The notes under the pieces: generated by a model | Told to the model about the DNA's origin: nothing | Databases searched by the model: none | Seen by the model: only the letters and a program-made list of their open reading frames with translations | Shown: piece by piece, positions 1-64,000 of the stretch | How the letters are laid out: each line of letters opens with the position of its first letter | How positions within the stretch are numbered: the first letter of the stretch is position 1 | Program-made: the position numbers and the translations under genes | Assembly: GCA_036985855.1 (NCBI GenBank) | Contig: BTQL01000001.1 | Span: 10,920-74,919 of the forward strand | Length of the DNA: 64,000 nucleotides | Origin: Acidimicrobiia bacterium | GTDB lineage: Bacteria; Actinomycetota; Acidimicrobiia; Spongiisociales; UBA5794 | Direction of reading: 5' to 3'

Positions 1-97
1 GGGCGAGAGCGAGGTCGACGATGGTGAAGTCGAGTCGGCGCGACGTCGCTAGCATCCGAAGGACCGACACCACGCAACGAACGGTGCTTAACCGCAC

Positions 98-1279
98 ATG
101 AATCCGCCCGAACCGCCGCCCGACACATCACCGATCGTCGAGCCGCCGAAACGCACCGTGCCACCGGCAGTGCGCGCCGTGCTCATCGTATTCCTCCTGT
201 ACCTCTTCCTCGTCGGGGTCAAGCTGCTCGAGTCGGGTGTCAAGGGCCTCGGCGACGAGACCGCCGGGGGTCTTTTCAACGGAATCACTAACCCGCTCGC
301 GGCGCTCTTCGTCGGCATCCTGGCGACGGTTCTCGTCCAATCATCTTCGGTAACGACATCCACGATCGTTGGTCTCGTGGCAGTTCCAGCCGCGATAGGT
401 CAGCCGCCGATTCTCCCACTTGAGACCGCGATACCGATGATCATGGGTGCCAACATCGGCACATCCGTCACGAACACGATCGTGTCGCTCGCTCACGCCA
501 GACGAAGCGACGAATTCCGTCTGGCGTTCTCGGCAGCAACGATGCATGACTTATTCAATCTCATCACCGTCGCCATCCTGCTGCCCCTCGAGCTCACAAC
601 CCACTTCCTGCAGAGAACCGCAACCTGGATGGCCGAGCTGCTCCCCGGAGGCGCTGACGCCACGTTCGATTCTCCCATCAAGGGTGCTGTCGGCTGGGGC
701 GCAAAGCAGATAGTCCGCGTCATCGAACCTCTCTTCAGCTCGGAGACTGCGACAGGCATCGCCTTGATCGTCGTTGGTATCGCGATCATCTTCATCGCGC
801 TCATCTACATCACAAAGAACATGAAGATCTTGATCGCTGCCCGCATCGAACGTTCTGTCAATGCGGCCCTCGCAAAGAGCGGGCTGGTAGGCATTGGAGT
901 GGGCATCGTCGTAACGGTCGCAGTCCAATCGTCGAGTATCACCACGTCGATACTTGTTCCGATTGTCGCATCCGGAATGCTGCTCGTACGGAACGCGTAT
1001 CCCATCACGCTCGGAGCAAATATCGGGACAACGGTAACGGCGCTCATCGCCGCCCTCGCGACCGGCTCGATCGATGGAATGACGATCGCAATCGTACACC
1101 TGCTGTTCAACGTTGTCGGCATTCTCATCATCTATCCATGGGGCAAGATCCGGTATCTCCCCGTCGTGCTCGCCGAGAAGCTCGCGGAGTTCGCCGTGCA
1201 AAGGAAGTGGATCGCTGTGGCGTATACGATCACCGTGTTCATCGCCATACCGATTGTGGGTATCTTGGTTCTCAGCTAG
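98..1279 (+). CDS. Na+/phosphate cotransporter family membrane protein (NptA/YjbB-like)
   Basis: 393-aa multi-TM ORF carrying the Na/Pi-cotransporter signature twice (QSSSVTTS..GANIGTSVTN and QSSSITTS..GANIGTTVTA). Confidence 0.8.
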   Translation: MNPPEPPPDTSPIVEPPKRTVPPAVRAVLIVFLLYLFLVGVKLLESGVKGLGDETAGGLFNGITNPLAALFVGILATVLVQSSSVTTSTIVGLVAVPAAIGQPPILPLETAIPMIMGANIGTSVTNTIVSLAHARRSDEFRLAFSAATMHDLFNLITVAILLPLELTTHFLQRTATWMAELLPGGADATFDSPIKGAVGWGAKQIVRVIEPLFSSETATGIALIVVGIAIIFIALIYITKNMKILIAARIERSVNAALAKSGLVGIGVGIVVTVAVQSSSITTSILVPIVASGMLLVRNAYPITLGANIGTTVTALIAALATGSIDGMTIAIVHLLFNVVGILIIYPWGKIRYLPVVLAEKLAEFAVQRKWIAVAYTITVFIAIPIVGILVLS

Positions 1280-1288
1280 GAGGCAATC

Positions 1289-1954
1289 GTGGTAATCGAA
1301 TTCTTCAGAGGCGGTCCGAGCAACGAGCTCGACGAAGTCGAGGCGAGCATCGTGGGAATGCTTCGCGACGGGAACGACGTCTTCATGACAGCGACCAACG
1401 CCCTCTTCGGCGGAGGCAAGTCCAAGGAGACCAAAGAAGAGGTCAGAACAACCGACATGGGCATCAACGAAGCGGAAAAGAGCGTTCGCCGATCGCTTCT
1501 GATTCACGCCGCAGTGAACCAGGCTGAGCTCCCGCTCGTGCTTCAGTACGCATCGATCGTCAAGGACGCCGAGCGCGTTGGCGACTACTCGAAGAACATG
1601 TATGACCTCGTGAAGTACGGCGCCAATTTCGATGGCGCCCCCGACCAGGAAGACCTCGAGCGCTACAGGGACAAGGTCGGCCGGCTCATCCTCGACGCCG
1701 CGGATGTCTTCGGCGCCAAGAACGCCAGCGCGGCACAACGTCTGCTCGGAAAGGCCGACGCCTTCCTCGACGAATACGACGCACAGGTGAGGGCCGCGTA
1801 CAAATCAAAGGGAGAAACAAGTGATGCTGTGGCGAGGGCCCTGTACTTTCGCTTCCTCAAGCGCACGACCGCCCACGTGATGAACGTGCTCACATCGCTC
1901 GTACAACCGCTCGACCGCCTCGACTACTACGACGAAGCCAAGGAAGATCGGTAG
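1289..1954 (+). CDS. PhoU-domain protein (phosphate transport regulator-like)
   Basis: GTG start 9 nt after the transporter stop, preceded by a ctaggagg RBS. Helical protein with the PhoU-like motif IVKDAERVGDYSKNM. Confidence 0.6.
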   Translation: MVIEFFRGGPSNELDEVEASIVGMLRDGNDVFMTATNALFGGGKSKETKEEVRTTDMGINEAEKSVRRSLLIHAAVNQAELPLVLQYASIVKDAERVGDYSKNMYDLVKYGANFDGAPDQEDLERYRDKVGRLILDAADVFGAKNASAAQRLLGKADAFLDEYDAQVRAAYKSKGETSDAVARALYFRFLKRTTAHVMNVLTSLVQPLDRLDYYDEAKEDR

Positions 1955-2041
1955 GCACATCGGCATCTACCGATCCATTGTCTTCGGTTCACCGTCCCCC
2001 TGACCGAAGACTGTGCGCCGGAAACTGTCTACTGTCTTCCT

Positions 2042-3241
2042 ATGGACTTTTCACACTCAGAGCGCTCACAGGGTTTTCAGGAACAGCTCCTCACTTTCAT
2101 GGACGAGCACGTTTACCCAGCAGAAACGGCGATCCGCCAACGCCACCACGCAGGTGATCACGATCCGATAGAGGCTCCACCCGAACTCGCCGAGCTGAAG
2201 CAAAGGGCTAGGGCCCAGGGGCTGTGGAATCTCTTCCTGCCCGATGATGAATACGGCGCCGGTCTGTCGAACACCGAGTACGCGCCCCTTGCCGAGATCA
2301 TGGGCCACGTCATCGAACTCGCCCCGGAAGCCACGAACTGCTCTGCCCCCGACACGGGGAACATGGAAGTGCTCCACATCTTCGGTACACCAGAACAGAA
2401 GGAGCGCTGGCTCGTGCCGCTGCTCGAAGGCGAGATCCGATCGAACTTCGGGATGACCGAGCCCGGTGCCGCCTCGTCAGACCCGCGAAACCTCAAAGCA
2501 TCCGTGATCCGTGACGGCGACGACTACATCGTCTCCGGGCGCAAGTGGTGGTCGACCGGCGCCGTGTCGAAGGACTCGAAGGTGTCGATATTCATGGGGG
2601 TCACCGATCCCGATGCCCCACCGAAGGAGCGCTACTCGATGATCCTCGTGCCCATGGACGCAGAGGGCGTGGAGATCGTCAGAGATCTCCCGGTATTTGG
2701 ATATCGCCACAGGGGTGGACATGCAGAAGTTGCGTATCACGACGTGCGCGTCCCCGCATCGAACATGATCTCCGGTCCTGGACAGGGTTACATGATCGCG
2801 CAGGCTCGTCTCGGGCCGGGGCGCATCCACCACGCGATGCGCGCCATCGGCCAGGCCGAACGGGCCCTGTCGCTGATGATCGAACGAGCGAAATCAAGAT
2901 CAGTGTTCGGGTCCCCTATTTCAGACAAGGGAGTCGTACGGGACTGGATCGCCGAATCCAGGCTCAAGATCGACCAGGCACGCCTCCTCGTGCTCCGGGC
3001 TGCGTGGCTCATCGATACACAAGGCAACAGAGCCGCGAGGCAAGAGGTTTCCGCCATCAAGGTCGTGGCTCCACGTACCGCCCTGTGGGTCATCGACAGG
3101 GCGATCCAGGTCCACGGAGGCATGGGCGTGAGCGACGACACGCCTCTCGCTGGAATGTGGGCCAACATGCGCACGCTCCAGATCGCCGATGGGCCGGATG
3201 AGGTTCACAAGATGGTTCTTGCAAGGAGGGAGTTGCGCTAG
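2042..3241 (+). CDS. acyl-CoA dehydrogenase family protein
   Basis: 399-aa ORF with acyl-CoA dehydrogenase N/M/C layout (FGMTEPGAASSD, YIVSGRKWWSTGA, IQVHGGMGVSDDTPLA, ADGPDEVH). Confidence 0.85.
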   Translation: MDFSHSERSQGFQEQLLTFMDEHVYPAETAIRQRHHAGDHDPIEAPPELAELKQRARAQGLWNLFLPDDEYGAGLSNTEYAPLAEIMGHVIELAPEATNCSAPDTGNMEVLHIFGTPEQKERWLVPLLEGEIRSNFGMTEPGAASSDPRNLKASVIRDGDDYIVSGRKWWSTGAVSKDSKVSIFMGVTDPDAPPKERYSMILVPMDAEGVEIVRDLPVFGYRHRGGHAEVAYHDVRVPASNMISGPGQGYMIAQARLGPGRIHHAMRAIGQAERALSLMIERAKSRSVFGSPISDKGVVRDWIAESRLKIDQARLLVLRAAWLIDTQGNRAARQEVSAIKVVAPRTALWVIDRAIQVHGGMGVSDDTPLAGMWANMRTLQIADGPDEVHKMVLARRELR

Positions 3242-3251
3242 AGCAGCCACC

Positions 3252-4190
3252 CTAACCAAACAGAAGGCTCCACCAGCGGGACCACATGCCCCTGGATCTT
3301 GGTATCGGGAGTTCGCTGAGCACGTCCGCTACGTGGTCCGGCGGGAGGTCGCCGACCAGTACGTATCGGTTCGAACCGTCCCGCCAGTAGAGGCGGACCG
3401 CTTGGGCGGTTGGGACCATCTCGTACAACCCAGTTTCGGTGACGAAGGTCATCGAGTCCTCGAAACCGGAAACAACGGTGTTACCGCCAAGGAAGAACAA
3501 CGAGAATCGGAATAGACCGTCCGTATAGAAGCCCTGCTCAGACCCGCCGGGAGCGCTGAACGCATCAACGAGTTGATAACCGGCAATCGTGTCGGGCAAC
3601 AGGACCGAATCTTCGGACATCACGACCTCTGTCGGCACTTCCGAACCGCCCGACGGCGCTTCATACGTGCGGTAGGCACGGAAGTCTGACAGTGTCGTTC
3701 GGCGATACAAATCGCCATTCTCCGCGTACAACTCCTGAAGCAGGAGCGCACCGGAACGATCGTCCACGATAAAGGATGCCCTGAGAATATCTCCCTCCAT
3801 CACCTCGACTATCTGACACGGCCTTGACATGTGGCTGACCTTGCCCCGCCTGACGATCGTGTATCGACTGGTCGAGATGTCACGTTGATGGGCGAGGAAC
3901 GTGATGCCCGCCGGCTCGTCGCCCATCGAGACAGTCTTGCCGTTTCCCGTCATCGACCAGCTCGTGTCCTTACGAACCATCTCCATGCCATCGGCACGTT
4001 CAACGAACTCTCTGGAGACCTGGGTCTGGTCACCCCACACAGAGACAACGAGACGCGACGCCGTATACGTCGAGTCTCGAGCCTCCTTGAGCACATCGTC
4101 GAGTTCAGACGCCGACACGACATTCGTGAACGACGCCATCATCAGCAGCGCAGTGGTTCCAACGAAGACGGTACGGCGAAGAGAGGTCAT
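3252..4190 (-). CDS. MucB/RseB-like sigma-E regulatory protein, secreted
   Basis: N-terminal signal peptide (TALLMMASFTNVVSASE). The C-terminal motifs YTDGLFRFSLFF and VLVGDLPPDHVADVLSEL resemble the E. coli RseB C-terminus as I recall it. ATGA overlap with the upstream anti-sigma gene. Confidence 0.6.
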   Translation of the reverse strand: MTSLRRTVFVGTTALLMMASFTNVVSASELDDVLKEARDSTYTASRLVVSVWGDQTQVSREFVERADGMEMVRKDTSWSMTGNGKTVSMGDEPAGITFLAHQRDISTSRYTIVRRGKVSHMSRPCQIVEVMEGDILRASFIVDDRSGALLLQELYAENGDLYRRTTLSDFRAYRTYEAPSGGSEVPTEVVMSEDSVLLPDTIAGYQLVDAFSAPGGSEQGFYTDGLFRFSLFFLGGNTVVSGFEDSMTFVTETGLYEMVPTAQAVRLYWRDGSNRYVLVGDLPPDHVADVLSELPIPRSRGMWSRWWSLLFG

Positions 4191-4786
4191 GGTGCGTTCG
4201 AGACCTGTACGCCGAAACCGCTCGAAGGAACCGATGCGATGGCTGTGTGGCGGGACTGGAGATCCACGATGCTGACGGCCGTCGGCTCGGGCTCGCTCGA
4301 GAAAGGACCAAGGGTGAAAGCGATGGTGACCGCCGCTATCCCTGAGGCAACCGCAACGGCTGTTCTCATGCCGCGTTTTGCGTGCTTCGCGGCTGCCCGG
4401 TGCACCTCGAGAAACTCGGGGGTTTCGAGCCCGGGAAGAGCGCGCACAGCGGTCCGGCTTCGGTCGAGTTCACCGAGCTCGCGACGGCACTCCGTGCAGG
4501 AATCGAGATGCGCCAGAACGGCGGGCATCTCCATCGTTATGAGCTCTCCGTCGAGGTACGCAGAGAGCTGCTCACCCAGATGTTCACCAGGTAGGAGATA
4601 GAGAGGAATATCGAGCATCGGAAGCATGCGCAGAGTCCTGCGGATCTCCTGCAAGCGCCGGAACTCCGCAATCGTCGTCTCGTCGTGCTCGAGCGCCTCA
4701 ACGACCTCATCGAGCTCGTTCGGCATCAGCGCACCATCGAGGTAACACGACATCAGCATCGATAGACGTTCGTTTGCTGGGGTCAT
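4187..4786 (-). CDS. anti-sigma factor, zinc-finger (ZAS, HxxxCxxC) type, single TM
   Basis: Motif AHLDSCTECRREL followed by a TM segment (TAVAVASGIAAVTIAFTLG). ATG at 4786 forms an ATGA overlap with the sigma factor stop; the ORF track start at 4795 is an alternative. Confidence 0.7.
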   Translation of the reverse strand: MTPANERLSMLMSCYLDGALMPNELDEVVEALEHDETTIAEFRRLQEIRRTLRMLPMLDIPLYLLPGEHLGEQLSAYLDGELITMEMPAVLAHLDSCTECRRELGELDRSRTAVRALPGLETPEFLEVHRAAAKHAKRGMRTAVAVASGIAAVTIAFTLGPFSSEPEPTAVSIVDLQSRHTAIASVPSSGFGVQVSNAP

Positions 4787-5301
4787 ACCGGCCATGTCAG
4801 CAATCCTCTCAGCACCGAGCGACCCCTGTGGATCCTCGACCGGACGGTGCCAACGGGCACATCGACGGCATCAGCAATCTCTTCATACGTGAGGCCAACG
4901 ACATCGCACAGAACCACCGCCTCCCTGAAGTCATAGGGAAGCTTGAGAAGCGCAGTCTGCACATCATCGGAAAGCCTCACAGACGCAAGGACTTCGTCGG
5001 GAGATGGTGACGCGCCGAGTCCAGAATGGTCGCCTTCCGGTAACGGCGAAGTTGGACGTCGCTGCTTCTTCCTAACGCCGTCGAGAAAGGTGTTGCGCGT
5101 GATCCGCCACAACCAGCCCTCGAAGGTCCCTGGTGTGTATGAAGCAAGACCCTTGCGTACCTTCAGCAGCACTTCCTGAACGAGGTCCGCGGCATCGTCG
5201 GGATTCCCCGTCAATCGGTACGCGAACGTGTAGATCTTGCGACCGTATCGGTGCGCAACATCTTCCCATGTCAACGTCGGGTTATCGGCCATGGTCCCCA
5301 T
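4783..5301 (-). CDS. ECF (group 4) RNA polymerase sigma factor, SigE-like
   Basis: 172-aa ORF with region 2 (DAADLVQEVLLKV, WLWRITRNTFLD) and region 4 (LTYEEIADAVDVPVGTVRSRIHRGR). Confidence 0.85.
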   Translation of the reverse strand: MGTMADNPTLTWEDVAHRYGRKIYTFAYRLTGNPDDAADLVQEVLLKVRKGLASYTPGTFEGWLWRITRNTFLDGVRKKQRRPTSPLPEGDHSGLGASPSPDEVLASVRLSDDVQTALLKLPYDFREAVVLCDVVGLTYEEIADAVDVPVGTVRSRIHRGRSVLRGLLTWPV

Positions 5302-5349
5302 CTCGTTCGGAATAACGCCCTGACCGCGGTGTGAGTTCCGAAGATGTGA

Positions 5350-5541
5350 CTAAACCGAGGAATCCTCAGCGTCGGCGTCATCCTCGGAGACGCCTTCTTC
5401 AATGCCCTTCTTGAACTCCTTGGCAGAAGCGCCAAGTGAGCGAGCGAGCTGAGGGAGCTTCGCCGCCCCGAAAACCAATAGCACCACAACGAGGATGACG
5501 ATCAGCTCCGGACCGCCGATGTTCCGAATGAATGCAAGCAT
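5350..5541 (-). CDS. tatA: twin-arginine translocase subunit TatA/E
   Basis: 63-aa ORF: GGPELIVILVVVLLVFGAAKLPQLARSLGASAKEFKKG followed by an acidic tail. Confidence 0.85.
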   Translation of the reverse strand: MLAFIRNIGGPELIVILVVVLLVFGAAKLPQLARSLGASAKEFKKGIEEGVSEDDADAEDSSV

Positions 5542-5592
5542 CGTGGAGTCCTTTCTTGTCGACAGTCTACCCGACAGAACGTTTTGGACGGA

Positions 5593-6531
5593 CTATGTCA
5601 AACCGAATGAATCGACGAAATTTTGTAAGCGCTCCCGCGTGATGAATACGCAGCGGTTGTCTCGTTTTTCGCGCTCGTACATCGAATACGGGCTGTATTT
5701 GTCCGTGACGAGAACCGCCTGGTCGGGGTTGGTCTGAGCAACTTCGACGGCGAACCGCGCCAACACCGATTCTTCGAGTTCGGGATGGGACCCTTCGTCG
5801 TGACGGAGAATCACGAGCATCGTCTGTTGACCATTGCGTGTAAGGCCATACACATCGGCCTTTCCGCCCAGACTCACCGACGAACCCGATCTACTCACGT
5901 GCACGTCATATCCGCTCACGCGAAGCAGGCCAAGGACAAGGTCCTCGAGATCCATCGAATCCGTGTCGACGCCGATGGACCGAAGGTGAGCCTCGGTCGG
6001 ACCTGAAAGCTCGACCAATTCGGCAACGGGCGCGAGATTTGCCTCGCCGCTCGGAGGCGATGCGACCGTGGTATCCGCCACGACCTCGTGCACAGCCGCA
6101 ATCGGATCGCGTGTCGGTTCGACCAACACCTTCTCGTCCATTGCGGGGAGAACGCCGATATCAGGGAGATCTACGATGCAGAGAACTTCTCGAACCTCGC
6201 CCCGCATCGCAGAAACCTCGATGTGCTCGACTCCGTCGAGAGGAAGCCCTTCCCTCGATCGGTCACGCAGGTACTCGACTGCCGACGCACAAAGAAGCTC
6301 GACGAGGTGCTTACCTGGTTCAGCGTCACCCAGGGGTACGGCGAACACGGTCGTCGCCGTATTTCCCGTGACGTGAAACTCAGTGACGATCGGCATCGGT
6401 CGTTCGGACACCGGGGATCGCGCATCGGCAGATCGCTCAGCGCTCTGCCCCGCCGTGCGAAACGCGATCGCGCCGAACACGACAATCGCTATACCGATGG
6501 CAATGATCAATATCGTGACAACAACGGTCAA
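5593..6531 (-). CDS. hypothetical N-terminally membrane-anchored protein
   Basis: 312-aa ORF with one N-terminal TM (VVVTILIIAIGIAIVVFGAIAF). No motif I can assign. The C-terminal ~110 aa vaguely resembles a restriction-endonuclease-like fold (weak). Confidence 0.45.
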   Translation of the reverse strand: MTVVVTILIIAIGIAIVVFGAIAFRTAGQSAERSADARSPVSERPMPIVTEFHVTGNTATTVFAVPLGDAEPGKHLVELLCASAVEYLRDRSREGLPLDGVEHIEVSAMRGEVREVLCIVDLPDIGVLPAMDEKVLVEPTRDPIAAVHEVVADTTVASPPSGEANLAPVAELVELSGPTEAHLRSIGVDTDSMDLEDLVLGLLRVSGYDVHVSRSGSSVSLGGKADVYGLTRNGQQTMLVILRHDEGSHPELEESVLARFAVEVAQTNPDQAVLVTDKYSPYSMYEREKRDNRCVFITRERLQNFVDSFGLT

Positions 6532-6661
6532 CAGGTCCTCCGTTAGGTACTTCTATCGCAGTCTAAGAGCGCAGAACTCAGAACTCGGACTTCGAACCGT
6601 TCGAAAGCGCAAGATCGTCCTCTGTGCACTGTGCCCCTCCGGTGAGCCGAAGGCGACCGCT

Positions 6662-6949
6662 CTAACCCGCCTTGCGGGCTTCCGCTGCGATCTTGCGTTC
6701 CTTGCGGATCTTTCGGCGCTCACGCTCGGACAGAGCGCCCCAGATACCGAACTTCTCACTCGATACGATTGCGAATTCGAGACACTCGACCTGCACGGAA
6801 CACTCACGGCATATCGACTTTGCGGTGCGAGTCGAAGCGCCGCGCTCGGGAAAGAACAGGTCAGGGTCGGCACCGCGACAGTTGGCGAAGTCTTGCCATG
6901 CCATGTCAATGCCTTCAGCCTGAAGGGCGTCGATGAGGTTTTCGAACAA
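6662..6949 (-). CDS. WhiB-family (Wbl) Fe-S transcriptional regulator
   Basis: Four Cys in Wbl spacing (C-x24-C-x2-C-x5-C: ANCRG..SICRECSVQVEC), a GIWG turn and a basic tail. TTG start at 6949 has an AGGAG RBS; ATG at 6904 is an alternative. Confidence 0.85.
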   Translation of the reverse strand: MFENLIDALQAEGIDMAWQDFANCRGADPDLFFPERGASTRTAKSICRECSVQVECLEFAIVSSEKFGIWGALSERERRKIRKERKIAAEARKAG

Positions 6950-7171
6950 GCGGACTCCTACGACCGTGTAATTACATTGCTGTCATTCAAGTAAGGCCGC
7001 GCGCGCCTGTCAAATGCCCGTCGCGCGAATCGCGAGAAAAGTCAAGGACCTCAGACATCTCATGGTCCCCCGTCGGCTTCTTCGCTGTGCACCGACCGCT
7101 GCCGGCGGTGAACGAACGAAAGCAACGCGAATTGGGGGATAATCAATACACGTTCGACCAAGGATGGTTCA

Positions 7172-7918
7172 GTGACCGCGACCAAACGAGCACCGGTTCA
7201 CGATCGTCAAGGCTGGCGCCAATGGCTGGGAGGGTTCTTCTCCTCCTCGGTCGGCCTCAAGTGGCTCATGGCTCTCACCGGCATCGGTCTGCTCCTCTAC
7301 ATCCTTGCTCATCTCATCGGCAACCTCAAGATCTTCCTCGGTGTTGATCCGATTACCGGCGAGTACCAGATCGATCTCTACTCAGAGGCACTCAGGACGC
7401 TCGGCGGGCACCTCGTGCCCAGAAGCTCGATTCTCGCCTTGTTCAGGATCGGTCTCGCATCCTTGTTCATCCTCCACATCTGGGCATCTGTCATCCTCAC
7501 ACGCCGCAACTGGGCGGCCAGAGGCCGCGACAGGTACGAAGCCAAGCGGCAGTATGACGAAGCGAATTATGCGAGCCGCACGATGCGGTTCAGCGGGACG
7601 ATCGTGCTCCTGTTCCTGTTATACCATCTCGCGGATCTCACCTTCGGTTATGCGAATCCCGAATATGTCTTCGGCGACGTCTACAACAACATGATCGCGA
7701 GCATGTCACAGCCGATCGTTGCTCTGATCTACATGCTCGCGAACGTCTTTCTCGCCGTACACATCTATCATGGAGCCTGGAGCCTCTTCCAGAGCCTCGG
7801 AACAGCCAACCCGAAGTACAACGACCTGCGCAGATACTTCGCTGTTGCCTTTGCCGCGGTGATCCTGGTCGGAAACATCTCGATCCCACTGGCCATCTTG
7901 GCCGGCTGGGTCTCCTGA
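7172..7918 (+). CDS. sdhC: succinate dehydrogenase cytochrome b (b558-type) membrane subunit
   Basis: 5-TM protein with conserved His-containing helices ([30 protein letters not shown]), directly upstream of sdhA. Confidence 0.8.
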
Positions 7919-7932
7919 TCGGAAGGGCGACC

Positions 7933-9863
<1,931 letters not shown>

Positions 9864-9864
<1 letters not shown>

Positions 9865-10622
9865 TGGACCTGTCACTCAAAGTCTGGCGGCAGGCCGGTT
9901 CAGATGAACGAGGCGAATTCAAGACATACGACGCGAAGAACGTGAGCCCTGAGTCCTCGTTTCTCGAAATGCTCGACCAGGTGAATGAGCATCTCAACGC
10001 CATAGGCGAAGAACCGATCGCATTCGACGACGACTGCCGCGAGGGTATCTGTGGCATGTGCGGCGTCATGGTGAACGGCCATCCGCACGGCCCGCAGCAA
10101 GGCACTGCCACGTGCCAGCTCCACATGCGGAAATTCGCTGACGGTGACTCGATCACGATCGAGCCGTGGAGAGCATCAAGCATGCCTGTCGTGCGGGACC
10201 TCATCGTGGATAGATCGCCACTCGACCGCATCATCGAGGCCGGCGGCTACGTATCCGTCAACACGGGGGCAGCACCAGACGCCAACATCATCGCCATCCC
10301 GAAAGAGGCAGCGGAGGCGTCCATGGATGCTGCAGCGTGCATCGGTTGTGCGGCCTGTGTCGCTGCTTGTCCCAACAGTGCCGCAAACCTGTTCACTGCT
10401 GCCAAGATCAACCATCTGAGTCTTCTCCCCCAGGGCCAGCCCGAGCGGTGGAGCAGGGTCGTTGCGATGGTTGAAACGATGGAGCAGTACTTCGGCTCGT
10501 GCACGAACTTCGGTGAGTGCGAAGCCGCATGCCCGAAGAACATCTCCATCGACTTCATCGCGATGATGAACCGCGACTACATCAAGGCCCAATTCAAGAA
10601 CCTCGTCAAGACCGCCCAGTAA
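9864..10622 (+). CDS. sdhB: succinate dehydrogenase iron-sulfur subunit
   Basis: ATG overlaps the sdhA TAA by 1 nt (TAATG). Cys clusters [22 protein letters not shown] and [12 protein letters not shown]. Confidence 0.9.
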
Positions 10623-10630
10623 CACCCCCA

Positions 10631-10690
10631 ACGCCGCGTACCCAGGGTTCTACACCGCACTGAGTCCGGTCATCAGCCCAGAGAACGGAG
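10631..10690 (+). repeat. degenerate copy of the dispersed intergenic repeat (core cccagggttc..ctgagtccggtc..agccca.agaacgg)
   Basis: Roughly 85 percent identical by eye to the 61-bp unit at 18878-18999. Begins about 10 nt after the sdhB stop. Confidence 0.7.
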
Positions 10691-10750
10691 CAACCGGGCG
10701 GAATCAGCCATGGTGCGGAGGTGTTGCCCTTTTATCACCAAGGAGAACGA

Positions 10751-11506
10751 ATGACAACACAGACTCGTGGACGTGTTCGCGTCGAAGATGGGCACAAGAG
10801 GATCCGGGTACAGATAGGTGGCGTGACCCTTGCCGACTCTGCCGACGTCAAGATGGTGTGGGAGATCCCGTACTACCCCACCTACTACTTCCAACAGGAT
10901 TCCGTTCGTGTGGACCTGCTGGTCGACTCGGGTGAGACGAAACGTTCACCAAGCAGGGGTACGGCCAACCTGTACGACATCACCGTCGGTGACCGAACCG
11001 TTGCACAAGCTGCCCGGGTGTGGAACGAGGCGAAGATCAATGAGGTCGTCGGATACGTGTCCTTCGATTGGAAATCGATGGATGCGTGGTTCGAAGAGGA
11101 TGAGGAGGTGTATGTCCATGCTCGTGACCCGTACACACGTATCGACATCCTCCAGAGCTCCCGAAATATCCGCGTCGAAGTAGACGGCGTAACCGTTGCT
11201 GAATCGGACAGGGCTCGCTTCTTGTTCGAGACGGGGCTACCCGTGCGTTACTACTTGCCGAAGACCGATGTGCACTTCGAGTATCTGACGGCGACCGAGA
11301 CCGCTACCTCATGCCCCTACAAAGGCACGGCGAGGTACTGGTCCGTCGACACGAAGGGTGATACGCACGAAGACGTCGTGTGGGGTTACGACACACCCTT
11401 ACGTGAATCACAAGAAGTCGCAGGATTCGTAGCGTTCTACAACGAGAAACTCGACATTTACGTTGACGGCGAACTCGAGGACAGACCCAAGACCATGTTC
11501 GGATGA
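10751..11506 (+). CDS. tandem DUF427-domain protein
   Basis: Two repeats of a DUF427-like module (second ends in CPYKGTARYWSV). ATG at 10751 follows an aaggagaacga RBS. Confidence 0.65.
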   Translation: MTTQTRGRVRVEDGHKRIRVQIGGVTLADSADVKMVWEIPYYPTYYFQQDSVRVDLLVDSGETKRSPSRGTANLYDITVGDRTVAQAARVWNEAKINEVVGYVSFDWKSMDAWFEEDEEVYVHARDPYTRIDILQSSRNIRVEVDGVTVAESDRARFLFETGLPVRYYLPKTDVHFEYLTATETATSCPYKGTARYWSVDTKGDTHEDVVWGYDTPLRESQEVAGFVAFYNEKLDIYVDGELEDRPKTMFG

Positions 11507-11515
11507 CTCCCAAGC

Positions 11516-11550
11516 CATTCTGGCGTCCCTTACTGAGGGACGCCAGAATG
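11516..11550 (+). terminator. stem-loop terminator candidate (15-bp perfect stem, 5-nt loop)
   Basis: cattctggcgtccct-tactg-agggacgccagaatg, 10 nt after the DUF427 gene stop; no T-tract. Confidence 0.6.
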
Positions 11551-11608
11551 TGCTGGTGTAACGTCCGGTACACTCACGGTTGTTAACAGTCCAACGAAAG
11601 GACCATCC

Positions 11609-11992
11609 GTGGCTAAGTTCCTCAGCGAAGACCACTTCAACCTAGCCCGCGAGGGACTCAACTCCGACCCGGGTTTCCAGAACGCGATCGCCAATGTCGA
11701 CCTGTCCGTTCAGTTCGACGTATCAGGAACCCCTACAGGGGATGTGTCGTACTACCTACAGGTCGCAGACGGAACCGCTGCGACCCAGCTCGGACCTCTC
11801 GACGGAGCAGACGTCAATGTGTCCTCTGACTACGAGACCTCACAGGCGATCTCGAAGGGCGAACTCAATGTTCAGATGGCCTTCATGACCGGAAAGATCA
11901 AGGTCGGTGGCAACATGGCCAAGATCATGATGCACCAGGGCGTGCTCAACGAGTATGCGCGAGTGCTGTCGGGTTTGGACATTGAGTACTGA
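11609..11992 (+). CDS. SCP2 sterol-binding domain protein
   Basis: 127-aa ORF with the SCP2 C-terminal motif MAFMTGKIKVGGNMAKIM. Confidence 0.7.
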   Translation: MAKFLSEDHFNLAREGLNSDPGFQNAIANVDLSVQFDVSGTPTGDVSYYLQVADGTAATQLGPLDGADVNVSSDYETSQAISKGELNVQMAFMTGKIKVGGNMAKIMMHQGVLNEYARVLSGLDIEY

Positions 11993-12025
11993 ATCAGAAT
12001 TCAGCGTCAGGTTTCAGGCATAAAG

Positions 12026-12070
12026 GCAATATCAGAGAGGACGCCCGTCGGGCGTCCTCTCTGATATTGC
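12026..12070. terminator. bidirectional stem-loop terminator (20-bp perfect stem)
   Basis: gcaatatcagagaggacgcc-cgtcg-ggcgtcctctctgatattgc, between the convergent SCP2 (+) and HU (-) genes. Confidence 0.75.
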
Positions 12071-12083
12071 TTGTTGATCGAGA

Positions 12084-12362
12084 TCAGCCAGGCCTGACCG
12101 CGTCCTTGAAAGACTTACCGGCCTTGAACGCAGGGACCCTTGTCGCCTTGACGTAGATCGGAGCGCCTGTCTGCGGGTTCCGCGCCGTACGAGCCGCGCG
12201 GTCGCGTGCCTCAAACGTACCGAAGCCTGTGATCTGGACCTTGCCGGTGGAAACGACCGCACCGACGATTACGTCGAGCATTTCGTTGACCATCTTGTCA
12301 GCCAAAGCCTTCGACTCGCCTGAGTTGCGAGCCACGGCCTCGATCAGTTCGCCCTTGTTCAT
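12084..12362 (-). CDS. hup: nucleoid-associated DNA-binding protein HU
   Basis: MNKGELIEAVA..GFGTFEARDRAARTARNPQTGAPI; ATG at 12362 preceded by a gaggagg RBS. Confidence 0.9.
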   Translation of the reverse strand: MNKGELIEAVARNSGESKALADKMVNEMLDVIVGAVVSTGKVQITGFGTFEARDRAARTARNPQTGAPIYVKATRVPAFKAGKSFKDAVRPG

Positions 12363-12486
12363 TGGGAAACCTCCTCTGTCCACGACGTTCGTGGATCGAA
12401 TAACACGGTTGTAACTCTACCCAGTACCCGTTACATCAGCAACAATAGGGGTTTTTGGGCTGCCGCACGAACGCGAACTGGGTAAA

Positions 12487-13440
12487 GTGACTGCCGAACC
12501 CGGAGGCACCCGTTTGAAGAAGAACTGGACAAAGATCGCCCTTGCGCTTGGACCGGTGATCATGCTGTCGTCGATCGTCTGGGAATACGCAAGGACGAAG
12601 TCTTCTTACACCTACCTCGTGCAGCCCTGGTCCATACGTGGCTATGACACGATCCACGGCTGGATCATCGTTGCTGCCGCGGTCCTGCTGCTCATCAGCG
12701 GGTTGTTGACTTCGATGGAACGATCGATGCAGCCACGCTACTCGGCACTCATCGTGGTGTACACCGTTGTCGCCGCCACAGGCTTCGCCGCTGTGTTTGC
12801 GACGGACGACATCACTATGACCATGAGCAGCATGGCGAACGTCGCGCTCTCGATCCTTCTTGCGAGCTCGATCGCTCTTGCCCTCCGCAGCCTGTTAGGT
12901 GAGTCTAAGAAATGGCTCAGCAGAGCGCTTCTCACGTTCATCCCCCTGTTCCTCGTTTTCTTCTTCCTGTTCGGGGCAACGCTCGCAGGCAACGCGATCA
13001 GCCTGCCACCCTGGGCGCTCGTGTTCGTGGTCTTCCTTGTACTTGGAGCCCTCTCGATCACCATCAAGCCAATGGATATGGGTGCAAACCGCATGATCAT
13101 CATCGCTGCTGTCATGACTGGGTTGGTCGTCTTGCTCTCCGCTGGGGCAATCCGTCAGACGCTCATCGACATCCAGATGGAGACGGATCAGGGCAACGGT
13201 CTCTTCGGGATCGCAGCCCAGTACAAGGACACCCAGGCCGCAGGTGGATGGTGGTTGGCCGGCTTCGGAACCTTCGTGATGTTCGTCGGCTCGGTAGGGC
13301 TGTGGGCGAAGCGCAGGGACATCGTTGCAGCCATCGCCAGGGCCGATAAGCAGCGCGTCGCTGCGGAGAAGTCCGCCAAGGAGATCGCAGACGCCGCGGA
13401 GGCCTATGCCCGCGATCACGAGAGCGCAACGGCGAACTAA
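12487..13440 (+). CDS. hypothetical polytopic membrane protein with a charged C-terminal helix
   Basis: 317-aa ORF with about 7-8 hydrophobic segments; no recognisable motif. Confidence 0.5.
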   Translation: MTAEPGGTRLKKNWTKIALALGPVIMLSSIVWEYARTKSSYTYLVQPWSIRGYDTIHGWIIVAAAVLLLISGLLTSMERSMQPRYSALIVVYTVVAATGFAAVFATDDITMTMSSMANVALSILLASSIALALRSLLGESKKWLSRALLTFIPLFLVFFFLFGATLAGNAISLPPWALVFVVFLVLGALSITIKPMDMGANRMIIIAAVMTGLVVLLSAGAIRQTLIDIQMETDQGNGLFGIAAQYKDTQAAGGWWLAGFGTFVMFVGSVGLWAKRRDIVAAIARADKQRVAAEKSAKEIADAAEAYARDHESATAN

Positions 13441-13494
13441 CCGAGGCTGATCCCGATCACATCGCGATGAAGCGCGATTTCCTGAGGGTCTGGT

Positions 13495-14430
13495 TCAGTA
13501 GTCGATCTCTTCGAGAGCAGCAACCTTCTCGGCAACAGAGACGGCTGCCTCTTTCAGCGCCGTCTTCTCTGAATCGGTGAGATCGACCTCTGCAACCTCG
13601 TTCACGCCGTTCTTGCCTAGCTTGGCTATCACACCGAGGTACACGCCATCGATACCGTACTGTCCTTCCATCCAGGCGCAAACAGGCATCTCCGCGTCGC
13701 TGTCCTCAACAATGGCCCTCACCATCGAAGCGGCCGCCGCGGACGGCGCGTAGTATGCCGAACCGGTCTTGAGGTAGGCAACGATCTCGGCACCACCCTT
13801 TCGAGTGCGGTCGACGAGCTCATCAATGGTGTCCGCGTCAAGGGCTTCTGCGAGAGGAGTGTCACCGACCTTGCAGAGCGAAGGCACCGGAACCATCGTG
13901 TCGCCGTGCGACCCGAGGGTCACCGCTTCGACATCGAGGATGTCAACATCCGCGGCTTCGGAGATGAAGTGTGCGAAGCGGGCACTGTCGAGCATGCCCG
14001 CCTGACCAAGCACCCGGTTCTTCGGGAACCCAGAAACCTCAGACGCAAGCGTCGTCATCTGATCAAGCGGATTGGTGACGACGACGATCACCGCCTCTGG
14101 AGAGTACCGAACTATCTCCTGGGTGACTGCCTTCACGATCTTGGCATTGACACCGAGGAGGTCCATTCGGCTCATACCTGGCTTGCGTGGGAGGCCTGCC
14201 GTGATCACGACGACATCGGAACCCGCGGTGTCCGCGTAATCATTTGTGCCGACGACCTTCGTGCGGTACCCAAGCACGGGACGAGATTGATTCATGTCGA
14301 GTGCGAGACCCTGGGGAAGACCTTCGACAATATCGGTCATCACGACCTCGTCGACGATATCCCATTCAGCAATCCGCTGTGCGGTCGTTGAGCCGTACTT
14401 GCCGGCGCCTACAACGGTTACTTTGCTCAT
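13495..14430 (-). CDS. mdh: malate dehydrogenase (LDH-like family)
   Basis: MSKVTVVGAGKYGST Rossmann motif, ITAGLPRKPGMSR, GSHGDTMVP. ATG at 14430 follows an aaggagagctc RBS. Confidence 0.9.
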   Translation of the reverse strand: MSKVTVVGAGKYGSTTAQRIAEWDIVDEVVMTDIVEGLPQGLALDMNQSRPVLGYRTKVVGTNDYADTAGSDVVVITAGLPRKPGMSRMDLLGVNAKIVKAVTQEIVRYSPEAVIVVVTNPLDQMTTLASEVSGFPKNRVLGQAGMLDSARFAHFISEAADVDILDVEAVTLGSHGDTMVPVPSLCKVGDTPLAEALDADTIDELVDRTRKGGAEIVAYLKTGSAYYAPSAAAASMVRAIVEDSDAEMPVCAWMEGQYGIDGVYLGVIAKLGKNGVNEVAEVDLTDSEKTALKEAAVSVAEKVAALEEIDY

Positions 14431-14566
14431 GAGCTCTCCTTGAGAACGGGGGGTTTGAGCCAAGGATACCCGTGCCGTTGTCCGTCAGGACTAGCAGACA
14501 AGCGTCGATACACCGTTCTCATTTCATCGCGACGCGCCCGCTGTGAACTAAAAACGGTGGACTTCC

Positions 14567-15769
14567 TCACATTCGATCACACACTGCCTGGGCGAAAGCA
14601 GACGTCGATACTTCTGTCGCTTCGTCCATGAGGCGAGCGAAGTCGTATGTGACGATCTTGTCGCCGATAGCGGCCTCCATACCCTTGACGATCAGATCTG
14701 CAGCCTCGGGCCAATCGAGATAGCGGAACATCATCTCGCCCGACAAGATCAGGGAACCCGGGTTGACCTTGTCCATGCCCGTGTATTTCGGCGCTGTGCC
14801 ATGGGTGGCCTCAAAGATCGCGTAGCCGTTTTCGTAGTTGATGTTTCCCCCTGGGGCGATACCGATCCCACCCACCTGCGCGGCGAGTGCGTCAGACATA
14901 TAGTCGCCATTGAGGTTCATCGTTGCGATCACGTCATACTCGGCGGGCCGCGTGAGGATCTGCTGGAGGAATGCATCCGCGATGACGTCCTGGACCAGCA
15001 GCTTGTCACCTGGATCGCCGTTGGAGTCTTCCCAGCTCACCGCCACGTCGGAGAACTCCTCCCTGACGAGCTCGTAGCCCCACTCGCGGAAGGCGCCCTC
15101 TGTGTATTTCATGATGTTGCCCTTGTGGACAAGCGTCAGAGACCGGCGGTCGTGTTCCAGGGCATACTCGATCGCTGCCCGGATGAGTCGCTTCGAACCA
15201 GTCTCAGATATCGGTTTCAGGCCAAGACCCGAATCTTCGCGGATCTCCCAACCGAACTCCTCGTCGAGGAAGGCGAGCAGCTTCGCTACGCCGTCGGTGC
15301 CGGCCTCGAGCTCCTTACCTGCATACACGTCCTCGGTGTTCTCGCGGAAGATCACCATGTCGACGTCTGCTGGTTTCCTGACAGGGGACGGAACGCCCTG
15401 GTACCAACGCACGGGGCGCAGGCACACATAGAGATCAAGGATCTGGCGAAGCGCAACGTTGAGACTGCGGATTCCTCCCCCGATCGGCGTGGTGAGCGGA
15501 CCCTTGATACCAACGAGATACTTGCGGAAGCTCTCGGTTGTCTCTTCTGGCAACCACTCACCCGTCTCGTTGAAGGCCTTCTCACCTGCAAGCACTTCGA
15601 CCCATTCGATCTTGCGCTCTCCTCCGTATGCCTTCTGGACAGCGGTATCGAACACTTTCTTGGCCGCCGCCCAGATGTCCGGTCCGATGCCGTCGCCCTC
15701 GATGAAAGGGATGATCGGGTTGGCGGGTACGTTGAGACCTTCATCGGTTCTGGTGATTGCATCGGCCAT
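14567..15769 (-). CDS. icd: NADP-dependent isocitrate dehydrogenase
   Basis: [60 protein letters not shown] at 15769 has a ggagaa RBS. Confidence 0.9.
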
Positions 15770-15813
15770 CGGCTTCTCCGTGTTCGCGTGTTGTGAGTTT
15801 CGTGCCGTGAATA

Positions 15814-16662
15814 TCAGGCTGAGGACGCGAGCCACACCGTGTTGGTGAGAAGCGACGCCCTCGTCATCGGTCCCACTCCCCCCGGCACAGGGGAAATGGC
15901 TGACGCCACCCGGGAGACCTCGTCGAATGCTACGTCTCCAACGAGACCATCATCGGTTCGGTTGGTGCCCACATCGATGACAACGGCACCGGGCTTGACG
16001 TATTCCGCATCGAACATGCCAGGACGTCCGACGGCCGTGATGAGAATGTCTGCCTGACGACATACGCCCGCGAGATCCGGCGTACGCGAATGCGCCTGAA
16101 TCACCGTTGCATCTCGTCCCTTCTCTCCGAGCATGAGCGCCATTGGCCGCCCGACAAGGAAGGACCGTCCCACGACGACCGCAGTTTTCCCTGTCGTTTC
16201 GATGTTGTAGTGATCGAGCATCGTCATGATCCCAGACGGTGTTGCTGGGAGGGGGCCCGGCTGGCCAAGCATCAACCTTCCAAGGTTGAATGGATGAAGC
16301 CCGTCTGCATCTCTTGTCGGCAGCACGTGTTCAACAGCGGCCGCATCATCGAGGCCGGCTGGGAGAGGCAGCTGGACGATCATTCCCGTCACGTCTGGCC
16401 GGGCGTTCAGCTCGTCGATCGCTTCGAACACATCCTGTTGGGTTGCCGTCTCGGGGAGTTTGATGTCAATCGAATGTATACCAACGGATTCTGCGTCCTT
16501 GTGTTTGAAGCCGACATACACGTGGGATGCCGGGTCGTCTCCGACGAGCAGCGTCGCAAGTCCGACCTCACGGCCCCGCGTTGCCAGCTCCGCAACGTCC
16601 TTCCGTACACGCTCTTTGACGACAGCGGCTACTTCTTTTCCCGAAATGATCTGCGCGCTCAA
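15814..16662 (-). CDS. folD: bifunctional methylenetetrahydrofolate dehydrogenase/methenyl-THF cyclohydrolase
   Basis: [47 protein letters not shown]. Confidence 0.9.
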
Positions 16663-18179
16663 TGTCTGAAATGCCTCTCGTGTGTGAACACCAATGCTAC
16701 GTCGTGTTCATTCGCCGATTCGATGACCTCGTCGTCACGCATCGAGCCCCCGGGCTCGATGATCGCGGTAACGCCTGCGGCAGCGAGCCCATCGGGTCCA
16801 TCGCGAAAAGGAAAGAAAGCGTCAGAGGCACAAGCAGCGCCCTTCGCCCTGTCCCCGGCCTTCGCCAGCGCACGTTCAGCAGCACCGACTCGGGATTGGT
16901 CTCCCGCTCCCACTCCGACCGCTGCACCGTTCCTGACCAGCACCACGGCGTTTGACTTCGTGTGCGCTGCGAGAACCCATGCCATTTCGAGATCCATGGT
17001 CTCTTGATCTGTCGGCTGCCTCGTCTTGGTCTCCCAGTCTTCGGCACCTGTGGCCACCGAGTCCCGCACCTGGACGAGGAACCCATCATCAACTGTGCGA
17101 ACATCGAGGTCGAAGTCAGAAGCAACAGGTGCGATCAGAACTCTGAGGTTCTTCTTCAGGGCCATGACCGCCTTCGCTTCAGCTGAAATCGACGGTGCGA
17201 TGACGATTTCGACGAAGTACTCGCTGATCGCCGTGGCCGTCGCAACGTCGAGTTCGGCATTGCAAGCGATCACACCTCCAAATGCCGAGATCGGATCGCA
17301 GTTCCACGCCCTCACGAACGCTTCAGACGTCGTGGCGGCATTCGCGGCTCCGCACGCGTTCATGTGTTTGAGGACCACCACTGATATCTCGGGCAGATCG
17401 TTCACCAATCGCCACGCCGCATCTGCATCTGCATAGTTGTTGAACGACATCTCCTTGCCCTGGAGCTGATCCGCCCTGGCCCACCATCCGTTCGCGTCTG
17501 GCATCGCGTACAGGGCAGCCGGCTGGTGCGGGTTCTCGCCGTATCGCAGAGATGCCTTGGTCTCGAGCGGGAGCACGAGCTTGTCCTGACCATCTCGTGA
17601 GTGAAACCAGTTGACGATTGCCGCGTCGTACCGCGCCGTACGGAAAAATGCCTCTCGAGCGAGCTCCGCCCGAAACTCTGTGGTGGTCCCACCTGAGCTG
17701 ATCGCTTCCATGACGTCGCCGTACTGATCAGGAGAGACAACAACAGCAACCCAGTCATGGTTCTTTGCAGCAGCTCGAATGAGCGTCGGGCCTCCGATGT
17801 CGATGTTTTCGATCGCGGTGGCGTGATCAGCCCCTTTCCCAATCACGTTCTCGAAGGGATACAGATTGACAACCACGAGTTGGAAGACATCGATGCCGCG
17901 ATCGAGGAGAACCTGTCTGTGCTCCTCAATGCCGAGGTCGGCAAGGATGCCACCGTGGATCCTGGGGTGAAGCGTCTTGACCCTGCCCCCGAGCATCTCG
18001 GGAGCGCCGGTGACTTCCTCAACTCCCGTCACAGGGATCCCTGCCTCAGCGAGGTACGTCGCAGTGCCTCCTGAGGACACTATCTCGACTCCGCTGTCGA
18101 CAAGGGAAGAAGCGAACGGCCTCAGGCCATGTTTGTCCGATACCGAAATCAGGGCTCTACGCACTGCGATCGCTGTCAT
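16659..18179 (-). CDS. purH: bifunctional AICAR transformylase / IMP cyclohydrolase
   Basis: RALISVSDKHGL, GGRVKTLHP, IDIGGPTLIRAAAKNH, C-terminal ERHFRH; 4-nt overlaps with purN and folD. Confidence 0.95.
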   Translation of the reverse strand: MTAIAVRRALISVSDKHGLRPFASSLVDSGVEIVSSGGTATYLAEAGIPVTGVEEVTGAPEMLGGRVKTLHPRIHGGILADLGIEEHRQVLLDRGIDVFQLVVVNLYPFENVIGKGADHATAIENIDIGGPTLIRAAAKNHDWVAVVVSPDQYGDVMEAISSGGTTTEFRAELAREAFFRTARYDAAIVNWFHSRDGQDKLVLPLETKASLRYGENPHQPAALYAMPDANGWWARADQLQGKEMSFNNYADADAAWRLVNDLPEISVVVLKHMNACGAANAATTSEAFVRAWNCDPISAFGGVIACNAELDVATATAISEYFVEIVIAPSISAEAKAVMALKKNLRVLIAPVASDFDLDVRTVDDGFLVQVRDSVATGAEDWETKTRQPTDQETMDLEMAWVLAAHTKSNAVVLVRNGAAVGVGAGDQSRVGAAERALAKAGDRAKGAACASDAFFPFRDGPDGLAAAGVTAIIEPGGSMRDDEVIESANEHDVALVFTHERHFRH

Positions 18180-18814
18180 CGGCTGGTGGCCTCCTTGGGC
18201 ATGCGGTCCCAGCGTACGTGTCTGTCCTGGACTGTCAGCGCTCCTCGAGCAAAGGCGGCAGCCACCTCGGGGAGCAACCGATGCTCAACCTGCTGGATTC
18301 GGGCGTGTAGCGTCGCGACGTCGTCTTCAGGGTGCACAGAAACAGTTTCCTGGACGATGATCGGCCCATGGTCGACCTTTTCATCGACGAAATGGACGGT
18401 GACCCCGGTAATGGTCACTCCATACTCGAGAGCCTGTTCGATTGCGTGTTTGCCCGGAAACGCGGGGAGCAGGGCAGGGTGGATGTTGATGATCGCCTCG
18501 GGGAATCGTTCGATCGCGCTCGGGGCGAGAATCCGCATGAACCCTGCGAGCACGAGGCCTCTCGATCCATGTCGATCTGCCGCATCGCACACTGCCTGGG
18601 TGAATGCCGACCGAGTATCGAAGTCTGTCCAAGAGATGACTTCCGTCGGCAACCCCGCTTCGGATGCTCTCTCGAGTCCGCGAACTTTCGGACGATCCGA
18701 AATGACCACTGCGATCGCATAACCGTCACACTCATCCTGGGCATCGATCAGCGCCTGGAGGTTGCTCCCACTGCCTGAAATGAGGACGGCGATGGGCAGA
18801 GGGGAATCGATCAT
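18176..18814 (-). CDS. purN: phosphoribosylglycinamide formyltransferase
   Basis: IAVLISGSGSNLQALI, LAGFMRIL, INIHPALLPAFPG; ATG at 18814 chosen over the longer ORF. Confidence 0.9.
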   Translation of the reverse strand: MIDSPLPIAVLISGSGSNLQALIDAQDECDGYAIAVVISDRPKVRGLERASEAGLPTEVISWTDFDTRSAFTQAVCDAADRHGSRGLVLAGFMRILAPSAIERFPEAIINIHPALLPAFPGKHAIEQALEYGVTITGVTVHFVDEKVDHGPIIVQETVSVHPEDDVATLHARIQQVEHRLLPEVAAAFARGALTVQDRHVRWDRMPKEATSR

Positions 18815-18877
18815 CGGTGCTGATTCTAGAGGGCCTGCGCGACATGCCACATGGCCACAACTCACCCCTTGAGCACC

Positions 18878-18999
18878 ACCCGTCGCGAACCCAGGGTTCT
18901 GGACCGGACTGAGTCCGGTCTACAGCCCACAGAACGGGACCCGTCGCGAACCCAGGGTTCTGGACCGGACTGAGTCCGGTCTACAGCCCACAGAACGGG
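18878..18999 (+). repeat. two perfect tandem copies of a 61-bp hairpin-containing intergenic repeat
   Basis: Unit acccgtcgcgaacccagggttctggaccggactgagtccggtctacagcccacagaacggg at 18878-18938 and 18939-18999. Internal 7-bp hairpin gaccgga-ctgag-tccggtc. Confidence 0.9.
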
Positions 19000-19015
19000 C
19001 GGTTTCGCCGCGTAT

Positions 19016-19804
19016 CTAGGACGGACCAACCTTCTGGGCCACAACGATCGCGCTCGCGAGACCACCCTTCCACGGCTCACCATGACCAGGGAGGACAGTG
19101 CCGGCTTCTATTCCATGGAGATGATCGAGTGACTCGAGCGCCTGGGCGCTGTTCTTGTTGAATGCACCAGGCATCACGCGTGCCCCTCTCTTGCCGGTAC
19201 CGAGGTGCATCGTCACGAGGGCGTCACCTGTGAAGACCACGTCACGTTCCGGGAGATGGATACATGCCGAACCATCCGTGTGACCGGGAGTATGGATCGC
19301 CACGGGGCGACCAGGGACGTCAATCGTCTCGCCGTCACCGAACTCAGTGAGATCAACAACCGATTTCGCCGAGAAGACCCCGCCCGTGACAAAGAACCAA
19401 GCGGTTCTCCATGCCTGGATGTGGTTAAGGTCACGCGCCCAGTGACGCTCTGCCTCACGTTCGGCTTCTCCACGGGCCAGCGACACGTCGTCGTGATGCA
19501 CATGCACCCTCGCACCGCTCTCATCCTTGATACGTCGCGATGAGCCGAGGTGGTCGCCATGGGCGTGAGTGAGAACAATCGCATCGATGTCGCCGAGGGA
19601 CAGACCGAGTTCAGTGAGCACAAGCGGTAGCTGCTTGTACTGGTTCGGGTTTCCTGCATCGATCAGCGTCAGCTTTCCGCCATCCTCGATGACGAACCAG
19701 TTGACGAGCTTCGCACCGAGCCGATAGACCCTGTCGGCGACTTCCTGCACTTGATCTCCAGTTCTCTGCATCCACGGTACACGACGACCGACAACAGACG
19801 ACAC
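19016..19804 (-). CDS. MBL-fold metallo-hydrolase
   Basis: Metal-binding motif LTHAHGDHLG plus downstream HTPGHTDGS and PGHG. The start is uncertain (GTG at 19804 or ATG at 19771). Confidence 0.8.
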   Translation of the reverse strand: MSSVVGRRVPWMQRTGDQVQEVADRVYRLGAKLVNWFVIEDGGKLTLIDAGNPNQYKQLPLVLTELGLSLGDIDAIVLTHAHGDHLGSSRRIKDESGARVHVHHDDVSLARGEAEREAERHWARDLNHIQAWRTAWFFVTGGVFSAKSVVDLTEFGDGETIDVPGRPVAIHTPGHTDGSACIHLPERDVVFTGDALVTMHLGTGKRGARVMPGAFNKNSAQALESLDHLHGIEAGTVLPGHGEPWKGGLASAIVVAQKVGPS

Positions 19805-19909
19805 GAGAGTCGTTCATCGTCAGCGAACGCAGGGAGCGGTCGCATGCTGTAAAGCGAAGCGGTCCGCGAGCGCCCGCGAGCAGTCGTCAGTCGGCGAGCA
19901 CAGCGGGCG

Positions 19910-21625
19910 TCACTCGGGCAATCCGGCCTTCAAGAGACCATCGATCAGGAGGTCGCGGTCCTCGTCTCGAACGTAGCTCAGTCGCGAGCGGTGCCCTTCA
20001 CAGCTGAACTGTGGCCTTGCTTCATGAACCGCGTCGACATGGATCTGCGCATCATCAGCCCGGTTCATCTGCGAGTAAGCCGCTGCCATCACGATATGAG
20101 TTTGCAGATAATCCACGACATGAAGCGACTGCTGACCCCAAGCCGTCGCTGGCTCGTAGTCACCGATCATGAAGTGACAGTGCGCAAGATCATTTGCCAC
20201 ATCGAATCGCAGAGGCTCGTGCCGACCGAGTCTCCACGCCTGTGTCAATGCCTTGATCCCTTCGGTGTGCTCACCTGCCTTGTCGAGGTTGTTTCCCAAC
20301 ATATGGAATCCGAACATGGCATACGGGTTGATTTGGATCATTCGCTGCGCGTGTCGAACGCCCCCAGCCGGATCTCCGCTGACACTCTTCAGGACGGCGA
20401 GGGCAAATAGTGTCCAGTAGTCGTCCTTGTCGAGCCGAAACGCGGCGGCAGCATCTCGCTCCGCCCGCTTCCAAGGATTGACGTCAACGGAGCGCCATCC
20501 AAGGATCGCAAGCATGAACCAAGCGCCCGCGGAGCGTGCGACCGGTGCGACGAATCCGGGTTCGAGTCGGCGCGCCCGATCAAACAAGTCGATTGCCTTC
20601 ACCAAGGATTCGACGTCGAAACCGTGAACCAAAGCCTGTCCCTGGACGGTGAGATCCCACGCGTCAAACGATCGACCGTCCTTTTCCGAACGCGATCTCC
20701 CAGCCATCTCCCAGAAAGTCGGCGACAGTCTTGCTGCAATGGCTTCGACCAGCTCATCTTGGAGTTCAAAGATGTCGGCGAGATCCCTGTCGTATCGCTC
20801 CGCCCAGATGTGGTGGCCCGATTCAGCATCGATGAGTTGGGCCGTGACTCTCACTCGATTCCCTGATCTGCGGACACTTCCCTCAACGACGTGAGTCGCG
20901 TCCAAGGCCCGTGCGATGATACGAATGTCCACTGCCTTGCCCTTGTAAGCGAACGTCGAATTGCGAGCTACCACGGCCAGATCCCTGTTGTGCGAGAGCG
21001 CGGTAAGCAGGTCTTCGGTGATCCCATCGGCAAAGTACTCCTGGTCTGCTCCCCCACTCAGGTTGTCGAACGGCAGAACAGCCACTATCGCCAACGTTCG
21101 GATTCCGGGCGCCACAAGAAGCTGCGGAGATGGTGAGGTCGATCCGACCTTCCAAATCCTCACGGGTTTCTCGATGTTCTTCAGTTCGTGATCACCGTCA
21201 TCGACGAATGCAACAGCGACCTTGCCGGTAACCGCCTGATACACGGCATCGGTAACGGAGACACCACCCGGATCTGCAACGGACTCAACTCGAGCTGCGA
21301 TGTTGGCCCCGTCGCCAAACACATCACCAGAGTTGTCAACGACAATGTCGCCGAGGTTGTGACCCAGTCGAAACTGCATTCTGCGGGACTCCGGAATCTC
21401 GACGTTCCGCACCCGCATGAGGGACTGAATCTCGACAGCTGCATTCAACGCTGCCACGGCTGATGGAAACTCCATGAGCATCCCATCGCCGGTGGTCTTC
21501 ACCACACGACCGCCACCGTTCAGAACAACAGGTTCAAGGACGTTGATATGCGCTCGAAGCGCCGACAGAGTGCCGTCCTCGTCCTCGGCCATCATCCGTG
21601 AATAGCCGACGACGTCAGCAACCAA
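19910..21625 (-). CDS. class III adenylate/guanylate cyclase fused to a TolB-N-like and TPR-like C-terminal region
   Basis: Cyclase homology domain (VADVVGYSRMM.., KTTGDGMLMEF, GDVFGDGANIAARVE). The only in-frame start is TTG at 21625; see the finding on the upstream TGA. Confidence 0.8.
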   Translation of the reverse strand: MVADVVGYSRMMAEDEDGTLSALRAHINVLEPVVLNGGGRVVKTTGDGMLMEFPSAVAALNAAVEIQSLMRVRNVEIPESRRMQFRLGHNLGDIVVDNSGDVFGDGANIAARVESVADPGGVSVTDAVYQAVTGKVAVAFVDDGDHELKNIEKPVRIWKVGSTSPSPQLLVAPGIRTLAIVAVLPFDNLSGGADQEYFADGITEDLLTALSHNRDLAVVARNSTFAYKGKAVDIRIIARALDATHVVEGSVRRSGNRVRVTAQLIDAESGHHIWAERYDRDLADIFELQDELVEAIAARLSPTFWEMAGRSRSEKDGRSFDAWDLTVQGQALVHGFDVESLVKAIDLFDRARRLEPGFVAPVARSAGAWFMLAILGWRSVDVNPWKRAERDAAAAFRLDKDDYWTLFALAVLKSVSGDPAGGVRHAQRMIQINPYAMFGFHMLGNNLDKAGEHTEGIKALTQAWRLGRHEPLRFDVANDLAHCHFMIGDYEPATAWGQQSLHVVDYLQTHIVMAAAYSQMNRADDAQIHVDAVHEARPQFSCEGHRSRLSYVRDEDRDLLIDGLLKAGLPE

Positions 21626-21798
21626 GATCGCGGCGAGCTGCCGCTCTCAAGAATCCATCGTCAGACACTACATCTACCGACAACCGACGGACGACAGGTT
21701 CAAACCCTTCTGGTGGTCCGGGACTCGGAACCGACAACCCAGATCGAACCTGTCTTTCGTCGTCTGCAAAGGAGCGCAGCGACCGATCCGTCGTCGGT

Positions 21799-22734
21799 CT
21801 ACGCCCGGGAGCCAGTGAGAGCTTTGAGCATCGCTGAACCCATATCCGTCGGGGTAGGTGCCATCACGACACCCGCACCTTCGAGAGCTTCGATCTTCGC
21901 CTCGGCGGTTCCCTTGCCTCCCGAGATGATCGCGCCGGCATGACCCATCCGTTTCCCAGCAGGAGCGGACGTGCCCGCGATGAAGCTGGCGACCGGTTTG
22001 GTCATGTTCGCCATGATCCACTCAGCAGCTTCTTCCTCTGCCGTGCCACCGATCTCACCGATCATGATGACACCCTCCGTTTCGGGATCATCGTTGAATG
22101 CCGCTAGTGCATCAACGAAGTTCGTGCCGTTGACGGGGTCACCACCGATACCGATCGCCGTTGTCTGACCAAGACCGTTGAGGGTCAGCTGGTGAACCGC
22201 CTCATAGGTGAGCGTCCCAGACCGCGACACGACGCCGATCTTGCCTGGTGTATGTATGTAGCCGGGCATGATGCCGATCTTGCACGCCTGGGGTGTGATC
22301 ACACCCGGACAGTTCGGGCCGACGAGTCTGACGTTCTTGTCCTCGAGATAACGCTTGGCGAGAACCATGTCCGCGACAGGGATACCTTCGGTGACCGTGA
22401 TGATCAGCGGGACGCCTGCCTCGGCAGCCTCCATGATCGCATCCGCTGCGAAGGGCGGCGGAACGTAGACAACCGTTGCGTTCGCTCCTGTGGCCTCGAC
22501 AGCCTCGCGTACCGTGCGAAAGATCGGGATCGTGACGTCGTATGTGTCGGACCGCCCCTGCACACCCGAGTGATCCGTCTCGCCGGTGAACCGCTCCGCC
22601 TGGCCAGCCCTCGACGGGTGCACGGCACCGACCATGTCCGTGCCGTATGCGATCGCCTTGTCCGTATGAAACCGACCCGTTCTTCCCATTCCCTGGACGA
22701 GAACCTTCGTGTCCTTGTTGACGAGCACACTCAT
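21799..22734 (-). CDS. sucD: succinyl-CoA synthetase alpha subunit
   Basis: [27 protein letters not shown], phospho-His loop [11 protein letters not shown]. Confidence 0.95.
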
Positions 22735-23954
22735 TTGGCCAACTCCACGATCTTTTCGGCTCCATCTTTCATGTCTGTAGCGCTCACAACGTTGAGGTCG
22801 GATTCATCGATGATCTGTTTCCCGAGCTCCACGTTCGTACCTTCGAGTCGGACCACGAGTGGCACGTCAAGGCCCACTTCCTCCACCGCAGCAACAACTC
22901 CGTTCGCGATGACATCACAGCGCATGATGCCACCGAAAATGTTGACGAAAATGCCCTTCACATTCGGATCCTCTGTGATGATCTTGAACGCGGCGACGAT
23001 CTGATCCTTCTCGGCGCCTCCTCCTACATCCAGAAAGTTGGCGGGTTCGCCCCCGACATACTTGATGATGTCCATTGTTGCCATGGCTAGGCCGGCCCCG
23101 TTGACCATGCAGCCGATCGAGCCGTCGAGACTGATGAACGAAAGGCCATACTCCTTGGCTTCCAGCTCAGCGGAGTCCTCTTCGGATTCGTCGCGAAGCT
23201 CCAGAACTTCGGGATGGCGGTACAGAGCGTTGGCTTCGAACGACATCTTGCCGTCGAGCGCCATCACCTTGCCATCTGTCGTGACGACGAGCGGATTGAT
23301 CTCTATGAGATCGGTGTCCATATCAGCTGCGAACACCGTCAGCTCCTTGAGGAACTTGAAACCGTTCTTGAAGGCGTCACCCTCGAGCCCGAGCCCGTAA
23401 GCGATCTGTCTGGCCTGGAAGTCAGTGAGACCGAATGCTGGGTCGATCTCTTCCTTGATGATCTTCTCGGGCGTCTCCTCTGCAACAACCTCGATCTCGG
23501 TACCTCCCTCGGTCGATGCCATCACGATGTTGCGGCTCGTCGAGCGATCGAGCAGGACCGAGAGATAGAGCTCCGTCGCGATATCGATGCCTTGCTCGAC
23601 GTAGAGGCGGTTGACGACCTTCCCCTCTTCGCCTGTCTGGATCGTGACCAACGTGGAGCCAAGCATCTGTGCCGCGAGCTCGCGGACCTTCTCCTCGGCA
23701 GCTTCGGTACCTCCGTCGATGCCTTCAAGGACCACGTTCACGCCACCAAGGTCGGGATGCTCATTGAAGCGTCCTTTGCCTCGCCCACCAGCATGGATCT
23801 GTGACTTCACGACGACAACGGAGTTGCCGGTGGACTCCATGAGGTGTCGTACAGCGGACACGGCTTCCTCGACGGTTGTCGCCACGGCGCCTTCGGGTAC
23901 AGGAATACCCCGCGCCTTCATGAGCGCCTTGGCTTGATACTCGTGGATCTTCAC
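22731..23954 (-). CDS. sucC: succinyl-CoA synthetase beta subunit
   Basis: (M)[14 protein letters not shown]-grasp region, [28 protein letters not shown] start in a GTGA overlap with the upstream gene. Confidence 0.95.
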
Positions 23955-24361
23955 GCGTCCTCCTGACGGGTCTCGTCCGTGAACTGTTCATACACCCAGG
24001 CTTGGATCACCCCGAGCGAGGTGCCTGGACCGAAGATGTGTGCGATACCTGCGGCCTCAAGGCGCGGAACGTCCGCATCGGGGATGATGCCTCCACCGAA
24101 CACGACGATGTCCTCGGCGCCCCGAGCTCTGAGCTCATCGACCACGCTCGGGAACAGCGTCATGTGCGCTCCGGACAGCGCGGACAATCCGACACCGTCG
24201 ACATCTTCCTGTATGGCGACTTCGGCGATCTGTTCGGGCGACTGGTGCAACCCGGTGTAGATCACTTCACAGCCTGCGTCGCGCAGAGCCCGCGCGACAA
24301 CCTTTGCTCCGCGGTCGTGTCCGTCGAGACCAGGTTTTGCGATGAGAATCCGAGTCGGCAT
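23951..24361 (-). CDS. cobalamin (B12)-binding domain protein, methylmalonyl-CoA mutase small subunit type
   Basis: 136-aa ORF with [22 protein letters not shown] (DxHxxG B12-binding signature) and [17 protein letters not shown]. Confidence 0.8.
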
Positions 24362-24432
24362 CGTGCGGAATAGTAGTTGGGCAGTGCATCATGCCGCCCG
24401 GAGATCGTAACACTCGTACCGCCTTCAGGGCC

Positions 24433-26616
24433 CTAGCCGACCTTTTCCAGAGGCGCCCAGGCAAGAAGAAGGCGCTTGGAACCGTGGGCGTCGAAGATGA
24501 CGACGGCCTCTGCACGGTCGCCGGTTCCGACGATCTCCTTGACCACGCCCTCGCCCCAGTGAGAGTGCCTGACACGATCGCCGTTCGACACATCGGCGTC
24601 AGTCACCGTACTTGTCGGCGAGCGAGACTCCAAGGTTGCGCGACGCCTGGCCCGCTTCGCTTTCGAAGTCAGATGCTCCGGAATCTCGTTGAGGAATCGG
24701 CTCGGGCCGTTGTAGTTGTTCTGGCCCCACATGTTCCTGCTCCACGCCCTCGTGAGGTACAGGCGTTCCTCTGCCCTGGTCAACCCGACATAACAGAGTC
24801 TGCGCTCCTCCTCGAGTTCCTTTGGATCACCGAGTGATCGCATGTGGGGGAAGATTCCATCTTCAAGTCCCGTGAGAAAGACGGCCGGATACTCCAGGCC
24901 TTTTGCGTTGTGGAGCGTCATGAGCGTCACGGCCTGGGCATCGTGAACACCGTCGAGGTCTGTGACGAGGCTGATCGCTTCGAGAAACATATGGACCTTG
25001 CCCACACCATCGAGCTGATCCCACTCTGCAGGACCCATTGACGCAGGGCCCGTCTCCTCGAATTCGGCGCCTGCTGTGAGCAGCTCTTTCAAGTTCTCCT
25101 CCCTCCCCATGGCCTCGATCGTTCTCTCGGACCGGACCATGTCGAGATAGCCCGTGTCGTTGAGAACGGCTTCAAGTGCCGCTTCGGGACCGTCCGATGC
25201 CTTCTCCGACACCAGATCGATCACGGCAACGAATGCACCGATCGCGTTCTGTGCGCGTGCCGTGAGCGCATCGATCTGGGAGACACGCCTCAACGCATCC
25301 ATGAAGGTGATTCCTTCAGTTTCGGCGAACCGGTCGACATGGGCAACGGAAGTGTCTCCGATCGCACGTTTCGGAGTGTTGATGATCCGCTTTATGGCAA
25401 CCTGGTCATCAGGGTTCACGATGGCTCTCAAGTAAGCCAGGGCATCCTTGACTTCCTTACGGTCGTAATACTTGAGGCCACCGACGACCTGATACGTAAC
25501 GCCGAATCGAACGAAGATCTCCTCGATGACGCGGGACTGGGCGTTCGTCCGGTAGAACACGGCAACGTCATCGAGACCCACACCGATATCTTGGAGTCTG
25601 GCAATCTCCTCTGCGATGTATGCAGCCTCCTCGTGCTCATCTTCGGCCTCGAACACGACGATGTGCTCACCCACCCCGGCATCGGTCCACAGCCGTTTGG
25701 GTCTGCGGCTCGCATTGTTCTTGATGACAGCGTTCGCCGCATCAAGGATCGTCTGTGTGGAGCGGTAATTCTGTTCGAGAAGGATGACCTTTGTGTCTGG
25801 GTAGTCCTTTTCGAATTCCATGATGTTGCGCATATCCGCGCCACGAAATGCGTATATGGACTGGTCAGAATCGCCCACCACACACACATTGCGATGCTTG
25901 GCAGCGAGCATCTTGACGAGCATGTACTGAGCACGATTGGTGTCCTGGTACTCGTCCACGAGAATGTATCGGAACCTGTCCTGCCACCGCTCGAGCACCT
26001 CGGGGAAGGCCTGAAGGATTTCGACCGTAAGTGTCAGAATGTCATCGAAGTCGACTGCAGATGCCTCAACGAGCCTCTGCTGGTACAGCCGATAGATGTC
26101 GGAGACCTTCTCGTGGTAAAAGCCGGAATCTTGGGATCCGAAGGTCTCATAGTCGATGAGTTCGTTCTTCGCCTTTGAGATAGCCGCCTTCATCTGACGA
26201 GGAGGGAACCTCTTCGGATCGAGATCGAGATCCTTGACAACCATCGTTACGAGGCGAGTCGAATCGGCGTCGTCGTAGATCGAGAAGGAGCTCCTGTACC
26301 CCAAGCGATGGATCTCCTGGCGGAGGATTCTCACACATGCGGAGTGGAAAGTCGACACCCACATATCGTTCGCCACACGACCTACGAGGCTGCCAACTCG
26401 TTCCTTCATCTCTCCTGCAGCCTTGTTCGTGAATGTGATCGCAAGAATCTCGTATGGAGAGACACCGAGGTCACGAACGAGGTAGGCAATGCGGTATGTG
26501 AGCACTCGGGTCTTGCCAGATCCCGCACCGGCAATGACGAGTACCGGTCCGTCCGTTGCCGCAACGGCTTCACGCTGCGTTGCATTGAGAGATGTGAAAA
26601 GGGATGACTCAGACAT
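24433..26616 (-). CDS. pcrA: ATP-dependent DNA helicase PcrA/UvrD (SF1)
   Basis: LNATQREAV, Walker A AGAGSGKT, DEYQDTN, QNYRST, VTLMTLHNAKGLEYPAVF. ATG at 26616 chosen; the ORF-track N-terminal extension has no helicase similarity. Confidence 0.9.
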   Translation of the reverse strand: MSESSLFTSLNATQREAVAATDGPVLVIAGAGSGKTRVLTYRIAYLVRDLGVSPYEILAITFTNKAAGEMKERVGSLVGRVANDMWVSTFHSACVRILRQEIHRLGYRSSFSIYDDADSTRLVTMVVKDLDLDPKRFPPRQMKAAISKAKNELIDYETFGSQDSGFYHEKVSDIYRLYQQRLVEASAVDFDDILTLTVEILQAFPEVLERWQDRFRYILVDEYQDTNRAQYMLVKMLAAKHRNVCVVGDSDQSIYAFRGADMRNIMEFEKDYPDTKVILLEQNYRSTQTILDAANAVIKNNASRRPKRLWTDAGVGEHIVVFEAEDEHEEAAYIAEEIARLQDIGVGLDDVAVFYRTNAQSRVIEEIFVRFGVTYQVVGGLKYYDRKEVKDALAYLRAIVNPDDQVAIKRIINTPKRAIGDTSVAHVDRFAETEGITFMDALRRVSQIDALTARAQNAIGAFVAVIDLVSEKASDGPEAALEAVLNDTGYLDMVRSERTIEAMGREENLKELLTAGAEFEETGPASMGPAEWDQLDGVGKVHMFLEAISLVTDLDGVHDAQAVTLMTLHNAKGLEYPAVFLTGLEDGIFPHMRSLGDPKELEEERRLCYVGLTRAEERLYLTRAWSRNMWGQNNYNGPSRFLNEIPEHLTSKAKRARRRATLESRSPTSTVTDADVSNGDRVRHSHWGEGVVKEIVGTGDRAEAVVIFDAHGSKRLLLAWAPLEKVG

Positions 26617-26687
26617 CGGGGGCGATTGTACAGAACGCACGTGACCGAATCGCAGGCGTGCACATGCGCCGGGTTCTGTGGCGGAAC

Positions 26688-26831
26688 CTATCGAACGAAG
26701 AACCACCACCATCCGGCCAGCAGGGCGATACCGATGGCAAAGATGAACCCGAGATGGAGCACCTTCTTGAACAGCCACCAGACCACCGAGATGATGATGA
26801 AAACGACTAACAACGAAACGATCGTTGACAT
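26688..26831 (-). CDS. candidate small (47 aa) two-TM membrane protein
   Basis: Below the ORF-track cutoff, translated by hand: MSTIVSLLVVFIIISVVWWLFKKVLHLGFIFAIGIALLAGWWWFFVR. An aagggag RBS lies 5 nt upstream. It sits between the CheA-like gene and pcrA. Confidence 0.4.
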   Translation of the reverse strand: MSTIVSLLVVFIIISVVWWLFKKVLHLGFIFAIGIALLAGWWWFFVR

Positions 26832-26935
26832 GACACTCCCTTGTCCGGTCGGAGCGCACTATAGATGACCTTGACAGCCGCCCAAGAGGGTTTCGCGCAA
26901 CGCCGTTGGTCGGATCCGCCCGAAGAAGCGGAACT

Positions 26936-29497
26936 TCAGCTGGCGATCACTGACTCCTCAGAACCGCTCTCACCGTTGATGTCGCGTTCCTCGATGAGGC
27001 CACGAAGCGTCTGCACCAACGCCCCTCTTGCGAAGTCCGACTTGTCGAAGAACGCGTCAACTCCGGCGCGTTCGGCCCGTGAGCGGTCTTCTTCTGACGC
27101 AACGCCAGAAAGCATCACGATCGGGATCGCTCCATATCGTTGACGAACCATGTGAGCCAGAGCGACACCGTCTGCCCTCGGCATCGAGAAGTCGACGACC
27201 AATGCGTCCACCGCGTTCCTAGCGAGTGCAGCCAACGCGTCTGACACGCTTCCAGCGGCAAGCGTGGAGAAGCCGTGGGACGCAAGGACACCGGACACGA
27301 CCTGCCGGACACCCTGGCTGTCGTCGACGACGAGAACCCGATGGACCGGACCCTCCGACAGGGCTTCGGCTGAACGCATGCGGTCTGCGAGCCTGCCTGC
27401 ATCCACAAGCATCACGGATTCGTCACCACCCAACAACGCAACACCGCTGACGACCGAGGCTCCGCTGAGCAGCGGTCCAAGATCCTTCGTAGCAACTTCA
27501 TGCATCTCGAGCACCTCGTCGACGGCAAGTGCGATCAGCCCGGTCGGGCTCTGAATCACCATGACCTGGGACGGCAGTCCCTCAACTTCGAGACCGGCGA
27601 CCGAAGCAAAGGACGCGTATGGGACACTTTCGTTCTCGAACCCGATCGAGCTGCCCTTCTCCGTCACAGAAATCGAGACGTCTGGGATCGGAACGATATC
27701 GACAACAACCGAACCTGGGACACCCCACACACGATTTCCTGCGAGGAACATCTGGGCTCGTTGCAGAGCGCGGTGGGCCGGCATGGTGATTACGAAGCTC
27801 GTGCCGCGACCCTCGGCTGTGTCGAGTGACATCGATCCGAAAACCTCTTCTACGATCTCGGTGACGCGTCCGAGACCCGAACCGGTTCCGGTGAATTCGG
27901 AAGAGTCCGGATTCGTGGAAAAGCCATCGGCATACAGGACGGAGTGCAATTCGTCGGCGCTCGGATCGGCTCCGACAAGTTCATGTTGCACTGCTCTTTC
28001 GCGAACTGCTACCCAGTCGATGCCGGAACCATCGTCGGTAATAGCGAGCTGCAAGTGCTGGTCATCTCTGCTCGCCGACACTCTGACCATGCCAGCCGAG
28101 GACTTGCCCGATGCGATACGGACATCGCGAGGTTCAAGACCGTGAGTGACGGCATTCACCACGAGTTGCCGTACCACCTCGCCGATACGGTCGAGGAGTT
28201 GGCGATCTATCAGTGTCTCATCGCCCTCGATAATGAGCTCGACATCCCGATCGAGCTTTTTCGACAGATACTTGACCAGCTGAGGAAGAGTCGACGTGAT
28301 ATTGGAGATGGGCACCACGGTGAGGCCAAGCGCCGCGGACTCGAGCTGGACGGATGCGCGTCTCACGGATTCAAGCGATTCGAGAACACCTTCAGCAGCA
28401 GCCTTCGACGCACCCTTCGGAGCGCTCGAGAGCACCCGGGTCGCCTGCTCGACCGCGGAGTCCATATCGATCCTCACGGTCGCGACATCATTGATCATTC
28501 GGAACAGACGCCCAGCGTTCACGGGGACCGACTCCTCGGTCGCCCACGTCTCAACCGCACCAACAAGGCCCCCGAGATCGTATGTCTGATTCGTCTCTGG
28601 GTCGAGCACAGAGCGCGATCCCTCAACGACGGTGAGGCTCGGCGGCTCGTCCAACGGGCTGACATCGACCGAGTCGGGTGCCGTTGCAGATTGGGGCACC
28701 TCAAGGTGAGCATCAGCCTCGGGTGTCGATTCAGTTGCAACGACCTCATAGGTGATCGTAGGTGTTGCAAGTTTGCCGTCCGGACCCGGCTCGAACACCA
28801 GTGGATCATCTTCGGACTGTTCATCAGGGGTTGTGCTGCTCTCCTGGGCAGTCTCAGAATCGTCTTCGTCCGATCGTTCGAATGTGATCGCAGCTACATC
28901 TGCCGATCGCTCGACGACCTCGGAGGTCTCGGGCGTGTCAGCTTCAACTACCGACTCCACCACCGGATCGAGTGTTTCGACATCGTCTGGCTCAAGGGCG
29001 ACGGGCGGAGACGTCTCGTCTTCGACGACTGGCTCAGGGACCTCGACGATCGCTTCGGATTCGGATGGTCCGGCCTCGATCTGTTCTTCTTCCGTCAGAG
29101 GTTCGGGGAGCGATTTGCGTAGGACGGGATCATCGATGACTGTTCGGACGGTTTCGATCGACTCGGACACCGCCGTGGTGTCCCCCCCGAGTGCTCCAGG
29201 AATCGACTCCGCAAGCATCAGCAGTGTTCTACCGAGCATCGAGGACGGTTCAAGGTCACCCTGTTGGATGAACCGCCACACGAACTCGCAGGTCTCTCCC
29301 CCACGTGCGATCCCCTCATACCCCATAACACGGCCAGTCCCCTTGATGGTATGACCCTCGCGGAGCATCCGGCCTGCAAGCTCCGAGCTGATTTCACCGC
29401 TCACCATGGCCTGCGCACCTTCCGCAAGACTGAGCGACCGTTCATCAAGCTCGTCTTTGAAGAGCTGCTCGAGCTCAAGATCGTTTTGCCAGTCCAT
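26936..29497 (-). CDS. CheA-like hybrid histidine kinase (HPt - acidic linker - dimerisation/HATPase - CheW-like - receiver)
   Basis: HPt motif REGHTIKGTGRVMG; ATPase motifs NAVTHGLE, DDGSGID, GTGSGLG; CheW-like segment; C-terminal REC (VLVVDDS.., VVDFSMPRADG, IVMLSG, FFDKS). Confidence 0.85.
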   Translation of the reverse strand: MDWQNDLELEQLFKDELDERSLSLAEGAQAMVSGEISSELAGRMLREGHTIKGTGRVMGYEGIARGGETCEFVWRFIQQGDLEPSSMLGRTLLMLAESIPGALGGDTTAVSESIETVRTVIDDPVLRKSLPEPLTEEEQIEAGPSESEAIVEVPEPVVEDETSPPVALEPDDVETLDPVVESVVEADTPETSEVVERSADVAAITFERSDEDDSETAQESSTTPDEQSEDDPLVFEPGPDGKLATPTITYEVVATESTPEADAHLEVPQSATAPDSVDVSPLDEPPSLTVVEGSRSVLDPETNQTYDLGGLVGAVETWATEESVPVNAGRLFRMINDVATVRIDMDSAVEQATRVLSSAPKGASKAAAEGVLESLESVRRASVQLESAALGLTVVPISNITSTLPQLVKYLSKKLDRDVELIIEGDETLIDRQLLDRIGEVVRQLVVNAVTHGLEPRDVRIASGKSSAGMVRVSASRDDQHLQLAITDDGSGIDWVAVRERAVQHELVGADPSADELHSVLYADGFSTNPDSSEFTGTGSGLGRVTEIVEEVFGSMSLDTAEGRGTSFVITMPAHRALQRAQMFLAGNRVWGVPGSVVVDIVPIPDVSISVTEKGSSIGFENESVPYASFASVAGLEVEGLPSQVMVIQSPTGLIALAVDEVLEMHEVATKDLGPLLSGASVVSGVALLGGDESVMLVDAGRLADRMRSAEALSEGPVHRVLVVDDSQGVRQVVSGVLASHGFSTLAAGSVSDALAALARNAVDALVVDFSMPRADGVALAHMVRQRYGAIPIVMLSGVASEEDRSRAERAGVDAFFDKSDFARGALVQTLRGLIEERDINGESGSEESVIAS

Positions 29498-29631
29498 CGC
29501 TACACCATGAAGTAGAAGGTTGTGTCCACCTATGCCCTATCGGAAGGCTCGATATGGGTCTTGAGCACTATGACTAGTTCCCTGTTCGAGCACCGGCCGA
29601 AGGAATAGTCATCAGGTGCCTGATGCCTGGC

Positions 29632-31200
29632 TCACTCCCACTCAATCGTGGCGGGAGGCTTCGAGGAGATGTCATAGGCAACACGGTTGATGCCGTCGAC
29701 CTCGTTTATCACCCTAGAGGAGATCTTCGCGAGAACGTCGTACGGCAGACGCGCCCAGTCCGCGGTCATTGCATCTTCTGACGTAACGGCTCGAACGATG
29801 AGCGGGTAGGCATAAGTGCGACCATCGCCCTGTACACCAACGCTCTTGATGGCTGGGAGCACGCCGAACGTCTGCCAGATCTCACGATAGAGACCAGCTT
29901 TTCTGATCTCGTCGAGCACGATGACATCGGCGGCTCTGAGAATATCGAGACGTTCCTTGGTGATGTCACCGATGATGCGCACAGCAAGCCCGGGGCCGGG
30001 GAATGGCTGACGCCATACGATCTCCTCCGGAAGGCCAAGTTCCTCGCCCACGGCTCTGACCTCGTCCTTGAACAAATCGCGCAACGGCTCCACGAGTTCG
30101 AACGCCATGTCTTGTGGCAAGCCACCAACGTTGTGGTGACTCTTGATCTTTGCAGCATCCTTCGTTCCCGACTCGATCACATCGGGATAAAGCGTTCCCT
30201 GAACGAGATGGTCTGCACCTTCAATATCTGCAGCGACTTCCTCGAAAACGCGAATAAAGGTTTCGCCGATGATCTTCCGCTTCTCCTCTGGATCGGTAAC
30301 TCCTTCGAGAGCGGAAAGGAATCGATCCTCGGCCTTCAGGTGGATGAGGTTCATATGGAAAGTGTTTCGGAAAGTCTCCTCGACCTGCTCACCCTCACCG
30401 AGGCGCATCAAACCATGATCTACAAAGACACAAACCAGCTGATCGCCGATCGCCTTGTGCACCAGAGCGGCCGCGACGGACGAGTCGACACCACCAGAAA
30501 GGCCACAGATAGCAACACCTTCACCAACAGATTCACGGATCGCATCGACTGATTGCTCGATGATCCCCACACGGGTCCACGTCGGCCTTGCGCCACATGC
30601 TTCCCAGAGAAAGTGTTCGAGTATCCGCTGGCCGTGCTCGGTATGTCTCACCTCCGGATGGAACTGGAGGCCGTAGAAACGACGATCCGGGTCCTCCATT
30701 GCGGCAACCGGTGCATCAGGCGTCGAAGCTGTCACTACGAACCCGTCCGGGGCGTCAGATACCGCGTCGTTGTGGCTCATCCAGACCTGCTGGGTCTCCG
30801 GCTGGTCACCGAAAAGCAGCGATCCTCCCGTCACCGTGAGTTCGGCAGGCCCGAATTCAGAGGTCCCTGTGGATGCCACGGCGCCACCCAGCGTCTGAGC
30901 CATCACCTGGTGCCCGTAGCAGATTCCAAGAACAGGGATTCCAAGCCCGAAGACCTCCGGATCGATTCCGTAAGCATCCTCTGCATACACGGACGAGGGT
31001 CCACCTGAGAGGACTATTCCGATGGGATCCTTTTCCATGATCTCGTTGGCAGTGATGTCCCTTGGAACGATCTCCGAGAACACGCGAGCTTCCCGTATCC
31101 GCCGAGCGATCAGCTGTGCGTACTGTGCGCCGAAGTCGACAACAAGGACACGGTCGAAGTCTCCCTGTGATGCATGGCCCGATACCTTTGGGCCCACCAT
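29632..31200 (-). CDS. guaA: glutamine-hydrolysing GMP synthase
   Basis: GATase (GICYGHQ, QFHPE), ATP-PPase SGGVDSS, C-terminal [11 protein letters not shown] at 31200; the TTG at 31203 is an alternative. Confidence 0.95.
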
Positions 31201-32357
31201 CAACCCATCCCCACACCCTGGGAACGCTGGAGTTGCTTGCCCTCGGTCTGGAGTGCAGGAGCAACCATGACCTCTGCCTTCTGGAATTCCTTGACCGTTG
31301 CGAAGCCGGTGGTTGCCATCGATCCGCGCAAGCCACCGAAGAGGTTGCGCCTCCCATCGTTCTCATGAGCTGGTCCGACGAGGATCTCCTCGATCGTGCC
31401 GAGCGTTCCCGTCCGGACACGGGACCCTCGTGGAAGTGTCGGATGGAAGGTCGCCATGCCCCAGTGGTAACCCTTCGATGGGGACTCCGCTGCTGCGGCC
31501 ATCGGTGAACCGATCATCACAGCATCTGCGCCAACCGCTATGGCCTTGGAGACGTCGCCGCCTGTGCGCATGCCACCGTCCGCAATGACGTGGACGTAAC
31601 GGCCGGTCTCCTCGAGATAGGCAGACCGCGCCGCCGCCGCGTCGGCGATCGCAGTTGCCTGGGGAACACCGATGCCGAGCACACCTCGGGTAGTGCACGC
31701 GGCCCCCGGGCCGACGCCGACGAGGACACCAACCGCACCTGTCCTCATCAGATGCAGGGCTCCCGAGTAGGAAGCGGTGCCACCGATGATGATGGGCATC
31801 TCGACCTCGCGGATGAACGAGTTGAGGTCGAGCGGTTCCTCGCGGGACGACACATGCTCGGCAGACACCACAGTGCCTTGTATAACGAGCACGTCAAGGC
31901 CACCGGCCTTTGCGTAGTCGACGTACCTCGAGACAGTGGGCGGAGTGAGACTGCCACACGCAACGACGCCACCATCTTTGATCTCCCTGACACGCTGAGT
32001 GATGAGATCCGGGTTGACCGGGGCGTTGTAGAGCTCCTGCATGCGCCGGGTGGCATTCCGATCGTCGAGCGACGCTATCTCGTCATAGACAGGCATCGGA
32101 TCCTCGTATCGAGTCCAGAGACCTTCGAGGTTGAGCGTCGCAAGACCACCGAGCCGACCGATCTCAATCGCGGTCTGCGGTGTGACGGCGGAGTCCATCC
32201 CCGACGCCATCATCGGTATGTCGAAAGTGAACGCGTCGAGTTCCCACGAGAGATCGACGTCTTCGGGATCTCTGGTCCGCCGCGTTGGGACGATCGCAAT
32301 GTCGTCGAATCCCCAGGCTCGACGACCTGACTTCCCCTTGCCGATCTCGATTTCCAA
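31200..32357 (-). CDS. GuaB3-type IMP dehydrogenase family protein (no CBS pair)
   Basis: 385-aa ORF with an IMPDH barrel ([34 protein letters not shown]) but lacking the CBS subdomain. Confidence 0.85.
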
Positions 32358-32451
32358 GACAAACCTCCACTAGGCGCCAGCGATGACCCGAGAGTAGTGG
32401 GTAGACGGAAGCCAGTAGGCAGCACCGTCTAGGGCCTACTGTCTGCTGGGA

Positions 32452-33435
32452 TCAGAATCCTCTCATACCAGTCGCTTCGCGAACCTCGCTCATGTATCCC
32501 TCGGCCATCTCGTTGGCTCTGATCCCGCTCGAATGTAATACGGCGCGGACATCGCCGTCCTTCAAAGCCTCGAAGCGCTTCTTGATGGGGCCGACCTCGG
32601 CGATCACGGCGTCGGCAACGGCATCCTTGAAGGCGCCATACCCGCCGGATCTGTACTGGTCGACGATGGAATCGATCGAATCACCCGTGCAGGCGGACAT
32701 GATCTCGAGCAGGTTCGAGATCCCAGGTTTGGCATCAGTGTCGTACCGCACTTCCGGATCGCTATCCGTCACAGCGGAACGAATGCGCTTTCGGATCACA
32801 TCGGGATCATCGAGCAGTGATACGCGACTCTTGATCTGAGGATCGGACTTCGACATCTTCTTGCTGGGATCGGCAAAGGACATCACTCGTGCCGATGTCT
32901 CGGGGATGTATCCCTCCGGAATCGGAAAGACATCACCGAACTTGTTGTTGAAGCGCTCGGCGAGATCACGAGTTACCTCGATGTGCTGGCGCTGATCGTC
33001 ACCAACCGGTACAAGATTCGCATGATGAAGAAGGATGTCTGCCGCCATCAGAACCGGATACGAATAGAGACCGAGATTGGAGGCTGCACCGGCGGCTGTC
33101 TTTTCCTTGAACTGGGTCATGCGGTTCAGCACGCCCATCGGCATGATCGTTGCAAGGATCCACGCAAGTTCTGAATGGCCTGGGACCTGGCTCTGGGTAT
33201 AGAGCAGTGATCGATCTGGATCGACACCAAGGGCCAGAAGCACCTTGGCAGTTTCGATCCGTGAGTTCTCCAGCTCGTCACGGTCATAGTCGACAGTCAT
33301 CGCGTGCAGGTCGACGATGCAGTAGATGGTGTCAAATGCATCCTGGAGCTGCACCCAATTCCGGAAAGCGCCGAGGTAACCGCCGAGATGCATGTTGCCT
33401 GTTGGCTGGACGCCTGAGAAGATCCGCTGTTGCAT
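32452..33435 (-). CDS. trpS: tryptophan--tRNA ligase
   Basis: FSGVQPTGNMHLGGYLG (HIGH-type) and KMSKS motif (PSKKMSKSD). Confidence 0.95.
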   Translation of the reverse strand: MQQRIFSGVQPTGNMHLGGYLGAFRNWVQLQDAFDTIYCIVDLHAMTVDYDRDELENSRIETAKVLLALGVDPDRSLLYTQSQVPGHSELAWILATIMPMGVLNRMTQFKEKTAAGAASNLGLYSYPVLMAADILLHHANLVPVGDDQRQHIEVTRDLAERFNNKFGDVFPIPEGYIPETSARVMSFADPSKKMSKSDPQIKSRVSLLDDPDVIRKRIRSAVTDSDPEVRYDTDAKPGISNLLEIMSACTGDSIDSIVDQYRSGGYGAFKDAVADAVIAEVGPIKKRFEALKDGDVRAVLHSSGIRANEMAEGYMSEVREATGMRGF

Positions 33436-33468
33436 GCGGCGAGCATACCGGGGTCCTTCCTGCAGAAT

Positions 33469-33520
33469 CTGTTCTCTGGGCTCACAACCGGACCCACTCC
33501 GGTCCTGAACCCTGGGTTTG
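33469..33520 (-). repeat. inverted-orientation copy of the dispersed intergenic repeat
   Basis: The reverse complement caaacccagggttcaggaccggagtgggtccggttgtgagcccagagaacag aligns with the 61-bp unit at 18878. The accgga/tccggt stem is retained with a different loop. Confidence 0.75.
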
Positions 33521-33607
33521 GCTGGGGAGTGGTCTTGACGTTTCGGAGTGGGGGGGGCATACTCGCCATGAAATGCAAACCACAGCTACCACGATCATTA
33601 TCACCTA

Positions 33608-33661
33608 GCGCACACGTCACACACGTGTGCGCTGCCGAACCCTCCGCAAGTCGGAGGGTTC
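33608..33661 (+). promoter_or_regulatory. two consecutive perfect 10-bp stem-loops in the cimA 5' leader
   Basis: gcgcacacgt-cacac-acgtgtgcgc (33608-33632) and gaaccctccg-caagt-cggagggttc (33637-33661), ending 17 nt before the ATG. Confidence 0.55.
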
Positions 33662-33678
33662 TCTCATTGGAGTGGACC

Positions 33679-35268
33679 ATGAAAAGGACCGTTGAAATCT
33701 ATGACACCACGCTGCGGGACGGCACCCAGCAGGAGGGGATCTCGCTGACCGTGAGGGACAAGCTCACAATCTGCGGCCTACTCGACGAGCTTGGAGTCAC
33801 CTACATCGAGGGTGGCTGGCCGGGAGCCAACCCGAAAGAGGACGAGTTCTTCAAACGAGTGAAGACGGAGCTCGTTCTCGACACAGCCAAGTTGGTCGCG
33901 TTCGGCGCAACCCGAAAGGCCGGAGTCAAGCCAGAAGACGATTCGCAGGTTCAGAAGCTTCTCGAAGCCGAGACGGGCACCGTGTGCCTCGTCGGCAAGA
34001 CGTGGGATTATCACGTGGAGCATGCTCTGCGAACGACACCTGAAGAGGCGATAGCGATGGTTGGCGACACCGTTGCCTATTTCAGAGGTCGGGGCAGGGA
34101 CGTATTTTTCGATGCTGAGCATTTCTTCGACGGCTACCGATCCGACCCGGAGTTTGCAGTGGCAGCGCTCCAGGCTGCCCACGACGCCGGTGCTTCAAGA
34201 CTCGTGATGTGCGACACCAACGGTGGATTCCTCAGCCACGAAGTCGAACGGATCATCGGTGAAGTCACGGAAAAGGTGCCGGACGGTACGTTCGGTTGCC
34301 ACTTCCACAATGACTCCGGCCTGGCAGTTGGCAACTCGCTCACAGCAGTCCAGGGCGGTGTCTACCAGGTGCAGGGTTGCATCAATGGTTATGGGGAACG
34401 GACGGGCAACGCAGACCTCTGTTCCGTAATCCCGAACCTGTCCCTCAAGATGGATATCGAAACGATCCCGCAGGATCGTATCGATCGACTCACGAACGTG
34501 TCCCACCACATTGCCGAGGTCGTGAACCTCACACTCGACCCTCATCTCCCGTACGTCGGAGTATCAGCGTTCACTCACAAAGCCGGCCTGCACACGTCGG
34601 CCCTGGCGAGACGCTCCGATGCCTATGAACATCTCAGCCCGTCCGAGATCGGCAATACGACCCGCGTGGTGGTCTCTGAGCTCGCCGGACGGTCGACTGT
34701 CCTAGCGAGAGCGGAGGCGTCCGGCTTCACGCTGACAGCAGACGAAGCACAGGCGGTCGTTGATGAGATCAAGAAGCGGGAGCACATGGGCTACCTGTAC
34801 GAAGCCGCAGGAGGATCATTCGAGCTGCTTGCCCGCGAGGTCACAGGGTGGAACCAGAGTTTCTTCGATCTCGAGTCGTACAGAGTCTTCGTAGAAAACC
34901 GTGGAGGCGAGGTCATCGCTGAAGCCACGGTCAAGGTCGTTGTTGATGGCGAACGAATCGTTTCAACAAGTGAGGGAGACGGTCCTGTGGCAGCCATGGA
35001 CGGTGCGCTGCGCGCAGCCCTCCGCGACTCGTACCCGGAGGTCGATCAGATCAAGCTCACTGATTACCGCGTTCGTGACCTTGACAGCTCAGACGGCACG
35101 AACGCCAGGGTACGCGTCCTGACGGAGCACTCGAGTGTTGGATCCACCTGGGGATCGGTCGGGGTGCACACCAACATCATCGATGCATCCTGGACAGCCG
35201 TTGCCGACGGCATCGTGGTCGGCCTGCTCAGGAATCAGGGTGGAACGCAGGCGACGAACGACGAGTGA
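33679..35268 (+). CDS. cimA: citramalate synthase (LeuA/CimA family, ~530 aa form)
   Basis: VEIYDTTLRDGTQQEGISLTV..IEGGWPGANPKEDEFF, HFHNDSGLAVGNS, LeuA-dimer-like C-terminus. ATG at 33679 has a ggag RBS. The longer ORF would overlap trpS and the leader hairpins. Confidence 0.8.
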   Translation: MKRTVEIYDTTLRDGTQQEGISLTVRDKLTICGLLDELGVTYIEGGWPGANPKEDEFFKRVKTELVLDTAKLVAFGATRKAGVKPEDDSQVQKLLEAETGTVCLVGKTWDYHVEHALRTTPEEAIAMVGDTVAYFRGRGRDVFFDAEHFFDGYRSDPEFAVAALQAAHDAGASRLVMCDTNGGFLSHEVERIIGEVTEKVPDGTFGCHFHNDSGLAVGNSLTAVQGGVYQVQGCINGYGERTGNADLCSVIPNLSLKMDIETIPQDRIDRLTNVSHHIAEVVNLTLDPHLPYVGVSAFTHKAGLHTSALARRSDAYEHLSPSEIGNTTRVVVSELAGRSTVLARAEASGFTLTADEAQAVVDEIKKREHMGYLYEAAGGSFELLAREVTGWNQSFFDLESYRVFVENRGGEVIAEATVKVVVDGERIVSTSEGDGPVAAMDGALRAALRDSYPEVDQIKLTDYRVRDLDSSDGTNARVRVLTEHSSVGSTWGSVGVHTNIIDASWTAVADGIVVGLLRNQGGTQATNDE

Positions 35269-35475
35269 TGAGTGCCCTGCCTACCGTTCGAGTCCGAAAC
35301 CTTCATCCTTCCAACCCTCGATGGCTTCGTGAGTGTCCCGGCAACCGGCTCGAAAGGCAGCAAGCTTGCGAAATGCTCCACCGCTTTTCGAGATGGAAGG
35401 CGTTGGCTCAGCACATCAGCGGTGTCTCTTCTTGTCTACTGTTAGCCCACGACCGTCTACGCACGGAGGAGCCGC

Positions 35476-37416
35476 ATGCCGCGCCCGATCACTTCTGAGG
35501 ATCTCTGGAACTTGAAGCGTGTTGGTCAGCCGGAGCACATTCCGAACATGAATGCGGTCGTGGTGCCCGTCACCACATTCGATGAGGACGAGCAAACGCA
35601 TTCCGTTCTGTACCTCGTCGACCGCGACGGTACGAAGAAGCAGTTGACCTCCACAGAGCGGTTCGCTTCAGCTCCCAAGCCGAGTCCCGAAGGAAACCGT
35701 GTCGCGTTTCTCGCAAAACACGGTGACGACGAACCCCAGGTATACGTCATTTCGCTCGAAGGCGGCGAGGCGCGAGAAGTGAGCGATCTCCCGCTGGGGG
35801 CGCGTCATGTGATATGGGTACCCGGTCGCGACTCCCTGATCGTCGTGGCACCACTGCTGCGAGGATTCCCGACCGTCGATGAGACAAGGGCAGAGATCGA
35901 TACCCGTGGTGACAAGCCGAGGGCCATTGTCACCGAGGATCGCGTTTACCGCCATTGGAAACGGTGGCTCGCCGGAGACAGCATCGATCATCTGTTCCGT
36001 ATCGACCTCGACGACGACACGACACATCACCTCACGGCGGGACTCGAACGCCTCATCGGCCTCGACGACCTGGACGAATCCCTGGCGATCACGCCAAACG
36101 GTGAAACCGTCGTCTTCACGCTTGACGACTTCGACGAACCCTGGGATCAGCTTCGATTCCGCCTCCACACTGTTCCCGTGGCAGGAGGCGACATCGTTCG
36201 ATTGCCAACCGAAGACACAGCACAGCAGATCCGACCGCGCCTATCGCCGGACGGGTCGACCCTCGTCTATGGCGTCCAATACGAACAGGGGTACTACGCC
36301 GACCTCGTTCGCATCGTGACACACCATGTAGCAACCGGAACAGAACAGGTCATCACCGCTGACTGGGATCGCTCGGCTGGAGGCTGGGAGTTCATCTCGG
36401 ACGACGAACTCGTTTTCCATGCTGAGGACGATGGCAGGGTTCGGATATTCACACTCTCCATCGACGGTGGCACGCCCATTCCCCAGACGTCGACAGGATC
36501 GAACCACGGAGTTCGCGTAGGAGTCGACTGCTTCTGGCACAGAATCGAATCGTCGAACATGCCGCCTGAGGTGGCGTTCACATGCGGTGGCCACACAACC
36601 GTCGTATCCGGATTCAACACGGAGCTGCTTTCGGAACTCGATCTGCGACCGGCGGAAGAAATCCGATTCGAAGGAGCGGAGGGTGACCAGATACAGGCAT
36701 TCGTCATCGTACCGCCGGAGTTCGACAACGCTGCGCGATGGCCCTTGCTGCACAACGTCCACGGCGGGCCACACAACGGCATCATGGACAACTGGCATTG
36801 GAGGTGGAACACGCAGGTCATGGCCGCGGCGGGTTACGTCGTGGCGTCTGTCAACTTCCACGGATCATCATCGTTCGGCGATAGGTTCGCTCGCAGCATT
36901 CGTGGATCGTGGGGAGACATGCCCGCCCGCGACGTCGAGGCAGCCACCGATCACCTCATCTCACTCGGGTACATCGACGAGGATCGCATGGCGATCGCCG
37001 GCGGCTCGTACGGCGGTTATCTCGTTTCGTGGCTCACAACGCGAACCGATCGGTACGCCGCATCGATCTGTCACGCCGGCGTGACGGACCTGCTCGGCCA
37101 GTGGGCGTCCGACCACACGGCAGGGCGGGAGCGTGCCATCGGAGGCGTCCCGTGGGAGGATATGGATGCAGTACAACGCTGGAGCCCGTCGGCTCACACC
37201 CATGACATCGTCACGCCCACACTCGTGATCCATGGAGAACTCGACTACCGCGTCGTCGTCACTCAAGGCCTCGCGCTCTATGGTCTGCTCAAGGCCAAGG
37301 GTGTTCCCACACGGTTGCTGTACTTCCCAAACGAAGGGCACTGGATTGAAACACGCGACAACGCACTGCTGTGGTGGAGCGAGTTCGTAGGGTGGCTCGA
37401 TCGGTGGAGCGAATAG
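35476..37416 (+). CDS. S9 family serine peptidase (prolyl oligopeptidase / acylaminoacyl-peptidase type)
   Basis: N-terminal beta-propeller-like region. Catalytic triad context GGSYGGYL, HGELDYRV, NEGHW. Confidence 0.85.
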   Translation: MPRPITSEDLWNLKRVGQPEHIPNMNAVVVPVTTFDEDEQTHSVLYLVDRDGTKKQLTSTERFASAPKPSPEGNRVAFLAKHGDDEPQVYVISLEGGEAREVSDLPLGARHVIWVPGRDSLIVVAPLLRGFPTVDETRAEIDTRGDKPRAIVTEDRVYRHWKRWLAGDSIDHLFRIDLDDDTTHHLTAGLERLIGLDDLDESLAITPNGETVVFTLDDFDEPWDQLRFRLHTVPVAGGDIVRLPTEDTAQQIRPRLSPDGSTLVYGVQYEQGYYADLVRIVTHHVATGTEQVITADWDRSAGGWEFISDDELVFHAEDDGRVRIFTLSIDGGTPIPQTSTGSNHGVRVGVDCFWHRIESSNMPPEVAFTCGGHTTVVSGFNTELLSELDLRPAEEIRFEGAEGDQIQAFVIVPPEFDNAARWPLLHNVHGGPHNGIMDNWHWRWNTQVMAAAGYVVASVNFHGSSSFGDRFARSIRGSWGDMPARDVEAATDHLISLGYIDEDRMAIAGGSYGGYLVSWLTTRTDRYAASICHAGVTDLLGQWASDHTAGRERAIGGVPWEDMDAVQRWSPSAHTHDIVTPTLVIHGELDYRVVVTQGLALYGLLKAKGVPTRLLYFPNEGHWIETRDNALLWWSEFVGWLDRWSE

Positions 37417-37459
37417 CTGCCAGTTGGTACAGCCTCGCCGATGGTGCGAAGCTCCATGT

Positions 37460-38797
37460 ATGGAGCCAACGCCCAAGAGGGAACCGACACAACGAGCTCC
37501 CCTCGATGTCGGGAAACGAGGACGGTTCGATCTGGGACCGGTTGGCGCCACAGCCGCGGTAGCGGGCGTAGTCGCCATCGCCATGACAATCGCCCTCGGA
37601 TTGATCATTCCCAACATCGTCGAAGAGCGCGTCCTCGAAGCGGGAGCGACATCGATCCACGAAGCGGTGGACGAGATAGGGAGTGCACTCTATTCCGGCG
37701 AGATGCTCACCGAGGATGACATCGCTCTTCTGCACGAGCAGGTCGAGCTGTCCCTGCTCGGACGGGAGATCGTCCGCGTGAAGATCTGGGACAACATGGG
37801 CACGATCGTGTACTCGGACGAGGAACGACTCATCGGCAGAAGCTACGAGATGTCCGATGATCTGCTCGCAGCCTTCAGCGGAGAGCTCATCTGGGAGGCG
37901 CCAGATCTCACCCTGCCCGAGAACGAGTACGAACGGGGACTCGGCGAACTTCGCGAATACTACGTGCCTGTGGACAGCGGCGGACAGGGTATCGAGATCG
38001 TGTTCGAGGTGTATGAACTCGCCGACACACTCGTCGCAACCGTGGCCAGCATACGCGCTGGCGTGTGGATCGCTCTCGGGATCGGATCCGCCGTACTCCT
38101 CGTGGCACTCGCGACAGCTGCCATTACGAATGCACGCGCCGAGCGGAACCGGATAGCGCGCTCCGAACGACTGATCGGCCAGCTCCTCGAGATACAAGAA
38201 GACGAGCGGACCAGGATCATAGGAGCACTTCATGATGACATCGGTCAGCCGCTGTACCGGATCATGTTCGGGCTCCAGGCAGGTCGGAGGATGGTCGAGC
38301 GGGGGTCCGAAGTCGACGAGGAGCTCACAAAGCTGGACCTGCTCGTCAGAGACGTCGACGCCACGTTGCGATCCGAGCTCACGAGCTTGCGAGATGAACC
38401 CGGCGTCGAGATCGATCTGGAATCTGCTCTCGCGGAGTTGGTCGAGGTCGCGGAAGACGAGACGAACCTGGACATCGAATTCATATCGGATGTGGAGACG
38501 GAACTTCCGCTCGCTCATCGTGCAACGCTGTACCGTGCCGCCAAGGAGGCACTGGCCAACGTCGACAAACATGCGTACGCCGACCATGTCACAGTACGGT
38601 TGCTGGAAGGAAGAGACTCGACGATGATCGAGGTGACGGACGACGGAGCCGGCTCCACGGGAGAGCCAGGACTCGGACTCACGACTACAAGGGACCGACT
38701 CGAAGCGATCGGTGGCGGCATCGTAGTGTCCGACGCCAAAGGTGGCGGCACACGTCTCGTTGCCTGGGTACCCATTGAACGCTCGGAGGGGCAATGA
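37460..38797 (+). CDS. sensor histidine kinase, HisKA_3 (NarX/DesK) type, with a ~150-aa extracytoplasmic domain
   Basis: Two TM segments flank a periplasmic-type domain. H-box EDERTRIIGALHDDIGQPL; HATPase (DDGAGS, GLGLTTTRDRLEAIGG). The start is ATG at 37460 or TTG at 37424. Confidence 0.8.
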   Translation: MEPTPKREPTQRAPLDVGKRGRFDLGPVGATAAVAGVVAIAMTIALGLIIPNIVEERVLEAGATSIHEAVDEIGSALYSGEMLTEDDIALLHEQVELSLLGREIVRVKIWDNMGTIVYSDEERLIGRSYEMSDDLLAAFSGELIWEAPDLTLPENEYERGLGELREYYVPVDSGGQGIEIVFEVYELADTLVATVASIRAGVWIALGIGSAVLLVALATAAITNARAERNRIARSERLIGQLLEIQEDERTRIIGALHDDIGQPLYRIMFGLQAGRRMVERGSEVDEELTKLDLLVRDVDATLRSELTSLRDEPGVEIDLESALAELVEVAEDETNLDIEFISDVETELPLAHRATLYRAAKEALANVDKHAYADHVTVRLLEGRDSTMIEVTDDGAGSTGEPGLGLTTTRDRLEAIGGGIVVSDAKGGGTRLVAWVPIERSEGQ

Positions 38798-39426
38798 TCC
38801 GGCTTGCGATCGCCGATGACCATCGGATCATTCGCGAGGGGCTCGATCTCCTCCTCGCGGAAGCGGATGACATTGAGATCGTTGCCCACGCATCTGACGG
38901 TCATGAGCTGATCGATATCCTCGAGACGACCGATATCGACGTGGTTCTCCTGGACGTGCGCATGCCGAACATGACAGGCCTCGACGTTCTCGGCACCATC
39001 GGGGAGCTAGGGATAGAGGTCGCCGTCGTGATGTTGAGCATGTACGGGGACCCGGTATACGTGAGCAGAGCTATCGAGCTCGGTGCATCCGGGTATCTGC
39101 TCAAGAGCGTCGGACAGGATGAACTCGTCCGTGCAATAGAGACGGTCGCTGGAGGGAAGCCCTACTTCCACGCAGAGGTGACCGGTCCTCTTGTCGCCCG
39201 ATTGGTCAACGGTGATGCACCCGGTCCGGTCGGAGAGATGTCCGTCGAGCAACTTCAGATTCTCCAGCTGCTCGCAGACGGTGCGGACAACACATCGATC
39301 GCAAACTCCCTGTCGGTGAGTGAAGCCACGGCGAAAGCGAAGCTGAGGGCAATCTACGGTTCTCTCGGCGTACAGCGGCGCTCGGAGGCGGTCGCCGTGG
39401 CAATGCGTCTCGGACTCATCACCTAG
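38794..39426 (+). CDS. NarL/FixJ-family response regulator (REC + LuxR HTH)
   Basis: IRLAIADDH.., LLDVRMPNMTG, LLKS; C-terminal HTH (NTSIANSLSVSEATAKAKLRAIY). ATGA overlap with the kinase. Confidence 0.9.
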   Translation: MIRLAIADDHRIIREGLDLLLAEADDIEIVAHASDGHELIDILETTDIDVVLLDVRMPNMTGLDVLGTIGELGIEVAVVMLSMYGDPVYVSRAIELGASGYLLKSVGQDELVRAIETVAGGKPYFHAEVTGPLVARLVNGDAPGPVGEMSVEQLQILQLLADGADNTSIANSLSVSEATAKAKLRAIYGSLGVQRRSEAVAVAMRLGLIT

Positions 39427-39631
39427 AACGAGGCCGTTCACAGCTCACAGTGTCCCACCATAGGGCCAAAGGTCACTTTCTCGACGACCGAAAGTATCCC
39501 TGAGGTCGATCCAAACGACACGTCGAAGGGTCCAAACGCCACTGATCCCGCTCCGCGCATTGTCATACGTTGTCCGCATGACATATAGACGCCACGAAGA
39601 AGGTGGCGAACTGACCGAGGAGGTCACTTCC

Positions 39632-41320
39632 ATGCGGACCAAGAGCAGATGGCTCGTGGTCGTGTTCGTGCTCGCCCTTGTCGCTGCTGCGTGTACCGGT
39701 TCCGAAGCCGAGGACGCCACAACGACGCAGGCACCAACAACGACAACAACGCTCGGATCGACTACAACCGAAGCACCACCGGCAACCGAGCCACCAACTA
39801 CAACTGAAGCACCTGCGCCCCCCGAAGAAGCGGCCATGGGACGTTCGTTGGTTGCTCCAGAGGCCGCGATCACGGTCGATGGTGACCCTTCGGACTGGGC
39901 CCTGGTTCCGGGTCTCGCTACGACACTCGAACCGATCGTCGAGGAAATGGGCGACGGGCTCGAGAACAAGGACGTCACCATCAAGATGGCGTATGACGAT
40001 GTGAACATCTACGCGCTGTTCACCGTCGACGACGACTACAACTGGAACGCCGACGACGCCCATCTCTCGGGTGCAGCCGCACTGCTGTTCCCCATCGACA
40101 CGGGTGGCCCACACATGGGCGCCGACGACGAGCTGGGCGAGGACTCAACCGGTTTGGTCGACATCTGGCACTGGGAACTCGAGTGTGCATCCGGCGTTGA
40201 CTCCGGTGGCGCTGTGAACCCTGCTGGTGACGGCAAGGACCCAGGCAACGACGCGACATGCAACTTCGACGACGAATGGGCATCGGACGCCGAAACCCGT
40301 GAAGACGACAACGGTGCAGGGGCAGAGAACAGCCTGCTCGGTGTATGGACACACTCCAACCCGACCGACGACGGGCCCGGTGTCTGGTACTTCGAGATGT
40401 CTCGCCCACTGCAAACCGGAGACGAAGGCGACGCACAGTTCACGGTAGGTGAAACGACACTGCTCGCCCTCGCCTACTGGGACGTCGACCTCGGACCCGA
40501 CGGTTGGCATGACGACTCCCACGTCCAGTCAGCCAACCAAGAATGGATCGAAGTCGACCTCGTGGCGACCACCGCCGAAGAAGCGGCCATGGGACGTTCG
40601 TTGGTTGCTCCAGAGGCCGCGATCACGGTCGATGGTGACCCTTCGGACTGGGCCCTGGTTCCGGGTCTCGCTACGACACTCGAACCGATCGTCGAGGAAA
40701 TGGGCGACGGGCTCGAGAACAAGGACGTCACCATCAAGATGGCGTATGACGATGTGAACATCTACGCGCTGTTCACCGTCGACGACGACTACAACTGGAA
40801 CGCCGACGACGCCCATCTCTCGGGTGCAGCCGCACTGCTGTTCCCCATCGACACGGGTGGCCCACACATGGGCGCCGACGACGAGCTGGGCGAGGACTCA
40901 ACCGGTTTGGTCGACATCTGGCACTGGGAACTCGAGTGTGCATCCGGCGTTGACTCCGGTGGCGCTGTGAACCCTGCTGGTGACGGCAAGGACCCAGGCA
41001 ACGACGCGACATGCAACTTCGACGACGAATGGGCATCGGACGCCGAAACCCGTGAAGACGACAACGGTGCAGGGGCAGAGAACAGCCTGCTCGGTGTATG
41101 GACACACTCCAACCCGACCGACGACGGGCCCGGTGTCTGGTACTTCGAGATGTCTCGCCCACTGCAAACCGGAGACGAAGGCGACGCACAGTTCACGGTA
41201 GGTGAAACGACACTGCTCGCCCTCGCCTACTGGGACGTCGACCTCGGACCCGACGGTTGGCATGACGACTCCCACGTCCAGTCAGCCAACCAAGAATGGA
41301 TCGAAGTCAAGGTCGGCTAG
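39632..41320 (+). CDS. lipoprotein with a Thr/Pro-rich linker and two identical EB_dh/DOMON-like (putative haem b-binding) domains
   Basis: ATG at 39632 after a gaggagg RBS. Lipobox LVAAAC, then a TTTQAPTTTTT..PPTTTEAP linker. Each ~245-aa repeat has ITVDGDPSDW, VTIKMAYDDVNIYALF, LLFPIDTGGPHMG, VDIWHWE, WYFEMSRPLQTGD and LALAYWD. The domain family was assigned from memory of Pfam EB_dh and not verified. Confidence 0.6.
   Translation: MRTKSRWLVVVFVLALVAAACTGSEAEDATTTQAPTTTTTLGSTTTEAPPATEPPTTTEAPAPPEEAAMGRSLVAPEAAITVDGDPSDWALVPGLATTLEPIVEEMGDGLENKDVTIKMAYDDVNIYALFTVDDDYNWNADDAHLSGAAALLFPIDTGGPHMGADDELGEDSTGLVDIWHWELECASGVDSGGAVNPAGDGKDPGNDATCNFDDEWASDAETREDDNGAGAENSLLGVWTHSNPTDDGPGVWYFEMSRPLQTGDEGDAQFTVGETTLLALAYWDVDLGPDGWHDDSHVQSANQEWIEVDLVATTAEEAAMGRSLVAPEAAITVDGDPSDWALVPGLATTLEPIVEEMGDGLENKDVTIKMAYDDVNIYALFTVDDDYNWNADDAHLSGAAALLFPIDTGGPHMGADDELGEDSTGLVDIWHWELECASGVDSGGAVNPAGDGKDPGNDATCNFDDEWASDAETREDDNGAGAENSLLGVWTHSNPTDDGPGVWYFEMSRPLQTGDEGDAQFTVGETTLLALAYWDVDLGPDGWHDDSHVQSANQEWIEVKVG
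39822..41308 (+). repeat. perfect tandem duplication: 734 bp (39822-40555) and 734 bp (40575-41308), joined by a 19-bp junction; period 753 bp
   Basis: The two blocks are identical on direct comparison. All shadow ORFs recur with identical sequence at +753 (e.g. 40020-40436 vs 40773-41189). Confidence 0.95.
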
Positions 41321-41423
41321 CGATAGTGCCACAACCCTCTCCTATCCGTGGAGACGCAGCGTTCATCTTCACGGATAGGAATGGGCTAGTGAACGGCCGG
41401 CCGCCGATGTACAGGAGTACCGA

Positions 41424-42401
41424 GTGAGTAAGAGACCCGAGAAAGTCAGGGGCAAAACAACGCCTCGAGATGAAGAGCCGATCCCTGTCGAGATCGTCGA
41501 CCGTAGGAGTGCAATCAAGTATCTCGGTATGGGCGCCCTCGGTGCGGTTCCATTGATGGCATCTCCTCGGGTCATGGACGGACTCGTCCGCGACGTCGTC
41601 GCAGGAACGGCCACGGAAGACCAGGCTGGAGATGCCGGTCCTGCAAGGACCAAGTCCGGCCGGATTCGTCAGTGGACGATGATCATCGACCTGGCGAAGT
41701 GTGACGGATGCCAGAGCCAGGGAACCCCACCTTTGTGCACCTCAGCCTGCATCGAAGGACATCTCGCTCCCCAGCCGATGCAATGGATCGAGATCTACGA
41801 AGCTGAACTGGGCGGTGGCGGCACACAGTTCATCCCGACGCCCTGCATGCAGTGCGAGAACCCACCGTGCGTAAAGGTATGCCCGGTTGGGGCGACCTTC
41901 TCCACCCCGGAGGGAACAGTTCTCATAGACCAGGAACGGTGCATCGGCTGCCGCATCTGTATGCCAGCCTGCCCGTACGACCGACGGTTCTTCAACTGGG
42001 GTAACCCGCCAGTCCCCCCCGAGGCTGCCCTCGCCGACTACCAGCCAGAGCATCAGGTCGCCTCGATCCGAGGGACGGTATACAAGTGCGACTTCTGCAC
42101 GGAGACGGTCAGAGACGGAACGCTCCCTTTCTGCGTCCAGGCATGCCCGAACGATGCCATCTGGTACGGAGATCTCGAAGAGGACATCGCAACGAACGGC
42201 CGCACGATCGTCAAGGCATCTCGCATGCTCTCCGACAACAATGCCTATCGGCTCAAGGAAGACCTCGGTACCCAGCCAAGGGTCCACTACCTGCCGGGTC
42301 ATGGAGAAGACGTTGGCCGGCATCCTGAGGATGAGGGTCGAATGCCAACGGAGTGGCCATGGATCGAACGAGCCGAGGGATCAGTCACATGGACTCGATG
42401 A
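41424..42401 (+). CDS. Tat-exported 4x[4Fe-4S] ferredoxin subunit (NrfC/PsrB/DmsB-like)
   Basis: Twin-arginine motif DRRSAIKYLG. Cys groups CDGCQ..C..C, CMQCENPPCVKVCP, CIGCRICMPACP and CDFC..CVQACP. Confidence 0.85.
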   Translation: MSKRPEKVRGKTTPRDEEPIPVEIVDRRSAIKYLGMGALGAVPLMASPRVMDGLVRDVVAGTATEDQAGDAGPARTKSGRIRQWTMIIDLAKCDGCQSQGTPPLCTSACIEGHLAPQPMQWIEIYEAELGGGGTQFIPTPCMQCENPPCVKVCPVGATFSTPEGTVLIDQERCIGCRICMPACPYDRRFFNWGNPPVPPEAALADYQPEHQVASIRGTVYKCDFCTETVRDGTLPFCVQACPNDAIWYGDLEEDIATNGRTIVKASRMLSDNNAYRLKEDLGTQPRVHYLPGHGEDVGRHPEDEGRMPTEWPWIERAEGSVTWTR

Positions 42402-43801
42402 CGAACTGGCGCGAACGACTCATCGGTAAGACGACGAGACCAACCCTCGTCACCACGTATCGGTACTGGCTGTGGTTGGGATTCCTCATCGTGATCGTGG
42501 TCAACAGCGGCTACCAGTATTCGAGACAGTGGCAGAACGGTCTGTACGTCACCGACATGCGGGACCGGATCTCGTGGGGTCTCTACATCTCGGCGTTTGT
42601 GTTCTTCATCGGCATCAGCCATGCAGGAACACTGATCTCAGCGATCCTTCGGGTATCGAAGGCCACGTGGAGGGCGCCGATCACGAGGATCGCAGAGTTC
42701 ATCACGGCCGTTTCGTTGTTGGTAGGTGCCTCGTTCGTACTCATCGACATGGGTCGCCCAGACAGGATCTTCAACGTCTTCCGATACGGCCGATGGCAAT
42801 CCCCGATCATGTGGGACGTCATGGCGATCACGACCTACCTGACGGCAAGTGTCATTTATCTGTACGCACCGATGATCCCGGACCTCGGCCTGTACAGAGA
42901 CCGGCTCGCGAACAAGGTCGGTGTCGTACGTAACTTCCTGTACCGAACACTCGCACTGAACTGGAACGCACTGCCGCAACAGGTCAAGTTCCTTGGCAAG
43001 GCCATCACGATCATGATGCTGATCATCATGCCCATTGCGGTGTCTGTGCACACAGTCGTATCGTGGATCTTCTCGATGACCCTGCGCGCTGGATGGAACA
43101 CCAGCATCTTCGGCGTGCTGTTCGTTGCCGGGGCGATCTTCAGCGGCGTCGCAACGCTCATCCTCGTCATGGCCGTACTGAGACGGATCTACCACTGGGA
43201 GGAGTACCTCACTGAGCAACACTTCCTGTACCTGGGGTATCTGCTCGCAGCGTTCGGTGCGTTCATGATCTACGTGAACATCAACGAGTACCTGACCGAA
43301 GGATTCAAGCTCGAAGAAGCCGGAGAGTTCGCCTTCCGTCAACTGTTCGTCGAGGACTTCGCCGTCATGTTCTGGTTCTACATCATCGGGGGCCTCATCG
43401 GGCCCATCGTCTTGATGTTGATCCCGAAAACCCGCACAATCGCAGGCGTGATCGTGGCTGCGATCCTTGTCGACATAGCGATGTTCCTCGAGCGGTACTT
43501 CATCGTGGTGACGGGTCTCCGCGTTCCCCTCATGCCGTATGAGCCTGCGAGCTACTCGCCTACGTTCGTGGAGTGGTCGATCTTCGCAGGAGGTTTGGCG
43601 TTCTTCGCGTTGCTGCTCACCGTTGCGGTCAAGATCTTCCCCATGCTCGCGGTGTGGGAAATGACCGAGGAACACGAGAAGATGCTTGCCCGCGACCATA
43701 CCGGGCAGCCACTGAAACACGAGGCGGACGTCGCTCTGTCCGGCGGACCGGCAGAGAGGTCGCCGGACCAGGGAGATCTCCACCGGGGAGGTGCATCGTG
43801 A
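42398..43801 (+). CDS. NrfD/PsrC-family polytopic quinone-interacting membrane subunit
   Basis: About 10 hydrophobic helices over 467 aa. ATG at 42398 forms an ATGA overlap with the ferredoxin stop. The position after an NrfC-like gene is typical. Confidence 0.75.
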   Translation: MTNWRERLIGKTTRPTLVTTYRYWLWLGFLIVIVVNSGYQYSRQWQNGLYVTDMRDRISWGLYISAFVFFIGISHAGTLISAILRVSKATWRAPITRIAEFITAVSLLVGASFVLIDMGRPDRIFNVFRYGRWQSPIMWDVMAITTYLTASVIYLYAPMIPDLGLYRDRLANKVGVVRNFLYRTLALNWNALPQQVKFLGKAITIMMLIIMPIAVSVHTVVSWIFSMTLRAGWNTSIFGVLFVAGAIFSGVATLILVMAVLRRIYHWEEYLTEQHFLYLGYLLAAFGAFMIYVNINEYLTEGFKLEEAGEFAFRQLFVEDFAVMFWFYIIGGLIGPIVLMLIPKTRTIAGVIVAAILVDIAMFLERYFIVVTGLRVPLMPYEPASYSPTFVEWSIFAGGLAFFALLLTVAVKIFPMLAVWEMTEEHEKMLARDHTGQPLKHEADVALSGGPAERSPDQGDLHRGGAS

Positions 43802-44805
43802 TTTGCCGTCACATCCAGTTCATCGTGCGTGTTTCAGTCTCGGTCTTCGCTGTTTTGGCGATACTGACCATGGCTACGTCCGCCTACGCAGCTGAGATCG
43901 GGATCAGCGTCGGTGCCCCTGAACGGGCCTCTGTCGGGCAAAACGTCGAGGTCAAAGCTGTGTTGTCTGAGAACGGAGTCCCCTTGGAAGGCGCTGAGGT
44001 CGCCTTGACGTACCAAGCATCGATGGCCGGAGAATCGGCCAGAGTCGAACTCGCGACGGCAATCACCGACGAAACAGGAACCGCGGTGATGATCTACCAG
44101 CAGCGGGCGGACGACAACCGCGAGATGCGCGTTGTCTATCTTGGGCCCGGAACCGATCCGGTAGAGCCATACGTCTTCACGATCGCCGTCGAACCGGGCG
44201 GCGAGCAACTGTATCGGTCGGAATCCGGAGTCGAGATCCCGTTCGTGAATGGCACGTTGGTGATTCTCGTTATCGCCACTGTGTGGTTTCTGATCGCCCT
44301 TGCAGGCGTCTACCTCGTCCGTGTAGGAAAAGCGGGACAACTGGTAGAGACACCGACCGGCGAGGACGGCTCGATGTGGATCAGCGTGCTGCTCGCATCC
44401 GCGGCAGTGTTCACCGCCATCGGCATGGTGATCGTGTTCGTCAGGGCTCCGGTGTCGAACGCGGACGTCACGGACCCGGAACGGTATGACCGTACGCCAA
44501 TCGTGTACATCGACAGCACGTATCCCTACGAAGGGTTCGGTCTCAACGATGAGTCGGTCGCGCAGACCGGCGACCCGATCAAGGACGGAGGCGCGCTCTA
44601 CTTCAAGTATGGGTGTGCCGCGTGTCACGGTCTCAACGGACAGGGCGCAGTGGTGGGCCCGACGCTCGTGGACGAGATCGGATCCTTCGGGAGCTTCAGC
44701 GAGGATGTGAGAGAAGGCACCAGGGGGATGCCCGAATACCACGACGTCACGATCTCAGACGAGAACCTCCAGAAGATCTACGCCTATCTCAAAGAGGGAC
44801 GCTAA
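43798..44805 (+). CDS. membrane-anchored monohaem c-type cytochrome with an N-terminal extracytoplasmic domain
   Basis: GTG at 43798 (GTGA overlap, ggggagg RBS). Signal/anchor VFAVLAILTMATSAYA, two internal TMs, then C-terminal YFKYGCAACHGLNGQG with a downstream Met (RGMPEY). Confidence 0.7.
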   Translation: MICRHIQFIVRVSVSVFAVLAILTMATSAYAAEIGISVGAPERASVGQNVEVKAVLSENGVPLEGAEVALTYQASMAGESARVELATAITDETGTAVMIYQQRADDNREMRVVYLGPGTDPVEPYVFTIAVEPGGEQLYRSESGVEIPFVNGTLVILVIATVWFLIALAGVYLVRVGKAGQLVETPTGEDGSMWISVLLASAAVFTAIGMVIVFVRAPVSNADVTDPERYDRTPIVYIDSTYPYEGFGLNDESVAQTGDPIKDGGALYFKYGCAACHGLNGQGAVVGPTLVDEIGSFGSFSEDVREGTRGMPEYHDVTISDENLQKIYAYLKEGR

Positions 44806-45947
44806 GGAGCCGGATCGGAAGCTCCCAGTACAGGGATTCGAGCCTCGACGATTGTTCCGCGCCCGTGATCGGAGTCGATGTTGAGGTCACCCCCGGCACG
44901 CTTGACCCTCGTACGCATGTTCGCAAGGCCGAGCCCCCACGGTGCGCTGGCGACGTCGAAGCCGTGACCGTTGTCCGTGACCCCCAGGAAGAGTGAACGC
45001 TCATCCGCAGAGAGAGCGACCTCGATCGCCGTTGCACCTGAGTGACGAATCGCATTCGAAACGCTCTCCCTCACGATCTGGAGCACGTCGTCGATCAAGG
45101 AGAGATCGAGCTCGGGAACACTCCCCTGAACGGACACGGTAGTAGGGACATCGTATGGCCCTCCGAGTCTGTCGACCAATTCTTCGATCTCCACGGCGAG
45201 GGAACCTCTTCTGGGGAGATCACCATGAAGGTCGTAGATCAATCTGCGGAGTTCGGCAATCGATGCGTCGATGGCGACCGCAGCGTCATCCATCGCAGCA
45301 CGCATGCCTGCGTCATCAGCAGCAGCTACCGACCGTGCCTGAAGATCGAGGCCGACAGCGAACAGGTTCTGAATGATCGAATCATGGACATCGCGCGCGA
45401 TCCGGTCGCGGTCTTCCCTGACGGCGCTGTCACGTAACTCCTGCGCCATGCGAATGGAGTCGATTCCAGCTCCCGCGGCAACCGCGAGTGCCTTCATCGC
45501 AAGCTCATCTTGTTCATCGAAACCGCCGGGCTTCTCAGTGACGTACAGATTGCCGAAGATCCTGTCCCTCACCATGACAGGCACGCCGAGAAACGACGAC
45601 ATGTCCGGATGAGCCGAGGGAGTGCCGGTGTACGCGGAGTGTTGCGTTATATCATCCACACGCACTACCTCCCCATGGCGTGTTATGTCGCCGAGAAGCC
45701 CGCGTCCAACTGGTGGATCTCCGATACCGACCGCCACAGACGACGACACCCCCCTGTGGTGGAACTCTGAGATGGTACCGTGCCTATCAATCACACCAAG
45801 GGCGCCGTAGCGGGCGTTCGTCAGCTCGATGGCGGTATCGATGGTCGTCGTGAGAAGGGACTGCAGATCCACCTGCTCGACGATGGACGACGTACGCTCG
45901 ATCAGAAGTAGTAGGTCATCACGCCGACCATCGGGATCCTGCATCAT
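44802..45947 (-). CDS. cytoplasmic GAF-domain sensor histidine kinase (HisKA_3 type)
   Basis: GAF-like N-terminus (ELTNARYGALGVID..FLGVPV..FGNLYVTE), H-box DRDRIARDVHDSIIQNLF, HATPase (DNGHGF, GLGLANMRTRV). ATG at 45947 chosen because the longer ORF overlaps the divergent regulator gene. Confidence 0.8.
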   Translation of the reverse strand: MMQDPDGRRDDLLLLIERTSSIVEQVDLQSLLTTTIDTAIELTNARYGALGVIDRHGTISEFHHRGVSSSVAVGIGDPPVGRGLLGDITRHGEVVRVDDITQHSAYTGTPSAHPDMSSFLGVPVMVRDRIFGNLYVTEKPGGFDEQDELAMKALAVAAGAGIDSIRMAQELRDSAVREDRDRIARDVHDSIIQNLFAVGLDLQARSVAAADDAGMRAAMDDAAVAIDASIAELRRLIYDLHGDLPRRGSLAVEIEELVDRLGGPYDVPTTVSVQGSVPELDLSLIDDVLQIVRESVSNAIRHSGATAIEVALSADERSLFLGVTDNGHGFDVASAPWGLGLANMRTRVKRAGGDLNIDSDHGRGTIVEARIPVLGASDPAP

Positions 45948-46005
45948 CTCACGATAGGCACAGGTGGTGCCAGAGGCTCCGCAGGCTTCTCGATATGCTG
46001 GAGCC

Positions 46006-46689
46006 ATGGATAACAGAACATTCCGCATCGTGCTCGTTGATGACCATGATGTCGTTCGGGCTGGACTGAAATCCGTCTTCGACAATGCGAAAGACCTCGA
46101 AGTCGTGGGTGAAGCTGGTACCTCGAGCGAGGCGATACGCCGAGTGGGACTCGACCTGCCCGATATTGTGGTTCTGGACGTGCGCCTGCCAGATGGATCG
46201 GGGATCGACGTCTGTCGCGAGATCAAGAGACGATGGCCTGCAACAGGCGTACTCATCCTCACCTCATACGCCGACCAGGATGCTTTGATCGAAGCATTCG
46301 ACGCCGGAGCCTCCGGTTACATCCTCAAACGTGTCGATTCCGCCGGACTCGTTGAGACGGTGAGAAGGGTCGGGCAGGGTCAGAAGGAGTTCGGCGACGC
46401 GCTCGACGCCGCCCTCGCAAGCAGAATCCGATCGAGCGGACAGGCTCCAGGAAAGCTCGATCGGTTGAGTCTCCAGGAGAGGAAGGTCCTTGACCTTCTC
46501 GCACAGGGCAGGTCGAACAAGCAGATCGCCGAACAGATGTTTCTGTCGGACAAGACGATCAAGAACTACGTCTCGCACATCCTCTCGAAGCTCGAGATGA
46601 CTTCGCGCACCGAGGCAGCAACCTACGCGACGAATATCGAAGCCGAACGCAGGGCGAGATATGCCCCGGAGGACTGGGTCACCGACTGA
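46006..46689 (+). CDS. NarL/FixJ-family response regulator
   Basis: FRIVLVDDH.., VLDVRLPDGSG, ILKR; HTH NKQIAEQMFLSDKTIKNYVSHIL. Confidence 0.9.
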   Translation: MDNRTFRIVLVDDHDVVRAGLKSVFDNAKDLEVVGEAGTSSEAIRRVGLDLPDIVVLDVRLPDGSGIDVCREIKRRWPATGVLILTSYADQDALIEAFDAGASGYILKRVDSAGLVETVRRVGQGQKEFGDALDAALASRIRSSGQAPGKLDRLSLQERKVLDLLAQGRSNKQIAEQMFLSDKTIKNYVSHILSKLEMTSRTEAATYATNIEAERRARYAPEDWVTD

Positions 46690-46704
46690 AACCGAGATTC
46701 GAGT

Positions 46705-48099
46705 TCACGAGGCCAACTCGTCGATGAGTTCCCAGAGCGCTTCGACGTGACGCCCATCGGTGCATGTCTGTCCGATCGAAACTCGGATGAACCAGGTATC
46801 GCCGATTTGTGAAGGCGTAACAGCGACATCGCCTGTCTCGTTGAGGTCATCGGCAAGCTGTCGTGTCGCTTCATTGCCACCAACGTGGGTGAAACACACG
46901 AGCCCGAAGGGATGCGGGGCGAACAACTCGAATCGATCATCCATCTCGACCCATGTCGCGAATCGATTCGCAAGGGCGACATGATCCCTCACCATGGCCC
47001 TGAGGCCTACCGCTCCGTAGTACCGAAGCACCCACCACAGTTTCAGCGAGCGAAACCGCCTCCCGAGCGGCACATGCCAATCTCTGTAGTCGACCACGTC
47101 ACCGCCGGCAGAGGCAGCGTTCCTGAGGTACGGCGGGAGGATGCTCATCGTGTCGATGAGCGGCTTGCGGTTTGCCACCCATAGAACGTTGCAGTCGAAG
47201 TTCACCATCATCCACTTGTGCGGGTTGAATGTGTAGCTATCGACTCGCGCGAGTGCAGGCTGGTACACCCGGAACTCGTCACAGATCATCGCGGTACCGG
47301 CGTACGCGGCGTCGACGTGATGCCACAATCGGTGCGCCTCTGCGATATCCGCGATGGCACCTATCGGGTCGACAGCCGTCGTACCTGTTGTGCCCACCGC
47401 TGATACCACGGCGACGGGAAGCAGGCCTCTTGCAACATCGTCGGCGATCGCAGCCTCGAGCGCGACAGGGTCCAGTGCGAACGACTCGTCGACGTCCACC
47501 TTGGAACAGTGACCGATGCCAGCAACGGTGCACCCCTTTTCAATCGAAGAGTGGGCTTGGCTGGACGCATACACGACCATCCGCTCGGCCGATGCGTCCT
47601 CACGCCGTTGATGCCTGGCCACCACCAGAGCAGCATGAGTGGAGTCGGACGCACTCATCTGGATCACGCCACCACCTGGACCAGCGGACTTCCAACCTTG
47701 GGGGAGACCCATCAGATCGACGAGCCAGTCGAGAACCCTGGTTTCTATCTCTGTGGCAGCAGGTGACGTCGACCACAACATGCCTTGTTGGCCGAGCCCG
47801 GAAGCGGCGAGCTCCGCGAGAATCGACGGTCCGGAGACATTCGCCGGAAAGTATGCGAACCAATTCGGTGACTGCCAGTGCGTGATGCCCGGCATCACGA
47901 CCTCGTCCAGGTCAGAAAGAATGGCAGCGAACCCATCGCTTCCCTCTGGAGCACGATCCGGTAGCATCGCTGCGATATCTCCAGGTGCGACCCCGGGAAG
48001 GACACGAAGTTCTTCGACTCGTTCCATGTAGCCAGCCAACCAGTCGATCACGGCATACCCGTTCTCGCGGAACTCTTCCGGTGTCATGTGCATGCGCAT
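46705..48099 (-). CDS. PLP-dependent group II decarboxylase (aromatic-L-amino-acid decarboxylase-like)
   Basis: HWQSPNWFAYFP, SASDSTH, PLP-lysine motif FNPHKWMMVNFDC. Confidence 0.85.
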   Translation of the reverse strand: MRMHMTPEEFRENGYAVIDWLAGYMERVEELRVLPGVAPGDIAAMLPDRAPEGSDGFAAILSDLDEVVMPGITHWQSPNWFAYFPANVSGPSILAELAASGLGQQGMLWSTSPAATEIETRVLDWLVDLMGLPQGWKSAGPGGGVIQMSASDSTHAALVVARHQRREDASAERMVVYASSQAHSSIEKGCTVAGIGHCSKVDVDESFALDPVALEAAIADDVARGLLPVAVVSAVGTTGTTAVDPIGAIADIAEAHRLWHHVDAAYAGTAMICDEFRVYQPALARVDSYTFNPHKWMMVNFDCNVLWVANRKPLIDTMSILPPYLRNAASAGGDVVDYRDWHVPLGRRFRSLKLWWVLRYYGAVGLRAMVRDHVALANRFATWVEMDDRFELFAPHPFGLVCFTHVGGNEATRQLADDLNETGDVAVTPSQIGDTWFIRVSIGQTCTDGRHVEALWELIDELAS

Positions 48100-48168
48100 T
48101 CAGTCCACAGTAGACGGTTCACCGATGACGGTCGGAAACGGATGCTGAGAGCTGTCGACCGGAACCGG

Positions 48169-48702
48169 TTATCGCAGATAGTCCAGTAGATCTCGCATCA
48201 TGAAGGCCGTCGCGCCCCAGAGGATGCCTTCAGGGAATTCAAAGAACCAGAGCTGATGCCCGAACCAGTCGCGAGATATCCATCGAGACTCATCCAGCAG
48301 CTCCGCGAGCGTGGGTTCGATTATCACATCAACTTCCCTTGGATCGGCAATGAACTCCTCAGGTCGGGAGATGCGGGCCACGACCGGTACGATAGGTTTG
48401 GAGCGATTTCTGGTGGTAACGGGCTTCAAGGCGCCAAGTATCTCGAGAATGTTCTCCGGAGGAAGGCTGATCTCCTCCCATGCCTCACGTTTTGCAGTAT
48501 CGATCGGCTCCTCACCGTCTTCACGGTGACCCCCGGGGAAGACCACATCGCCCGGGTGGGTAGGCATGTGATCAGGGCGTCTAGTCAGGACGACCCGAAT
48601 CTCGCCGTTGTCGTCTTCGTACAATGGAACCAACACTGCGTATTCAGCTCCGGGAGCGTCAACAACCGGGGGAAGTGACTGCAACAGCGACCATGTCTCC
48701 AT
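48169..48702 (-). CDS. NUDIX hydrolase, CoA pyrophosphatase-like
   Basis: Nudix box GGHREDGEEPIDTAKREAWEEISL, preceded by VVLTRR..HPGDVVFPGG. Confidence 0.75.
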   Translation of the reverse strand: METWSLLQSLPPVVDAPGAEYAVLVPLYEDDNGEIRVVLTRRPDHMPTHPGDVVFPGGHREDGEEPIDTAKREAWEEISLPPENILEILGALKPVTTRNRSKPIVPVVARISRPEEFIADPREVDVIIEPTLAELLDESRWISRDWFGHQLWFFEFPEGILWGATAFMMRDLLDYLR

Positions 48703-48733
48703 TGGGCGAGCTTATCCGGATAGGCTGGGTTCC

Positions 48734-49333
48734 ATGGCGACGCACGTACACAGCCAACCGCGCTACACGAAACGCCTGATGCTTCGACCATTCCGGCGCA
48801 GAGACGTCGCACCGATGCACGAAGCGGTATCAGCGTCGCTCGATGATCTCCAGCCATGGCTGCCATGGGCAGAGGGTTACGACAGGGGCTCGGCCCAGAG
48901 ATTCATTCGTGAATCGGTCGGTGCGTGGGCAGAAGGACGCGCTTTCGATTTCACGATCCGAGTGATCGACGACCCGAACCGCCACATTGGAAATGTCTCT
49001 GTCTGGCCAACGTCCCAACAGAACCACATCGGTGAGGTCGGCTATTGGATCAGATCGGACGAAACCGGCCGTGGATTCGGTGCTGAGGCGACAACGAGGG
49101 CCATGCAAGTGGGTTTCGAAGAGATGAGGCTCCACAAGGTGCAGCTCCGGATCGCTGTGGGGAACATCGCTTCGGACCGTATCGCCGAAAAGCTCGGCTT
49201 CATCCAGGAGGGAATCCTGCGTGACGAGGTGAAGGTGGGGTCCGAGTGGCTCGATCACACGATCTGGTCGATGCTCGAGCAAGAGTGGTGGTCACACCGC
49301 GAACGACACCAAGCCGAGGGAACGATCTCCTGA
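48734..49333 (+). CDS. GNAT N-acetyltransferase (RimJ/RimL-like)
   Basis: RLMLRPFRRRDV.., IGEVGYWIRSDETGRGFGAEA, NIASDRIAEKLGF. ATG at 48734; the upstream extension overlaps the Nudix gene. Confidence 0.8.
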   Translation: MATHVHSQPRYTKRLMLRPFRRRDVAPMHEAVSASLDDLQPWLPWAEGYDRGSAQRFIRESVGAWAEGRAFDFTIRVIDDPNRHIGNVSVWPTSQQNHIGEVGYWIRSDETGRGFGAEATTRAMQVGFEEMRLHKVQLRIAVGNIASDRIAEKLGFIQEGILRDEVKVGSEWLDHTIWSMLEQEWWSHRERHQAEGTIS

Positions 49334-49431
49334 CCATGGACGGCGACCGGTAACGGCGCTGCTCTCCGTACACGGTCTACCGTAAGCGGGCGAACCGTCT
49401 ACCTCGTGCAGCGACTGAATGGAGAGCTCCC

Positions 49432-50580
49432 ATGCGAATCGGAATCCTGACGGGTGGGGGCGACGTTCCCGGACTCAATCCGTGCATCAAGGCTGTCGTC
49501 AACCGTGTGGCCGACCAGGGTCACGATGTCATCGGGTTTCGAAGAGGTTGGGGCGGACTCCTCAATTTCGATCCCGATGATCCGGTTTCGCGAAATGAGA
49601 ACACCATCGATCTTGATCCCGGAGTCGTTCGGACCATTGACCGCACTGGTGGAACGTTCCTCCACACGAGCCGATTCCATCCGGGGAGGGTTCGACCCGC
49701 AGAGGTACCTGAATTCCTCGCGGATCAAGCGAAAGGTGACGGTCCCTACGACTTCACCGACCACTCTCTTCGAGTGCTCAGTGCACTCGCGGTAGATGTT
49801 CTGATTCCGATCGGCGGAGACGACACGCTGTCATACGGGCTTCGGATGCATCAGGAAGGCGTTCCGGTGATCGCGATTCCAAAGACGATGGACAACGATG
49901 TCCACGGAACGGACTACTGCATCGGGTTCTCCACCGCCGTCACGCGGGGCGTCGATTTCATCCACGATCTCCGCACGAGCACGGGCAGCCACGAACGAAT
50001 CGCTGTCGTTGAGCTGTTTGGAAGGTACTCGGGCGAGACCAGCCTGATCACGGCCTATCTGGCCGGCGTGGACCGAGCGGTCATCTCGGAAGTTCCATTC
50101 GATGTGGAGAGGCTTGCCAACATGCTCGTCGAGGACAAACGAAGAAACTCATCGCACTACGCGATGATGACCATCTCTGAAGGTGCACATCTTGCGGACG
50201 GAGAAATGGTTCTCAGCGGCGACGCCGATGCTTACGGTCACCGCAAGCTCGGTGGCATCGGCGCGATCACGGGGTCACTCCTCACAGAACTGACGGGAGA
50301 GAACATCATCTACCAGCAGGTGGGCTACCTGATGCGGTCCGGGCGACCTGACTCTCTCGACCTCATGGTGGCCACCAACTATGCCAACATGGCGGCGGAC
50401 CTCGCCCTCGAGGGCTCGGCCGGCCGCATGGTTGCGCTGCGAGGCGGTACGTACACCAACGTCCCCATCACCGAGACGAGCGAGGGAGTCAAGCGTGTCG
50501 ACGTCGACGAGCTCTACGACTCCGAGTCGTATCGACCCAAGATCAGGCACGTCATGGGAAAGCCCATGTTCCTCTATTGA
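49432..50580 (+). CDS. pfk: 6-phosphofructokinase (PfkA family; residues suggest a PPi-dependent type)
   Basis: [43 protein letters not shown]. Confidence 0.9.
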
Positions 50581-50600
50581 AAAGCCCATGTTCCTCTATT
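50559..50600 (+). repeat. 22-bp period tandem duplication spanning the pfk stop codon
   Basis: aaagcccatgttcctctatt at 50559-50578 and again at 50581-50600. Confidence 0.9.
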
Positions 50601-50720
50601 CAGATATCAGATACCGGATGTCAGAACGAACTATCCCGCGGCCATCGAAGGCGCTGCATGCGCCCTGCCCCAATCCAGATGATTCATGAGCGGTGAGGCT
50701 CTGAACGGAGAACGAGAGCA

Positions 50721-51197
50721 TTGACCCAGATCGAAACCGACGGTGACACGTCGAAGGGAACACCCGACCACATCTACCAGATCTTCATCAATGTCGGCCC
50801 TCCTGAAGTGTGGGAAGCCATCGTCGACAGCGACAGAACCCAGAAGTACTTCTACGGCACTCGAGTGGAGTCCTCCTGGAAAGAAGGGGCCGAGGTCAGG
50901 TATACGTACCCCGATGGCAGCGTCGCCGCCGAAGGGACCATCCTGGGTATCGAGCCTCTGAAGACAGTCGACATGACGTTTCAGGCGTTGTGGGATTCAG
51001 ACCTCATCGCCGAGGGGCCTGCACGCGTGATCTGGCGTGTGGAGGATTTCAACGGCGCGAGCAAACTCACGATTGTGCTGTATGACACGCCTGTGGGAAG
51101 CAGAACACATGAACACTTCGTGAACGGGTTCCCCTACATCGTGTCTGGCATGAAAACCCTGCTCGAGACAGGTGAAAGTCTCCCGAATCCATCCTGA
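50721..51197 (+). CDS. SRPBCC (START/AHSA1-like) domain protein
   Basis: 158-aa ORF (TTG start) with an AHSA1-like pattern (VWEAIVD..TQKYFYG..). Confidence 0.6.
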   Translation: MTQIETDGDTSKGTPDHIYQIFINVGPPEVWEAIVDSDRTQKYFYGTRVESSWKEGAEVRYTYPDGSVAAEGTILGIEPLKTVDMTFQALWDSDLIAEGPARVIWRVEDFNGASKLTIVLYDTPVGSRTHEHFVNGFPYIVSGMKTLLETGESLPNPS

Positions 51198-51320
51198 ACG
51201 GGAATCTCGGATGACCGTGTCCGAGATCCGGAGGTGGGCATACAAACATTCGGCTATCCGATGTCCGCCATCCCATGGTTTCGCGGTTGGCGTGCCCAGC
51301 CACTCGACTACCGTTAAACG

Positions 51321-52025
51321 ATGCCCGACGTGTCCAATTGGTTCCAGGAATTCACCGACACGCTCGCGGTAGTTGGCGGCTTCCGAGTTCTGATTGCTGC
51401 GGCCCTCGGAGTCATCCTCGGACTCGAACGTCAGCAATCCAACAAAGATGCGGGGCTGAGAACGTACGCGCTCGTCGCAGCCGGTTCCGCCCTGTTCACG
51501 GTGCTATCGATCGAGGCCTTCCCAGGGGCGGACACATCCAGAGTCGCAGCCCAAATCGTCACCGGCATCGGCTTTCTCGGTGCAGGACTCATCTTCCGTC
51601 AGGGCGTGAACGTCCAGGGCCTCACCACGGCTGCAGGCCTGTGGTCCGTGGCGGCGATCGGAATGGCTGCAGGCACGGGATTCTGGGGTCTCGCGATCGT
51701 GGTCACCGTCATCGTGCTTTTCGTGCTCAAGGTGTCTGACAGGTTCTCAACACAACTACGGGCCCAAGCACTCAGGCACGCTCAATGGTCGGTTCGGCTC
51801 ACGATGATCGATGTGGCATCGATCGAGGACATCAGAGAGATCGTGGTAGCCCTTGCCCCCACAGCGGCAAGGGTACTTCCGGACATCGGGCATTGGGCTG
51901 TTGGCCAGAGGAAGGGTTTTCCCACGATCACCCTGATCCTGAACGATGAGGAACTCAACCAGCTCGTCCCTGTGTTCGAATCCCACGAAAGCATATCGCA
52001 GATCCGAATTCATGGGCTTGACTGA
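51321..52025 (+). CDS. MgtC/SapB family membrane protein
   Basis: LGLERQQSNKDAGLRTYALVA..GIGFLGAGLIFRQG..GLTTAAGLWSVAAIGMAAG. Confidence 0.85.
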   Translation: MPDVSNWFQEFTDTLAVVGGFRVLIAAALGVILGLERQQSNKDAGLRTYALVAAGSALFTVLSIEAFPGADTSRVAAQIVTGIGFLGAGLIFRQGVNVQGLTTAAGLWSVAAIGMAAGTGFWGLAIVVTVIVLFVLKVSDRFSTQLRAQALRHAQWSVRLTMIDVASIEDIREIVVALAPTAARVLPDIGHWAVGQRKGFPTITLILNDEELNQLVPVFESHESISQIRIHGLD

Positions 52026-52106
52026 TTCAGGTGTCAGATGCATGAATTCCCTCGACACATGAACACAATCGCGAGACGAGTTTCGTTACTGACCTCGCGA
52101 TCGAAA

Positions 52107-52802
52107 TCACATCTGGCTGAAGATCGCCAACACCCAATCGACCACGACCGACGTGTCCGTTGGAGAATCCAGCGACGCAATGGCTTGCTCTGCCAATCCA
52201 CCAAGCTGGTCTCGTCGGTCCGAATAGATCGCCTTCATGAACGGCGCCGCGAACTCTGGGTGTCCCTGAATGCCAACGTATCCGGTTGCGAACTCGACGA
52301 GGAAGTTGTCACAGTGGTCACTCGAACCCAGCACGACCGCATCGGTGGGTAGCTGCGTAACCTGATCCTGATGGCTCGTGACCAGAGACACTGTCTCGTG
52401 GAACGGAGCCATCCATGGACGGCTCTCTGCCACGGTCATCGCATGAACACCAACTCCCCAGCCAAGACGGGACTTCTCAACCGAACCTCCGAGGGCGGTC
52501 GCCATCACCTGCAAACCGAAACAGATACCGAAGATCGGGACCGATGCATCGACAGAAACCCTCACGAACGCCTCGAGATCCCTGATCCACCGTTCATCCT
52601 CGTACACCGACGCCCTTGATCCTGAGATGAGATACCCATCGCACTCGGTGGGATTCACCGGTAACCGACCGTTGCGGATGTCGTAGGCACTGAGGTCGAC
52701 ATCCCTGCCCTCCAACATCGAAGCGAACATCTCGTCGTAGTCGCCTGCAATCTGGTTGTACTCATCGGAAACGTGGTCACACAGGAGCAGTCCAATACGC
52801 AT
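52107..52802 (-). CDS. class I glutamine amidotransferase-like hydrolase (candidate gamma-glutamyl-amide hydrolase)
   Basis: MRIGLLLCD.., nucleophile elbow ICFGLQVMA, GIQGHPEF. ATG at 52802, 1 nt after the aldehyde dehydrogenase stop. Confidence 0.75.
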   Translation of the reverse strand: MRIGLLLCDHVSDEYNQIAGDYDEMFASMLEGRDVDLSAYDIRNGRLPVNPTECDGYLISGSRASVYEDERWIRDLEAFVRVSVDASVPIFGICFGLQVMATALGGSVEKSRLGWGVGVHAMTVAESRPWMAPFHETVSLVTSHQDQVTQLPTDAVVLGSSDHCDNFLVEFATGYVGIQGHPEFAAPFMKAIYSDRRDQLGGLAEQAIASLDSPTDTSVVVDWVLAIFSQM

Positions 52803-52803
52803 A

Positions 52804-54252
52804 TCAGTTGTTCGCGACGAAGACCGTCTTGTACTCGCTGTAGTGGTCAAGCGCCGCCATCCCTTGTTCGCGACCTATGCCGCTGCGTTTCATCCCACCG
52901 AACGGCGCCTCTATGTGCACGCTCGAGCTCGAATTGATCGAGATCATTCCGGTTTCGAACGCTCGCGATACTCGCAGTGCGCGGCCGATGTCACGAGTCC
53001 AGATCGATCCCGAGAGCCCGTAGTCGGAATCATTGGCGATCGAAATCGCCTCGTCCTCGTCGGCAAATGGCATGATTCCGACAACGGGACCAAATACCTC
53101 CTCACGCATGATCGACATGCCGGTGTGAACGTTGACGAACACTGACGGAGTCAGGAAGTTTCCACCGGCGAGCGCTCCGCCGAGTCGCTCCCCTCCACAG
53201 ACACGTTCAGCGCCTTCGTCTTCTGCGCGTTGCATGTGATCCTCGACCGACGCCCGGTGCGATGGCGTGATGAGCGGCCCCATATCTGTTTCATCGTCGG
53301 ATGGTCTGCCAACGGCTAGCCGGTCGGTCCGATCGGTGAACGACTCCACAAAGTCCTCGAACACCGATTGCTGAACGAGAATTCTGCTGCGAGCGCAGCA
53401 GTCCTGACCTGCGTTGTCGAACACCGCCCATATCGAGGACTCAACTGCGTCATGCAGATCCGCGTCACCGAACACGATCGATGCAGACTTGCCCCCCAGT
53501 TCGAGTGAGACCCGCTTGATGCCGTCGGCTGCATCGCGCATGACGCCGGCGCCGATCTCGGTCGATCCGGTGAACGAGATCTTCCGTACGTCTCGGTGCC
53601 TGACGATCGCCGACCCGACCAACGACCCGGGTCCCGGAACGACATTGAGCGCTCCGGGCGGGAGACCGGCTTCAAGAGCGAGGTCTCCAAGCATCAGGGC
53701 TGTCAGAGGCGTGACGCCAGCAGGCTTGGCAACGATCGTGTTCCCCATGGCCAACGCAGGAGCGACCTTCCACGAAAGGATGAGCAGGGGAAAATTCCAC
53801 GGAACGATCAGTCCAACGACTCCGAGCGGTTCACGGAACGTCATCAGCGTCCCGTCAGTCTTACCCGGGATCGTCTGACCGTGGATCTTGTCAACTGCGC
53901 CAGAGTAAAAACGGAAGGTATCCGCCGCCGCATCTATCTCGCCGAGAGCCGCACCGATCGGTTTGCCAACATTTGATGACTCCGCGGCTGCAAGGACCTC
54001 GCGGTTTGCAGAGATTCCCTCAGCGATTCTACCAAGGGTCCTGCCTCGCTCGACTGGAGGCATGGTGCGCCAGGGAGCCGAATGGAACCGACCCACTGCG
54101 GCCCTCACTGCCTTGTCGACATCGTCTGCCCCTCCAAGCGCAACTGAGGTGATCGCGGAACCCGTCGATGGGTCATGAACACTTCCCACTGTCCCATCCT
54201 GGGCTTCAACTCGCTCGCCATTGATCAGTAACCCTTCGTATCCCTCGTTCAT
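52804..54252 (-). CDS. NAD(P)-dependent aldehyde dehydrogenase
   Basis: FTGSTEIG, LELGGKSA, catalytic Cys region GQDCCARSR, EEVFGPV. Confidence 0.9.
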   Translation of the reverse strand: MNEGYEGLLINGERVEAQDGTVGSVHDPSTGSAITSVALGGADDVDKAVRAAVGRFHSAPWRTMPPVERGRTLGRIAEGISANREVLAAAESSNVGKPIGAALGEIDAAADTFRFYSGAVDKIHGQTIPGKTDGTLMTFREPLGVVGLIVPWNFPLLILSWKVAPALAMGNTIVAKPAGVTPLTALMLGDLALEAGLPPGALNVVPGPGSLVGSAIVRHRDVRKISFTGSTEIGAGVMRDAADGIKRVSLELGGKSASIVFGDADLHDAVESSIWAVFDNAGQDCCARSRILVQQSVFEDFVESFTDRTDRLAVGRPSDDETDMGPLITPSHRASVEDHMQRAEDEGAERVCGGERLGGALAGGNFLTPSVFVNVHTGMSIMREEVFGPVVGIMPFADEDEAISIANDSDYGLSGSIWTRDIGRALRVSRAFETGMISINSSSSVHIEAPFGGMKRSGIGREQGMAALDHYSEYKTVFVANN

Positions 54253-54256
54253 TGCA

Positions 54257-55033
54257 TCACTCCGGAGTCACATATGCGGCGGTGATGCCACCATCGACGA
54301 GGAACTCGCTCCCCGTGACGTAGGACGAGTCATCAGAGGCAAGGAACAACGCGGACTTGGCCATCTCCTCAGCAAGCCCGAACCGGCCCATCGGAACGTG
54401 CACCAGCCTGCGCTGCTTCTTCTCCTCCGTATCGAGGAACTTCATGAGCAGCTCAGTACGGAGTGGTCCGGGACAGAGAGCGTTGACTCTGACTCCTTCT
54501 CTTGCGTGGACAACCGCCAGCTCGCGGGTCAGGGCGAGTACGGCACCCTTCGAAGCCGTGTAAGCAATCTGGGGTGTTGCGGCGCCAAGATGTGCGACGA
54601 AGGACGCCGTATTGATGATCGAACCTCCACCCGTCTCCTTGATCGCAGGAATACCGTACTTGCATCCAAGGAACACGCCTTTTGCGTTCACGTTCATCGT
54701 CAAATCCCAGATGGCTTCAGATGTGGATTGAGAGTCGCCGTCGTCGCTGTGCATGATCCCTGCGTTGTTGAACATCACGCTGAGTCCGCCATATTCGTCG
54801 ATTGCGGCTCGCACCATTGCCTCGGAATCGGCGGCGGACGACACGTCAGCCCGAACGGCGATCGCGTCGCCGCCGGCATCATTGATTGCCCCGGCGGTTG
54901 CGCTCGCAGTCGATTCATCCAGGTCGACACAGACGACCTTCGCGCCCTCTTGTGCGAACAGCCTTGCGGATTCATACCCGATTCCGCTGCCCGCACCGGT
55001 GATGAGGGCAACCTTGTTGGCCAGACGGCTCAT
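54257..55033 (-). CDS. SDR-family oxidoreductase
   Basis: ALITGAGSGIG, NNAG, YTASKGAV. Confidence 0.9.
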   Translation of the reverse strand: MSRLANKVALITGAGSGIGYESARLFAQEGAKVVCVDLDESTASATAGAINDAGGDAIAVRADVSSAADSEAMVRAAIDEYGGLSVMFNNAGIMHSDDGDSQSTSEAIWDLTMNVNAKGVFLGCKYGIPAIKETGGGSIINTASFVAHLGAATPQIAYTASKGAVLALTRELAVVHAREGVRVNALCPGPLRTELLMKFLDTEEKKQRRLVHVPMGRFGLAEEMAKSALFLASDDSSYVTGSEFLVDGGITAAYVTPE

Positions 55034-55069
55034 ATTCTTCTCCGTTTTCCAGTCGAAGGACCGCTCTCA

Positions 55070-56449
55070 CTAGATGCGGTCGAAATACCGTGCACGCTCC
55101 CAGTCCGTCACTGCCGCGTCGTACGCGGCAGCCTCCACCGCATAGAAGTGGGCGTAATGATTCTGAACATCCCGTGAGAATGCCTCACCGACGAAGTCGC
55201 TCGACGCGAAGGGCGAGATCGCTGCGGCGAGCGTCCCGGGAACGCTCGGCAGATCCTGAGCGGCATATACGTCCCCTGTGAACATCTCCGGTGCATCGAT
55301 CCCTCGCTCGATGCCATCGATGCCCGAGGCAAGGGCTGCCGCGTAGGCGAGGTATGGGTTGACGTCTCCGCCGGGGATCCTGCATTCGATTCGCAGGCTC
55401 GGCCCCGCACCGACGACTCGAAATCCGGCAGTTCGGTTGTCGTAGCTCCATGCGATGTTCGTCGGCGCCCAGGAAGCCTCCTTGTAGCGCTTGTATGAGT
55501 TCACCGTTGGTGCGTAGAAAGGCATCACTTCGAGGGCGTGGGTCATCCACCCACCGAGAAAGGCGGTGAACGTGTCCGAACAGCGAATCGGCCCGATCTC
55601 GCCCTCGCCAACGAAGGCATTCTGGCCGTCGCACCACAGGCTGAGGTGGATATGGCAACTCGAACCTGCCTGGTCTGCCTCGGGTTTCGCCATGAAAGTG
55701 ACGCTGATACCGAGCTGGTCTGCGATGTCCTTCATGAGCAGTTTCATGATCGTGTGGCGGTCGGCCATCTCGAGGATCTCGGAGTACTTGATGTTCATCT
55801 CATGCTGGCCTCGACCGAATTCACCTTTTGAATTCTCGACCGGGATACCTGAAGCCGAGAGATGGCGCCGGACTGCACCGTTGTAGAACTCCTCGCGCCC
55901 TCCCTGCATGATGTGGTAGTCCTCGCTGTACCAACCGACAGACGTCAGATCGTTGAATCCTTTGTCCGCTGCTTCCCTGTATGACTCCTCGTACATGTAG
56001 TACTCGAGCTCAGACGCGGCTTTCGCCGTCATACCGCGAGACTCGAGCCTCTCGATCTGCCTCCGCAGGATCGACCTCGGTGCAACCGGGACATATTCGT
56101 GGGTCGTGTTGTCGACCAGATCACACAGCACGATCGCTGTACCGGGGAGCCAGTCTGCGATACGCATGGTCGACATGTCGGGCACCATGTGAAAGTCGCC
56201 GTATCCGAGTTCCCAGTTGGCGTATGTGTAACCAGGAACGGGAACCATCTCCATGTCGACCGCAAACAGATAGTCACATGCGTGGGTACCGGCTTCGGCG
56301 CCATCGTCGACGAAGTGCGCCGCATCGAACCGCTTGCCTTGGACCCGACCGTAGTGGTCGGTGAAGGCGACGATCACCGTGTCGACATCACCGGCCTCGA
56401 CCCGAACCGCGAGGCTCTCGAGATCCAACATCCCTCGTTCATGCTCCAT
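55070..56449 (-). CDS. glutamine synthetase family protein (gamma-glutamyl-amine ligase type, GlnA3/GlnA4/PuuA-like)
   Basis: GS beta-grasp and catalytic domains (FTDHYGRVQGKRF, KGEFGRGQHEMN, GSSCHIHLSLW, NRTAGFRV). ATG at 56449; ATG at 56509 is an alternative. Confidence 0.85.
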   Translation of the reverse strand: MEHERGMLDLESLAVRVEAGDVDTVIVAFTDHYGRVQGKRFDAAHFVDDGAEAGTHACDYLFAVDMEMVPVPGYTYANWELGYGDFHMVPDMSTMRIADWLPGTAIVLCDLVDNTTHEYVPVAPRSILRRQIERLESRGMTAKAASELEYYMYEESYREAADKGFNDLTSVGWYSEDYHIMQGGREEFYNGAVRRHLSASGIPVENSKGEFGRGQHEMNIKYSEILEMADRHTIMKLLMKDIADQLGISVTFMAKPEADQAGSSCHIHLSLWCDGQNAFVGEGEIGPIRCSDTFTAFLGGWMTHALEVMPFYAPTVNSYKRYKEASWAPTNIAWSYDNRTAGFRVVGAGPSLRIECRIPGGDVNPYLAYAAALASGIDGIERGIDAPEMFTGDVYAAQDLPSVPGTLAAAISPFASSDFVGEAFSRDVQNHYAHFYAVEAAAYDAAVTDWERARYFDRI

Positions 56450-56603
56450 CGCCACATCCGATCGGTAGCCGTAGAAACGGACACTAGACGAACTGGCTGG
56501 TGTCTTCATCGGCAGACAGCCACTGGTACCGTCTGGGAGGTATCCCCTTCCCACAGCGCTTCGCTGGGTCCATCATTGAACAAGACCCACCACAGGAGGT
56601 CGG

Positions 56604-56849
56604 ATGCACAAGCACATCACCATCGAAATCGGAATCGACGAAGACGAGACCACGACGCTCGTCCACGCTGTTCTCGATCTACGCGGGGAGCACTTCAATG
56701 CGACGGGGAGAGCTAAACGCAACCCCATTGATCCGAGTATCCCCGTCATTGGGGAGGAGCTTGCTCTGGCGAGAGCACTGGGCTCCCTGGAGGAGCAAAT
56801 CGTGGACGCCGCCTACGCAAAGATCGATGGGGCGCCGTCTGTCAGTTGA
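56604..56849 (+). CDS. DUF1876-like small protein
   Basis: 81-aa ORF with the pattern ..EDETTTLVHAVLDLRGEHFNATGRAKRNPIDPSIPVIGEELALARALGSL.. typical of the actinobacterial DUF1876 family (from memory). Confidence 0.6.
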   Translation: MHKHITIEIGIDEDETTTLVHAVLDLRGEHFNATGRAKRNPIDPSIPVIGEELALARALGSLEEQIVDAAYAKIDGAPSVS

Positions 56850-56912
56850 CCGTTGGCGTTTCACAGTCGGCACCGCCGTGACGGTGAACCGGCAATGTAC
56901 GACCCGGAAAGA

Positions 56913-56940
56913 GAGACGGGCGCCTCTCGGCGCCCGTCTC
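56913..56940. terminator. bidirectional stem-loop terminator (12-bp GC-rich stem)
   Basis: gagacgggcgcc-tctc-ggcgcccgtctc, between the convergent DUF1876 and groEL genes. Confidence 0.7.
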
Positions 56941-56958
56941 CCATCGTTTGGTGGACCG

Positions 56959-58901
<1,943 letters not shown>

Positions 58902-58921
58902 CCGACTCTCCTTGTTTCGAG

Positions 58922-58948
58922 TTAGCAGTCGGTACTTACGAGTGCCAA
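58922..58948 (-). promoter_or_regulatory. CIRCE-like HrcA operator (proximal)
   Basis: ttagcagtc-N9-gagtgccaa compared with the consensus TTAGCACTC-N9-GAGTGCTAA. Confidence 0.7.
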
Positions 58949-58960
58949 GGATAGCGAACT

Positions 58961-58987
58961 CTGGCACTCTCTTGACGAGAGTGCCAG
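58961..58987 (-). promoter_or_regulatory. CIRCE-like HrcA operator (distal)
   Basis: ctggcactc-N9-gagtgccag, a perfect inverted repeat with the GCACTC-N9-GAGTGC core. Confidence 0.7.
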
Positions 58988-59058
58988 AACAGTTCACTGG
59001 TGATAGTTTTCAGCTCACGCCGAGCCGTGTGCCGCCTGTGGACGGTGAGCCGTCTCTC

Positions 59059-60144
59059 TCATTTCGATAGTGCCGAAGACAGATCCATGCCCTCGATGAT
59101 GCCGACGACGATCCCATCATTCACCACGACGGCTCGGCCACTTAGTCCTGCTGGGCGAAGCAGCAGGCTCTCGAGCGGAGCGCTTGCGTCCACGACATCT
59201 GCCGGACCGATCTGGCGCATCAACGCTCGGGCCCGAACCGAGGGCCACCGACTGGGTGAGACGGAGTCGATTTCACCCTGTCCCAGCACGCCGACAACCC
59301 TCCCCGACATCTCGACGGGCAGGGACCGCAAACGCGGACCCATCGCATAGAGATCGAGAACCTCCACGATCGTCGCGTCTCCCGATATGGCGTCATGTGT
59401 CTCACGCATGACATCGGCCACAAACATCCCGTCGAAGGCCGCGCTCAGCTCCTCCCTACGGCCGGCCGAAACCGCTGCCGTCGCAAGAAACAGCCCGGCG
59501 ACGATCCAGAAGAGGCCGGTCGCATTTCTCATCGCAAGAAGGAACACACCGACACCTACAACGGCAAAACCAAGCACGCGACCGATTGTCGTCACGACCC
59601 TGGTCGCCCTCACTCGATCTCTCCCACCTCTTGCAAGGATGCTGCGGACGATACGTCCGCCATCCAACGGAAACCCCGGCAACAGATTGAATACTCCGAT
59701 TGCGATGTTCGCGATACCGAGCGCCCACAGCGTCGCACCAACAAGGTTTTCTGCTCCCAGACCGTACGGGCCGGCCAAGAGCAGCAAACCAATGAGCACA
59801 GACGAGATCGGTCCTGCGATCGAAACAAGGAATTCCGTGCGAGGCGTTGGAACGCCATCGATCACCGAATAACCACCGAACATGTACAGACGGATGGACC
59901 GAACCGCCAGCCCTCGCCTCAGTGCAATGACAACGTGACTGGATTCGTGCAGGAAAACGCCCCCGACGACTCCAACCGCGGCAAGGGCAGCGAACGCGCC
60001 GACGGCCTCATCCGATGCATCCGGGACGGCTTGACCGAGATAAATGAACATGGCCCCGCCGAACAGCAGGGCGAGCAGGAATGCCGAGGCGTCTGCGACA
60101 ACATCGACTCCTGCAAACTTCCCGAGGCGAATCGCACCGTTCAC
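59059..60144 (-). CDS. M50 site-2 protease family zinc metalloprotease with a C-terminal CBS pair
   Basis: HESSHVVIA (HExxH) within TM helices, NLLPGFPLDGG, and a CBS-like C-terminus. GTGA overlap with tsaD. Confidence 0.8.
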   Translation of the reverse strand: MNGAIRLGKFAGVDVVADASAFLLALLFGGAMFIYLGQAVPDASDEAVGAFAALAAVGVVGGVFLHESSHVVIALRRGLAVRSIRLYMFGGYSVIDGVPTPRTEFLVSIAGPISSVLIGLLLLAGPYGLGAENLVGATLWALGIANIAIGVFNLLPGFPLDGGRIVRSILARGGRDRVRATRVVTTIGRVLGFAVVGVGVFLLAMRNATGLFWIVAGLFLATAAVSAGRREELSAAFDGMFVADVMRETHDAISGDATIVEVLDLYAMGPRLRSLPVEMSGRVVGVLGQGEIDSVSPSRWPSVRARALMRQIGPADVVDASAPLESLLLRPAGLSGRAVVVNDGIVVGIIEGMDLSSALSK

Positions 60145-61154
60145 GCGTCCAGCCGCAGGCCCGGTTTGACGTCCCCGACGAGTTCATCGCCTGGGATACC
60201 GTCGACGATCTTGTTGACCGCAACGCTGGCGATCATCGCACCATTGTCCGTACACAGCTCAGGTTCGGGGATGAACAACCCGACTCCCCTTCTGGCCGCC
60301 TCCTCTGCGAGCCGGTCGCGAAGCCGCCGATTGGCGAGCACGCCTCCACCCCCTCCGACGACCTCGACTCCTGTCGCTTCAACGGCGTTGAACGTCTTGT
60401 CAACGAGCACGTCGACGATAGCTTCCTGGATCGATGCGGACACGTCCGATCGAGACGGAAGCTCGCCTGCATCACGAGCCTTCTCCAGATACCTGACAAC
60501 GGAAGTCTTGAGTCCGGAAAACGAGAAGTCGAACGGCCGATCACGTAGCGCCCGAGGGAAGTTGACTGCCTCTGGATCTCCACCTTCGGAATCCCGGTCT
60601 ATTGCGGGTCCACCCGGATACCCGAGGCCCATGAACCTGGCGAGTTTGTCGAACGCCTCGCCTGCTGCATCGTCGATCGTCCCACCAAGCACCTCATAGT
60701 CCCCCCATGCCTTGACATGAACGATCTGGCTGTGCCCGCCGCTCGCGAGGATCACGACAGCAGGTGGTTCGTAGTCGCCAAACGAGAGGCGCGGAGCGAA
60801 GAGGTGACCCTCCATGTGATCGATGCCGTAAAAGGGCTTTCCAAGTGCGTAGGCGAAAGACTTCGCGAAGGAGTAACCAACCATGAGAGGGCCAATGAGC
60901 CCGGGACCCTGAGTGACCGCAACGGCATCGATATCGTTCGGATGGATGCCCGCTTGCGTGATCGCTTGATGGGTCAGCGGCCGAATCGCTTCCACATGTG
61001 CGCGCGCAGCGACCTCTGGCACAACTCCTCCGAATCGGGCGTGATCGTCGATCTGGCTCGCAAGCACCGAGCTACGTGTCGAAAGACCCTCGATGACCGC
61101 CACACCTGTCTCATCACAGCTCGTCTCGAATCCGAGAACCAGCGGACCGCTCAT
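60141..61154 (-). CDS. tsaD: tRNA N6-adenosine threonylcarbamoyltransferase
   Basis: VLGFETSCDETGVAV, HMEGHL, GGGVLANRRLR. Confidence 0.95.
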   Translation of the reverse strand: MSGPLVLGFETSCDETGVAVIEGLSTRSSVLASQIDDHARFGGVVPEVAARAHVEAIRPLTHQAITQAGIHPNDIDAVAVTQGPGLIGPLMVGYSFAKSFAYALGKPFYGIDHMEGHLFAPRLSFGDYEPPAVVILASGGHSQIVHVKAWGDYEVLGGTIDDAAGEAFDKLARFMGLGYPGGPAIDRDSEGGDPEAVNFPRALRDRPFDFSFSGLKTSVVRYLEKARDAGELPSRSDVSASIQEAIVDVLVDKTFNAVEATGVEVVGGGGGVLANRRLRDRLAEEAARRGVGLFIPEPELCTDNGAMIASVAVNKIVDGIPGDELVGDVKPGLRLDA

Positions 61155-61654
61155 GGCCGCTCACCTCCAACGGCTGATCGGATCGAGGCGATCCTGGTCG
61201 CATAGTCGACGGCGTCGATGTCGGTTGCCCACATGACAAGTGCATCCTCGTCTTTGTAGTAGTTCTTCCGTCTCCCGACGGGAGCAAAGCCGAAAAGCTC
61301 ATAGAGGCCCTGAGCGGAGGAATTCGACAGACGAACCTCAAGGGTGAGATGTCTCGCCCCAACCGAAAGAGCCTCATCTACGAGCGCAAGCATCAGCCTC
61401 TTGCCGAGCTGTCTTCCTCGCGCCTCAGGGGCAACGGCGAGCGTCGTGATGTGTGCGTCCTCATCAACGACGAGAAGTCCGCCGTAACCAACGACGCCTG
61501 CATCTCCGTTCGTCACGACGACATATCCACGGTTCTCCATGGCAAGCTCGTCGAAGAACACACGAGGAGACCAAGGCTGGTCGTACACTTCAGCCTCGAT
61601 CGCCGCAACAGAGGGAATGTCGGCACGGGTCATCTCTCTGATGTTCGTCGTCAT
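61151..61654 (-). CDS. rimI: ribosomal-protein-alanine N-acetyltransferase
   Basis: GNAT fold (VAPEARGRQLGKRLM, LEVRLSNSSAQGLYELFGF). Sits between tsaB and tsaD; ATGA overlaps at both ends. Confidence 0.85.
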   Translation of the reverse strand: MTTNIREMTRADIPSVAAIEAEVYDQPWSPRVFFDELAMENRGYVVVTNGDAGVVGYGGLLVVDEDAHITTLAVAPEARGRQLGKRLMLALVDEALSVGARHLTLEVRLSNSSAQGLYELFGFAPVGRRKNYYKDEDALVMWATDIDAVDYATRIASIRSAVGGERP

Positions 61655-62358
61655 GCGGGCCACGCCCCCTCAGACCTGAACGCCTCCCAATTGATCTGGG
61701 TGTCTGGATCGCGCATGTACAACGGTCTCACATCATCCGGTCCAGATGTCTTGCCATGCCTGGCCTTCATCAACGCGATCTCCAGGATCGTCTCGGCTGA
61801 GGGATACCTCGGCCTCCCCCTGCGAACTCTGTGAAGCCCTGTCCACATCAGATCGGGGGCCGACTGCCAGTCACCGACCACAAGAGCATCGTCGACCTCG
61901 CACTCGAGCATCGCTTTGAAGTCCTCCGGACTGACCACCTCTGGATCGCCGTCCGGTGCAACGCCGCCGGGTAATGGCGTGAACGGGGCAACTGCGATCT
62001 GGCCCCTACGCATGTCGACAACAGGCCAGATCCGCCTGCGTCCGGTTGCAGCCCGCAATGCGATCGTGGTCAGGGACGAGACTGTCGCCATCGGAGCGCC
62101 GATCGCGGCCGCGAACGCCTGGGCCGTCGATATACCCGAACGGAGGCCCGTGTATGGACCGGGCCCGACGTCCACCGCGACGAGATCGATATCGCGTGCC
62201 GCCCAGTCTGCTTGGGCAAGGCAGAAGTCGATGGCAGGTATCAAGAACTTGACGTGACCTCGACGATCAACATTGACCGAGAGGCCACGGAGCGCCTCGT
62301 CCTCACCGATCGCAACCGATGACGCCGGTGTCGCAGTGTCGATAGCGAGGATCTTCAT
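61651..62358 (-). CDS. tsaB: tRNA threonylcarbamoyladenosine biosynthesis protein TsaB
   Basis: MKILAIDTATPASSVAI.., GPGPYTGLR. ATG at 62358 in an ATGA overlap with tsaE. Confidence 0.85.
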   Translation of the reverse strand: MKILAIDTATPASSVAIGEDEALRGLSVNVDRRGHVKFLIPAIDFCLAQADWAARDIDLVAVDVGPGPYTGLRSGISTAQAFAAAIGAPMATVSSLTTIALRAATGRRRIWPVVDMRRGQIAVAPFTPLPGGVAPDGDPEVVSPEDFKAMLECEVDDALVVGDWQSAPDLMWTGLHRVRRGRPRYPSAETILEIALMKARHGKTSGPDDVRPLYMRDPDTQINWEAFRSEGAWPA

Positions 62359-62807
62359 ACGAGCACTCCAAGGTCTCTGTTGACCCAGGCGCCGTGTGGC
62401 TGGAAGCTGATGGAACGCTGGTCGCCCTCTATGTCGAAGTGGATGACAAGATGATCCATCGGAAGGCTGTCCTCGATCGTGTCCCCCCACTCGATGAGCA
62501 CCGCACCATCCCGACCATCGTCCGCTAGCTCCAGATCTTCGAACTCTCCGACCGAGCCGAGCCGGTATACGTCTGCGTGAATCAATGGAAGGAATCCATC
62601 TCGGTACACCTTCTCGATGAGAAACGTGGGACTCGTGATCTGGGCACTTATCCCGAGGCCGTTCGCAACACCCGATGCGAACAACGTCTTGCCTGCACCG
62701 AGCCGACCCGAGAGCACGACTATGTCACCTGCGGTGAGCAAAGCGGCGAATCTGCGGCCAAGCGCAAGCGTCTCGTCTGGGGATGCGGTGCTGGTTTCAA
62801 CGTTCAT
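62355..62807 (-). CDS. tsaE: tRNA threonylcarbamoyladenosine biosynthesis ATPase TsaE
   Basis: P-loop LSGRLGAGKTLF, SPTF, HADVYRL, EWG. ATG at 62807. Confidence 0.85.
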   Translation of the reverse strand: MNVETSTASPDETLALGRRFAALLTAGDIVVLSGRLGAGKTLFASGVANGLGISAQITSPTFLIEKVYRDGFLPLIHADVYRLGSVGEFEDLELADDGRDGAVLIEWGDTIEDSLPMDHLVIHFDIEGDQRSISFQPHGAWVNRDLGVLV

Positions 62808-63408
62808 CGATGTACTCGAGATTACCGTCAATGACGTTGCGCACGAGACCAAGATCTGCCCTGATGTCATTCGTGACTCGCTCACCGCCGCGGAGGGCAG
62901 CCGCTGGATGAAATGTCGGCACGAGGAAGCGTCCCCACCACTCGTACGCCCTCCCGCGCATTCGCGTGATCCCCGTGGTGGTGTTGAGGAGTAGCTTCGT
63001 CGAGAAGTTCCCAAGAGTGAGCACGACAATCGGATCGATCAGTTCGATCTGACGCTTGAGATACCCCTTGCACGAATCGATCTCATCGGGACGCGGATCT
63101 CTGTTGCGCGGCGGGCGACACTTGACGACATTCGCTATGTATACGTCTTTTCGTTGCAGCTCGATCTCACCAAGCAACGTGTCGAGCAGCTGCCCGGAGA
63201 GTCCGACGAAAGGCAGACCTTTCTCATCTTCCTGCTGCCCTGGTCCTTCACCGACAATGAGCACGTCAGCAGTGCCTGATCCGGCACCGAACACGACATT
63301 GGTGCGACTCTCGGCGAGTGAGCATGCTGTGCAGTCGTGTGCGATTGTGGCCAGGGCGTCGAGGGTTCCGATCGTATCGATGTCGGGGGTCATCGTGCGC
63401 CAGCCCAC
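62797..63408 (-). CDS. family 4 uracil-DNA glycosylase
   Basis: CTACSL, GEGPGQQEDEKGLPFVGLSG, HPAAALR. Confidence 0.85.
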   Translation of the reverse strand: MGWRTMTPDIDTIGTLDALATIAHDCTACSLAESRTNVVFGAGSGTADVLIVGEGPGQQEDEKGLPFVGLSGQLLDTLLGEIELQRKDVYIANVVKCRPPRNRDPRPDEIDSCKGYLKRQIELIDPIVVLTLGNFSTKLLLNTTTGITRMRGRAYEWWGRFLVPTFHPAAALRGGERVTNDIRADLGLVRNVIDGNLEYIDER

Positions 63409-64000
63409 TCGATGGCTGCCATGATCGAGGATGCGACAACTTCGAACGCTGCCTCGACAATACCGTCGACGGCGGCCTCGTGAACCTCGTTGGATACGAC
63501 GAACGCGGTGTCTCCGTCGTACCGCGTGTGCGCCGGGCGGATGGTTGCACCGAGAGCGTCGTGCGCTCTCACAGCCATCCTTCGCATCTCATTCCGATCC
63601 AGGATTGCGTCTGTCGCAATAGCGATGAGTGTCGTGCTCTGCGCAAAACCCGGGTTCTGACGCGCAAGCTGATCGGTCTCCCTTGACCCTGTCAGGCGAA
63701 CGCCCGACAGCGAGAACACATCACCGACGGCGTTCAGGGCGACAAGCGCGCCCACTGTTGCTTCGCCGACGCAGACCGAAGCCGAACCAATGCCGCCCTT
63801 GCTGGCATGCTCGATACCGGCAAGTTTGCCAACGGTCGCCCCAGTTCCTGCACCAACTGAGCCCATCGCAACCGGATCTGTCGATCGCTGGAGGTATGCC
63901 GTGCGCCCATCGTCGGCGGTCGGACGGACATCGGACTTCCCGACCATCAGGTCGTAGAGGATCACAGTCGGAACGATCGGGACGGGACCCGTCGGCGTGG
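63390..64000 (-). CDS. P1/S58 (DmpA-like) aminopeptidase family protein, 5' end beyond the window
   Basis: SVGAGTGATVGKLAG..KGGIGSAS pattern. The reading frame stays open to the window edge. Confidence 0.65.
   Translation of the reverse strand, partial: TPTGPVPIVPTVILYDLMVGKSDVRPTADDGRTAYLQRSTDPVAMGSVGAGTGATVGKLAGIEHASKGGIGSASVCVGEATVGALVALNAVGDVFSLSGVRLTGSRETDQLARQNPGFAQSTTLIAIATDAILDRNEMRRMAVRAHDALGATIRPAHTRYDGDTAFVVSNEVHEAAVDGIVEAAFEVVASSIMAAIEWAGAR

Follow-up and report, generated by a model that had tools for sequence, protein, structure and literature searches.

The stretch of DNA analysed (the window) comprises 64 kb from an uncultured marine Acidimicrobiia bacterium. Four co-directional open reading frames, here called G1 to G4, occupy positions 39632-44805 of its plus strand, the same coordinates as in a preliminary description of this locus, and they correspond to the deposited proteins GMQ92570/71/73 and an NrfD protein of the MAG 'Acidimicrobiia bacterium BMS9Abin12'. 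The deposited start of G3 is the ATG at 42389. The four genes and the features around them are as follows.

37424..38797, plus strand: HK1, sensor histidine kinase (Pfam HisKA_3 and HATPase_c)
38794..39426, plus strand: RR1, NarL/LuxR-type response regulator (Pfam Response_reg and GerE)
39632..41320, plus strand: G1, EB_dh lipoprotein, 562 aa (Pfam EB_dh, 4.9e-27)
39822..40555, plus strand: EB_dh tandem duplication, copy 1 (no mismatch to 40575-41308)
40575..41308, plus strand: EB_dh tandem duplication, copy 2 (second EB_dh domain)
41340..41380, plus strand: intercistronic hairpin between G1 and G2 (15-bp stem, 11-nt loop)
41424..42401, plus strand: G2, Tat-exported ferredoxin of the NrfC/PsrB/ActB-C-terminal type (Pfam Fer4_11)
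42398..43801, plus strand: G3, 10-TM NrfD-family quinone-interacting subunit of the ActC/DsrP type (Pfam NrfD, 2e-38)
43798..44805, plus strand: G4, Ig-like/2-TM/cytochrome c protein (Pfam, alignments, AF2 model)
44802..46262, minus strand: GAF-HisKA_3-HATPase histidine kinase, convergent with G4 (Pfam)
45964..46689, plus strand: RR2, second NarL/LuxR-type response regulator, divergent from the GAF kinase (Pfam)

G1 begins with a lipobox (LALVAAAC, Cys21), followed by a Thr/Pro-rich tether of about 50 residues (aa 22-70). The Pfam family EB_dh (PF09459) matched it in two stretches with 95.9 bits against a cutoff of 33.3 (E 4.9e-27), while DOMON (19.9 against 32.7) and CBM9 (15.8 against 23.4) remained below their cutoffs and were rejected. 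The reading frame and the Pfam result thus agree with the preliminary description of a lipoprotein with a Thr/Pro linker and two EB_dh domains. What had been missed is that the two domains are a 734-nt tandem duplicate with 100% identity and a period of 753 nt, or 251 codons. Most orthologues of G1 possess a single EB_dh domain; arrays of 2-4 domains occur in the family, and in diverged two-domain relatives the inter-domain nucleotide identity is 82% (L005) or 78% (L006). The two-domain form of G1 is a lineage-specific duplication.

In the AF2 model of G1 the core has a pLDDT above 90. When this fold was compared by Foldseek, as had been proposed earlier, the haem-b subunits NxrC (E 9e-12) and EbdC (E 8e-9, TM 0.77) outranked CBM9 modules (1e-5 to 1e-6). 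The Met of the PHMG motif, named earlier as a putative axial ligand, and two His are invariant in an alignment of 98 EB_dh domains; the invariant residues of the G1 family are M162, H241, H297, C185 and C210, and the P-x-M-G motif is that of the NxrC haem ligand Met155. The Lys ligand of EbdC and NxrC is absent from G1-type EB_dh domains, in which an invariant His lies 3 residues from its position, so that, as judged from the alignment, the second axial haem ligand of G1 is not a Lys of the EbdC/NxrC type. We propose that each domain binds one haem b, which would be held by Met162 together with His297 or His241. In a profile comparison the EB_dh proteins of solved structure resemble G1 weakly (NxrC E 3.5e-7, EbdC E 0.72), and in the HMMER alignment Met162 is not in register with NxrC Met155; these two points and the missing Lys count against the electron-transfer reading favoured below. 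So do the export of G1 by Sec, which would require haem b to enter the protein extracellularly (as has a precedent in E. coli cytochrome b562), and its N-terminal motif 'ITVDGDxSDW', which is common to sugar-binding CBM74/CBM9-like modules (CBM74/Sas6). Each EB_dh domain of G1 contains 54 D/E versus 6 K/R, and invariant Asp/Glu are numerous in domains of this type.

G2 carries a Tat motif (DRRSAIKYL) and exactly 16 Cys arranged in four 4-Cys motifs, which would bind four [4Fe-4S] clusters; it contains no molybdopterin-like domain. Its PDB matches, PsrB (1e-27) and ActB residues 787-1022 (9e-24), bear out its earlier assignment as a Tat-signal ferredoxin of the NrfC/PsrB type. G3 was matched by Pfam NrfD (E 2e-38), and in the PDB by chains of Alternative Complex III (ACIII) only, with ActC at 1.7e-48. 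The alignment covers ActC residues 55-451 and, we take it, spans all ten helices. The earlier view of G3 as an NrfD/PsrC-like subunit of about 10 TM helices therefore stands, but its ActC-like character had been overlooked, and this character makes ACIII the nearest solved relative. At the quinone site, Ser164 and Asp169 of ActC are kept as Ser135 and Asp140, while G3 has Asp117 in place of His139 and Ile224 in place of Asp253. An Asp at the His139 position is common to G3, DsrP, Psr and Qrc; the loss of Asp253 counts against the reading favoured below.

G4 consists of an Ig-like domain (aa ~34-130), two TM helices (152-179 and 193-216, from alignments and the AF2 model) and an external class-I cytochrome c domain with a single CAACH at 273 (Pfam Cytochrome_CBB3, E 7e-10), whose PDB matches are QcrC and CcoP at 1e-5 to 1e-6. 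Met311 is invariant and is the probable sixth haem ligand. This is the domain order described before, except that the N-terminus looks like a cleavable signal peptide, with cleavage between AYA and AE, and not like a signal anchor. The ATGA and GTGA overlaps that couple G2 to G4 are real, and the lipobox of G1, the Tat motif of G2 and the signal peptide and out-in-out topology of G4 all place the predicted cofactor domains outside, as first supposed.

HK1 has two TM helices flanking an extracytoplasmic domain of ~170 aa, then HisKA_3 and HATPase_c, and its NCBIfam match is generic only. RR1 overlaps HK1 by ATGA and is co-conserved with it. The gene immediately preceding EB_dh is an HK1 orthologue in L006-L008, L010, L016, L023, L043 and L067, and a HisKA_3/NarL two-component system usually adjoins the conserved gene set in related loci; it belongs to the G1-G4 unit. 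The neighbouring GAF kinase, which is probably shorter at its N-terminus than the ORF (its orthologue has 390 aa), is kept in L005, L006, L081 and L082, and several further type-A loci contain GAF kinases that are more distant; RR2 is conserved together with it.

No ORF in the 64-kb window contains more than one CXXCH, and no molybdopterin protein was found among the ten largest ORFs scanned, which include SdhA, UvrD, CheA-like, LeuA and an S9 peptidase. The preliminary description had likewise found neither type of partner. To place the cluster in context, 81 related loci were examined, from MAGs of hydrothermal sulfide, sediment and groundwater; the gene set is spread over Acidimicrobiia and Chloroflexota (Limnocylindria and Dehalococcoidia). 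About 38 of them combine nrfC, nrfD, the N-terminal part of G4 and EB_dh, while the flanking genes vary from locus to locus. Because this synteny is conserved across phyla, the arrangement is not due to chance. A molybdopterin subunit never stands beside the orthologous clusters in these loci, and multihaem or cadherin-domain cytochromes adjoin two only (L026 and L028), so that a consistent catalytic neighbour, which would have spoken against the first interpretation, is not seen. The cytochrome c domain shifts between G4 and G1 across genomes (L003, L040, L047, L054, L060), and a single chain, P0344, unites Ig-like, cytochrome c and EB_dh domains; P0346 joins EB_dh to a weak cupredoxin match, and the haem-binding HmuY is fused to or adjoins EB_dh members (P0333, L052). 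Paralogous EB_dh lipoproteins head Rieske/cytochrome b/dihaem c clusters, which encode a different kind of quinol oxidase. No conserved glycoside hydrolase or transporter context was seen around the EB_dh genes.

Among known systems, ACIII (ActABCDEF; solved from Rhodothermus, 6f0k, Flavobacterium, 6btm, Roseiflexus, 6lod, and Chloroflexus, 8k9e) is the closest. G3 resembles ActC over its full length of 10 TM helices, G2 aligns to the iron-sulfur half of ActB, and both systems have a membrane-anchored monohaem cytochrome c (G4 and ActE), cofactors all on the outer face and no catalytic metal site. Unlike ACIII, G1-G4 lack the molybdopterin-like N-terminal domain of ActB, the pentahaem ActA and the second NrfD-like subunit ActF, depart from ActC at His139 and Asp253, and bring in an EB_dh haem-b lipoprotein and an Ig-like/2-TM subunit. 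A Tat-exported four-cluster iron-sulfur protein with a cofactor-less NrfD quinone subunit is also found in DsrOP (of DsrMKJOP), QrcCD, NrfCD and PsrBC, but their partners DsrJKM, QrcAB, NrfAB and PsrA are absent here. DsrO and DsrP gave the best NCBIfam matches, though at 162 bits against a cutoff of 200 for G2 and 130 against 350 for DsrP; no cluster protein reached an equivalog cutoff. A review of the NrfD family lists no EB_dh-type haem-b protein among its partners (PMC8076601).

G1 shares its Pfam family, fold and WHW and P-x-M-G motifs with EbdC (2ivf_C) and NxrC (7b04_C), and by analogy may likewise have a surface haem through which electrons could pass to or from cytochrome c. EbdC has its haem b (+256 mV) close to the protein surface, and this haem is considered to pass electrons on to cytochrome c (PMC8840923). 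G1 differs in being a stand-alone tethered lipoprotein, often a multi-domain array, with no alpha/beta partners and no invariant Lys ligand, and it scores far below the cutoff of TIGR03477. Methanoperedens and metal reducers have predicted 'menaquinone:cytochrome c oxidoreductase' clusters of NrfD, 4Fe-4S and multihaem proteins (PMC7327174); their NrfCD core likewise lacks a catalytic subunit and is proposed to send quinol electrons outward, but the partner is a set of multihaem c cytochromes instead of a haem-b EB_dh protein. In Borgs an extracellular EBDH-gamma-like protein was proposed as an electron carrier (PMC9605863), unlinked to an NrfCD core, whereas here the EB_dh protein is the core's conserved partner. 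A further analogy is Sulfolobus SoxLN-CbsAB, in which the extracellular mono-haem b glycoprotein CbsA replaces cytochrome c1. There, too, an organism that has no periplasm associates a b-type haem protein on its surface with a membrane complex oxidising quinol, and the Rieske/cytochrome b context of the EB_dh paralogues is comparable. The organisms and membrane modules differ, and no link between CbsA and EB_dh was found in the literature searched.

Could the EB_dh-like domains be CBM9/DOMON-type binders of sugar, cell wall or scavenged haem, with an incidental or regulatory nrfCD adjacency? The fold superfamily does include sugar-binding CBM9, the DGDxSDW motif matches CBM74/Sas6, and the HmuY associations could mean haem handling and not electron transfer. 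However, only EB_dh exceeds its Pfam cutoff, haem-b subunits top the fold ranking, Met and His are invariant, and the domains are linked to two different quinol-oxidising complexes and fused to cytochrome c and cupredoxin-like domains, with no glycoside hydrolase or transporter conserved nearby; such a role is very improbable. It is also distinctly unlikely that G1-G4 are the anchor and electron stalk of a type II DMSO-reductase-family alpha/beta pair (Nar-, Nxr-, Ser- or Ddh-like) encoded elsewhere, with G1 as gamma. EB_dh is otherwise known as a gamma subunit of such enzymes, the genome portion inspected was 64 kb, and the paralogue beside Rieske/cytochrome b mimics the NarBC-Orf7 arrangement of archaeal pNar, in which a Rieske/cytochrome b module and NarGH are connected through haem-b Orf7. 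Yet no EB_dh gene in any locus examined, among them loci with 10-kb flanks on both sides, adjoins an alpha or a beta gene, and DMSO_red_II_gam scored 29 bits against a cutoff of 170. The Lys ligand is missing, G1 brings a lipid anchor and tether of its own and comes in arrays of 2-4 domains, G2 is of the NrfC type with four full 4-Cys motifs and not a NarH-type beta with a 3Fe-4S cluster, and the unit has its own regulators.

A rather unlikely, though more serious, alternative is that the same proteins run in reverse, the G1 haem b and the cytochrome c oxidising a donor outside the cell (for example Fe(II), reduced humics or a partner's cytochrome), and electrons passing partly to an oxidase and partly through G2 and G3 to menaquinone, as in QrcABCD. 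Qrc and Hyd-2, both NrfD-family complexes, do reduce quinone (PMC8076601), and the operation of NrfCD modules as quinone reductases, e.g. in Qrc and Hyb, counts against the favoured reading. The extreme acidity and invariant Asp/Glu of the G1 domain could serve to bind cations, the habitats are hydrothermal sulfide, sediment and groundwater, and the high potentials of canonical EB_dh haems would suit Fe(II) oxidation. Transfer from such a haem to menaquinone (about -74 mV) would nevertheless be uphill and use up proton-motive force; in addition, no Cyc2- or Fox-type iron oxidase adjoins, the sister Rieske/cytochrome b complex normally oxidises quinol, and ACIII is a quinol oxidase.

On balance we lean towards G1-G4 being a self-contained oxidoreductase that passes electrons from menaquinol to haem proteins, has a tethered haem-b carrier and is governed by a two-component system; by analogy it would resemble a stripped-down ACIII suited to a single-membrane cell. 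The gene set is conserved, separately regulated and attached to no catalytic enzyme, and it probably delivers quinol electrons to surface haem proteins. The quinol-linked conduit first suggested is supported, and the literature searched contained no description of this wiring, in keeping with the initial impression that no described complex matches. Gene content, domains, export signals, synteny, domain fusions and the predicted fold are observations, whereas how the proteins assemble, which way electrons flow, whether protons are coupled and what accepts the electrons are inferences. G3 would bind quinol on the external side of the membrane, and G2, exported folded by Tat and seated on G3, would take electrons away through its four iron-sulfur clusters to two extracytoplasmic haem types, the cytochrome c of G4 and the haem b of G1. 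Two TM helices and the Ig-like domain would keep the class-I cytochrome c of G4 at the complex, while G1, on its tether, may act as a carrier or exit point, filling the role of pentahaem ActA, triheme DsrJ or the multihaem cytochromes of related complexes. The unit contains no gene for a final electron acceptor; this acceptor could about equally well be a terminal oxidase or reductase of the membrane or an oxidant outside the cell.

The hairpin after G1 folds at -44.1 kcal/mol (z -2.4) and has no U-tract. Perfect stems of 11-17 bp, with differing sequences, are present at the same position in 11 orthologous loci, and the element is possibly an attenuator or an mRNA stabiliser. Conserved 3' of G1, it could let the cell produce more G1 than G2-G4, which would fit the role of a carrier.

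The four co-directional genes G1 to G4 were found as open reading frames where the preliminary description had placed them, and the ATGA and GTGA overlaps that it reported are both present in the sequence. The operon and its features are as follows.

39632-44805, + strand: operon of four co-directional genes, G1 (EB_dh lipoprotein), G2 (NrfC-type ferredoxin), G3 (NrfD) and G4 (Ig-like/TM/cytochrome c protein)
39822-40555 and 40575-41308, in G1: tandem EB_dh copies of 734 nt, 100% identical, period 753 nt
41340-41380, between the EB_dh gene and nrfC: hairpin, a strong stem-loop with no U-tract
37424-39426 and 44802-46689: two NarL-family two-component systems flanking the operon

The window lies on a 102-kb contig of the MAG 'Acidimicrobiia bacterium BMS9Abin12'. 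Its gene calls match exactly the deposited proteins, in which G1, G2 and G4 are labelled 'hypothetical protein' and G3 'polysulfide reductase NrfD', so that metabolic reconstructions overlook or misname them. None of the four structural proteins and four regulators reached an NCBIfam equivalog cutoff, and neither a sigma-70 promoter nor a canonical terminator was found by consensus scan of the region. No ORF of the whole 64-kb window carries more than one CXXCH motif, and the large ORFs encode SdhA, UvrD, a CheA-like kinase, LeuA, an S9 peptidase and similar proteins. Therefore, the earlier statement that the 64 kb encodes no molybdopterin or multihaem partner holds. Among the window ORFs that were scanned, none encodes a Mo-bisPGD alpha or NarH-type beta subunit, and a catalytic partner of the NrfCD/PsrBC type (NrfA/B, PsrA, TtrA and similar) was found neither there nor beside the cluster in the related loci examined.

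G1 is a protein of 562 aa in which a lipoprotein signal ending in LALVAAAC is followed by a Thr/Pro-rich stretch (aa 22-70) and two EB_dh domains. It scored 95.9 bits against Pfam EB_dh (PF09459, cutoff 33.3) in two stretches and stayed under the cutoffs of CBM9_1 (CBM9, PF06452; 15.8 vs 23.4) and DOMON (PF03351; 19.9 vs 32.7), which bears out the assignment of the repeated domain as EB_dh-like. The cutoff of NCBIfam TIGR03477, the type II DMSO-reductase gamma subunit, was not reached (29.3 bits vs 169.85). One domain, modelled with AlphaFold2 (core pLDDT >90) and compared with Foldseek, is predicted to be a beta-sandwich of the type found in the haem-b gamma subunits NxrC (E 9e-12) and EbdC (E 8e-9, TM 0.77, rmsd 3.7 A), and CBM9 modules rank below both (1e-5 to 1e-6). 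Each domain holds 54 D/E vs 6 K/R.

It was overlooked in the preliminary description that the two EB_dh copies of G1 are perfect nucleotide duplicates. An assembly artefact was rejected as their source, because a unique 19-nt junction (40556-40574) links the copies and because close relatives carry two-domain genes with diverged halves (nucleotide identities of 82% in L005 and 78% in L006). The halves are nearly homogenised in L074 (95%) and L012 (99.4%), and the range over two-domain relatives is 70-99%. Most G1 orthologues have one domain in about 310 aa, and a Chloroflexota gene (locus L079) has four. This pattern of identity suggests gene conversion or recurrent recent duplication, and the genome could in fact carry more than two copies of the domain.

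The axial ligands of the NxrC haem b are Met155 and Lys305 (PMC8387239). The haem b of EbdC also has Met and Lys ligation; it lies exposed on the protein surface, its potential is +256 mV, and cytochrome c is its presumed electron acceptor (PMC8840923). Met155 of NxrC sits in the motif SPRMG, 12 residues ahead of the WHW motif, and G1 has GPHMG 19 residues ahead of its WHW. The methionine of this motif (Met162), the conservation of which had been left for checking, proved invariant across the 98 EB_dh domains compared (81 loci), as did His241, His297 and two Cys. Its motif and its placement upstream of WHW agree with the axial Met of NxrC; the equivalence rests on the motif, and the HMMER alignment of Met162 with Met155 is offset by the 7-residue difference in length. 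No Lys is invariant anywhere in the 98 domains, so a counterpart of the axial Lys of NxrC and EbdC was not found. His297 lies 3 residues past the projected Lys-ligand position of both proteins, the PDB sequence alignments toward Lys305 of NxrC ending 5-7 residues short of the C-terminal His register. Because Met162 and His are invariant, no Lys is, and His297 falls near the Lys position, we propose that the EB_dh domain of G1 may hold its haem by Met/His ligation. Ligation of this kind is known from cytochrome b562 and from the cytochrome domain of cellobiose dehydrogenase.

G2 (325 aa) carries the twin-arginine motif DRRSAIKYL and exactly 16 Cys in four 4-Cys iron-sulfur motifs, and its description as a Tat-signal ferredoxin of NrfC/PsrB type with four Cys clusters was correct. 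Its best PDB matches were PsrB (1e-27) and residues 787-1022 of ActB (9e-24), which form the iron-sulfur C-terminal part; the molybdopterin-like half of ActB is absent from G2. G3, the single NrfD ORF found at the cluster, matched Pfam NrfD with an E value of 2e-38. Its PDB matches were chains of Alternative Complex III (ACIII) only, namely ActC over the full length (1.7e-48 to 4e-43, the former covering residues 47-421) and, weakly, ActF, in keeping with an NrfD/PsrC-like subunit of about 10 TM helices. When the quinol-site residues of R. marinus ActC were taken from Calisto and Pereira (PMC8076601), Ser164 and Asp169 were found to be kept in G3 as Ser135 and Asp140, His139 to be replaced by Asp117, and Asp253 by Ile224. 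Asp also occupies the His139 position in DsrP, Psr and Qrc (PMC8076601). The nearest NCBIfam families were DsrO for G2 (161.8 vs cutoff 200) and DsrP for G3 (129.9 vs cutoff 350).

G4 (335 aa) begins with a GTG that overlaps the G3 stop, and consists of an Ig-like beta-sandwich, two TM helices and an external cytochrome c domain of class I, which has one CAACH motif and a Met that is invariant. The extracytoplasmic domain, the two helices and the C-terminal CAACH domain had thus been recognized before; what had been taken for a signal anchor is probably a signal peptide that can be cleaved. Actinobacterial QcrC and CcoP were the best matches of the cytochrome c domain, closer than ActE, the monohaem cytochrome c subunit of ACIII (6lod_E, E 0.2). 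In the AlphaFold2 model of G4 (pTM 0.36) this domain was modelled poorly, and a Foldseek search with that model returned nanobody and other Ig matches only, with no tie to ActD or ActE.

Related loci were collected by a family-profile scan with one genome per species, which recovered 77 loci, nearly all from MAGs labelled Acidimicrobiia, Actinomycetota or Chloroflexota, and the six-frame ORFs of the loci were searched with the window proteins. In about 38 loci nrfC, nrfD, the N-terminal part of G4 and EB_dh occur together, in the order EB_dh-C-D-G4 or C-D-G4-EB_dh, with flanks that are unrelated from locus to locus. The position of the cytochrome c domain varies: it is on G4 in the clade of the window, part of the EB_dh protein, as a fusion, in L003, L040, L047, L054 and L060, and absent from L002, L004 and L080. 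In none of the loci examined was a molybdoenzyme gene found beside EB_dh; a known catalytic subunit regularly adjacent to orthologous operons would have spoken against the preliminary description.

In about 21 other loci the EB_dh lipoprotein gene stands first in a second context, followed by genes for a GltD-like flavo-iron-sulfur protein, cytochrome b, a Rieske protein and a dihaem cytochrome c; the GltD-like protein is an NAD(P)-flavoprotein that contains Fer4 domains. Two such clusters lie at the following positions.

L048, 9878-15298: EB_dh with Rieske/cytochrome b genes
L017, 8134-13680: EB_dh with Rieske/cytochrome b genes

The same context was seen in L015, L027, L031, L034, L038, L055, L057, L064 and L067. 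This type of Rieske/cytochrome b complex, which includes an NAD(P) subunit, recalls the unusual bc complexes of anammox bacteria. A third conserved EB_dh context was not found among the loci, the remaining neighbours being unrelated housekeeping genes, apart from one HmuY-like gene (L052, 9049-9738) immediately upstream of EB_dh.

Of 1.84 billion representative proteins searched, only 154 clusters match the domain (E up to 1e-3), and P0344, P0347 and other family members also match Pfam EB_dh. Among the representative proteins, cytochrome c is fused to EB_dh in P0347 and P0343, and P0344 joins Big_1, cytochrome c and EB_dh, so that G4 and G1 are united in a single chain. P0346 combines a weak cupredoxin match with EB_dh, and P0333 has two EB_dh domains and HmuY. 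In L028 and L026 (Acidimicrobiaceae/Actinomycetes MAGs) the cluster is adjoined by secreted proteins of large size that combine 2-4 cytochrome c domains of class I with Big_9, cadherin-like or PKD domains and look like cell-surface electron-transfer proteins.

L028, 14303-16651: secreted multi-cytochrome protein
L026, 6463-8577 and 8581-9882: secreted multi-cytochrome proteins

A HisKA_3 kinase and a NarL-type regulator, represented in the window by HK1 and RR1 on the 5' side of G1, adjoin the cluster in 24 of 35 scored loci; the extracytoplasmic sensor domain of HK1 matched no family in Pfam or NCBIfam. On the other side, the stop of the GAF kinase overlaps the G4 stop by 4 nt in convergent orientation, and the GAF kinase/regulator pair is also downstream in several relatives. 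The domain order of this kinase is DosS/DevS-like, with a single GAF domain detected. A hairpin just 3' of the EB_dh gene is found in 11 orthologous loci (L001, L005, L007, L008, L010, L016, L020, L023, L042, L076 and L081); the sequences differ, and some have a common GTCCGTGG/CCACGGAC core. Attenuation within the operon or stabilisation of the mRNA may be its function, and with it surplus G1 production would be possible.

Among known complexes, ACIII resembles the module in the ActC-type 10-TM NrfD with quinol-site residues in G3. However, ActB has about 1000 aa with an N-terminal molybdopterin-like domain, whereas G2 has 325 aa, and the pentahaem ActA and the second NrfD-like subunit ActF were not found in the window. 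The Tat-exported ferredoxin with four cluster motifs and the Pfam NrfD subunit are shared with CISM modules of the NrfCD/PsrBC type. DsrMKJOP differs in that the DsrO and DsrP equivalog scores were missed and no DsrJ/K/M-like ORFs adjoin. The partners described for the NrfD family are molybdopterin or c-type multihaem proteins, and a 2021 review names no EB_dh-type haem-b partner (PMC8076601). A match to a characterised complex, which would likewise weigh against the preliminary description, was found neither among NCBIfam equivalogs and solved complexes nor in literature searches, which returned no description of an NrfCD-EB_dh cluster. Each component family is already known, but these sources contain no match to the combination, in which an ActC-type NrfD and an NrfC-type ferredoxin are joined by an Ig-like/TM/cytochrome c subunit and a stand-alone EB_dh lipoprotein (putative haem b) under two-component control of their own.

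The simplest reading of the sequence data is that G1 to G4 would form an ACIII-like quinol oxidoreductase without a catalytic subunit. G3 would oxidize quinol at its outer face, and the electrons would travel through the four clusters of G2 to haem c in G4 and the putative haem b in G1, with the tethered G1 as carrier or exit point. A carrier role of G1 is favoured because the haem b of EbdC is exposed at the surface and thought to reduce cytochrome c at its +256 mV, because members of this lipoprotein family also serve another quinol oxidase that is not related to the first, because the bacteria concerned have no periplasm for keeping soluble carriers, and because the hairpin would permit surplus G1. 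Taken together, family cutoffs, fold ranking, Met conservation and neighbourhoods agree, and the proposal of a quinol-linked conduit to or from an extracytoplasmic haem b lipoprotein is supported at the level of sequence and predicted structure.

As to the electron acceptor, the QcrC/CcoP resemblance of G4 and the analogy with ACIII would favour a terminal oxidase. The acidity of G1, its tether, the arrays of several domains and the cadherin/PKD cytochromes of L026 and L028, together with the dedicated extracytoplasmic sensor and the sediment/vent habitats, point to an extracellular partner. Each half of the latter idea has a precedent, since clusters of NrfD, 4Fe-4S and multihaem proteins in Methanoperedens (PMC7327174) and a Borg-encoded extracellular EBDH-gamma-like protein (PMC9605863) have been published, both uncharacterised. 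Reverse operation, with electron uptake from an extracellular donor, is an alternative to quinol oxidation. There are two other explanations. The module might be an orphan anchor for a type II DMSO-reductase enzyme encoded elsewhere; G1 shares the predicted EB_dh fold and the axial-Met motif with the gamma subunits of such enzymes, but it lacks the axial Lys, and no alpha or beta genes were found next to it. This explanation is disfavoured by synteny, fusion data, family cutoffs and fold ranking, and the same four lines of evidence disfavour a non-redox EB_dh-like domain serving in sugar binding or haem handling.

A tentative and rather doubtful further reading is that EB_dh lipoproteins are an unrecognised class of tethered extracytoplasmic haem-b carriers in single-membrane Actinomycetota and Chloroflexota. 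They would take the place of cytochrome c1/c, as its b-type equivalent, in two quinol oxidases that are not related to each other (NrfCD and Rieske/cytochrome b), and the Thr/Pro-tethered arrays of 2-4 domains would be haem-b 'wires' that cross the cell wall and reach acceptors or donors outside the cell. If the quinol oxidoreductase reading is true, the widespread NrfD respiratory building block gains a new type of output, with an EB_dh haem-b lipoprotein and a monohaem cytochrome c as its only outer-face partners, and the EB_dh fold gains a role of its own apart from molybdoenzymes. It would also hint at how the Acidimicrobiia and Chloroflexota that are abundant but uncultured in sediments, vents, soils and groundwater send quinol electrons to the surface without a periplasm.

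Contigs L010, L044, L052 and L057 bear the labels Gemmatimonadales, Deferrimicrobiaceae, Gammaproteobacteria and Kiloniellaceae, and their EB_dh genes are 52-75% identical to those of Acidimicrobiia; the full cluster is present in two of them, L010 and L044. These contigs are probably mis-binned rather than cases of horizontal transfer. Finally, the CheA-like protein of the window (26936-29497, - strand) has 852 aa with HATPase_c, CheW and receiver domains, and chemotaxis signalling genes thus occur in this Acidimicrobiia MAG.

Follow-up and report, generated by a model that had tools for sequence, protein, structure and literature searches.

A lipoprotein gene of an uncultured marine actinobacterium carries two identical EB_dh domain copies that probably reflect concerted evolution within an old two-domain gene

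The DNA analyzed here, called the window below, is a stretch of 64,000 nucleotides from an Acidimicrobiia bacterium. It contains a gene for a predicted lipoprotein of 562 amino acids (39632 to 41320, forward strand, stop codon included), and the product has two EB_dh (PF09459) domains. The segments that encode these domains are identical over 734 nt. We consider it probable that the gene is an old two-domain gene whose domain segments became identical through intragenic homologous recombination, that is, through concerted evolution. The source organism is an uncultured marine actinobacterium that comes from a zone rich in iron hydroxide within a massive sulfide deposit.

A base-by-base comparison at an offset of 753 nt found no mismatches between repeat copy 1 (39822 to 40555, forward strand), which encodes EB_dh domain 1 (residues 64 to 308; domain envelope, 65 to 311), and repeat copy 2 (40575 to 41308, forward strand), which encodes EB_dh domain 2 (residues 315 to 559; envelope, 316 to 560). 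A repeat finder recovered the same pair with the same spacing of 753. Similarity at this offset drops to background just outside both copies. Because the period corresponds to 251 codons, the reading frame is kept. The 19-nt spacer between the copies (40556 to 40574, forward strand) reads GACCTCGTGGCGACCACCG and encodes the inter-domain linker DLVATT(A), which is orthologous to the NLVTTTA linker of relatives. The unique C-terminal codons K-V-G and the stop codon (41309 to 41320, forward strand) follow copy 2, and homology with copy 1 and its linker ends there. The preliminary description had reported the two blocks, the 753-bp period and the frame-keeping junction exactly. The repeat lies within the open reading frame from 39560 to 41320.

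An identity of 734 nt cannot have arisen by chance. The pair is the sole long repeat of the 64-kb window, and no third copy of the EB_dh domain was found within it. The base composition of the repeat is unremarkable, with no foreign-DNA signature across it. A mobile element or horizontally acquired island was rejected, because the flanks are housekeeping genes that are syntenic in relatives. The spacer is unlike both the 19 nt that precede copy 1 and the 19 nt that follow copy 2, so that a unit of 753 nt has not simply been doubled head to tail.

The start codon is likely the ATG at 39632, which has GAGGAGG 9 to 15 nt upstream. The translation begins with a signal peptide (39632 to 39694, forward strand) that ends in the lipobox-like sequence LVAAAC. 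Its last residue, Cys21 (39692 to 39694, forward strand), is the predicted lipid-attachment residue and is invariant across an alignment of 25 two-domain homologues. The signal peptide and the invariant cysteine in its lipobox-like context are consistent with a surface-anchored lipoprotein. Residues 22 to 63 (39695 to 39821, forward strand) form a Thr/Pro-rich, low-complexity tether, in which Tandem Repeats Finder identified an imperfect 18-nt tandem repeat (39764 to 39813, 2.8 copies). Pfam matched EB_dh with 95.9 bits, against a gathering threshold of 33.3, in two stretches of the protein, and it found no other domain in the 562 residues. In the AlphaFold2 model, pLDDT is below 50 across residues 21 to 67, which comprise the tether, and both EB_dh domains have confident folds, with pLDDT mostly above 85. 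A hypothetical protein of the metagenome-assembled genome "Acidimicrobiia bacterium BMS9Abin12" matches the product with 100% identity. An exact look-up of the protein in the contig index gave no match.

The top Foldseek matches were NxrC (PDB 7b04_C; E = 1e-9) and EbdC (PDB 2ivf_C; target-normalised TM, 0.75), both of which are haem-b subunits. The family model of the type II DMSO-reductase haem-b gamma subunit (TIGR03477) scored 29.3 bits, below its cut-off of 169.85. The invariant residues are the same at both domain positions, namely Met162/413, His297/548 and two cysteines in each domain. In the type II gamma subunits, haem b has Met and Lys as its axial ligands; in this family no lysine is invariant, and the alignment to solved structures is too weak to map the ligands. 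Searches of solved structures by sequence, whether with one domain or with a profile of 26 sequences, recovered only NxrC, weakly, and did not place the haem ligands. From the fold, the conserved residues and the gene order, the protein probably binds haem. We predict a protein that is lipid-anchored on the outer side of the membrane, in which a disordered Thr/Pro tether leads to two beta-sandwich domains of the EB_dh type.

Comparison with relatives indicates that the duplication predates the split from those that keep diverged copies. The syntenic orthologues L159 and L001 have the same two-domain layout, with domains that are 80 to 83% identical in DNA, and the whole window gene, including the linker, aligns colinearly with both. 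Therefore, the window gene is very unlikely to be a fresh duplication. The linker motif VNLVTTTAEEA is common to two-domain homologues across lineages, and the two-domain architecture occurs in at least 30 independent assemblies. In several clades, each domain is orthologous to the domain at the same position. Between L007 and L059, domain 1 is 95% identical to domain 1 and domain 2 to domain 2, versus 68 to 70% within the gene. The same positional relationship was found in L006 (with L007/L059), in P0035/36/38/46 and in P0026/27.

This evidence bears directly on the very recent duplication implied by the title of the preliminary description. A new tandem duplication of a single-domain gene in the window lineage would account for zero divergence that extends to synonymous sites. 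Single-domain genes do occur at the syntenic locus (L160 and L164), and in some distant relatives, such as P0022, the identity runs into the linker, as fits new duplications there. However, the identical stretch in the window covers 734 nt of a 753-nt period, and the spacer copies neither flank. Moreover, the linker that the spacer encodes has orthologues in two-domain relatives whose domains are diverged, and it would not arise again in a fresh duplication. We therefore regard a recent origin of the second domain as very unlikely. Related strains with two clearly diverged copies, which had been taken in advance as the mark of an old and stable duplication, do exist; they bear out its age and not its stability.

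Among 32 two-domain homologues, the two domains of the same protein are at least 97% identical in 13 and 65 to 94% identical in the others. Perfect runs of 689 to 734 nt occur at nine loci that come from different studies; every period is a multiple of 3, and the unconverted spacers are 17 to 58 nt long. All these examples of perfect identity are metagenome assemblies. The nearest outside relative of the homogenised pairs is only 77 to 86% identical, for the pairs in which this was computed. In the window, the copies are 100% alike versus 84 to 85% to the closest outside unit. Repeat identity is also higher within than between genomes at L078, L082, L084, L002, L158, L086 and L162, and L161 matches L078. 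The last two loci are 95.4% identical across 5.4 kb, and their repeat units differ by 12 substitutions, all 12 of which are present in both copies of each genome. A collapsing assembler would yield this parallel pattern too. Differences at third codon positions exceed those at first and second positions.

Partial tracts were significant in L008, L083, L005, L017 and L086 (permutation P < 0.001), and the same test was not significant in strongly diverged pairs. Mosaic tracts with variable end points come from these relatives and not from the window copies. The diverged pair L001/L159 gave an outgroup-polarised signal in which 30 to 54% of derived bases match the resident second domain and are clustered. 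This test is noisy, as the outgroups are about 80% identical, and it is only suggestive of patchy conversion. In the window, the repeat unit is closer to the second-domain type, both as protein (87% to P0002 domain 2 versus 80% to P0002 domain 1) and as DNA (84% versus 80% to the first type). The second-domain type has therefore probably overwritten the first, with domain 2 as the donor, although the middle of the unit gives a mixed signal and the relatives used are about 16% diverged.

The homogenised pairs, the partial tracts and the shared substitutions together support gene conversion, which the preliminary description had listed among its options. We suggest that homogenisation proceeds either by gene conversion or by repeated unequal crossing-over that passes through states of 3 and 2 copies. 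The homogenised tract would be the full stretch of homology between the copies, bounded by the non-homologous tether on one side and by the linker or the stop codon on the other. The process would recur across the family. Where recombination is faster than mutation, the copies would stay identical, and where it is slower, they would escape to roughly 65 to 85% identity. Such a balance would account for the gap that separates identical pairs from diverged ones. The same recombination substrate may also alter the number of domains, which is 1, 2 or at least 4 at syntenic loci.

The origin of the assembly has to be weighed against this interpretation. The window was assembled from MiSeq PE300 reads with metaSPAdes 3.14.1 at k = 77 to 121 (PMC11427306; reads of the source sample, DRA017006). 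With these reads and k of at most 121, no read spans a 734-nt repeat. The source is a metagenome bin, and the exact identity and the copy number of two therefore rest on how the assembler handled the loop in its graph. If an assembler collapses small differences and passes through the loop twice, its output will show identical copies, and this would inflate the count of perfect pairs. Two or more copies that are very similar but not identical may thus have been merged into a consensus, in which case the assembly itself produced both the zero divergence and the count of exactly two copies. In addition to the read length and assembler, several related contigs that end 87 to 127 nt into the next copy, as at a graph branch, favor this explanation, and so does the excess of exactly perfect pairs (the nine loci) over slightly diverged ones. 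L144 and L114 also disagree on copy number at 99.8% identity. However, merging requires near-identical copies, so that recent homogenisation would still be needed, and the orthologous copies in L159 and L001, about 80% identical, assemble separately. A 712-nt perfect run lies on a 2.29-Mb scaffold (ERZ21269682) with no Ns nearby, and a chromosome-level Dehalococcoidia record resolves a mosaic pair that is 93% identical; either record may itself be a short-read assembly. A literature search by accession found no paper for the two long records, OY762261 and ERZ21269682. On balance, we consider a partial artefact of this kind unlikely.

A complete false duplication, in which the organism has a single domain and the second was made during assembly, for example by joining strains, appears extremely unlikely. 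Metagenome assemblers can fuse strains into chimeric contigs, and related populations do have single-domain alleles. However, an assembler can form such a path only if the reads contain the junction from domain end through linker to domain start, real two-domain orthologues conserve the linker, and the same architecture recurs across the independent assemblies. The suspicion of an assembly artefact raised at the outset is thus pertinent to the exact zero and the exact copy number; it fails for the junction between the copies and for the merging of 80%-identical copies.

Homogenisation within an old two-domain gene, our preferred explanation, is accompanied by variation in domain number. At syntenic loci, L160 and L164 have one domain, the window, L159 and L162 have two, and L083 has at least four; these lineages are 15 to 25% apart. 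The proposal that copy number varies is therefore supported between lineages, and the support stops short of a single population. L144, with one domain, and L114, with a repeat tail, a linker and a repeat, are 99.8% identical. Given this mismatch, such assemblies either report copy number unreliably or capture a real polymorphism. Short-read metagenome bins should thus not be trusted for EB_dh domain number and copy identity, and some single-domain members of the family may be collapsed arrays.

Classical concerted evolution by gene conversion is known from tufA/tufB and from rRNA operons. As in those systems, the paralogues here are closer within a genome than orthologues are between genomes, substitutions appear in both copies, mosaic tracts occur, and a gap separates homogenised from escaped pairs. 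Unlike those genes, the window copies are adjacent domains in one reading frame, so the same recombination also alters the length of the protein. The family thus offers a multi-lineage example of concerted evolution of whole protein domains within one gene. Both outcomes occur side by side, namely pairs kept identical and pairs that escaped, the latter assembled unambiguously. These findings overturn no current understanding.

A second parallel is with the periscope proteins, which include SasG/Aap, Rib/alpha C and the Sgo_0707 SHIRT arrays (Whelan et al. 2021, PMC8201768). In both cases, a surface-anchored bacterial protein carries folded domains in tandem, encoded by DNA copies with complete or near-complete identity, and the array cannot be sized by short reads, so that long reads are needed (PMC8201768). 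Domain number varies among homologues in both, between close homologues in periscope proteins and between lineages 15 to 25% apart here. However, the window gene has a short array, with 2 copies (one relative has at least 4), and the unit is large (about 250 residues). The unit is a putative haem-binding redox domain rather than an Ig-like stalk module, and the protein is a tether plus two EB_dh domains, in which Pfam finds no separate distal domain for ligand binding. A lipobox takes the place of LPXTG as the anchor, and the gene lies in a respiratory-type cluster. The tandem array might serve as a length-adjustable redox stalk, a lipid-tethered chain of haem domains whose number is set by recombination and whose copy identity is a maintained property, but we regard this as quite improbable. 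If it were true, domain number would set the reach of electrons from the NrfCD-like quinone module toward mineral surfaces, and copy identity would keep the copy number changeable rather than being a by-product of recombination.

EbdC and NxrC share the Pfam family and the fold with the window protein, and an exported multi-cluster Fe-S protein adjoins in both settings. However, the window has no nearby molybdopterin catalytic subunit (no molybdopterin oxidoreductase gene was found between about 29.6 and 52 kb), and its protein is below the cut-off of TIGR03477. The window protein is also predicted to be lipid-anchored and is tandemly doubled, and its family lacks an invariant lysine to pair with the invariant methionine, the histidine being invariant instead.

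The genes around the lipoprotein gene form a conserved, undescribed cluster in uncultured Acidimicrobiia, in which an extracytoplasmic haem-type domain varies in number. A histidine kinase (37424 to 38797, forward strand; Pfam HisKA_3 and HATPase_c) and a NarL/LuxR-type response regulator (38794 to 39426, forward strand; Pfam Response_reg and GerE) are conserved upstream neighbours. Both are also present at L158, L159, L160, L161, L162 and L164. This two-component pair lies directly upstream and may regulate the cluster. A scan for promoters and terminators around the EB_dh gene found nothing above shuffled expectation, and Rfam matched no RNA family anywhere in the window. Just 3' of the stop codon, the fold of 41318 to 41400 (-33.8 kcal/mol; z = -3.5 versus shuffles) contains a hairpin with a 15-bp stem and no T-run (41341 to 41381, forward strand). 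The terminator scan did not call this hairpin; it may be a transcript-end or stabilising element between the lipoprotein gene and the Fe-S gene.

Downstream, an exported Fe-S protein of the four-cluster type (41424 to 42401, forward strand; Pfam Fer4_11 and translation) resembles NrfC, DsrO and QrcC and carries the twin-arginine motif RRSAIKYLG. Its best NCBIfam matches, to DsrO, QrcC and NrfC, are all below the cut-offs. The next gene (42353 to 43801, forward strand; start codon uncertain) encodes an NrfD-family integral membrane, quinone-interacting subunit (Pfam NrfD, E = 2e-38); its NCBIfam matches, to DsrP and QrcD, are weak. This gene order, in which a Tat-exported Fe-S protein precedes an NrfD-family membrane protein and then a cytochrome c, recalls the quinone-linked modules of the NrfCD, DsrOP and QrcCD types. 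However, the NCBIfam matches are far below the cut-offs, so no named complex can be assigned, and no description of a pairing with an EB_dh lipoprotein was found in the searchable literature. Literature searches on the Pfam family, and on ethylbenzene dehydrogenase together with NrfD and Acidimicrobiia, gave no description of this cluster. We infer that the lipoprotein is a putative haem-binding electron-transfer partner of the adjacent quinone-linked module, which comprises the NrfC-like Fe-S protein, the NrfD-like protein and the cytochrome c. The c-type cytochrome, with a C-terminal Cytochrome_CBB3 domain (Pfam), is called at 43573 to 44805 on the forward strand. Its true start is probably near 43798, as the protein of relatives is about 335 amino acids long in the gene calls of L159, L160, L162 and L164.

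The two-domain EB_dh gene (39632-41320, + strand) has a GAGGAGG motif just upstream of its ATG and encodes a product of 562 residues. The signal peptide ends in LVAAAC, and Cys21 is conserved without exception across 25 aligned two-domain homologues. A Thr/Pro-rich tether precedes two EB_dh (PF09459) domains (95.9 bits against a cut-off of 33.3), and the C-terminal tail is short and unique. The AlphaFold2 model, built with 61 homologues as input, has a mean pLDDT of 84 and a pTM of 0.81, and the tether is disordered in it. The solved structures closest to the model are the haem-b subunits NxrC (7b04_C) and EbdC (2ivf_C), with family 9 carbohydrate-binding modules next. Score and fold both place the protein in Pfam EB_dh. 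It does not reach the cut-off of the curated model for haem-b subunits of type II DMSO-reductase enzymes, and it lacks a catalytic partner. The TTEAP-type tether is encoded by an imperfect 18-nt tandem repeat (2.8 copies, 39764-39813), possibly a second source of length variation in this protein. Directly after the stop codon, between this gene and the Fe-S gene, is a strong hairpin (41341-41381; 15-bp stem, -33.8 kcal/mol, z = -3.5) that lacks a T-run.

The gene order is S9 peptidase, HisKA_3 kinase, NarL-type regulator, EB_dh lipoprotein, Fe-S protein with a twin-arginine signal (RRSAIKYLG), NrfD-family membrane protein, and c-type cytochrome. A second kinase-regulator pair lies beyond the cytochrome, and the outer flanks are housekeeping genes. 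The Fe-S protein resembles DsrO/NrfC/QrcC and the NrfD protein DsrP/QrcD, with scores far below the curated cut-offs. No molybdopterin subunit was found near the two-domain gene (about 29.6-52 kb of the window). The kinase-to-cytochrome c cluster is conserved at five related loci (L159, L160, L161, L162, and L164). At another, L158 (8001-14275), the kinase, regulator, and two-domain gene stand beside a split cytochrome b, a Rieske protein, and a cytochrome c, in place of the NrfC/NrfD-like pair. The EB_dh lipoprotein therefore pairs with different quinol-oxidising complexes, and we infer that the cluster has an extracytoplasmic electron-transfer role. Many homologues of about 430 residues (P0082-P0120) have a single EB_dh domain fused to a Cytochrome_CBB3 haem-c domain, an architecture that supports a redox role for EB_dh over a carbohydrate-binding one. 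A literature search found no published description of this EB_dh/NrfC/NrfD-like cluster.

Each domain is encoded by a 734-nt unit, and the two units (39822-40555 and 40575-41308) match without a mismatch at an offset of 753 nt (251 codons), as the preliminary description had reported. Outside both ends of the match, similarity drops to background. A repeat search of the 64 kb found this pair as the sole long repeat, and no third domain copy was found in the window. The 19-nt spacer (40556-40574) reads as first described. It has no match in the 19 nt that precede copy 1 or in the 19 nt that follow copy 2, so the layout is unique flank, repeat, spacer, repeat, unique flank. This rules out a plain doubling of a 753-nt unit.

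Three explanations had been offered for the perfect identity: a very recent duplication, gene conversion, or an assembly artefact. The two-domain layout proved to be old. A database search returned many two-domain homologues of about 560 residues and many single-domain ones of about 310 residues. The two-domain relatives have a common linker, VNLVTTTAEEA and variants (DLVATTAEEA in the window). The window gene aligns colinearly, from start to stop and through the linker, with its closest syntenic orthologues, L159 and L001, whose own two domains share 80-83% DNA identity. In several clades, first domains cluster with first and second with second. For example, L007 and L059 are 95% identical for each domain, with 68-70% between domains inside one gene; P0035/36/38/46 and P0026/27 group likewise. 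Therefore, the layout predates the split of the window lineage from relatives with far-apart copies, and a very recent duplication is unsupported.

Homogenisation recurs across the family. In 13 of 32 two-domain homologues, the two domains of the protein share at least 97% of their residues, and in the rest 65-94%. Perfect DNA runs occur at nine loci from different projects: 734 nt in the window, 733 in L162, 730 in L082, 727 in both L078 and L161, 716 in L084, 712 in L158, 707 in L002, and 689 in L086. Their periods (741-756 nt) are all multiples of three, and unconverted spacers of 17-58 nt separate the copies. The nearest sequence outside the genome, where computed, is only 77-86% identical to the perfect pairs, so these cannot share one homogenising event. 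L078 and L161, which share 95.4% identity across 5.4 kb, have 12 differences in the unit; with both copies perfect in each genome, every one of these appears twice in each. Part-way states also occur, L083 with its 91-99% identical neighbouring copies among them. A Dehalococcoidia chromosome record (L008) has copies 93% identical with a 185-nt perfect core, and L005 and L017 have short perfect patches within otherwise diverged pairs. In a permutation test that kept codon position, the perfect runs of L008, L083, L005, and L017 were significant (P < 0.001), whereas those of strongly diverged pairs were not. Both domain positions retain the same invariant residues, and differences fall preferentially at third codon positions, so purifying selection acts on both copies.

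Assembly may nevertheless exaggerate the identity. The window protein matches, with 100% identity, a hypothetical protein of 'Acidimicrobiia bacterium BMS9Abin12', a metagenome-assembled genome recovered from iron-hydroxide-rich material at an inactive massive sulfide deposit in the Southern Mariana Trough. That genome was assembled from MiSeq PE300 reads with metaSPAdes at k = 77-121 (PMC11427306). The repeat exceeds every read of that library. An assembler can merge small copy differences and then walk the de Bruijn loop of repeat, spacer, and repeat as few times as possible. Related contigs stop 87-127 nt into the next copy, which shows that assemblers do break precisely here. Two contigs 99.8% identical, L144 (tether, repeat, 3' flank) and L114 (repeat tail, linker, repeat, 3' flank), disagree in copy number. 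The exact zero, the count of two, and the parallel substitutions of L078 and L161 could thus be sharpened by assembly. However, assembly cannot invent the junction of domain end, linker, and domain start, nor collapse copies that differ as much as the orthologues' own (80-83% identical), so strong recent homogenisation in the window lineage stands either way. The L158 run, on a 2.29-Mb scaffold, and the L008 mosaic, resolved in a chromosome-level record, seem to point the same way. Sequence comparison across the two-domain homologues thus supports recurrent gene conversion among the three options.

Within such conversion, the second domain may have overwritten the first in the window lineage, a tentative reading because the relatives are distant. 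At the protein level, the window unit shares 87% identity with the second domain of the homologue P0002 and 80% with the first; in DNA, it shares 84-85% with the second domains of L159 and L001 and 80-82% with their first domains. The second-domain signal is strongest at both unit ends and mixed mid-unit, and at its N-terminal edge the unit carries EEAAMGRSL, the form that relatives have in their second domains. Between the closely related L001 (484-1968) and L159 (10245-11727), 8 sites differ in the second domain and 77 in the first, which by this count changes about ten times faster. The patterns suggest that first-domain change came partly as patches matching the resident second domain and partly as patches from elsewhere.

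Domain number was predicted to vary within a population. At syntenic loci we found one domain in L160 and L164, two in the window, L159, L161, and L162, and at least four in L083 (5809-8898; kinase, regulator, gene), where the same linker joins neighbouring copies 91-99% identical and the contig breaks off within the fourth domain. Because 15-25% divergence separates these lineages, the variation is between lineages and not within a population. In Chloroflexota, L014 (6824-10997) has four diverged EB_dh domains in one ORF and a single-domain ORF upstream, and L065 (5916-9831) has three adjacent single-domain ORFs. Domain multiplication is therefore not confined to Acidimicrobiia.

The closest described class is the Periscope proteins, which are surface anchored, with tandem near-identical folded domains in variable number that need long reads for sizing (PMC8201768). 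The window protein has in common with them a predicted anchor, identical domains, and variable number, here between lineages. It differs from them in lacking a distinct functional domain at the distal end and in repeating a large putative redox domain; for these reasons we do not class it as a Periscope protein. It offers a clean comparative example of a known phenomenon, and a caution on domain counts in short-read metagenome bins.

Elsewhere in the window, two perfect copies of a 61-nt element with a palindrome inside it (GGACCGGACTGAGTCCGGTC) stand head to tail at 18878-18999, and a third copy, 80% identical, is found at 10629-10689. By ORF positions, these sites fall mostly between long ORFs, suggesting a small REP-like repeat.
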